A DNA stretch of 64,000 nt, taken from the NCBI GenBank assembly GCA_037379345.1, contig CM074515.1, forward strand, positions 44,893,743 to 44,957,742, read 5' to 3'. The stretch is from Perna viridis (lineage: Eukaryota). Both the position numbers and the translations under genes were made by a program. How positions within the stretch are numbered: position 1 is the stretch's first letter; every line of letters begins with the position of its first letter. The notes beneath the pieces were generated by a model. The model had not been told where the DNA came from. It saw nothing but the letters and a program-made list of their open reading frames with translations, and did not search any database. Positions 1-64,000 of the stretch are shown one piece after another.

Positions 1-1637
1 TGACCTTCTTGTTATGACAAAATTAGTATACATATGTACAATATAAACGTATGATTCGTTTTATAAACTGTAAACGAACATATAAACCTGACTCTTAAGT
101 AAGGTGATTGTAGTAAATGCGGATTCAGAGAGGAGTACAATATTTATCATATCAGTTTATGTGACAATACAGTTTTATCAATGCTTCCTGTTGTATACCT
201 TTGTCCTATACATCTTTGATTCACAACTTCTCCTTTTCACTTTACAAGGTGCTTAATATCCTACACTCACTATGCAAACAACACATAAAAGACAAAGCCT
301 TTGTAAATAAGGCATTATAATCAGGTTCATGAAATGCTTCCCTCCCTATCCGGTTTTCTCGAAATCTGCTCTGCGAAATAAACAAAAGATATGTGTTCAA
401 TGAAATTCAGAAAAAAAATCACTCAGGATATACAAATGACGTCTTTCCACCTGTACATCCTCTAAAACTGCACAGACAAGTTACATTATCGCATTGATGA
501 ATCTCAATGTTTTTCCTTTTAAATGATTTTTGGACTTTCCTATGTGCTGGACGTTGAGTGGTGAGTTGATATGACATAGTAACCTCTGCGCATGTTTTTG
601 TTCTAGTTTTCTAGTAGTGTTTTTTTGTAATGAGGTTTCATATGTATTTTTCCACAATTATCTTTGTTCCGTTAACTATTACGGAATAAAAGACCTTAAT
701 CAGATTATATAAGTTCCTTTATACGTTTGATTGAGTTGAATGTGGTGTCATTTTCTACAGCATGTACACGTGTCCATTACCTGTGCTGGTATTCTATTTT
801 TTCATTATTAATCAAATTTATAACTTGTTTTTTATTAAAAATTTAAATTATACGCACTATTTATGCAATATTTGGTCGCATCTAAGCATTTCTGCTGTCT
901 GGCAATATTTGTGACGTCATTGAAACCTTTGAAATACTTGACCGGAACTACATTAAACTATTTAAAGTCTAAGGTATAATGTTTGCACTTTCATCCCATG
1001 CAATTCTTTTCATCATTTAAAATCAAAATACGATATCACATCAACGTTTCCTTTCCACTTCCTGATCAATATATATTATTTTTTAATAAGTTGATAGATG
1101 ATTAATACATTTTGCTTTGTAGTTTCTTGTATTACTACGCTTTATACTTCTTATATAGGTCGTTTAGTTTAAATAACACGAGAAGCACTGCAGAATATTT
1201 ATTGAAATATAGATAAGTATATATGTAGTAAACGATGCAAATAAAGCGGCAAATTTAAGCAACAATTCTGTCAAAGTCATTTACGAAAGAAACAAAAACA
1301 CAATAAAATCAATTAGAAACAACTATATTCTAGAAAAAAAATTCTTACCGATACTGCATGATGTATAAAATTCAAATTTAAGATCTACTTGCGCTCAAAA
1401 TGTCTGGAAAATTACTGAGTGATAATAGATTTCATGATATTTAAATTCAAAATGTCACATACCCAAGGACTCCGTCTTGTCAAATTTTTGCGCTTTTTTC
1501 ATTGTCACGAAAGGATAAATATTATTTAAAATATGATAATTAAAAACAAAGTTTGCTAGTAAGCAGACAGTTATTCATGATATTTCAAGTAAAAGCAATA
1601 GTTTCAGCGAGAAAGTAATTACGCTACTATCCATGCT

Positions 1638-2625
1638 TCATTGATTCATGACCAGATTGCTATAAACTATCAATGTCCCTTTCTGTTTCATTTCATCAAT
1701 AATAGTTTGCAGGATTTTTGACATGTTCAGGGTTTGTCCTGATATGACAACATTGTCGGTAATACATGTATTATTCTTGAGATCACAGAATTTGTGTAGT
1801 GAGTTCAGTAACCAAGGAATCGGTTTGATCGTTTGAACATGAAAATTAGCAATCTCTAATACCTCGCTTTCATTAAGGTCTCCCCTTTTATTGCTCATAG
1901 GCATCCATTCAGCAAAGTAAGTTTTCAATCCTGTATCATTCATGTACTTTTTACCTTTGTTAAGATTAGCAATGCAATAAATACGACCAAAAACTTTACC
2001 ATCTCCTTCCCAATATTTTTCGTGCTTTGTTCCATTTGTAAGGCAACTTTGTTGGGCACTGAAGCCTAATGTGCCATTCTATTATTATATAAGAGTCATT
2101 CTTGTAACTGCTACTGTCAATAAGGTCCAATCCGTCCGCAGTTTCCTTTGGTGCTCCGAGGTGAAGGATACGTGTACCGTTTTTTCCACCTGTAGCACGT
2201 ATCGCTGGTAATACAGAGGCTGTCCAATTATTGTATTTGTTCGTATCAACTCTCAAACGTCCATCGCAATCGGATTTTGTCAAGTTTGGATGTCCTAGAC
2301 AGTAATTTATACCAAGCTTTGTAAATAGGTTATACGACAGCCTATAATCCTTGTCTTTGAGTTTGGTAGCTAGTTTTCCACCAGTCTATATAGTTTAATC
2401 TGTCATGTTTTGTGGCAAATGCTTCCGCTGTGTGATGAATTCAAGACACCAAAGGATAAAGTCTTTATTATATTTGGTATCAAATGTTAGTGACTTGAAA
2501 TATTTAGTGGTAAAACCATTGCCCACCAACGCTGAGGAATTTTCTGGTTTAAGAGGTGTTAAGCTTGCCTCCTTTGTCAGAATCAAATTATGTAGAACCA
2601 CTATATAAAAGACTGTAACCTTCAT
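1638..2625 (-). pseudogene. GH5 (cellulase-family) glycoside hydrolase pseudogene, copy 1, with signal peptide
   Basis: Fragments join across frameshifts: MKVTVFYIVVLHNLILTKEA (hydrophobic leader), GNGFTTKYFK, YPLVS*IHH, NYIDWWK, YNLFTKLG, IRATGGKNGTRIL, IIEWHI, TYFAEWMP, PIPWLLN. IRATGG(N/K)N and AEW match GH5 barrel motifs. Lesions: about 45-codon deletion near 2460, TGA at 2441-2443, several frameshifts, acid/base position reads Lys. Confidence 0.8.
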
Positions 2626-3122
2626 AGTAAGCCGAAGGTTTTTTAATTGTTCGAAACATACACACTTAGTTTTTATTCCCACAACAAATGTGTGAATAAA
2701 AATGGTAACATTAGAAATCATCATATTTGTTTTTTTTTAATCTTTGAAAAATATCCTTTTTTCAAGTTTTCAATGGCTATGATTCCATTCTACTGAGTTA
2801 TGAAATGTCTTTCGCATTTCTTTGCAATTTTACATTTTCAGTTATATATGTTTACAAATTTTTCGTTCATCGAAGGCAAATGCTTTATCATATCAACCCA
2901 GCTACAGATAAATATTGTGTAGCTTCAATTGTTTATTTTCAAAAAATAATATTGACCAACATTCGAATATTAGCCTGACTATGATCAAACCTACAGATAC
3001 AAAAAAAAAACAAAATATAAAAGTACACCAATACGGAATTTAGTTATCCAATACGAATTTTACCCGTCCAATACGTCATATTGGCCTGCTTGAAAGTTAT
3101 GACGTACGGAGCTATCTAGTCA

Positions 3123-3276
3123 ATAAAGGTATTATTGTGTACGGTTTTCCATATTGGATGATTTATTGGTCCGATGCTAACAAAATTGGACTTCGGCTAC
3201 TCCTAAGTGAAATATCGCTAGCCTCGGACAAATAACTCAAATCAATATGGGAAAACTTATGCAATAGTACTGTTAT
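3123..3276. mobile_element. Foldback non-autonomous DNA element (class uncertain)
   Basis: Imperfect inverted arms of about 35 bp: ataaaggtattattgtgtacggttttccatattgga and tcaatatgggaaaacttatgcaatagtactgttat, plus inner arms. Confidence 0.55.
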
Positions 3277-4161
3277 ATTTTGGTACTTTGCATAAGTCTT
3301 TGACATTTTTTCCCGTCCCATATCACAATTGCAGAAATCATAGAATTACATTTAAGTAAAAAAAACACATTTTACTTCATCTCTTTAAGAAAGAATATAC
3401 ATACAAAGTAAAAAATGTGATTTGATACTATCAAAAATTGAAGCAAGTTATACATACACAGAAAGAAAACAACATCAAATAAGAAAAAATAGAAACAAAC
3501 AGAAACAAATAGAAACAGACAGATTACCTAAGTTCACATGATGTATATTGGAATTAGAAATCATATACAATTATTAAGTACACAAAAATCGTTTTTTTCT
3601 TTTTCTTTTTTTGTTTTTGTTTTTTTTTTTTTTTGGATGTCATTGAAGAATTGTTGAGTTGAGTACTTCAACATAAAAATAATTTAATATATTTCACAAT
3701 GAATTGAATTGACCCTTCCTTTTCATATGATGACAGATCAAAATTATTTTTTGGTTTCGTTGTTGTTGAAAAATACGAGATGAAATGAAAAAAAAATACA
3801 CTTTTCCTTACTTGGTAAATTAAGCATTGAAAGCCATGCAATTACATTTAAACATGAAGCCTTTTTTGTAACAACTGTGTACTGTGTTCTTGTTTGTTAC
3901 AAACCTTCCATTATATGTTTTAAGTCACCTTTTCTTATGAGTTTTGATCGAATAACATAATTAACATGTACGAATTTAGAAGGCCAAAGATGCGACATCT
4001 TTCTAAAATATATATGTTTTAAGGTTAAAAAAATAATTTGGTTGTTTTTAGTCTATTTGCAGTGAATTAAATTATTTTAGAAACGGATATAATGAATGAA
4101 AGACAAAGGTTGATTTATGCGCACCAATAACTTACGAACTTTTATTTCTAAATCAGAGCTT

Positions 4162-4807
4162 GACACAGACCACATTAAGACACAGACCACATTAAGACAC
4201 AGACCACATTATGACACAGACCACATTAAGACACAGACCACATTATGACACAGACCACATTAAGACACAGACCACATTATGACACAGACCACATTATGAC
4301 ACAGACCACATTATGACACAGACCACATTAAGACACAGACCACATTATGACACAGACCACATTATGACACAGACCACATTATGACACAGACCACATTAAG
4401 ACACAGACCACATTAAGACACAGACCACATTATGACACAGACCACATTAAGACACAGACCACATTATGACACATACCACATTATGACACAGACCACATTA
4501 AGACACAGACCACATTATGACACAGACCACATTAAGACACAGACCACATTATGACACAGACCACATTATGACACAGACCACATTATGACACAGACCACAT
4601 TAAGACACAGACCACATTAAGACACAGACCACATTATGACACAGACCACATTAAGACACAGACCACATTATGACACAGACCACATTAAGACACAGACCAC
4701 ATTATGACACAGACCACATTAAGACACAGACCACATTATGACACATACCACATTAAGACACAGACCACATTATGACACAGACCACATTATGACACAGACC
4801 ACATTAT
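4162..4807. repeat. Minisatellite, 38 x 17 bp GACACAGACCACATTA(A/T)
   Basis: 646 bp = 38 contiguous units with no spacers. Only the last base (A/T) varies, apart from two G>T variants. Confidence 0.98.
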
Positions 4808-6065
4808 TAAGCTTAATTGTCCATTACGTTACTGATCTTAAAAAACATGTACAAATATTGCATATGTAGATAAAAAAAAAGCTTTCGTTGGATGGTTTTT
4901 TTTTTGTTGCATTTTGGATCATCTTTTATCAATGGGAGAGACTGAATTAAATATTGATTACTACTTAAATGCATCTGACGTACCTAAGTACTTAATCGGT
5001 GTTTTCTTTTCATTGTATTATGTTTTAATATAATCAGCCTTACAGATGCAAATAGAAAGTAAAACTATCTGATAGCGATGCGTACTAATTTTTTTTGTTC
5101 AGATGAAATTAGTCAGAATTATATTAAAATCTATGATTAACCCACTACTACTTTTCAGATAGATCTTAAAGAAAATGGGTGAAGTTAAAACCAACAAGTT
5201 TCAAATAAGAAGAATGAGATACAAATGCATAGGAATTGTTTTACGAGTTAAAACAACACACACCAAAGTGTTGCAACGAAATTGACTTTTGAGTGAAAAA
5301 GAAAGATGAAGGCAGAAGAAGACCGCTACAGAACAGGAGAAAAAAGAGGGACACCAACTGATGGTAGTTAAGGAGGTGGACAGATACAGCAAAATTAGCC
5401 AACGACATAGATGTTGAGGGGACTTGTACATAGCCCTTATCTCCTCAAAGTGTAAAAGAATTAAGTCAATGAAACGTAAATCATTCTTTGACAGAATAGG
5501 CATTTAAGTGTAAGATATTAAATGTGCAATGAACGGAGCTCCATTTTTAAAGATACATTGTATTTTTTAAATTTGTAAGACTGCAAATTTTGATCAATAT
5601 GATTAATAAAATCTGATCATTTCCGGGGCAGACAAGCTTGACGGGGTTGGTGAATAGTTTCTGGGACATTCGGACCACCAGTAGTGGCATCGACCCATGC
5701 CATTACATAACATTTATTTTGAAGTTATTTGCATTACTTTGTTTCAAATGTATTATCTTTTAAGAGACATATATATCGCTGTCAAGGATATGTACTTACT
5801 ATTTTTTGAATTGGTAATATGAATATAACAAAATATGGAACAACTTGGAAAACCATAAATATTAAAGTACTTTAATTAAGTAAAGCAAGACATAAAAATG
5901 GTAATTGTAGAAAACTTAAAACTATCCTAGAACACTAAAAAATTGCATCTATTGGTTTCTAAATGTGCATATTTTGCATCATTTATCTGATGAAAACCGC
6001 AAAAAAAATAATATATATCAAGGTTTATGAGCAGATAGAACAACAGACTCAGTCCCAATTTGCAG

Positions 6066-6741
6066 GTAAGACAGATATTTATTTTAAAACATGAAAATAT
6101 GGAAAGAGTGCTGAGAAGACGAAATTATTTGCATCAAACTTATCTTATTCATTATGTGATAAACATATAAGCAATCGACTCCTGAAGGAGTCGATTGACA
6201 GATCGAAACTTAACAGATCTGCGTAAATGCAATTTCACTGCTAGTGTTGTGAACACATATGAGGGTGCCTGCAAAAACCATACTGGGGTTGATGAATGGA
6301 AGGGGCGCATAGGGGTTATCTGAGCAAACGTAACATAACAAAAACAAAGCTGAAAAAAGACAAAAACAAAAATCAGTAAGAGAGACAAAAGTGTTCGGAT
6401 TAGCTGTAATTTTTAATAGATTTAATCGAAAATGTATCTTGGTACAATCAACTAATCTAATATCATTTTGCTCCAACTAAGAAACCAGATATCTACGAAC
6501 ATGCGATATCGATGGAGTTTTTCTGCATTCTGTGTTATTTTCCTTTACTTCAGGATTTATGTGATATTATGTATTAATATGATGAACGCACGGTGTATGT
6601 GGTGTATTGTCGCTGATTCATATTTTTAAGCTTTTATCATGTCTTTCGATTCTGATGCTTCTGAATTTGATGCTTTAGTATCTCCTGCATAGCATATTGA
6701 AATACTTACACTGCATTTAAGATGTACCTGCTTTTTTTCAG
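6066..6741 (+). other. Putative 5'-UTR intron of GH5 copy 2
   Basis: Donor GCAG|GTAAGA at 6065/6066. Acceptor CTTTTTTTCAG| ends at 6741, 26 nt before the ATG at 6768. Confidence 0.5.
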
Positions 6742-6767
6742 GTTGCAGTTTCTTCTGTATAACAAAC

Positions 6768-7848
6768 ATGAGGGTAACTGTCGTGTCCATATTGACGATA
6801 TTTGTAAGCATTATTCCGAAACTGATGGCAAGCACATCACCTATTGTACCCGTTGATTACCTTATATAAATGGACCATGGTTTTACGATAAAATATTTTA
6901 AGTCACTCAACTTTAAAGTTTACTACAAACAAAACATAGAAGATGTGTATGACAAAGGATTAAGAAACCTACAACTCAGATGTCGGGCCGATTTAAAAGC
7001 TCTGAACATGACGGTCGTTCTTACCAACCTAGAAACGGTAGTAGACGAATGTCTCAGAGTAGGAGTCTATCCTGTTATATCTTGGATACATCACAAAACA
7101 GAAGCTTTTGCCACTGAATAAGACAGACTTAACTATATAGACTGGTGGAAAACTGTAGCAACCAAGCTCAAAGACAAGGATTATAGACTCTAATTTAATT
7201 TATTTACAGAGCTTGGTATAGATCACTGTGTAAAAGATCCAAATTTGACAAAATCAGATTTTAATGGAAGTCTCCGAGTAGATACTACCAAGTACAATAA
7301 TTGGGCTGCTTCTTTTGTACCAGTTATACGCGCAACGGGAGGAAACAATGGCAACGTATTCTACATCTGAGGCCTCCCACGGAAACAGCAGAGGGACTAG
7401 ATCTGATCAACAGTAACATCTACAATAACAACTCTTATATAATGGTAGAATGGTATATCTATGCTTCTGGGCCGAACAAAGTGGTCTATAAAAATGGAAC
7501 AAAGCATGAAAAATATTGGGAAGGGGATGGAACAGTATTTGGTCGTCAAGCTGTTAAAGACAACCTTAATAATGGGAAACAATTTGAAAATGACACCGGA
7601 CTCAAGACCTACTATGCCGAATGGATGCCTTACAGCAATAAGAGGTGGCATCTCAATGAAAGCGAAGTAATTGAATTCGCGAATTTTTTTTTTTTTTTCA
7701 AGAACTCAAGCCGATTCCGTGGTCTCTGAATTCTTTATACAAGTTCTATGAAAACAAGAAGAGTCAGTGGATTGACTATAACCTCAACATAACTGGACAA
7801 GTCCTCAACACGTCCAGAATCCTCAAAACAATTATAGGCGGAATGTGA
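6768..7848 (+). pseudogene. GH5 (cellulase-family) glycoside hydrolase pseudogene, copy 2, with signal peptide
   Basis: MRVTVVSILTIFVSIIPKLMA leader; HGFTIKYFK; KGLRNLQLRC; GVYPVISWIHH; FNLFTEL (putative acid/base Glu 7209-7211); IRATGGNN; VEWYIYASGP; TYYAEWMP (putative nucleophile Glu 7619-7621); ends GGM* at 7848. In-frame stops at 6867, 7119 and 7191; frameshifts near 7352 and in the poly-T near 7690. Collinear with copy 1. Confidence 0.85.
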
Positions 7849-8599
7849 TATTTGTTCAAGTCTATATCTAACGGAACTTACAATTCTGACTTTACATACT
7901 TTAATTTTTGGTATTTGTAAAGTTTTTATTTATTTATTTATTTATTTATCCATTTTTGTTTGTTAAAGTGAAATACATTTACAATTATACTTTCTTATAA
8001 TTCCGAGAAAACTTTAATATTAAGATATTACACTATACTAAGCAATTCATTTTCAAATAAATTCAACTGCAGATAAATGCATTTATCATTACATATAATA
8101 GATACGAAAATTACACGATTATACGGACGGTGTAAGTAGAATTTTCTGATACACTTTCGTAACCATATTTCAAACTGTAATTCATAAAAAATAGATACAA
8201 TGTGTTAGTTCTGTCAAATTTCCGAACTGTTTTTTATAAATAAACTAAATCACAAAAAAACAGTGACATTTCGTATACAAATCATGGAAAAAAAAAAAAA
8301 AAGATATTACCGGCTGTAATTACATGGCTAATACGTTTTCATTATGCCAGCAAGAATGTCATTCTAAGAATGAAAAAAAGATATATATAGAAGAAATATT
8401 TTTGAACGTAAAACAATAATGCTCTGATAAAATTACATCTAAACTTTCTAGTATTAATATCTAGTCATTACTCTCAATGCAAATAGTACAATTTAGGTAC
8501 ATTTTAGGTTTCTTGATAAACTTGTTTAGAAAAAATATAGAAAACTAACCAAATGACATTGCCTTATTCCATTTAAAATATGACAAATTTACTCAACTA

Positions 8600-9845
8600 T
8601 GAAATAACGCACTTCTTTTGATAAAACTAAAATCCTAAACAACCATAATTCCTTCTCTTCTGGGGGCTTACCATACTTGCACTGGATTCCCTAACTTCAT
8701 AAGAATCCAAACGAAGAATGGTAAATAGCTGGATCTTCAGCTTACTCCGATTTCTAGATTTTTGTCAAAACCTAAAATCCATAAGTTGTTTGGAAATTAG
8801 TTCTCTTCATACATACTTTCGACTTTTTTTACACAGTGTTGCCATATGATACATTCGTTAATCCGTTGCTTATTCGAGAAATTATGTTGTTCTTGGTTAA
8901 AAATCCATATACTTTTCTAAAACATCGCAGAAGGGTTAAGTTTGTTACAAAGAAAACCGGGTATGCAGCATGCTTTATTTCCTGATTGATAACATATATG
9001 TGACATTTGGAGGGGTTATTTTTCAGCAAAAAATTGGCATTCCAATGAACACCAACTTATTTTCATATACATATGAGACTGAATTTCTTCAGAACTTCGT
9101 AAAGAAAAGATATATAAAAGACGATACATCCTTTTAAATTCACATACAGATATATTAATGATGTATTGTCAATTAATAACCCTTATTTGCTAAATAATTA
9201 CCTTCAATATATCCACCAGACCTCGAAATAAAAGCGACTATAGAAACAGCTTTTGCAAATCTTTTTTGGAAATACACCTCAATTCGACAACAGTGGTCAG
9301 CTTAGCACTAAGACCTATATTAAAAGAGACCTTAATTTTATAATTATGAATTATCCTTACCTGTGTAGCAATATACCTTCATCGCCTGCATAAGCTGTTA
9401 GTATTTTATAATTACTAACTACTCTTATTTTCTTGAATGTCATTTGTGTCTGCGTCTCAAAAGGTCTTTTTATCATTTTTTTTCAAATATCAATCCTTGG
9501 TTTAAAAAATACCCAGTTTCTTATAAAACAATAAATAATGATTGCTTTTCACTTATAATAATGTATGCTGATATGACCACAAATTTACCAATTATAACAC
9601 TGACGCATACAGATGCTATTTAAATACCACCGGTATATCCACTCGGCAACGGAAGAGAGGGGTTTAGCGCGCTTTAAAATATAGATTTACGCCACCATTT
9701 AGTTTGAAATGCCTGTACTAAGTCAGTACCATTGCGATACCAGCTGTTCCAATGGTGTTATATCTATTTTGTCAGATTTATTTTTAACATCTCTTGATTA
9801 TGGATCTGATTAGTGCTCGGTACTTTTGTTGCTACCCATATTCAT
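8600..9845 (+). mobile_element. Penelope-like retroelement remnant (RT core, C-terminus and 3' region)
   Basis: LPYLHWIP*LHKNP..IAGSS; TFDF; FLIDNIYVTFGGVIFQQKIGIPMNTN; FTYRYINDVLSINN (YIDD motif decayed); IYPPDLEIK; YPYLCSNIPSSPA. Confidence 0.9.
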
Positions 9846-10819
9846 AATCAGTAATTGTATTTATATTGTTAACCTTTGGTCTGAAGTGTGTATTATAGTA
9901 ATTGTACCTACTGAAATGTTATTAATCAAAAAGATACTCTGTAAATATTTATCATTTGAAGTGTGGTATTTACACACCATACAAACCAACACACGCAAAT
10001 AATGATAATGATAATGATAATACATGTACAACAATGAATAGCTTAAGGTTGGAAAGAAACAATTGTAGCAACCGTTTGTAAAATCAACTTAAGAATGCTC
10101 ACATATATGATTTTAAAGAGAAATAAAGGGAATCAGAATTCAAACAATAGTTTAGAGAAACAAAGAACAACAGAAAAGCAAACAAACAAACAAAAACAAA
10201 AAAACAAAAACCAAAATAAAAACCAAAACGACAACAAAGAGAGGAGTGAAATGTGAAGTTAAACATTATAATCAGGAACACAATTCACATTTAAGTTATG
10301 TTTTATTGGCATTCAATTCTACAAACGTACTCACATGCAGACGATAACCAACCACTTCTATCCGACCTTTCAATGGAAGTCGCAGAACACCTACTTTAAA
10401 ACTTACGTATGGATATGTTAGTAAACAACTTATATAATATTCTGAAAAGCTGTAAACACAGAAATTTTATAAATTTAGCCATTTTCATGTCATTTATAAC
10501 CTATTGACAGAAATACTGTTTTAAGATTTACCATTTTAAAAATGTTGTGTTAATCTTATTTGTTCGTTCTAAATATCTAAATATTCAACGTGATGAAGAG
10601 ACTCGTAGTCAACCAACTCATTCATTATGTTATAACACTTACTACGAATGTCAAATCCGTTGGTCTATTGCATCAAACCTTTCCCCAATTATGATAAGCT
10701 TCAACGAATATAATGATTGTAACGTCTTAATAACAGTACTTCTCTGCATATGTTTATGCATTACCATTATGTAGAGTAGATCTTAATTTCAAAATTAAAC
10801 TTGATTGATTTGTTTTGTT

Positions 10820-11032
10820 TAAATTGCCCACAACTCTCCATGTCAGCACACTAGTACACTAGTGTCTGACTCTAAGCTGAGCAGCCGGTACTCTATCCCC
10901 TAAATTGCCGTGTACTTGGCGAATAAAGAGTTATTACACTTTTCAAAGTATTTGTTATGACTCAACAAGGGATAAACTTCATGACCTCCAGCACACGAGG
11001 CGAGCGTGCTTCCCTGAAACCACCGAGGTTGT
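10820..11032 (-). mobile_element. tRNA-derived SINE (resembles molluscan Meta-domain SINEs), decayed
   Basis: Minus strand starts cctcggtggtttcagggaagcacgctcgcctcgtgtgctggaggtcatgaagtttatccc (decayed A and B boxes), then ttcgccaagtacacggcaatttagg. Family assignment is from memory of the consensus. Confidence 0.6.
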
Positions 11033-11949
11033 TATAGTTAAAATTAAACAAAAAAATGAAGAGCGCAAACACAATTGATTTAGAAACTAATGTCGATTCT
11101 CAAAAGATTTTATGTGTGATCTGACATCTCAATTCAAAGTTTATCATACTGATGTTGCATGATTTTCCAGCTGAATAATGATATTTAAAAGACTACATTA
11201 AAAACTTTTATGAATGTAAAATTGTTATACATTTTTATGTATAATCCAACCCTTAAGTTTACAAATCTTAAAAGTATAAACTTTTTGTGGTTTGATAAAT
11301 CGAGTGAAAAAATATGTGATGTCATCTATACATAAAGATAGAAAATGCAAATCAATATCATATCATCTGTTGTTTATCTGTGTCATGCTGCAAGGTTAAT
11401 GATGGCTTGGTAAAACGACGATTTCTTTAATTTGGATGGATGAACTCTGAAAGAAAATCTGAGGTTGGTGATAAACTTTGATGCCGTCTTGTTATTTTAT
11501 GGTTTCAAATTGGATCGTTCATTATTATTTTATTGTAAATGTTTCTAGTTTCTTTGGAAGTCAAAATGTACTCCTACAATGTTGGTTGTAGAGTATGTCA
11601 CTTTAAAACATGATTTTACTACTAGACACAGCACACCTAGATATGTAGCTGTACGTTTAAAATTTGAATGTGAACACAAAAGACTGGGTTGTGTCAAACT
11701 GATCAAATTTTTAGTCGAAGTAAGATGCTAGTTTAAATCTTAAGTAAGGACATTTAACAGTTAGATACTATTTTAAAAAAAGTTCCTGCAGTTTCCCTCG
11801 TCATGCACTGTTGCAAACGTAAAATGATTATAATAGTAAGGATCATTCAGAGTACAGCAAACCAATGCCATACACGAGTTCATTTCATTCATGTCATATG
11901 AACAGAAAAATACAAGCTGTTTTATTGATATATTCATTGCGATATGCGA

Positions 11950-12150
11950 CATGACCAGGACGAAGACCAGAAAACATACACAAATAATAAAAAACATGAA
12001 ATAATCAAAATAGTACAGAGAAAGTAACAAAAATAAATGAGCAACTCGGACCTCTACTAAAAATTTGGAGCATTGACCAGGTGCGCTGGTAGAGTAAGCG
12101 TCCTCTGCTTTTTCTAGACACACCTACTGGATTACTCATAAAAGTCAAGT
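11950..12150 (-). mobile_element. Penelope-like element 3' terminal module
   Basis: Shares the acctggtc(c)atgctcc...g(a)gttgctcattt core with the copies at 14185, 21236 and 23438. Confidence 0.7.
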
Positions 12151-12399
12151 CCGAGGTAAACGATATAGTAAAGGAAAACTATTACACGTTGACCAAACCA
12201 ATTTTAATTGTATAAATGGATAAATGTAACGATCCACGAGTTCATAATGACGAAGATATGGCCATCCTTATTTAAAGCTTTTATAAATTGACATTTCATG
12301 TATTTTGTGTCTTATCCTGGTCATATGGGCAAAAAAAACCTTAGTGGTAACAATGTGCCAATTCAATTACGCCAAAACCTCAAAACATGTCCCGAGAAG

Positions 12400-12576
12400 T
12401 GAAAAAAGGAAACCAAAACTTCGTACATGCACAATGTAGCGAAAACAATAATATATAAAACTGAAGATAAAAGATGTAAGACACCACACAAAAAGCAATA
12501 CCTCTGGCAAAATGAACTCCCACCAAAAACTGAGGTTATAGTAGGTCCTCGGAAAGGCAAAGCATGTCCTGCTCCA
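12400..12576 (-). mobile_element. Penelope-like element 3' terminal module (related subfamily), decayed
   Basis: Minus strand ggagcaggacatgctttgcctttccgaggacct...gtttttggtgggagttc followed by a T-rich tract. Confidence 0.5.
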
Positions 12577-12689
12577 GGCGCGGATCCAAGGACTGGCGTG
12601 TCGGGCGTTTAATGAATGAAGAAGAAATTTCTGATTCTTACACTTATTTGGGTCTGTTCTTTAATTATACATTATAAATGTACCATTTT

Positions 12690-12870
12690 CTTCTCTAGAA
12701 AGGAACTTGTAGCACGAGCTAATAATGCATTGTTTGCATTAAACTATAAAATAAGAAATTTAAATATACATATTAATCTTCAACTTTAATGCTTAGTGGT
12801 CTTGTTACTCCTATTGTCTTGTACTCATCCACAAGAAGAAGTTATAAAAATACTGCAATTTTCATCAGTA
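12690..12870 (+). mobile_element. Non-LTR retrotransposon (CR1/L2-group-like) ORF2 C-terminal fragment
   Basis: KELVARANNALFALNYKIRNLNIHINLQL..LVTPIVLYSS matches the post-RT 'LF.SLV.PILLYS' region. Confidence 0.7.
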
Positions 12871-14184
12871 AACAAACCTGTCTTGTCTTTCATATCTTTC
12901 AAGTGAAAGTGTAATCCGGTGACAGTCTAGCAACAATAATGCACCTCCCCGAGTCAGAAAACAATTCGCTTTTGGGCAATCCTCTAAATTTAACATAATA
13001 TCATGATGTTGATAAACTATATGATTCTGAAATAGTGGAAAACGATACAAATTAAACAAATTAAATTGAAATGATAAAACGCGGGAATATCATTTGATCT
13101 TGAACTTGATAAAACAACAATAAATCATGCGACAAAACAAAACCGTTTCATGAACTTAATGGATGATGTCAAAAGAAATCACCACAAATATCTTCAAAAT
13201 GAAAAAAAGATAATACAATTGATTTTAATCGAAAGATACACGTCAAATTGAGGGCTGTAGAAGTAGAATATAATTTATTTTCTATTTGAAGACTAATGAA
13301 TCATTTTGACATATTAATTAATATGCATGCCTTTTAATTTGTGCCAATCGTTGATAAATTCCCAATACATTACTGATTGGTTCTAGTTATTACGATTTCA
13401 ATTGTCCACTCCGTCCTCTAATGACATTTTTTTCATTAACAGCAGCGAGTTGTGGTCATCTGTTAAAGTCATTCATGCCTGTCAAGGTGAAGCTGTGGGC
13501 TGATTAACAAAACTGTATTGCTTGATACAGTAGATTAAATTGTATAAAATGTGTGTTATTGTGGTGAGAATTGAAATAGAAATTTTGATTGTTCATAAAC
13601 ATCGTCTCACTTTCAACCATGTACAGAGATTTCGATGAATCTGACCTGTCCCATTATTGAGGCTTATAAATACACTTAAGTGTAGCAGCTTCAACCTATG
13701 ATAAGATGTGTGTATATGAATATGTAATTTTAAACATTGTCATAGTGTCTCATTAAAACAATAAGACTTTTTAATTATTGTTTTAAAAAAAAACAAAGCT
13801 GTTTAAATTTGATATTATTTAAATTCCACTGTAAGTTATTCCCCTTTTCACATGTAACGATGTTTCAACCGTCCTCGTATAAGTTTCAGGACTTGATGTA
13901 CATTTTTTTTACTTTTGCCCCAACTGAGTAATTCTGGCAAAATGTAAATTTAATATACTCTTCATATACGTTTTGTCTAAAAATGCAACAATCTAAAGAA
14001 AAATGAGACGCTTCTTAACTAGTAAATAACTTGTTTTTCTGGGTTTTTGACATGCTTTAATCACCTCTGTTATTTTAGGACTGTTGCGAAATCATAAAAC
14101 ACTCTTTGATAGTTTTTTTTCAAGCAGGTGGTGAAGATTATTTGTGACTACATCGTAAGAAGTGTCGAACCATCCTATTTATAC

Positions 14185-14365
14185 CCTACTGGTGTACCTG
14201 GTCCATGCTCACATTGCTCAAGTCCGAGTTGCTCATTTACTTTTTCCTTTCTATGTTTTATTTTGGTTATATCATGTTTTTTGTTGTGTTTGTCTGTTTT
14301 CTCTGTCTCATTTGAATCCCTTGACGACATTCGTTTGATTTAATTTAAAATATTGGTTCTCTAGA
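14185..14365 (+). mobile_element. Penelope-like element 3' terminal module
   Basis: accctactggtgtacctggtccatgctc...gtccgagttgctcatttacttt; same core as the other copies. Confidence 0.7.
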
Positions 14366-14523
14366 TTACTGCTTGATCACTTTGTACAGTATATATGACG
14401 TGTACACAAATGTTATGACGTATTAAACACAGTAATGTCAATTTCCTGCTTGGTTTTTTGTTGTTTTGTTTTATTTTGTTTTTAATTGGATTTATTGTTG
14501 TAATATAATTTTCATTCCTGTCT

Positions 14524-14664
14524 GTCATTTCCATCCTGACTTTTCTTTAGTTCTGTACTTATACTAGTTCCTTATGTTTATGCTAAAGCCGAAGTCATTT
14601 CCAGCCTGTCTTTTCTTAGTTCTGTACTTATACTAGTTCCTTATGTTTATGCTAAAACCGAAGT
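14524..14664. repeat. Tandem duplication, 2 x about 70 bp
   Basis: gtcatttcca...tagttctgtacttatactagttccttatgtttatgctaaa(g/a)ccgaag occurs twice back to back. Confidence 0.95.
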
Positions 14665-15234
14665 TGATTTTATATTATATCACAAGTTATCATGTGAAGT
14701 GACCCTGACCGTTTGCATTCAATTACCTTTGGGTTCAAACTGAGGCAACCCAATATAAATAGTTTTAATTAATGGGTATTGTTGTATAGACAAATTATCT
14801 TCAATTATATTGTTAGATTTCATTAATCTAATGTTGTTGTATCGAAGTCAATGTTATTTCTGTAGCCTATCAACGAACTTTTGTCAATTCACCGTGACGT
14901 TTAATAAACAAAGTGAACAATTCTTAGTCCTGTAGTTTGACAATCAAAAACATATTTTCACGGAATCAATTTAAATTGACAGTCCTGAAAATAATTTATC
15001 TTTTAACAGTTCAAAACATGGAGGTTTTTATGATATTTATACATCAATGCCATAACGACAATGAAATAACAAATGAAATCAGTGACAATCAAGTTAGTAA
15101 AATGAAAACAAAATCTGACGAAATTTAGCAAAGGAGACGAAAACTAAAATCATGAACAAAGCACTCATAAAAGAAACATAACTGTAGTTTAATGGGCGAC
15201 TCAAAACTGAGAATAAAACCAGTATAATGAGTAA

Positions 15235-15553
15235 GATAAGACTGCTCATCTCTCTGTCAGAGTGGTTAAAGGCCGTGAGGTCTTTAATTTTGAAACGAAT
15301 GAAGGTTTTAAGTAGGTCAATGAGTGCCATAGCTACATCAGTTTTCAAAGACCCTGATGTAGCAAAAACATTGTCTACTATACATGACAAGTATGTTGTC
15401 GTACCAGCAGACAAAGCCCAAAACATACTTTGTATGTATGATTTTAGTTACTTTGTGTTCTTTTTTGTGTATGTCTGTTTTCCATGTCTGGTCTTTGTCC
15501 CTGGATTACATTCTTTTGATTACCGCTATAACCTTGGTTCCCTTGATTACTCT
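15235..15553 (+). mobile_element. Internally deleted Penelope-like element (DKA region fused to 3' terminal module)
   Basis: EWLKAVRSLI...SVFKDPDVAKTLSTIHDKYVVVPADKAQN is joined at about 15425 to the 3' module ending ...ccttgattactct. Confidence 0.85.
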
Positions 15554-18500
15554 TTCATAGAATTGTGCGTAAACGACATCGAAAATTAAGCCATTATCTG
15601 TTTCATATATTTGTACTGATGAAAAAAACTGGTAGAAAATTAACATCCTGGTTTTGCACTACTTCAACGAAACAAGAGTAAATATTTTTTTTATTATTTA
15701 TATACTATTTACTTATTCATAATAACCTTTAATTGAGGTACCACCAGCACTATTTGAGATGCCATCATATAATGTAATCAAATAAAATACTTTAAAACAA
15801 TAATTTACTCTCGCTAGTATCATATTCTCTTACATAACACATTAATCAAAAGAAAAAAAATGTTTTGACAAATCTATTTGATATAGGCCTACAAAATGAA
15901 TGAAAACAAGATTATTGCGCATGATATATATCACATTATGTAACAAATAACAGGGTACTCAGCAGTGACTCGCATCATACAAGCAGTAAAATATCCAATA
16001 AACGATTAAAGGTATTTTGTCATGTAATCCATCATGCATAAGCTTAATTACATAAAAGGAGTTGATGCAATAAGCAAAAAGCTCTTAAGCCAATTATTTA
16101 ATCTGCATTTCAGGATTTCATAGGTTGCTAAGGTGATTGATTTTGAACTTCGCCTGGACTCGCCTTGAGTAAGTCCCCTGTCACAACTACAAAAAATATC
16201 ACTTATTTGATATCCTTTCAATAAAAGAGTTATATAACAAAACAAATCTAAGCGCACCCCTGATGATAAGGTTGTATTCGAACAAAGAAGCTTTGGTCAC
16301 TCATCAATGAAAAACTGGTTTCTTTCGTAGCGATTATTTGTTCGAAAAATTAACATTCATAATTATACCCTTTTTCATATTTTAAGGGAAGAGTTAGAGT
16401 AAAGAGAGGGTTTTCATTTTGTATTATTTGCCTTGTTGTTCTTATTCAAAGAGCATTGTTCATTTCCAAATATTTCTTTACTTCTTGCCATTTGCATTTT
16501 GATCTTATTTATTTTCTTTTCATTTAAGAAATATTACCAAGCTACATCTGGTCTTGTGTATCAAAGTGGCATTCCACAATGACACTGAGTCGCACTTTAC
16601 CGAGCATTAATACAACAAACAAGTCTTGAATCAATGTTTTACTGGCTTTTAGGTACACTAATTCCGTCAGACAGTGAGTTAATCTTGGAAGATCAAGAAA
16701 TTAATATTAACAACCATACTCTCTCTATATATTTTATAAGGTCGATGATTGGTAGCAAAACGTTCCTGTTAAATGGTGTAAGCTCAAACTGTTAAAATGC
16801 CGTGCGAGCTTATTTTATAACTTCATATTTTTGGCACAGGTACTTTTTGGTTTTCTTTTTACTTTTTTGCTATTTTTTGTTTTACATAAATGGTATCCTA
16901 TGAGCACTAGACTAAATCAACATAATGTTGATAAGCTAATTTCATGATTGCATGTCAACAATATTACTCAACATCTAGATCTGTTTTTAACGATCTGTCT
17001 TTTTTTGTCGTTGTTAAATAATCGACCGACTTTTTTTCAAACAATTGTTCAGGTAAAAGTTTTGGCAATTTATACAATGTAATGAAAATTGATTTTTACA
17101 CTATTATGATTTCCAGAAAACATCTGTACAATGATAAAATGTAGATTAGATAAAAACCATAGAAGCTTGGAATACCATCTTAGATCCACAAAAGATCATT
17201 TTCCGGTTCTTCTGTTTGTTTGTTTGTTTTGTTTGCTTGTTGATTGTTATAATTTGTTCTTTCTTCCTTTTTTCTATTTTAAGATCTTTGAACAAACCCC
17301 TACTAATGATTACATAAAGAATATGTCTTTGTCTCTTGATATATGTCATTGCAATAAGGTTGGAATAAAGCGTTAAATTTGCATTAGTTCTTCCAACTGT
17401 TATGATGTTATGAAATTATTTGCTATTAATACTAATCTATCATCATGTTTTAAATTTCAGAAAATGACAACCGCTAATGGTCATTAAATACTATCTGTAT
17501 TCATAGCACATGTCATTATCACTGTCCCAAGACTAGCGCTGGACACGTGCTGTCACGTGGCATTTGTAGAGCGGTCTTATTAATAGCCTTTCATTCTTAT
17601 GGATTCAATTTTCTTTGTAATCACAAAATCATACCTGCAGAAAATTAGTTGGCCTGAAATGACCAATGGCCACTCGATGGCCACTTCAGAGCCTTTGTGT
17701 AGTAAATCCAAGTATTGAGATGGCTTTGAAAAGTTTCGATCTAGCTTCCGGAAATGTATTGTCAAACAAAGCAATTTTGAGTGCTTCCTGATTTGAACAG
17801 TTCATTATAGAAAAATAATACCAACGAGAAACTAAAAAGATTATTTTCGGCTTCTTTAAACAATTACAAAATTAACGAATTATTTGTTGGCATCTGTTAC
17901 TGTTTTATCTTCACAAAACATACTTTATAATGTAACAATCCAAATATAATAATTGAAATAAAACATTACGACGCATTCAAATATTTAGCTAGCACACTAA
18001 TAACAAGCAAAAAAAATCTATTTTGTAAAAAGAAAATGCATTTCATGTAGAATATATTAAAGGGGCATATGATAAAGTCAAATGTATCTTAATGTTTGGA
18101 TGTTTTTGTTGTTTATCAGTAGCATAAAAAGCACACACCCCAACAAAAATCTACTTTTCATCGATTGCATCTTTATCAATATACTTTTATTTTCAAATGC
18201 TTCTGTGCATGCGATTCAATATATTTTATTTTTTATAAATGCAGTTGACCTCTAGATTTAAAATTTGACTATACCCTTTCTACGTTCTCAAAAACATCAC
18301 ACAAGAAGTTGGGTTTCCATGACTTAGCTTTGCCTCCTTCTCGTCGAGTAGTAATTTAATTCGTAGGTATTTCAAAGCATTGCTGATAGCTTATTAAAAC
18401 ATTACTAGTCAAACTTTAAGGCAAAATATTTGCAGCCAAAATTGCAAACGTTTCTTGCGGAAGACAAATTGCATCATGACTAATCAACATTAGTAACAAA

Positions 18501-18789
18501 ATAGCCATTTAATGTTCTTATATCGTGAGCTCGCTTATTTGTATCTTGTCAGTTATGGCTTACAGTGATAAAAAATACCATTAAACATCAAAGTTTTAGT
18601 TCTCCATTGCAACTTAGAAATAAAGAGTTGTAATAAAATACTTTACGTGGCGAATGTGAGTGATAGCTGAAAAACGTAGACGTCTCTATTTGTTTAATTG
18701 TTTAAAGTGTGGTCTGTTTAGGCATCACTTGCAAAATCTTAAATCGAAGGATTTTTTGGGGAGAATGACGAAGGAGCTATTTATTTATT

Positions 18790-18940
18790 TGTGTGTGTGT
18801 GTGTGCTTTTTTTTTTTAAATTGTACTTTTTTTAAAGTAGTAGTCTTTGTAAGAATCATGTAATCTGTGTGTGTGTGTGGTTTTTTTTTTTTAAATTGTA
18901 CTTTTTTTAAAGTAGTAGTCTTTGTAAGAATCATGTAATC
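18790..18940. repeat. Tandem duplication, 2 x about 75 bp, each headed by (GT)n-polyT
   Basis: aaattgtact...aaagtagtagtctttgtaagaatcatgtaatc occurs twice. Confidence 0.95.
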
Positions 18941-19727
18941 ATAATCATATTCTGTAATATGTAATACTAGTATACCCCAAAAAGGCTACATATTTTTATA
19001 TATGTTGTTAAGTTGCTTGATAGGTCTTTATGATGAAATGTATAATTATTCATTCCAATTTGTTTGTTCATAGGAGATAACCCACATTGAAAATCCAACA
19101 GTTTCAATTGTATTTCAATAGTCATTTACATAATCATCGCCATTGATTTTAAATTTTACTCTGCATTCTATATATTTTTTTATCTCCTATAAACAAGGGT
19201 TATATGAAAAGCCACATAATTTATGTTTACTAGAAAATTTTAAAAAATATCAAAACTAAAAATTTGTAGGTTTTCTACCATTAATTACATTTTGCAAGAT
19301 TCTTATCTAGGGTGGTACTTAACTACTTGTTAAAAAAGCAGATTCATTTTTTTTTTGTGTAGGGCTATCATTTTGTGCATTCATAATGCTCATTGATCGT
19401 AAGCTGTATGTGTGATGAACATGTATAGTATGTCCCTCAACATGCACATGTATTAACTGCACACCCGTATTATGCATTTAATCATTAAAAAAATTCTTAA
19501 TTATAAATTACATAAATCTTTGATCGTTCCAACATTCCAACGTTTTGATGTTCAAGTTATACTTTAATTTTATTTATTGCAATTGTTCAGTAAACAAAAT
19601 CAGTTATGTCACTACGAATATACGCTTTCTTTATTTTTTGTAATTCTGGTCGATTTTTTACATTATTACAACAGTTACACCTGCTTAACTGATCTGCCGT
19701 GCGTTACTTTATATTTGATGCTCTAAT

Positions 19728-20048
19728 GCTACATCAGGTTTCAAAGATCTCGATGTAGCAAAAATATTGTACTCTATATGACAATTGTGTTTTTTTTTAC
19801 CAGGAGACGAAGTCAAACGCAACATTATTTTGTGAGAAAGACAAATTACAATCAGTCTTTATCATCAGAGGTAGACGTAGAAAATAGTGGCAGTATTAAG
19901 ACACATACTGCTACCACACTCTCCAAAGAACAGATAGTGAAAACCATAAATCCGTTCTATCCTCTTTTGGTATCTCCACTCAAGACAAAAGAAATGTGAT
20001 CTTTGGTCCATGAATTGAATTCCAAATTTCCACAGGAGTACAAACAAA
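19728..20048 (+). mobile_element. Penelope-like element fragment (same family as 15235)
   Basis: ATSGFKDLDVAKIL...TATTLSKEQIV...SMN*IPNFH is homologous to the 15330-15425 segment and continues to a decayed WIPKLHK motif. Confidence 0.8.
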
Positions 20049-20049
20049 G

Positions 20050-20960
20050 AAAATCTTCATTGAACGAAGAACCCATCTACCACGGGGCAGTCTGTGATTT
20101 AAGTACTATGGCGTGGTAACAACCCTTCCTCTTTAAAATCTGACGACTTTGAAATAATATTACACCATTAAACATACCTAAGATCAGTTTCAAAAGATCT
20201 GAGTCCCTTGTTAAAACAGAAATAAAGAAACTGATTGTACGTTACACAAATGTACAAAGAACTACTAGAAGTTAACTGGTATGCCATCTCTCATCGTGTG
20301 TAATATCAATTTCAATTCTTACAATGAATGGTTGAGAACCACAGTACAACATAAATCTTACAATATGGATACAACCAATGTCATGCCCAAAACTGCTTTT
20401 AAAATATAGTGTTTTAATATCTATGTTTTTCCAAGACCCTATGAGCGAATCAATGTTAATACCTAAAAATGCTATCCTTAACGAATTTACAGGAATATCA
20501 TACCTAAAACCCTTACGAATAAGCATAATCATCGGCTTAGTTAACTTATTTGGTGTGCATTGAGCTTTCCGTGCTTTTAGAATATTAATGTTACATATAG
20601 GGTTGGAGAAACCTGCATGTTTCAATCGTTTACAAATACATCTATATTTAAACATGAGTTCCTTGTATCGGTTGAAAAATATTGTAAATGTTTGACGAGC
20701 TTGTGATATTGCAAACCTTGATGTAGTTATATCTCTGTTTTATAAAGATTTCTTTCGTTGAAATCCAAAACATTGTTACAAAAACGAGCAAATCGAACCA
20801 GTTGTAATATATAAACACCATATTATAGTGACAAGGGGACGTCACAATCAAAACACGGATTGTTGACAACAGAGAATAAAAAATCATCCCTTTTATCATA
20901 ATTTGTAGTGTTAAGCTTACCATTATTGATATAAATTCTGAGGTCAAAAAATGGGCATAT
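20050..20960 (-). mobile_element. Penelope-like (Naiad) RT C-terminus and 3' UTR
   Basis: GKLNTTNYDKRDDF.FSVVN.P.FD.DVPLS..YGVYILQLVRFARFCNNVLDFNERNL...HQG.QYHKLVK...KGFRYD...GINIDSLIGS; ORF ends at about 20425. Confidence 0.9.
20299..20362 (-). promoter_or_regulatory. Decayed SECIS-like hairpin
   Basis: TGTAA-gattt-ATGT-...ggttct-CAA..-agaatt..-TGAT-a-TTACA. Lower helix, 3' UGAN and part of the upper stem are present. The core reads AUGU instead of AUGA. It lies about 60 nt after the ORF end. Confidence 0.4.
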
Positions 20961-21235
20961 TTGCTTTAAAAAAAAAGTTCCTCGGGATATATATCTCAAG
21001 TATAGATTTTGAGCTCGTCGTTGTTTAGAACCAAGATATCGTCCAAATATCTAAAGGCCTTATATTGTTTTGTACCGAGTGTTGTTTATTTATCCTAGTC
21101 ATAAATTGTGACTCGTAACAATACAGTGATGTAAGCGATTTAAATGATGTCCAATTAACGTAGATATACGTTTTTCTTTACTAAAGAATGGTCTAAAATA
21201 ATTCGAACAAATATATTCACATCCCGATTTTTAAA

Positions 21236-21430
21236 GAGTTATCAAGGGAACCAAGGTTATAGCGGTAATCAAAAGAATGTAATCCAGGAACAAAGACCAG
21301 ACATGGAAAACAGACATACACAGCAAAGAACATAAAGTAACTAAAATCATACATACAAAGTAACAAAAGCAAATGAACAACTCGAACTCCACTATAAACT
21401 GGGAGCATGGACCAGGTGCACCGATAGGGT
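21236..21430 (-). mobile_element. Penelope-like element 3' terminal module (young copy)
   Basis: Reverse complement matches 15428-15553 with only a handful of mismatches over about 125 bp. Confidence 0.9.
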
Positions 21431-21739
21431 AAAAATACCATTTGATAAGATCTGCAAATTTTTGTTTTATGAAATTATGTGGAAGTATAGTGCAAAGAGT
21501 TTAAAATTCAAATATTTGAACTGATTCGAAAGATCCAATACAGGCATATGATTTATCAAGCACTTCAAGTGAGCTTTTAACACTCCAAAAATAGTTTATT
21601 CCACTATTTTCATAAGGTTTGTTGCAAACATTGATAATTATTTTTTATGGAATTGATAGCACTAGTTAGTAAAATAGAAAGACTGGTCTTAGAGCAATGA
21701 CCTAAAGAGGAAATAAATATATTTGTATATTTAAACATT

Positions 21740-23100
21740 ATGTGTGGGGTTTGGGAAGCCAGTACGCAGTAGGAACTTCCATGCTACTAGGCTCAGCTTG
21801 TAAAGAGATATCGACGAGTTATTTGTTCACAATTTCACTTCTTGAAAATTTAGTCAGTTGAGGTGTAGGCAAATTCGCAATTTCTTTTTGTAGAGTTTTA
21901 ATATGAAATTTACGTCAAATAACAATAACATTATTTGCAGCTTTATCAGCAGGAACAAAAACAAATTCCTTGCTTAGTTCATTTAATTGTGTTTCTTTTT
22001 TTTTGTGGGAAATTTTTATTAAGAGTAAGTGTTCCTAGAAATGTTTTATTAAGAGTAAGTGTTCCTCGAAATGTTTTATTCGGATTTTCATAACTGATCT
22101 TATGCTTTCTTGTCTACTTTTTCACGTTTTATCCATTTTATACAAAACGAATGGAATGTGTCTTGGGTGATGTTACAACATTTATTCCAATTGATAGTGG
22201 CTGGAGGACAATACATATGTTCTTTTTGAAGAAATGTTTTCACCTCTCGGTCGATAAAGGCACGGCATTCAGATTATAAGTAATAACATGGGAACTGGAA
22301 CCTAAAATATACTTTGAGTTACTGTAATTTCAGGATATTGGCGTATTTTCATAATATTCACATCTTTGCATAATTTGCTATAATGAAGGACATGTTTACG
22401 TGTCGGCTCTTCTTGTAAATATAGTAAATAGAAGAGAGTTCAGTATTAAAGCAAGGATAGTTTCCTTAACTGTATGATCATTCAGTTTAATTAATATATT
22501 TATGTTTTAGCAAATACTTTTTGTGGTTTTCTGGACGATCAATTTTTGGGAAAAGTTTGGAATAACAGTAGGCAATCATAATTTTAACAGTTTCATATTT
22601 TGGACTGCTGAACGAAATTGTATTTCCTCTATAGAATAGAATGTTAGTGACTGGTATTGAACATTGAATTAGGTTTGATTAAGAGTTGATGACGGTCATT
22701 GCTTATTTTTTTTTTAAATTATAATAAAGTTTGGAACCGAGGTATTGTTATTACGATGCTTCCGTTTATTGCGATTTAATCTGTGTCCATTAGACCTGTT
22801 GTTACGCAATGGTTAATTTAGAAACAATAACGAAAATACTGACCGAATCCATTTTTGAGATGTTTCCATTTCGTTAAGACCGAAAAGGTAAACTGTTCGT
22901 AATTTCCGTATCCATTCCAATTCAACCAATCTACGGGAATGACGGAATTTTGAATGAAATTCTCCTGACTTTCAAATGTTAAACATTTAAATGTTGTGTG
23001 TTATGATTGTGTTTTTGATAATGCTCTTAAATGACACTTTCAAATTTTTTTATCTGTTGAAACAATATAGATGTTCCTGTTCGTTTTGACAAGTTTTCAC
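21740..23100 (-). mobile_element. Naiad-clade Penelope-like element, N-terminal part: GIY-YIG endonuclease, linker, start of RT
   Basis: In 5'-3' order: LSKRT.EHLYCFN; RRLVELEWIRKLRTVYLFGLN (GIY-YIG C-terminal motif, about 22873-22935); TPIS*NYSNSKYILGSSSHVITYNL (CxC..GHVITGDL linker); FVFVPADKAANNVIVI*RKFH; VPTAYWLPK. The endonuclease lies upstream of RT. Confidence 0.88.
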
Positions 23101-23587
23101 ATTACAACTCATACGTTATGGCAGAGCGTGCCGTAACTACGCAGACGTTTTGTACCGTACTAGACATCTTACAATTGAGCTTCTGGAACAGCGTTAGGTT
23201 GTTACAAGATTGAAGACATCACTACAGAAATTTTATCAGTCGTCATCATGAACTTGTTAACCGAGTCATAGTTTTCCTTTTCTCTTTCGTTAACTCCGGA
23301 CTCTTTATGAGTAACTCGGCGGGTTTTCCTAGATAAACACCTAATCGTAAGTTATGATGTCATAATAGAGTTAAGTATTATGACGTCACAACTTACGACT
23401 AATTTTTCTCTTACGATTTTTTGTGAAAAGGTCCACTGGCCCATGATCCAAGTGTCAAGTTGATTCAAGGTTGTTCCTTAACTTTTGTCTCTGTACGTGT
23501 TATTTTGGTTATTTCATATTCTTTGTTGCGTGTATCTATTTTCTCTATATAGTCATTACCCTTGATCTTGGTTACCTTGATTACTCT
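23100..23587 (+). mobile_element. Penelope-like element RT C-terminal end and 3' module, interrupted by a MITE fragment
   Basis: LQLIRYGRACRNYADVLYR..LLEQ..RLKTSLQKFY.RHHELVNR, then 3' UTR ending ccttgattactct. Confidence 0.85.
23345..23435. mobile_element. Palindromic MITE fragment
   Basis: 23-bp inverted arms at 23345-23367 and 23376-23398 (2 mismatches, 8-nt loop), inserted within the PLE 3' UTR. Confidence 0.6.
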
Positions 23588-24339
23588 TTGATAAAGGATT
23601 ATATGTAAATCCACTGACATATAATTAAATTAAAATGACTACCCTAACAACGCACCTGGTCTATTATATTTTTTTAGTTTCATTTTCTCATTTGTCTGTG
23701 CGTGATGATGGGTGGGTAGGGTCCATTTTACTCAGATTTGTTTTCAAGATTTTATTGGAGTTTGGTGTGTGCATTGTGTTTGTTGTTGGTTGTTACTGTG
23801 TTCATTTTCTATGATTCGTCTTATATTTTGACAGTAGAATATCGTTTAACCGCAATAACCCTTAGTTTCACTCATCTGAAATTCAAAAATTAGTAAACAG
23901 TTCTAACTTTACAAATTGTTAAGTGCTAAAATAATATAAGATAATGCGGTTCTTTTAATGAACTGACAATTCGACACTTTTATTCTTGGTTTAATTGCCT
24001 GATATATTCTATAGATTTTTAATGTATGCCAGTGGATTCACAATAGATAAACTAATTATAACTGCTTATAATCAAATTGTTGCATTAGGACTTTTCGAAG
24101 ATCCATAATTGAGTTAACTGGAAAGTTTTGAAACGCTGTATTGTAGGACTTCATTACTCACATAGGACTTATTGTTGAAGGTTCCCATTTATAAATGGAA
24201 GATATTGATAATAGCAAGTTATTAATTTTAACAGTTGAGAACAAAATGTGTCAATTGTCTTAATCCATTACTTAGCAATGTTCAAATTATATTTCCAATT
24301 ATTCATTTCTATTTATTCATATTTTTTTCATAACTCTTT

Positions 24340-24656
24340 ATTTAGGTCTGCCTTTCAATCAAGGATTGGGCATTCTAAGCATAACTTGGAAATAGTAAAC
24401 TTACATTTGAAAATGTGTTGGGCTCTAAATTTTAATATGGAAGAAAAGGGTTGTCTGTGTATGAAGGCTGATACAAATATTTACAGCTAGATATATAAGG
24501 ATCATCGTGCTGAGATGAAGACTGAGTTTATATCAATTGATGATTCCTTATACAGATGAAAGCAATAATTTTTCATCGATAAAGACAAGACCATTGGGTC
24601 TCCACTATAGATGATAGACAAATATAAATAAAGAGATGTTCTGTTCTGTTCTGTTT
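24340..24656 (+). mobile_element. LINE 3' end, decayed
   Basis: Decayed NLEIVNLH.K.VLG-type ORF2 tail, then AATAAA followed directly by a (TGTTC)n tail. Confidence 0.55.
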
Positions 24657-24669
24657 GTGATTTAAATTA

Positions 24670-24819
24670 NNNNNNNNNNNNNNNNNNNNNNNNNNNNNNN
24701 NNNNNNNNNNNNNNNNNNNNNNNNNNNNNNNNNNNNNNNNNNNNNNNNNNNNNNNNNNNNNNNNNNNNNNNNNNNNNNNNNNNNNNNNNNNNNNNNNNNN
24801 NNNNNNNNNNNNNNNNNNN
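24670..24819. other. Assembly gap (150 N)
   Basis: Run of N. Confidence 1.
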
Positions 24820-24839
24820 TTTAAAAAAGCTTTCCCATC

Positions 24840-39499: not shown

Positions 39500-39516
39500 T
39501 TTTTAAAAGGTAAGCA
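39500..39516 (+). other. Candidate splice donor of a non-coding first exon
   Basis: AAG|GTAAGC at 39509/39510, at the edge of a CpG-containing region; no ORF reads into it. Confidence 0.35.
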
Positions 39517-40024
39517 ATAAAAAGGGGATTGCTGGTACTGTGTGCACTATTACTTATACATCGTATAATATTTATTACTATTTCTATATCTGCTTCCTTG
39601 CATGCTGTCATCTTTGAAATAATACATTTATATTGGGTAAAATAAACAATGTTTTATTACCATTTATAAGGCATAATTTTTTGCAGTTTCTTCGATAAAT
39701 AAACTATAGGATAATATTAAATGTTGAGAAGATATGCATGTGCTGTTCTACGTCGATTGTTTTGCAATCGACACCACGATATATCAAGTTCCCACGTTTG
39801 AATTGTTATAGAACTAGGAAAGTTGGAGTGGGGGTTGGGTGGGTATATTTTGGAAGCATGTGGAAGCTTGCGCCTTACAACTGTAATCTGACGTGCAGGC
39901 TGGCTACGACGCTAAGGCAAGGGTATCACCTTTTCTTCTGAATATTTTTCTTTCGTACTTTTGATTATTGTTTCATTTTATTCTCCTGATACTAGCATGG
40001 AATTCCCCATTAATATACCAGAAT

Positions 40025-40158
40025 CAATGGCGGATGCAGGGGGGAGCGGGCCCCGCCGCCCTCAGAAAAAAAAATTGTTGAAAAATTGTACGTGTTAAAT
40101 CATGAAAAACACTCAATTTTTTTTGGACCCCTTCCCTAAAACTCTGGATCCGCCACTG
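40025..40158. mobile_element. MITE with CAGTGGCGGATCCAG-type TIRs and 5-bp TSD AGAAT
   Basis: caatggcggatgcag...ctggatccgccactg; AGAAT at 40020-40024 and 40159-40163. Confidence 0.9.
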
Positions 40159-40262
40159 AGAATGTATTTATAGAATCCCTTATCTATACATTGTAACACC
40201 CATACTAAGCCATCCATTGAGGTACAAGGGAGGCATATGTAACAAATTTATAGTTGAAGTTC

Positions 40263-40480
40263 CAGGCGCGTAGCTGCCGTTAGGCAAAAAAGCTTTTGCC
40301 TGCTCTTAATTTTGCCAATTTTTTTTAGGAGATAAAATACATCCAGGAGAGGCATAAATGATGCTCTAAAACGCTATCTCCGCGGATTTTTTTTTTTTTT
40401 TGGGGGGGGGAGGGCTTCGCCCCCCAGACCCCCTGCCGTAATTTTGCCTACACTTCAATTTGGCCTCAGCTACGCGCCTG
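40263..40480. mobile_element. MITE with perfect 14-bp TIR CAGGCGCGTAGCTG
   Basis: CAGGCGCGTAGCTG at 40263 and CAGCTACGCGCCTG at 40467-40480; no clear TSD. Confidence 0.85.
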
Positions 40481-42006
40481 CTGAACTGAAAGAAATGAGT
40501 TACATGTAACAACTATGATTGTTTAAGAATGAAAAAAAGGTAAAATGAGGGGACAGTGTTAAAGATATTGAATACAAGTTTGCGCCTATTGATTCAACAC
40601 ATAGTTTTATTTGGCTGTGAATAGCTGGTTTTTCGGTGTTTCATTCCCCGGTATCTTGCAGTCTCCCAGTTAGACCAAAAAGTGGAAAAGGGTGAACTGA
40701 TCATTTTGATAATTTTGAAACTTAATAGCTACATTTTTTTCTTCCATTTGGTTTGTAGATAAAGCAAACGAAAAGCCTCAAAGGAGACAACGTATTCCTC
40801 CTATTACAAAAACAAAATTCCACATATTTTCCTATTCATTCAAATCCTGGCCGATGCCTTATTCTGAATTTTTTTGTTTCTGATAAGGAGCTTTTGGTAT
40901 ATTTACTCTACTTATGACAACATTGAAATTATCAAAAATCTTGTAAAATGAAATAAATGTTGTTTAAGGAGACATTAAGTATGAAAATAAAAAGCCCTCC
41001 CTTTTTTTAAAAATGAAAATTCCGTTACCAGGTCCAAAAAAAAAACATAAAAAAAACACACAAAAAAAGACCTACACAAATACAAAAGAAAAAAATCTTG
41101 TATTTAGCTAGAAACAATGTTATTGCTATTGAAGTGTGCAGCATTAACCATTTCTTACTTTAAAGAGAAATGAAGAAAGAAACATACATATATGTAACAA
41201 AATAAAAAGACCTGCATTAATCAGCAACCATGTAAATATGTGGTGTCATTCCATTCACAAGTGATAAGATTCTAAATCCAAAGAGACAAAAGAAGATGTT
41301 CACAAATTAAATTAAATTATAATGCTCAACGTTCCTAAAGCAAAAAAAATCGTTGATTTATGGCCCAAGTGGATCAGATTTCCCTGATGAGTACTAAAAA
41401 AATCTATTAATAAAAACTGGGTAATCATCATTAGTGTTTAGTGAACATCTGCCACACGCGGTACATTGTCCCAGGACAGGTGGAAATATGGTGATTTATC
41501 ACTTTACTTGCTCAGGTAAAAACAACTTTAAACCGCTAAAAACTGTCACGCTTACAATGGAGTGTAGCAGGGCAAAACTAATAGGATATGTGTTCAAAGT
41601 GTCCTTATTTAAAAGATCTGCATCAACTCACTTCCTTTTAGAGAGTGTTTTCATATTTTTTTTTAAAATTCATCCTTTATATTATCTCCCGTAAACTAAG
41701 TTTGGGAATACATAAGTTTCAGTCTGCCTGTCTGTCCAATCATTGTCTGCAACTCTGACTTTATTATTCGCTGGATTCTCATAAAACTTGATTAGCCCCT
41801 TTAAGAACAGTTCTTGTTATGACTGTTCTATAAGCTATTTAATCAATGGATGGTTTTAAAAGCAAGTGGAACAAAAATAAGATTTCTGATTCAAAAGATC
41901 AACCATAAATGTCTCATCATGAATTTGATCATTACAAAATTTAGCAGCCTATGTTGTCTGGGTTAAGTCCTTAACTTTGTATTACTACCACCAATTGAAA
42001 CACATA

Positions 42007-42577
42007 CTGTGAAACCTGTCTAAACTGAACCCTTTATAATCCAAAAACCTGTCTAAACCAGACATCTATTAAGTGTCAGTCTCTGTAAGAATCAGGCAGT
42101 CGGTGAAACATGGTATAAAAAAAATCATCCTTTTGATAGTTTAATTTGACTATTTGCACTATCAGAATCAAGGAAAACAGATAAGATTTTCTGTATCATG
42201 CTGGACCATTGAGTTACAACAATTTCATTGAAATGCATTGAATACTAACATTTCAAGGGCAGATAACTCTGTCAAAAATCTCTTTTTTCTAAGATTCTAT
42301 TGAAAAATTTCAGAGCAAAGCCAGTGATGCAGAGATCAAATACATGTAATGGTATTTTTAAATAGAGAAAGCATCCTTGTGTGATATATTACATTGTCAG
42401 ATTGGTGGGGTTTTGACATGCATATTTCTGACTTTTCCAATTTTGCATGATTCTTACAAACACTTACACTTAAAAGTCCTTTTATATTAATTCAAATATA
42501 TTTTGAACCTTGGTGAACTGGACACCTGTCTAAACGAAACAAGTCCAAAATGGGTTCAGTTTAGACTGGTTTCATTG
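42007..42577. mobile_element. Tc1/mariner (pogo/Tigger-like) MITE with TA TSD, carrying a nested insertion
   Basis: ta|ctgtgaaacctgtctaaactgaaccc ... gggttcagtttagactggtttcattg|ta. Confidence 0.8.
42070..42472 (-). mobile_element. About 400-bp TIR element (TAAGTGT termini, TTAA-flanked), full copy
   Basis: Reverse complement aligns along its length with 60520-60912; about 29-bp imperfect TIRs. Confidence 0.85.
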
Positions 42578-44519
42578 TATAGATTACATGTAACTTTTTA
42601 ATTCCTAAATTTAAATTTTAGTTCAGCTGTCGAACCTGAAATTCCAAAGACATTTTAACCCATCAAACATTTTATTTAACACAATGGAATGGTGGACTCA
42701 ATTAATTTGACCGTTTCAGAGGTCGAAATTTACTTTAAAAAGTGGAAGGTTCTGGACTTTTCCAAGTTTTACACCAGTGGTCCACTTGAAAGAAATGCTA
42801 AGTCCACAATAAAATATCAGTTAAAAGGATAAAAGGTCCAAGACACAAGTGAATAAAATTTTATAAGTAGTAGGTCAGAAATTGAGGGTCATAGACGTTG
42901 GACCATCACTAATTTGACAGGGGTTTATGTTTTCATCTGAGTATGGGAGGCCCAAGACCTTTGTAGATTTCAAATCAAAAGTTCTGATGTAGACCAAAGG
43001 TCCTCCTTAGAAATTTAATGTAATGTATTGAAGGTCCAAGGCCTATGATAATGAAATGTGGAAAGTCCTGGGTCAGAAATGGAGGTCCAGAGACCATGGA
43101 CCTATACAATAAATTGAACCTCTGTTTAATTCCCTGCTGTTTACAATAGACTGGCCTACATGTAGCTGTTCTGAGGAATCTACAAATTTGAACCATTGAC
43201 TGCTATTCTAATTTATTGTAGAAACTTTTAGGTTCATAGGATCTATAAGCTTAGGGTTGGGTTGCTTACTCACCATACACACAAAACAGATTAATTTTGG
43301 CCTAATACCACCATATATTTAATGAAACAGGATATCACTCAGACGAGGGATTACAGTTGTTAATCAAAGATTTTACGACTTTTTGGGGTTGCCTGTCTTC
43401 AGAATTAATAAAACTGATATGTTCCCCTTACAATGTTGTTTTGTTTTTTTACTAGCAATTTCTAGATTAATGGGTTTTTGATGTTGAAAGCAGGTTGTAT
43501 TATAATGCATCCTTTATAAATTGATAGCGAATTTTTGAAACAATGTCCTTCAGCCTTTTTGGTCATAAAGAATTTTATTTCCTAATTAAATGGATGTCTG
43601 CAAGGTTATGTGTAATAATTGAAAGTAGAAAAGACAACTAATCTCATTAAAATCTGTGAATATGTGCAAAACCCTGAAACATAAATTTTACGATATTATG
43701 CAAGTATCTGCTGAAATGTTTATACATGCCCCATGAACATTTTGTTTTAATGGTATATACTTGTATGTTGTACTAATCCTCTCTAAATGTTTTTCTGTTT
43801 GTCTGTTTGTCTGTTTGTGGATTTTGGCATATCATTGCATTATTTCTGCATAACCTGACAGATTTAAAAAAAACAAAACTTTCCGAACCTTTTTCCAATA
43901 CACCCAAAATGTTGAATGTGGGGCTAGGTGGGCAGATATTTTAAAAGAGGCAATTCATTTTTTGTCACTGCCCATTTAAGAGTGCTTTCTTAAAGCAATT
44001 TCCCTTTGTTGAAGTTTGAAAACTCATTATTTTTTGAAAGCAGAGGCTTCCTTTACCTTTCCTTACTCACACATAAGTTGTCATATTTGGAGTTAAAGCA
44101 TTTCAAGATAATTTAATATATAATAATACAGGGGCTGATCCAGGGGTCTTTCATTTAATTCAGAAGTTTAGAAAAAAGGGGGGTCAAATCTACCAATGGC
44201 ACAATTTAAATCAAATTTTGCACACAGTTGGCAGGAGGTGGATCTTAACCTCTCAATCCCTCTGGGTTTGTCACACTATTGCAATTAATTCTAATCACAT
44301 GTTGAAACAATGTTTAAGTAAACAAACTAAAATATTTATACATGTGACATTGTTGTGATTACATAAAAGAAAAAAAAACAGGGCAGAAATCCATTGATTT
44401 GATTAAATCATTGTAGATTACTCACTACAATCAAATTAAATTCAGCTTAATTCAACAGCACTATAGGTTCAGCATAATTTTTAAAATGTTTTCCATTACC
44501 ATTTTTTTTTCTTTTCTAG

Positions 44520-44702
44520 GAATATTTTTTCAAAGACAAGATTTTATAAGATAGTAGAAAAGGTGTGAATCCATGTGATAATTGCCTTTGGAGAGTGCTG
44601 TTCGACAAAGAAACTTCACACCAAAGAAATCCGATTCCTAACACTTTCACACAAAATCTTGTTTCAAAGGCACAGAACCCTATTTGGTGAAATTAAACTC
44701 AG
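44520..44702 (+). other. Candidate non-coding internal exon
   Basis: Acceptor ttttttttcttttctag| at 44519; donor CAG|GTTTGT at 44702/44703; no through ORF found. Confidence 0.3.
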
Positions 44703-46950
44703 GTTTGTATGAGATGATGGTAACAGATTTTTAGCTGTTGCTTGAAAAATAAGGGCATGCAATTAAAACTGTCAGAGATGCTTTTATACTTAAAAGGAAA
44801 CCCGATATAGAGATGTCTTTTTTTTCAGATTAAGAAATGTCACTTCCTGCTATTTCTCTTGCCTCCATTAAATTTACTCTAGTTGTATATATAACCTGAA
44901 TATATGCTTATCCCTTAGGTAATCATGTAAAAAATTGACCAATTTCTGTAGTAAAATACAACAATTATTGACTGGGAATGTGGCATTTCTAATCAGGTAT
45001 AGTGATTCTCATGAAAGTTTAGATAAATTATATTTTGAAATTTAATAAAAATCTACTACACCAAGAAAAAAAATGTCAAGAAAAATGTCATAATATTTTT
45101 TCTTCAATACATTTTAACTCTACACTGGGATGAGATAGTGGAGTAACAGATGAAAAGGAGACATAATTATGTAATAGTGTGAAAACAATCTTAGTATGAA
45201 GACTGCCAATTAAACTGTTATTCTTCATCATGACACTGTGTGCCTCAGGACCTTTAATAGCTGGGAAATTATTAGGTTTTATTTACATTGTGTCAACCAT
45301 CTAATTTCCTCCAGAAATCATTCGGCCCTCTTATTGTGTAGGAAAGTGAAAGTTTGACCAAATACCTATAATCAAATTAACTGTAAATGGTTTTCTCTAG
45401 ATAGATAAATTGAGCGAAGATTTACCTCAAATTTATACAAGATGTGTGAACTTCAGACAAATACTAGAGGAATTCGACAGATCTTTGCTAATTGTATTAG
45501 TTATTTAAGGAGAATAATCTGTCATAATTCTATTGTTATCATTGAGTAATTCTTCAAGCTGGTGAACATCAAAGACTTTTCACCTGCTGAAATCAGCTGT
45601 ATCTAAAACATCAAAGGATTCTCACCTGTCTTAATCAGCTGATTACCTGTTAAACCTAAACATGGCTTTTAAACTGATCTAGTCTGTTGACAAACAGGCT
45701 CAAAATCTGATAAACTGACAAAATATTGAGAATTTATTATTAAAACAAAAATAATTAGATTTTCCTGTTTATAGACTGATAATTTAAAGTTGTGAAGGAT
45801 TTAGCTCAACAAAAAGAGGATTTCTATTAACTTTGTGATAGATGGCTGTAGAGGTTTTTAATTATCTCAGGTAAAAGTTAATTAAACTCAGGTAGACATT
45901 AATTAAAGTGGATGATACATGCACATTGATTTGTCATCGATGACTGTGTATTTATAGATGCTGATGATGCAGGCAGGTGTGGCCAGAGTTACTTCCCTTT
46001 CATAATTACCTGGAATATAACAAAAATCAAGGTAAGTGTCTGTTTACTTTTGAATTTTCTATATCCCATTTTTGTAATGTTGTGTTATTTTTCATTGACT
46101 TTCAATTACAGTTATTAGCTATGTAACAAACTACATTTTACTTGTGATGTTAAAATTTCATATTTATTCTGTATTTTCATTTCTTCAAGCTGTTGTTATG
46201 TTGTTTTAGATTAGCAGTGCTCCATGCTGTTTAAGATAATGGCTTTTTGTTTCAGAAAAAAAGCATCTGCTTATTAAATTTGATCTTTTTAGAAAGATGC
46301 ATAGTCTTTTTAATTAATGAAAACCTTGAAACCCAGTAGAGCTATTTAATCACATTAGGTTGATTAAAAGCTGTTACCATCTTTCTACTTTTTAGAGAAA
46401 ATGCAAGTGTAGCATGGTGTTTTGCTTGTTTCATGGATAATAGCTTCCTGTTTTTTAATGTCTAATATTTACTCGTTGAGTTTTAAAGGTCTCTGGTGAT
46501 TTAATTTTAAATTCTGGTGAAACTGAACTGCAACCTGATGTAGTTAAAATGCAGCAGATTTTAATGGCTTCTATCAAATTGATATTTAGATACATCATTT
46601 ACATCAAGATCTTATTAGTTGAAACTTTCATATAAATTTATTCATCTTCGTGAAATTTTCTGTCTTCATCTAGAAATTTTAAACAGTTGTTATATATAAA
46701 CATAGATTTACTTCACTTTTTCCTAATATATAGCACAATTTTTCCTAAAGCATTTGGAGATGATAATATGTCTATATCTAAAGTTACAGTGCTTATATGG
46801 AAAGTTCTTTACCTGGCGTATAAAAATTACGGTAATTACACAGTCTTTATTTTAATTTTTCACAAGATATAAGTTTCATTGTATTTATGTTGTATTGCAT
46901 ACAAGTATATTGCCAAGGTCATGACCTATCCACTGAGTCATATCATAGCC

Positions 46951-47117
46951 CAGTGATGGACCTACGGGAGAGGTTCAAGGAGTCAGAATCCCTACTCCTT
47001 TTGTTGGAAAAATGTGTTAAATTTGTGCAAAAAGTGGCCAAATAATAGACTTGAACCCCTTTTTTTGTTTAATTTTAGATAGAAATCACCTTCAATAAAT
47101 ATCTGGATCTATCCATG
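46951..47117. mobile_element. Decayed CAG...CTGGATC-type MITE
   Basis: cagtgatggaccta ... tctggatctatccatg; same layout as 40025-40158. Confidence 0.5.
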
Positions 47118-50100
47118 CAAGCCATACATATACATGTTTATGAACTAAATACACCAACTTTAATTGTATGGTCTAAAATACACCTCATGAATAAAATAAG
47201 ACTGTGATCAATTTCTTTTCCATGTTAAAGTCAATTTTAATATTTATTCCAACCTTCATGCTTCACATGAACAACATATGTTTTATACAAATAAAAAATT
47301 AATTTTCAACACATTCACAATGCAGTTGAACATCCGTTTAAATCTTCAAATGTCCATTAGAAGGGTATTATGGGATGGTGCCGTCTGTTAAGTGGCGGCT
47401 CCTCCCTTAAAATGGTTCAAAGTTAAATTATGCTGTCAGCCATTTGTTGCTTGACACTTAAAATTGTTCAAAGTTAAATTATCATGCTTATATGGTAATT
47501 TTATGCTTCAAATATCAAACATTTGCCCTTCCTTTTGTCTGTGAAGGGACTGAAGGAATTGTACAGATACATGTATACATTGTATACTTCAGCATAAGTA
47601 GCACTCCAGATAAGAATCATGCAAAATGTGAATCATAGTTGGAAGCTTACATGTTTTTATTTTGATATTTTGTTCAGAATGTTATACTTAATAGAAAGTA
47701 ACATGTAGCTTTCCATATAAACCTTGTTGGTAGGAGATAAAAATCATATAGAATGAGCTGTAAAACTCCAAATTAAGTAAATGATACTAATATACAATAG
47801 AAACTATTGAATTTTCAATGTGAATTATCTCCTTAGAGCAGACAGATTGGAATGAATAATTATAAATTTCATCATATAGACCTATAAAGCAAATTAATTT
47901 TAAAAATAAAAATATATAGCCTTTTTTGGGGTGTATCACATATTACAGAATTTGCATGACTCTTACAAAGGCTGGTACTTAAAAGGGTTTTGCCAATTGT
48001 ATCTTACTTAGTGGAAGAAAACACATGTGCAAAGATATTTTTTTTCTTCCAAACTGCATTATCGACCTTTACTATAAGTCACAAATTCAGGAATAATTGA
48101 AAAAAATTCTTGCAACAAAGAAAAAAAATAGTATGCCCTAAAACATGATTTTTTTCTTTGAAAGAAACTCAAGTATAAGGCCAAATAAAATTAATTAGTA
48201 CCTGGTAGATTCTTATCTCCTCCTGTCCCTATAAAATGGACAAAAGTAAACAAAATTGGGGTGGGAATTTCAAATCAGGATTTTTTTGGCATCGGTTTCT
48301 AGTATTGAGATATTATAACACACAAATCTTTCATTTCTTTGTCAATAAAACAATTTTACTTCTCTGAAACTGATGAGGCTATCGATTTAGAACATATCTA
48401 TACTTCAAAAAGCTAAAATTAGGCTGGCAAATATATGGTCAGAAATAAAAAATTAAAAATAAAATCCTCCCAGTTGCCCCATATTTTTGTGATTGTTGGA
48501 TAACAACCATTTATGTTTACTTGACCTAAATTAAGTTTTCTTTTTAGAAAGTTATCCATTGTCCACCATTCCATAGGATAGAGCTCCAACAGTTTTCTAG
48601 ACTTTCAGATTAGTGACAAGTAAACTGACCTAATTTCTGGGATAAATAATTACTAATACTAATTTGTTCATACTTCATGTATTTCAGGTCAAGTTCTTGA
48701 ACTTGTTATTAAATTGGTAAACTATGTTTTGATATTACCTTTTTTTTGTGTTTAAATGTGCAATAGTTAACAGGCATAAATCCAGAGGTTTGGGAAAGGA
48801 CAGGTCTGCAAAATTCTAGGCTATTATTTATAAAATTTTGCGATAAAAATGCTCAAAATTACAAAAGTGCTAACGAGAATCTCCTGCCTCTGCTAATGTG
48901 TCCATGTATTTTAATCCAAAAGGAATTTTGAAGTATTGAAGTGCCCTTTAAAAGTGTAGAGATTTGACAATGGTAACTTATTCCTTCTTTAAATAACTCA
49001 ACCAGGTAAATTGTATACATGTATTCATGTAGTGAAAATTCATGTCCATCAATCACTTTGTCTGTCTGTCTGTCGGTCTTAAACTTAAACCTCAATTCTA
49101 ATGAAAAACAAATCAAAATATCTCTAGTGATTTAAAAATAGGAAAGACTTTCATGAGTGTAAAATTATGTTGTTACACTAGTGGGTTTTGGACTGGTGGT
49201 TTCAGATTTTTTCCCAGTTTGCCTGATTCTAAAAAAGACTTGTACTAAACATGGTTAACTATTCCACATTAAGGGCCATCTGCCTGATCATGGATCTCAG
49301 TTTGGCTAAAATTTCACCCCTCAAGTAAAATCTTGGCCACTGCCAACAAAGAATTTTATATTGACAGGTAATACATATTACGTAAGATTGAAATCACAAT
49401 GTTAGAGAAATATAGAAACCCTCTCAATCAATGTACTGAGATAAATTCTTAGTGATTTTGGTATCTGAGAGATCCATGTGCACTGGAATTCCATGAAATG
49501 CTATGATTCCATTAATTTTTAATGTGTTTTAGCAATAAATTGCAATGAAAGCGGTAGGATTGATAGGGATAATCAGGCGTAATCTCTCTTTAATTCAATG
49601 GGTTACTTAGTTTTAGTACCCATAATGCATCAGTTGACAACCAAAGAAGTTTATAACAGATATATTTAGAGTAACTGTAGAAAATTTAACCAATTTCCTC
49701 AGAATCAGCGATTATTGGTCTTTGCAATTGAACTGCGCTGTAAGAGACCAAGCTTTCTGCCGATTTGAGTGATTGATAAAAAACATTCGGATTTGTAAAC
49801 AAGAGAAGATATTTTGTTCAAGGGTCAAATCTATTGATTTGTCCATACATTACGGTCTTTGATGAAATAGTTATTGCTTTGATCTGTTGATCGGGATGCT
49901 GAGAAGTTGTTGCTAGTCTGAATATTTCTCTGGTAGTTCAAGTGCTTATGACATCAGATATTAAATGTCGAATTACTCTTTTTGGAGATAAACTTCTTTT
50001 CTCGTTTAATCTGCGTGATGGGATGCACAGGGAATTTCCTACTGCCGTGAGCCCTTTCTCGTCATATTATTTGCTGCCATCTTTTCATTAACTTGTACCT

Positions 50101-50674
50101 TCCAATTCTCTTATTACAGGCTTTAGGCCATAAAATTTCGAAAATGTGTCAGCATTCTAGAAATTCATGCTGGTTTCACTGGCATTGAATTACTAATATT
50201 GGTATATTGAATTTTTTTTGCTGTTATAATTTCCATGCAGGGGGTCCTTTATGAGGATTAATAAGGGAAGATCATGCTGAAAAAAAAATTAAAATGATAT
50301 TAGAAACAAAATGCCCTTATTAATAAAATTTAAGCTTGTGAACTGAAATACTGTGATGGTTCTTATATTTCAAGGAATGCCATGTTTTTTGTGGGATTAG
50401 TTAACATTTTGTTGGTGTGTAGAATTGCGAATATTTGGATTTCATTAAAATATCTAAGTTTTGAATGAAAATTAAAAAATTTGATGGTATTTCAATAAAA
50501 AAATATTGTTTCCACTGTGCCTGGCGATAATACTTGTTAGATGTACCATAAGCCAATATATGATTCAGCCTACCCATTGAGACATTTGTATATGTGTTTC
50601 ATTATTGATGTATTTATTCATTTCTACATGTTGTAGATTTTGTAGTATCTTTTTATCAGTGTCACATTAACATG

Positions 50675-50832
50675 ATTTTCACATGAAATGCACTTAACAT
50701 TGTCTTCATGTGAAAAGTTGACATGAATTTCATGTGAAATTTGTCAAAAATTTTATTTGCTCATTTTTAGGTGTAAATCACATGAAATTCAGGTGAAAAT
50801 CACATGAAATTCAGGTGAAAATCACATGAAAT
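50675..50832. repeat. Cluster of TTCACATGAA/TTCATGTGAA motifs including a 22-bp tandem repeat
   Basis: atcacatgaaattcaggtgaaa occurs about 2.5 times, plus dispersed copies. Related TCACGTGAA motifs occur at 27150-27610. Confidence 0.7.
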
Positions 50833-51730
50833 GACTTTGCTTGACAGTCTCCTTGGTTTTACTTTTATAAAGTGACTGCTGGTCATCTGTCACTTTAATG
50901 CTGTTTTGAAGAGTGATACAAATGAATTACTAATACAATGTGAAAAACGTTGATCTTGATTTTGATAAAACATATCTTTGTTATTGAACTGAATGGTTTT
51001 GTGCTCAGTTAAAGCCCTCTCACATTTGTCATGCTAAACTCGGATCATTTCTCACTTGAACTTTTGAATGAGACTCCATTACACTAACAAAAGCATAAAA
51101 TGAGGTTAAACTGTTAATTATTGGAAAGTTCTCTTATTTAACTTGTGTTTATTGTTTTTCAATAAATGTTCTAATATTTCCAATATTTCACTGGTATTTG
51201 TTTAAGTGGTTTAACTAAATATTGTAAATTATTAAAAGGAAACGCTGAGAGGCATAAAATGTGTTTGTTTTATCAAATGGGTAAATCTATAGACAAAGAC
51301 AAATTAGATTTTTTTTGTATTGAATTTATGTCCAGCTAAGAGGACCAATTAATTTGAAAAGGTTATCATTGATATTCTATTTGATCAGTAAAAGTCTTGG
51401 AGTATGTACAAGAAGTTCATGTTAAGGGTTATAGGAAGCTTGGAGTAGGTACGCTACATCAAGTTCAAAGTAAGTGAAAGTGGAAAGTATTGCTGCTTAC
51501 ATGCCAATAATTATAAAAGTTATATATGATGTACTGAAATCCATGTTCATCAGTCATCTACCGGTACCACCAAAATCTGGAAGGGCTATAATTTTAGGTT
51601 CTGTCTGCCTGTTTGTGCACTTGTCTGTCACATTGATTTTGCAGATTTTTTCAGTCATGCTTTGAGATATTGATTTGATTTGATATATGGTGATAGCCAT
51701 ATCTAGATGTGCTGTAATTCAAGAAAAACT

Positions 51731-51955
51731 TAAGTGTAAAGTTTTTGTAGGAATCAGGCGAAATGGGAAAAAAACAGAAATATGCATGTCAAAACTTCAC
51801 AGATCTTACAGCATAATTTCACCCAAGGATGATTTGTCTATTTGAAAAGACCATTATTTGATCTCTGCATATCTGGATTTGCTTGGAATTTTTTTTAATA
51901 GAATGTTAGAAAAATGAGATTTTTGACTGAGTTATCTGCCCTTGAAAATGTATCC
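51731..51955 (+). mobile_element. Partial copy of the 400-bp TAAGTGT TIR element
   Basis: Aligns to 60520-60740 (gaaaagaccattatttgatctctgcat is shared exactly). Confidence 0.85.
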
Positions 51956-52268
51956 TTTCATTATGATATTCTGCTGTAGTATTATAGAATACCACATACT
52001 GCATCAATTTTATTCTCCATTATTAAAAATTTTCCCTACCATTCTGTCAACTCATCCTTTTGCAATTTTTACATTCCATTTAATTTTGCAGTATGGTTAC
52101 TAAATACATTTTTATAGTATATCATTAAATTAATTTTTTGAAAAATGAAATAAAACAAAAACACTTGTGTAGGGCTTTCAAACATGCCACATTAATGACC
52201 TTTATTTTATATAAGAAATATTTCTTAAGTATTTAATCAATTCTGGTAAATTAGTTTCTGAAAGATGC

Positions 52269-52848
52269 TTAAAGGAGCACTTACCACATCTTGGTTTTGT
52301 GTGTTAAGATGCCATTTTATTAAATCCACGTTTCAGAAATTCCTTAAGGAATATTGCTTATCAGTTTTATACTGTTGTCAAAAGTGTTATTTGGGTTTTA
52401 GCTGTATAACAATTTCAAAGCTGATTACAGTAAAGTATAGCTCTCTAAAGGATGATCGCTGCTCATGTTCAGTCCTTTTTGTCAGATTTTCAGACTCCTC
52501 TGGTTTTATCCATTTCATAGCATAATTATTTTTTGCCCAATGAACCCCACTTTTTTTTTCATAATTTTATCAAAAAAGCCTGTTAATGTTATTTGAGAAG
52601 TTAATTTTAATGAAATTTTTGTTATTTTTTCAGTGTTTTTGATAGATAAAACCTACTAAAACAAAACCTATGGAAAATCCCAAAAAATCATTTTCCTGCC
52701 AAAATTTCAAATGCTTACATGTCAAAAATGAGCACACTGATCTATCATTTTTTTTGTATTCATATTTTTTTAGCATGAACGATCTTAAAAGACTTCAGAA
52801 CCCTCCGAAATCTGTGTTATTTTTTAAAAGAGCAGTGAATGTCCTTAT
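52269..52848. mobile_element. Possible Kolobok-like non-autonomous element
   Basis: Starts TTAA-AGGAGCAC and ends gtgaatgtCCTTAT; termini only partly complementary. Confidence 0.35.
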
Positions 52849-52869
52849 GAAGAAGAACCAATAGAGTCA

Positions 52870-53052
52870 ATAAAAACAAAAACAAAGCCAAGAGCACCAA
52901 AAGAATGACAAAGAAAGAACAAGTCATACAAGACAAAGGATTTGAAATTACAAACAGAAACAGAATGACGCAAGCCTGATTAAAGTGTTGGGTGTACGCG
53001 TGTGCTCATGAAAGGTGAGCAGTTTCTGTTTCTTGTCAGACACCCGTCATAC
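52870..53052 (-). mobile_element. Penelope-like element 3' terminal module, decayed
   Basis: Minus strand atgacgggtgtctgacaagaaacagaaactgctcacctttcatgagcacac followed by a T-rich tract, as in the other modules. Confidence 0.55.
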
Positions 53053-56000
53053 TGACTTGTTGAGGGTAAGGTCTGAACAAGTGAAGCTGTAAACTGGTTT
53101 AGTAAGCTATAAATCTAATTTCTTGGTTCAACTGACAATCAATCCACACCACTACTCCCATCTCACCCCCCAAAAAATATGGTAACACGTCCCCAGATTC
53201 AGAAATATTTGTTTGGTTTCGAGATATGTTGGATATGACTGGTTCCACTGTAAATGACAACCAATCCAGTTTGATATACAGTTAAACCTGTCTGAACTGA
53301 ACCAATTGTTCCATTTTCTAAGGTAGGTTTTTATGTTGACACTGGTTCAAACTACATTAAAGCTGTATTGAGGGTTTTCACGGATATCTGGTTTATACAG
53401 GTGTCTGCTTTATTTAGGGTTATAAGACATTTTTTTTTCAGGTTTTGAATTTCCTTCATGAAAGGATTAAATCAGTCTGTACTTTATTTAAGTGTAAGAC
53501 CATAGGTCAATTGGTCTGACTCGTAGCTCAGACAGAAACCTTTCTAACTTTACATATATACTATTGAATCGTCTGTCTGTAATTGTTAAAATAGCAATAT
53601 ATAGTAGTTTGGCTGAATCGTTAGATAGAATTGTTTAGCCGCGATCACCTTAATGGACACCAGAAGTAATCAAATTTGTTAAATAATTGTAGAATTATTT
53701 ACTGAGGCCTGTCGAGCATATAGAATCATGCTCGTATCAAAGTAAATTTTTAATGGCTGTATTTTGTTTCGTGATAATAGGTCATAATGAAATCGCCACT
53801 CTACGTGACATCGACTCACAGCAATGACAATCAGCTAAACACTTAACTCCATTGCTATCCGACTGTCGTCTATTGAATTATCGTAAAGCTCTATTAGGAC
53901 AAAAGCAGTTTAAAGCATCTTCTGTACAGAAAGAATAGGATCATTCTCGCCGTAAATTGTTGTCTCTATCTTTGTCAACGATTCTATTTATTATTCATAG
54001 CTAATTTGTGGATGTCTTTAAGTCATCAGAAAGATTTTGTTAAGGATGACAAATTGCTTAAGATGGTTTTTAAGCTTTTATATGGGTTTGTTTTAATTTA
54101 AAGGAGATTATAATACTTGTGTTTTGAATTTCCTTATTTTACCAGATTTCTTTTGTAAGAGGCACTCCAAAGTACAAAAAAAAGATCAATTTAGTACAAT
54201 TAGAAAAATAGAACATTCATTCATTTGGTTTTTGTCAATCTTTTGTCAATTTTCCGCTATCTTGTCTTTTTACGCTCAAATGAGCTCTTGCATGAGGCAT
54301 TGTATTTAAGCAGGTAAAGGAAGTGGTCACTTAATCATCATTTATTGAAAAAGAAACCATAAATAAATGTCTGTCAATATGTTTATGAATATCAAAAAGG
54401 GAGATTTTAGGTTTTTAATGAAGATAAAACTACTTTAGGTATGGGAATCAGCTTCAACGTGAATTAATGAAGGTTTCGGTTTTATGTTCTGTGGTCTGTA
54501 GCACAGTTTATTTTAGTTTGAGTCATCAGATAAACCAACTTCATAGGTTTATATGACATAATACAGGAAGTTGTAATATCTGGTTGATACTTTGTTCCTA
54601 TATTTGAATGTTCATTTTTGAGTTTAAAGTTTTCAGGTAGGATGTATATATAGTTTGCTTATTGCCTAAAACAGGAATGTCTCGTAACAATAAGATCTCA
54701 CATTATTTCAGTGCATATGAAAATTTTTTTAATATTAATTTATCTTTAACTGGTATTTGTTAGTGGAATTATGCTTTGTAATCTTTTACTTCTGACCAAT
54801 GAAAAGTTTTCTTTTATAGCTGGTGTTACAATGTTAAAGATGAAAACAGTTATGGTGGATACATAATATATGATTCCATCTGAATTTGTTCAGTGGATAG
54901 TTCTTCCCATAGCTACTTGGAAATTAATAAGTTTCATATTCAACTTTGCTTCAAATAAATTGTAATACTCCTTTCAATAAATTTTGAAATTAAAGAAAAG
55001 TACCTTCCCCAATTTTGTGCACAATACACAATATGTACAATTTCTTGACAGGAAATAGTAAAACAATATGTTCTGTTTGATAAAATTTCCTTTCATAAAA
55101 TCATCTTTATTGAATAATTTATTTGTAAATGATGAAAAATAAATATTGCCGATTTTATCAGATTGTATAAGCAGGAAACTATACTTCAGTGCACTCTGTT
55201 AGAGTTTCTATATCGCCTTATCCTGCCAAGTTTGAATTCATAAATCTCTTATTATGTGAAGAAAATTGCAGGTAAACTTACATATGGTTTTATCATAAAC
55301 AACAACTGCTACAATTCAGGTAATATCAAAGGTCAGAGGTTAAGTGCACTTTAAGATCCTTGCATAAAAGTGAAGCTTTATTTAATTTTATGATTTGTGT
55401 CTGTCAGTCTGTCTGTTTATTTCTTTGTTGTATTTATTGCTAAGCAGTTTGTCAAAATGTCACTTATTATTAAAAGAAATTTGTCAGGTCAAAATAGTGC
55501 ATGTGATAGAAAATTATACCTTGATAGTTTTTACAGGTCACACAATAACATGAAAACCATGTTATCCTTGAATGCTATTGAAATTATCCATTCTTTTATA
55601 TGTTTACCAAGTGTAAATCTCTCTTTCAATAATTTTATATGATTTCAATAAATGTAAAAATCACAAATTGGAGAGAAATATTGCATGAGAGCACACCCAC
55701 CGGTTGAATGGTTACATTGACTTGTCTGAAAACCAAAAGCAAACTTTCAATATTTTAACAATTACTCAATTATTGAATGTAATTTGAAAAGCCATATGTT
55801 ACAGTCCTATAGCCTTTACTAAGTCAACATATACTTAATAATAAGCTTGGTTTGTGACTGAAGAATAGGAATCAATAAAAGGGGGGTAACTCTATTTTAT
55901 CTGTATCATTTTTTTTTTACATTTGACATGCTTACCTGATGTGCTTAAGAAAATAATAACATTGAAATATCTGTAGCCTTATACTATGTAAAGTTTTTGA

Positions 56001-59000
56001 ATTTATTCTTTTATAAAAAGTTTAATTCATAACCACAAGTTGCACCAATTATGTCTAAGTATGTTGTACATGTATTTACTAAATAAAATAGGTTTTTTAT
56101 ACATTTACTGCATTATTTACTGAAAAGAATGCAGGTACTGTAATTCAGATTCGTATTTAAATTAATGATGTAAAAATGTCGTTTTTTTTCTTAAATCAGC
56201 CATGGTTTTTGACACAGTGGACATGTGAATAGCCTTGACGTCTGACAATTCTCAGTTGCAATTATTGTTACTAGGACAGTCTCCCCAATTGCCAGGATGT
56301 CTGTACTACACATGTTTACACAGTGTCTTTAATTTTTATTGTTTAAAAATCAGTGTTATTTTTCCATGATTTGGACTAATTTACATATACATACGAGCAA
56401 TATTTGCTGATAGCTTGATGTCTTTTCCCAATATTTGTATGTTTGGGCTGCAACAGCTGGTCAGTATTTGTCACATTAGAATGACGTTGATCTAATTCAA
56501 AAGTAACCTTAGATTCTTTTGATCTGCTTCAATTATCTCCAATGGGATGAGCTGTCATTTATACCTAAAATTTATAATTTGAGTGATATATCAATGAATT
56601 TGTAATTCTTGGAGATTGAACTTCGAATTTTCATAAGAATTGGAATTTATATACAAAATTAGAGTTCAGGTAAATTTATGAACATGCTTTTTATTTTTAC
56701 TGTATGTATTTTTCTTAACTTCTTAAGATGTTACTCAGAGATAGTCCATTCTCTTGGGAATATCTGGCAATATGTAGTGGCAGACTGTTTCCCAACACTT
56801 GTCCTTGTCATGTTACAATGCCAACTTTAATTAATCTGCTGTGTCTTGACTTAAGAAAGGAACATACCTCTCATGTCCTTTATCTGTATACACAAAATTA
56901 ACAAAGTTTTCTACAAAAAGTGGGGGGGGGGTTGCACATGGATCTGCCACTGCCTAATTTTAAATTATTGGTACAAGCAGGAGGGACATAGGACCTTGAC
57001 AACAGCCATTCCTGTCCTTACCTGATCTTTTTGATTCTCCCCACATGACTAGCTACTAAGATGATATTAGCCTGGTAACCTCTGTTTATCATATACAGAA
57101 ATTTCTCCAGGAACACCACTTGATTCAGACTGGTCTATTCTCTCTGGAATTCCATTAACAGTTTGTTTAAGTAGTTGTATTTTTCTGATGGCTATCTCAC
57201 CAGATCTTGTTAAGATGTATTTTATTGACAATAACAAAATATAGACAATTTCCAGTCCTATTACTTAGCTCAGACTCTGGAGAAAACTATCTTTTTTATG
57301 GAACAGTTTTCATACTTTCCAACAAGTTTATCTTGATGACAAAAAATGTAATGTAAATTTGCTATGTGCTTTTTTTAAAGTGATTTTGTTCTTTTGGACC
57401 AAAATGTGAGAAAAAAAGATCACCAATAAAAATATGGTTATTATATGGTGTACATTTTTTTCAGCTTTATAATTTTTGCAGCATTCATAGGAAGACGTTG
57501 TTTTATGAGTGATTTGGTCTCGCTGCCTAATGTTTTTATTATCATGCTTCAACTGTGATACTTAAGTACCAGTCCATGTAAAATTCAGATACTGCCAGTG
57601 GTAGAGTTGATTCATGGTGTAGAAAAATCTTCTGAACAAACAATGTTTTTTTTCCGTCTGCATTTGCCACATTTTCAAGCAATGAGAGTTCATTCTATAT
57701 TCAGATCAGTATTTTTAAGAATACCATACATTTTTCTCCCACTAAATGCAACCAAATCAAACCAAATCAAGAACCATAACTCTTTCTCAAAGTGCAACAA
57801 CCAAATGACAAACTATGAGTGGTAATATGGTCTGTAATTAAAAATAAAAGTAAATTTGATGGGTTTTTGACATACATGAATCACCTCTTGTCTGAATTTT
57901 GTATTAACTGGTTCTTAAAAAATAGGCAATTTCAAACAGCAATTTATATCAAATCAACTGTGATAATGTAGATGGATAGAATATAACCATTTTGAAAATC
58001 ATTACGAGAACATCACATCTTGTTATTAAAGTAAATTCAGGAATCATTGTGTGCATTGCTAATTGCAATTTTAGCCAAAAATATATTTTTATTTTTTGCA
58101 ATGCCATGAATTACACCCAGCAATGATGTCTAAAATTCCATAATATGAATTTTTCATTGCAAATTTAGTAGCATTTAATGCTATAATTCATACATATGAT
58201 TGTTTTTGGTTATAGAAATAATAACTAATTGAAATCGTGGTTTTACATAAATGGCTCTATCTCTGTACCAGTAAGTTTTTCAAAAATTTTATTAACAAAA
58301 CACAAATAGCAATTAAATACAAGTAAACTTTATTGGCATAAAAAAAACATTTTGATGTTTGTGACGTCAACAAAATATTAAACAAAGGAAGAAAATAGTA
58401 GGGTAAACAGCTCATTTAAATCATGCATTTAATATACGAAGCAAATTTTTTGTCCTCACAATTCTGATGACGTTTTCAAATAGGAGTCAATCATTATGAA
58501 ATAGGTAAGGACTGAAAAAAAAAAAACCAAAATTTTGTACATTATGTATATTTGAGAAATTGAAAATTCATATATATTTTGTATTTTTAAACCAGTCCCC
58601 TTTAATATTTTTTATTCATAATGCTTTTTAGAATTAAATGTGCCTCATCTTCTTTGTCCCTGCAAATTTTGCAAAGTCTATCTATTTTAAATATTTACCA
58701 ATGAGTAGTGTAATTCACCCAGGGAATGCTCTTTATGGCTTCCAGACTTCAACTTGGCATCTCCTGCCTCTATAAATTTGATGTTGAATTTTATTAACAA
58801 TGAAATTTTCTATTTACAGAGCAGTGTGAAGTTGATTTTTTGGGTGGAATTGGGTTACCTTACATATATACCGGTAAGTCCTTTGTTCTATGATTTTCTT
58901 ATAAAGATTTTTCATCTTGACCCTAATGAGTTGACCTCTTGGCTTGTGTATGGTAGTCAATTACATGTATTTCCTTCCCCTGTCCTTAAGGTCCCCTTAA

Positions 59001-60454
59001 CATCTAGTTAGCGGTGTAATTTATCAATGTTTTGAGCATGCTTAGTTAAATTGTAATCTCCACAGGTCATTTTGGGACAACATTCTATTATAACTCTTCA
59101 ACAGTTTTTCCATTTAATAGATTAAGGTGTCTGTTTTCTGGTCATTTCCTGGTCAAGAACTTAATTTTCTGCTCCCACTGGACAATAGATTGAAGAAGAA
59201 ATACATTTGGATGTAAAGGAAACAAATGGAAAAACTGGTTAATTGTCACTTTGTGCCAACAGTGAGATTTCATATTAGATTTAGAGCTGTCCATGTGGAG
59301 AATATTGAATTTCACAGACTGTAACTAGAATTAGAAAAAATAGAATTTGGAGTTGGAAGGACTAAATGAGATTTTTTGCATTTTTTTCTGTCTTGTAGCT
59401 AGTCTCTATCAATATTAAAACTGCTTTTTTGAAGACTATTATATTTCACAGCTCTACAGTTATCAAATTAACCAAGTTTCAGTTGATAGAAAAATATTAG
59501 GGTTTGTTGGTATTTTTTTTTCTGAGGAAGTTATATTGGCTGTGTCCAGGGGCAACTTCCTAGCAATATTGTAGAAATTGAATTTTCCATTCCATGGCAA
59601 ACAATCTGAAATCTTCTATTTTCTGCATTTCATTAATAACTGTTTGACAAATCAATTCTGGTTATGACACTGAATTACTTTGCTGTTAGGAATGTATGTA
59701 CATTGAGCAATTACTCATTTTTTGGCCGATTTAGATTGCAATTTTGGATAATGAAAAAAGTGCATTTTTTCGTATAAAAGCAAATTTTGATCAATATTAT
59801 AAAGATTTATTCTTGTGTTTATTATTCAAATGCTTAAGATATCAAATAGCTTACTTTTCGTCACAATACCATGTTTCTCAATTAGTCTCCAATTATCAAA
59901 TAAAATAGCACATGGTAATTTCTGATATTTTCTTTCTGAAAGGAGCCGAATTATCCCCAATTGTTTACTTTCAAATGCTGTCTATTTGGTTGCCATTAGT
60001 GCAATGGGCCATACAAGAAATATGGGGAAATTTTAGTGTCATTGTTTTTGTACTCAGCAAGGAATTAAATGGATTTGAAGGTTTAGAAATATGGCCTTCC
60101 TTCCCTTTTATTTTTATTGCCTGTCATCACAGTTTGAGGGAATAAGGAAATTCCTGCCTGTGACGCCATACATTCATCCATGTCTGTCTGCTGGCAATTT
60201 TTTGCTTAAACCGATGCCTCAGTTCATCATGTCATAATGACTAAGATTCACATGTAGATAATGGAAATATATTTAAAAAATGAATTTATAGTTCTGACTA
60301 AAATGTGGTTATATTGAAGCAAAGAGGATTGAACGCCCATGAGACAAAAACAAAACCTCTGCGAAAAAATATATGATGTAGGCACCATTGTAGCTTTCAT
60401 TGTGAATCTATGAGTTACACTTCACCAGTTAAGAGGGAGGGAGCAACAGTGATT

Positions 60455-60457
<3 letters not shown>

Positions 60458-60498
<41 letters not shown>
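60458..60498. repeat. (TA)n microsatellite
   Basis: About 20 units. Confidence 0.98.
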
Positions 60499-60500
<2 letters not shown>

Positions 60501-60519
60501 TTAACACAGGCACAGATTT

Positions 60520-60912
60520 TAAGTGTAAGTGTTTGTAAGAGTCCGGCAAAATGGGAAAAATCAGAAACATGCTTGTCAAAAACCAATGGATCTGAAAATA
60601 AAATATCACTCATGGATGCTTTCTCTGTTTGAAAAGACCATTATTTGATCTCTGCATCATTGGATTTGCTCAGAAATTTTTCAATAGAATCTTAGAAAAA
60701 TGAGGGTTTTTGGCAGAGTTTTCTGCTCTCGAAATGTTCATTTTCAGTGCATTTCAATGAAATTTTAACTCAATGGTCCAGCATGGTATGGAAAATTTTG
60801 TCTGTTTTTCTTGATTCTAATGTTGCAAAGAGTCACATTATACTATTAAAATAATGTTTTTTTTCATACTATGTTTCATCTACTGCCTGATTCTTACAGG
60901 GACTGACACTTA
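60520..60912 (+). mobile_element. About 400-bp TIR element (TAAGTGT termini), full copy
   Basis: taagtgtaagtgtttgtaagagtccggca ... tgcctgattcttacagggactgacactta; two other copies lie in this window. Confidence 0.85.
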
Positions 60913-63900
60913 TGTCTTGCATATTGCCATTGCTCCATACAACATCATTGTGGGTCAACACTAATAGTCATTATTTCAGTACAAATATCTCTTTCTCTCA
61001 TAGACAAAGCCTAACATCATTTTTGAACTTCACAACCACAACACACTGAAGACATCCAATATGACAAAGTACTCAAAATGACCAAAGTTGTGCATTAGAT
61101 GTTGTGGAAGATTTTTTGTTGCTGTATCAATTCTTGCTGAGATTTCTGTGCAGATCCTGGAACAAGAAGCCAAATTAAATTACATGCTTGACTGAATACA
61201 ATTGGATCATGATTGTAATCTCTCTCTGGTTATATTGACACAATCTAAAACCAATCTATAACAATTTTTATGAATGCCCATGTTGTAAATTGAATTCTTC
61301 ATACTGGTTCCAATTGATGATGAACAAACATGGTTGTCTGTCACAATAACCCGGTAATGGTTGGGCTTTAGTCTTACTGGAGGACCTCATGAGTTGAAAC
61401 CTTTACAAAGGAAGACAGTAGCTGTGTGATGTTTGAAACTTTTAAGTTCTAGAATTTAAAATCAAAAGGTCTGACACCATCATTGTTTAAGAATGTCAAG
61501 GTTTTCAGGGATCGTTAGTAGCTATGGGGTTTGTTCTGAGATAGAATTGCAAGGATTCCGTTCTTGAAGCCATGTCATTCATTTTAAGGATTGTTTAACC
61601 TTTAAAATTCTGTTGTCTTAAGCTTCTCAGATATCCTTTCATAAAACTATGCTTATTGTTTACCATAAGTTAAGGGTCATACCATGACCACGCACAAGTA
61701 TCTTTGCACAATGCTTCTGGTTTAACTCCGTTTGCATTAAATATCTTATTATTTTGTTCGATCCCAAAATATGTAAACAAATATCTGTGTTCTTGTTGAA
61801 TTTGTTTTTTAACATTTGTTCCTCAACATTGATTACTTTGTAAAAGTCATTTTTGTAGCAGTTCATCAATGTTCATCATTGATTAGTATAAAGTATTTCT
61901 AAATCTGTTGCTTACATCATCACGATACATGTGTCATCCCTGAATTTGGGTATCGTTAACACATGTGCAATCTATTTATAGGTTAGTATGGTCAATAAAC
62001 AATGCATTTACTTCTGATTTTATGACTTTTACTAAAAGAGAGTCAATAATGAAATATTGCAACAGAAAAAAATGTCCTAATAGTAAAACTGAAATATCAC
62101 AAATTTGATACTTTGTCATGGGGCTCTTTATAGCAAATTCAGAAATGATGCACAGGAAACGACAACAACCTGGGTTAACTTTTTTGGTAGTAAACTTGAC
62201 AAAGGGAATTTGAACTTTCTTAAATACCTATGCAATGATTGGAAGCTTTTAGGGGATACACATCATCTAAGGGAAATAACTCTGTAAAAATCTGCAAAAC
62301 ACTTTCTGTTGCCACATTCTGATATCAAACTTAAAGCATCTTAGTGATGAAAAGTTTAGTTGATGAAGCTACTAAACGTTCATTGAAATTATTCCCATGA
62401 AACATGTGGTCAAAATTTCTTGAAATTTATATATTTTGTTTCTTTTATCCAAGTAAACCACTGAATAAAATTTCAAGAAATTTAAACGGGCCAAATAAAT
62501 TTAAGAGAAGATGTTTGGTACCCCCTTTAAATCTCCATGTCTCAGTTATCCATTTAACCACCTAAAACAATTTATGAGCTTTTCATTTTAAAAGGAAGAC
62601 CAACTATCTCCTGAACATACTGTAATATATTCCTACAGTGAAATTCCTCTGGGAAATTGTAGATTATAAGGATGCTCTTTATTTAAAAAATATCAACAGA
62701 GTTAAATTGATACTTGAGACTATAATGAATTTTGTCCTTCTCTTGAAGATCTATATATGCCAATAAATTTGCTGAAAAATTGAATTTCACAGATGTAGAA
62801 ATTTAGCGGATGTTGAAATTCTCCAAGGTGCCTGAAGATATTTTTCCCTTAAATCCTTCAATCAAAAAACAGTATATCCTAATCAGTAGGGAAGTGTTTT
62901 TTTAACCTTTCATCAGAAATTCGTCTTTCTATTTACCCTTGTGTATTCTTTCCTAAATGAAATCTTAGAAATCAATTGCTTTTAATATTGTTCTAGCTCG
63001 CTTTGTATGATTGTAAAATATGGATATTGACAGTAAATGACATCTTACTTTAAAAAAGGGAACATTGGATTTTATACAGTGTTGGTTATTAGGCCTAATT
63101 GTTCCTATATTTCTGTCTTGACAATTATTGTACATTACTGTCAGTCTGTCTACATATTGTAGGATCACCATGTTTTATTGTACATAACGGTCCTTTTTTT
63201 CTGTCTATGCACAATTTTAAAGAAGATGGGTAATCATAACAAATCTTATATGAAATTTTTATGGTCATTAAGGAGGTAGACGTAGGGGAAGGGACACTAC
63301 TTTTACAAATCATTGGAATTTTTGTATTCACCTTTTTAGATCTATCACATGTAAGCATCAAAGTAACATGGACTGATTTCATGCTGATTCAAAGGAAAGC
63401 TTGAAAGAAAATTAAGTCTTCATGCATCTTGGCCTGATAACTAAAAATGCTTTGATAGATATTGATATATTTCTGGGTGTTAACATGATAAAATGCTCTT
63501 TCTACTAATGGAGAGTACAATATAGCCCCAATGATTTATTCTCCCATATTTGGTGGTTTTTAGTCCTTGACCTCATATTAACTCTGACCTTTAACCCATT
63601 AACCAAATACTGGAGTGGTGGGTACAAATAGTCCTGATATAGACAAATGGGAATGTCTAATTATCTGTCTATACAATATACCTCCCATGACAATAATAAA
63701 ATTTTCAAAATATTATTAATGTAGAACGCTTTTGTTATATAAACTAGAAACACATATAAAGTAATTTCATTACATTCTGCCAATAAAAAAATAATTATTA
63801 GCCAAATTTTCAAAATGTCATCAATTTTTTTCCAATTATGAATTTAATTTTCTTTATGATTGTGCAGCTGTGTGATATAATGTGTTATATAACTTCTGAT

Positions 63901-64000
63901 AAGGAAACAAGGAGAATTTTATAGCCATTGTTTCAGAAACCTCGCCTACAACAATCATTATGTAACAATGATAAATTCCCCTTGTTTTTTTCTTTTCTGG

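Follow-up and report, generated by a model that had tools for sequence, protein, structure and literature searches.

A decayed Naiad-type PLE in Perna viridis from a family that probably encoded a selenoprotein

Background

To our knowledge, transposons that code for selenoproteins have been described in a single study of 2021, as four families. Craig et al. 2021 (PMC8557442) present Naiad elements with selenocysteine (Sec) from clams, Naiad_Mmer and Naiad_Scon, and from Stegodyphus spiders; the Sec sites of the clam elements are the first cysteine of the CCHH finger, the cysteine before GIY-YIG, and the cysteine eight residues after the DKA motif (DKA+8). The window analysed here is a stretch of 64,000 nucleotides of Perna viridis (contig CM074515.1, positions 44,893,743 to 44,957,742), in which a Naiad-type PLE with TGA at two conserved cysteines had been predicted from the nucleotide sequence. 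The original prediction gave both as Sec sites of the published elements; DKA+8 is indeed listed there, but the other site, in the CxC motif, is not (PMC8557442). The order of motifs in the window, with a Lys/Arg-rich (KR-rich) block, CxC, GxKF/Y and DKA, agrees with that of the published Naiads (PMC8557442). We consider it probable (roughly 80%) that positions 23096-20098 of the minus strand are a dead relic of a Naiad-type PLE, and that the active masters of its family encoded a selenoprotein with UGA at invariant cysteine codons.

Anatomy and decay of the copy in the window

The copy and its surroundings contain the following features (window positions):

20098-23096, minus strand: putative Sec-type Naiad PLE copy, decayed, 5'-truncated and 3'-shortened, with 70-78% identity to other genomic copies
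22873-22923, minus strand: C-terminal catalytic block of the GIY-YIG endonuclease, ELEWIRKLRTVYLFGLN, by homology to Naiad proteins
22717-22812, minus strand: Lys/Arg-rich linker block, RNNRSNGHRLNRNKRKHRNNNTS
22324-22332, minus strand: CxC motif, read TGA-AAT-TAC in the window, the TGA being 22332-22330
22270-22290, minus strand: HVITYNL, the conserved GHVITGNL block, 11 residues after CxC
21939-21947, minus strand: DKA motif, the Naiad-specific form of DKG, within ADKAANN
21915-21917, minus strand: TGA at the DKA+8 cysteine, a published Sec site, directly after ADKAANNVIVI
21233-21432, no strand assigned: unrelated short-repeat insertion of 200 bp that divides the RT region
20604-21133, minus strand: RT core and thumb, with YLDD at 21049-21038, then FLDL...YDKRDDF...YGVYISQLVRFAR downstream
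20356-20358, minus strand: site of the family's in-frame TGA, probably the true terminator (TGA in 19 of 27 copies, AGA in the window)
20291-20371, minus strand: degraded counterpart of the SECIS-like hairpin of the family, with the core ATGT at 20352-20349 instead of ATGA
23092-23339, plus strand: piece of another, abundant repeat that flanks the copy in inverted orientation and does not belong to it

Judged from its architecture and diagnostic motifs, the window copy is a Naiad-type PLE. The best full-length homologues have an N-terminal GIY-YIG domain followed by RVT_1, and in the window the Glu/Asn block of the endonuclease (22923-22873) lies upstream of RT in the same orientation. The predicted order of endonuclease and RT was correct, whereas the residues that had been taken for the GIY-YIG motif (ELEWIRKL...GLN) are the C-terminal Glu/Asn block; the GIY...YVGET core, seen in family copies L037, L038 and L051, is missing from the window copy because of 5' truncation at approximately 23096. 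The co-oriented RT C-terminus was also located as predicted, at 21133-20604, and the segments 20050-20960 and 21740-23100, which had been joined as one element, do represent one family, being contiguous in its other genomic copies. CxC is followed after 11 residues by HVITGNL in nine full-length Naiad proteins as in the window, and this identical spacing confirms the reading frame at CxC. The GxKF/Y motif, for which NSKY had been mistaken, is the decayed KEHMY at 22225-22211 (minus strand), where other copies read KGPKY.

The decay of the copy is extensive. Compared by tblastn with Naiad proteins and the intact relative L063, the copy changes frame at least five times and contains more than 15 stops. 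Its 200-bp insertion interrupts the stretch between RT3(A) and RT4(B), where Naiads have the IFD. The stop-free pieces, too short and decayed, gave no match in a Pfam search, nor did the 155-residue C-terminal piece in a protein homology search, and no transcription of the copy was found. Being truncated, interrupted, frameshifted, untranscribed and broken in its SECIS core, the window copy is functionless; the suggestion that its mobility would be coupled to the host Sec machinery was overstated for a copy whose mobility is long dead. Other copies of the family are spread over at least 10 different contigs, and no intact one was found in the genome. An extension of the family tail past 20098 in the window, suggested by eye, had no support from blastn. 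The flanking repeat reads as a Naiad ORF C-terminus on the plus strand at 23093-23239. No canonical hammerhead ribozyme was found at window positions 17000-25000 (E<=10) or in 17 family loci (E<=1); a twister-like motif turned up instead.

TGA codons at cysteine sites

Codon states were tallied site by site over the family copies, a local majority being used just for the RNA motif of about 90 nt described below. The first cysteine codon of CxC (CxC-1) is TGA in 22 of 28 independent genomic copies. The second (CxC-2) is TGA in 18 of 28; the window's subfamily has TGC there, and the window copy TAC. DKA+8 is TGT in 18, TGA in 9 and TGC in 1 of 33 copies. A majority of TGT or TGC at both sites, which would have told against the original prediction, was not found: TGA is the majority codon at CxC-1, and although at DKA+8 the family majority is TGT, TGA is the codon there of every member of the window's subfamily (U-N-C at CxC, marked by a common TCC codon) and of the relatives described below. 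Across CxC-1, CxC-2 and DKA+8, the sub-lineages display three combinations of TGA (U) and TGY (C): U-U-C, U-U-U and U-C-U. When copies were aligned to L063, stops reached a frequency of at least 20% in 6 of 720 codon columns, namely CxC-1, CxC-2, DKA+8, one serine column with scattered one-step stops, and two columns in the frameshifted end of L063; 11 other cysteine columns are TGT or TGC. Tallies for the N-terminal sites, which are absent from the window copy, rest on two or three copies: the first cysteine of the CCHH finger is TGA in all three copies that reach that far, and at the cysteine before GIY-YIG, L037 has TGA and L038 has TAA.

The two TGAs of the window copy might have been private decay mutations that changed TGY to TGA and fell on cysteine codons by chance, since one change suffices, the copy has many other stops and frameshifts, and most family copies have TGT at DKA+8. 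The chance of this is negligible, because the TGA at 22332-22330 is common to the 22 copies counted above, that at DKA+8 recurs in nine further copies, among them the three remaining members of the window's subfamily, and both sites are likewise TGA in the intact relatives of other datasets. The census of copies already refutes private decay, and on the evidence of the aligned codons the two TGAs of the window are inherited. Their placement, at the first cysteine of CxC (by homology) and exactly eight residues after DKA, stands as predicted.

Diverged but intact relatives retrieved from other datasets (L061/L062 and L063) each have more than 430 open codons, interrupted by exactly two TGAs; these lie at CxC-1 and DKA+8, as in the window copy. 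DKA+8 is TGA in all three relatives (L061/62, L063 and L065). Between relatives, in comparisons made at dS > 1, dN/dS is 0.14 upstream of the TGAs, 0.08 between them and 0.13 downstream, values from which the two UGAs are judged to be kept under clear purifying selection. Some database proteins, such as P0084, begin and end exactly at putative Sec codons; Sec-Naiads are systematically fragmented in annotation because gene callers cut ORFs at every UGA.

Candidate SECIS element and host selenocysteine machinery

The SECIS-like hairpin predicted downstream of the RT has a counterpart at 20371-20291, with TGAT at 20308-20305 and an apical AA at 20333-20332, but in the window its core is mutated and its fold is lost (z = +1.39). 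In the family hairpin, helix I is 15 bp long and the core reads UGAU/UGAU, in agreement with UGAN/KGAW; there are also an unpaired AA and a mini-helix. Its pairing is 80-92% in the copies, as opposed to 4-64% with slid partners, and its fold z-scores in copies are -2.3 to -4.1. The unpaired AA is 15 nt after the core; in the classical SECISearch pattern this distance is shorter, 10-13 nt.

Searches with Rfam SECIS_1 gave divided results. Positions 2394-2451 of L063 match the full model (E = 6e-4) with 28.4 bits, which falls short of Rfam's gathering score of 35, whereas L064 and L065 have no SECIS match. The family hairpin aligns to the L063 element with ATGA, AA and GATTTTA in register, and helix II differs yet is paired. 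SECIS_1 matched nothing in the window or in 17 whole family loci, and did not match the family hairpin even at E<=10 in 151-nt slices of the two best copies. A genome-wide search, in which 129 of about 20,000 candidates were scored, returned two sub-threshold matches unrelated to the family. The L063 match and the homologous family hairpin with its UGAU/UGAU core are candidates for the predicted 3' SECIS, although Rfam is silent on the latter. A stricter structural scan passed 2 of 16 copies, both at the family hairpin (about 0.2 in shuffles), and missed the L063 element because its 3' core reads CGAU. A loose pattern scan (9-13 nt) of the family copies found nothing recurrent, and a short ORF-internal hairpin that it yielded at the YENSGINYFW codons was judged a chance occurrence. 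RNAalifold found no structure in the decayed copies. Function of the family hairpin as a SECIS is an inference from its alignment and folding.

The host genome has two tRNA-Sec genes, which score 78.7 bits against a cut-off of 47, and a gene for SepSecS with several exons. The UGA codons could instead have been read through or reassigned independently of a SECIS, for example by near-cognate insertion of Trp or Cys, and the atypical form of the family hairpin is in keeping with such a reading, as is the computational nature of the Sec case for the published Naiads (PMC8557442). It is nevertheless very improbable, given that UGA occurs only at cysteine positions, a hallmark of Sec/Cys exchange, that diverged families have a SECIS-like element at a conserved position, and that the host possesses tRNA-Sec and SepSecS. 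Actual decoding of UGA as Sec in the window's family is presumed from comparative data.

Origin of the family

The TGA census, the intact relatives and the SECIS-like hairpin agree with the original prediction of a decayed copy of a Sec transposon family. The ORF of this family would have encoded an N-terminal GIY-YIG endonuclease, a KR-rich linker, CxC, DKA and a reverse transcriptase, in that order. UGA at invariant cysteines would have been read as Sec by the host tRNA-Sec machinery, its recoding directed by an ORF-terminal SECIS stem-loop; a UGA inside the base helix of the SECIS was most likely the real stop codon. Sec would have occupied the first cysteine of the CCHH finger, both cysteines of CxC and DKA+8, and probably the cysteine before GIY-YIG as well, with sub-lineages differing in TGA or TGY at CxC-1, CxC-2 and DKA+8. 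The sub-lineage of the window copy would have had U-N-C at CxC and U at DKA+8, the pattern of the intact relatives.

Alternatively, the family may have spread from a defective master broken by TGA and copied in trans by intact Cys-type Naiads, with no use of Sec. Cys-type Naiads that could have supplied RT are numerous in the genome, their frames being open over as many as 870 codons; the failure to find an intact copy of the window's family and the failure of Rfam to recognize its hairpin also fit this scenario. It is unlikely because the prevalent stops, among about 700 in-frame columns, are only at invariant cysteine codons and are always TGA; because copies multiplied in each of three sub-lineages that differ in their TGA/TGY combination; and because diverged relatives retain both TGAs, with dN/dS of about 0.1 on either side and a SECIS_1 match in one of them. 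Published precedent exists for two or three of the same sites (PMC8557442).

Within the favoured reading, that of a selenoprotein-encoding family, we lean slightly towards the view that Sec use extended to both cysteines of CxC (Sec-x-Sec), giving up to five Sec codons per protein, and that sub-lineages exchanged Cys for Sec, and Sec for Cys, at individual sites as they multiplied. The window's family would be a further Sec-Naiad family in another genome, with intact relatives in other public datasets. New features are the putative Sec at CxC, the close sub-lineages that differ only in which cysteines are Sec, and the conservation of UGA under purifying selection, which is comparative evidence beyond consensus ORFs. 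If the Sec-x-Sec reading is true, the family is a natural series bearing on the role of Sec in metal-binding-like motifs, and on how exchange of Cys and Sec proceeds with a SECIS in place.

Comparison with known systems

Naiad_Mmer and Naiad_Scon of clams resemble the window's family in possessing an N-terminal GIY-YIG endonuclease and RT, DKA and a CxC linker, UGA at DKA+8, and several putative Sec codons per ORF, with a SECIS, in the window's family a candidate one, at its end. The first cysteine of the CCHH finger (TGA in three family copies) and the cysteine before GIY-YIG (TGA in one) are probable further sites in common. Naiad_Mmer, as described (PMC8557442), also has a UGA just before or inside the SECIS that is a probable stop. 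In contrast to the clam elements, the window's family has UGA at one or both cysteines of CxC, sites not listed in PMC8557442, for up to five positions with UGA in place of a cysteine codon, and its sub-lineages toggle between TGA and TGY at CxC-2 and DKA+8. Its putative SECIS has a long helix II and looks like type II, whereas those of the clam Naiads are grade A type I (PMC8557442), and all of its copies seen in the genome are dead.

The Naiads of Stegodyphus spiders likewise have UGA at DKA+8 and, as is probable for the window's family too, before GIY-YIG, together with a 3' SECIS, for which the window's family has a candidate; but they place Sec in a CX2-5CxxC finger and have no IFD, whereas the window's family probably has the clam-type CCHH site. 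Selenoprotein P, a multi-Sec protein of bivalves, is similar in that many UGAs of one mRNA are decoded by means of 3' SECIS elements, but it is a host gene with no kinship to the window's family in sequence or function. The abundant Cys-type Naiads of the same genome share the domain order and motifs of the window's family, with 35-37% protein identity in the linker and 5'-truncated copies, but have TGY for every one of these cysteines and long open frames, and so are probably younger and selenium-independent.

Structure and identity of the retroelement copy

The window contains a decayed copy of a Naiad, a type of Penelope-like retroelement, which is one member of a repeat family and has the following features:

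23096-20098, minus strand: the decayed Naiad copy
23092-23339, inverted orientation: fragment of another, very abundant repeat, upstream of the truncation point
22923-22873, minus strand: ELEWIRKLRTVYLFGLN, the endonuclease Glu/Asn catalytic block
22812-22717, minus strand: KR block
22332-22324, minus strand: CxC
22332-22330, minus strand: TGA at the first Cys of CxC (CxC-1), the frame being set by CxC, 11 aa and HVITGNL as in homologues
22290-22270, minus strand: HVITYNL
21947-21939, minus strand: DKA
21917-21915, minus strand: TGA exactly 8 aa after DKA (DKA+8)
21233-21432: unrelated insertion of ~200 bp between the two halves, with similar sequences elsewhere (87-95% identity, either orientation)
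21049-21038, minus strand: YLDD

A search of the host genome (723 Mb, 46 contigs) with this copy returned dozens of family copies at 70-78% identity. The halves at 20050-20960 and 21740-23100, which the original prediction had assigned to one element, are contiguous in several of them (e.g., C2:23860398-23863069 and C1:22424918-22427288) and therefore belong to one family. The window copy is truncated at its 5' end (~23096), and its family similarity ends at ~20098, some 330 nt short of the end of other copies. It is badly decayed: tblastn alignments across it change frame at least five times and pass more than 15 stops. Both 21233-21432 and 23092-23339 are parts of a single very abundant short repeat (~7000 first-look candidates, ~87% identity), and RNA reads link 21432 to 23287-23333 on opposite strands. 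The plus-strand translation of 23093-23239 resembles a Naiad ORF C-terminus.

A HMMER search with 247 aa of uninterrupted frame from a sister copy (L040:1609-2349) identified full-length proteins of 850-1040 aa in which GIY-YIG is the N-terminal domain and RVT_1 the C-terminal one. The motif order in an alignment of nine of these agrees with that of Naiads (Craig et al. 2021, PMC8557442): a CX2-5CxxC finger, Cys-GIY...CxxC...YVGET, RE..W...L...YPYGLN and a KR-rich block, then CxC, GHVITGNL, KGPKYR, PADKA.NN....C and RT. The stretch at 22923-22873, previously read as the GIY-YIG motif, does belong to the endonuclease, but homologue alignment identifies it as the Glu/Asn catalytic block and not the GIY-YIG motif proper.

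TGA codons at conserved cysteines

Among 28 non-redundant copies, spread over ten or more contigs, TGA occupies CxC-1 in 22 and the second Cys (CxC-2) in 18; at DKA+8, 33 copies have TGT (18), TGA (9) or TGC (1). These counts rule out private mutations as the origin of the two window TGAs, and a T-to-A transversion could not credibly have recurred by chance in 9 copies out of 33. Judged from this comparison of sequences, both TGAs are inherited and not products of decay, a family trait as originally proposed, with TGT the commoner codon at DKA+8.

Many copies translate in an unbroken frame from ...CKDVNIKENMPIS through U-N-U or U-N-C (U being a TGA codon) into SNSKYIYG.SSHVITGNL. Three haplotypes occur over CxC-1, CxC-2 and DKA+8: U-U-C, the commonest; U-U-U (copies L039, L050, L053 and L056); and U-C-U (L036, L051 and L059). 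The window's U-Y-U is U-C-U with TGC changed to TAC. A diagnostic TCC codon ahead of the first TGA is common to the U-C-U group, which is therefore a true sub-lineage.

Codons were tallied column by column with the near-intact relative L063 as reference; of the 720 columns covered by 8 copies or more, six have stops at a frequency of 20% or higher. Three of these are CxC-1, CxC-2 and DKA+8, all with TGA; the others are a Ser column, where one-step stops are scattered, and two within the frameshifted end of L063 itself. At eleven further Cys columns the codon is TGT or TGC, with TGA essentially nil, and a second tally against nine Naiad proteins gave the same picture. The ancestral ORF of the family is thus open apart from TGA at Cys.

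The GIY-YIG core, missing from the window copy, is reached by three of the examined copies, all of which read T-TGA-AGC-AAA-CCG-GGA-TGT-...-TAT-GTA-GGT-GAA-AC (T-U-S-K-P-G-C...YVGET). In these small samples, all three have TGA at the CCHH finger's first Cys; at the Cys preceding GIY, L037 has TGA and L038 has TAA.

Intact relatives and selection

The database protein P0084 begins just after CxC and stops 7 aa after DKA. Its contigs, L061 and L062, derive from two sequencing runs and hold a single frame, more than 500 codons long, whose only stop codons are two TGAs, in the contexts ...PST-U-D-C-AISKF..GHVITGDL... and ...PADKAANNVVVV-U-RKYY. Both TGAs are also carried by the more distant L063 (~82% protein identity), and another relative, L065, has TGA at DKA+8. 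The L061-L063 comparison has saturated synonymous sites (dS >1), with dN/dS values of 0.14 before the first TGA, 0.08 from the first to the second and 0.13 beyond the second. These values in all three segments, with both TGAs retained, indicate that the ORF is translated under selection and that its UGAs are read through. The copy census, intact relatives and ORF tally together bear out the original observation and its main interpretation, and we infer that the window copy is a decayed member of a selenocysteine (Sec)-recoding Naiad family in which UGA would be decoded as Sec.

SECIS-like hairpin

L063:2394-2451, starting 137 nt past the TAA stop, matches the Rfam SECIS_1 model along its full length and has AUGA, AAA and GA at the proper positions; its 28.4 bits (E = 6e-4 on a 191-nt slice) are below the gathering score of 35 and similar to the best host-genome matches. 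The window's family has a positionally homologous stretch with these features as the majority state:

Base: 15-bp helix I and a 4x4 internal loop
Core: AUGAU opposite UGAU
Upper part: helix II, unpaired AA and a CCC/GGG mini-helix

The core agrees with UGAN/KGAW, the consensus cited in the SECISearch3 paper. In alignment with L063, ATGA, AA and GATTTTA are in register, and helix II differs in sequence and pairs in both. Pairing over 20 copies reaches 88% for helix I, 92% for helix II and 80% for the mini-helix, versus 4-64% with partners slid; AUGA, AA and GA are all intact in 7 of the 20, and single-copy folds have z-scores of -2.3 to -4.1. The hairpin of the window's family is not matched by Rfam, even when short slices are searched at E<=10. 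The AA sits 15 nt from the core, a longer distance than in the classical SECIS pattern. Helix I contains an in-frame TGA 4 nt ahead of the core; kept by 19 of 27 copies, it is probably the family's terminator, because a UGA so near a SECIS should not be recoded. The window copy retains a homologue of the hairpin, as predicted, but its core is ATGT, its terminator TGA has become AGA, its 3' strand is partly deleted and the fold is lost (z = +1.39).

Within the ORF (window ~21620, YENSGINYFW codons), ATGA is followed by a perfect 8-bp hairpin, which recurs at the same place in 7 copies; it matches a loose SECIS pattern and was judged a chance palindrome in AT-rich coding sequence. A Twister-P5-like motif (L024:1467-1533, minus strand; 27.3 bits, gathering score 37.6) lies ~250 nt past the SECIS-like hairpin, in the family 3' tail that the window copy lacks. 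Naiads are reportedly devoid of hammerheads.

Host machinery and activity

The host genome encodes two clear tRNA-Sec genes on contig C8 (78.7 bits, cut-off 47) and a multi-exon SepSecS gene. A tandem array of ~50 tRNA-like genes with a 520-bp period is present at C6:43388203-43414625, each scoring 45.9 bits on the tRNA-Sec model, just below the cut-off of 47.

No intact Sec-type family member was found in the genome, where the best matches to P0084 have 44-55% identity and are full of stops. Many Cys-type Naiads (TGY at the conserved Cys; 35-37% identity) contain stop-free frames as long as 870 aa, and are probably young or active families alongside a dead Sec-type family. Cys-type copies occur in many places (e.g., C12:27179419-27179730 and C3:51153140-51153451).

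Same-species RNA-seq gave essentially zero depth on the window copy itself. Depth was confined to the inserted and flanking short repeats (2000-3000x on 21233-21432), whose reads continue into unlike flanks and therefore come from other, highly expressed loci. P0179, a relative of the RT filed under a gamma-proteobacterial symbiont MAG of a lucinid clam, is almost certainly clam-host retroelement DNA mis-binned into a bacterial genome.

Comparison with known Naiads

Sec-recoding Naiads are already known as a kind (Craig et al. 2021, PMC8557442). All four published Sec-Naiads have Sec at DKA+8, a site that the original prediction also gave, whereas CxC, likewise given there, is absent from the Sec sites listed in that study. 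The CCHH first Cys and the Cys before GIY are further Sec sites of clam Sec-Naiads in that study, and the same two N-terminal sites have TGA here, in three copies at most. The arrangement of a probable terminator UGA in or near the putative SECIS resembles that of Naiad_Mmer (same study). New features of this family are a putative Sec at the CxC motif, with UGA at as many as five Cys positions; sites that toggle between TGA and TGY among sub-lineages; and comparative evidence for selection across the UGAs.
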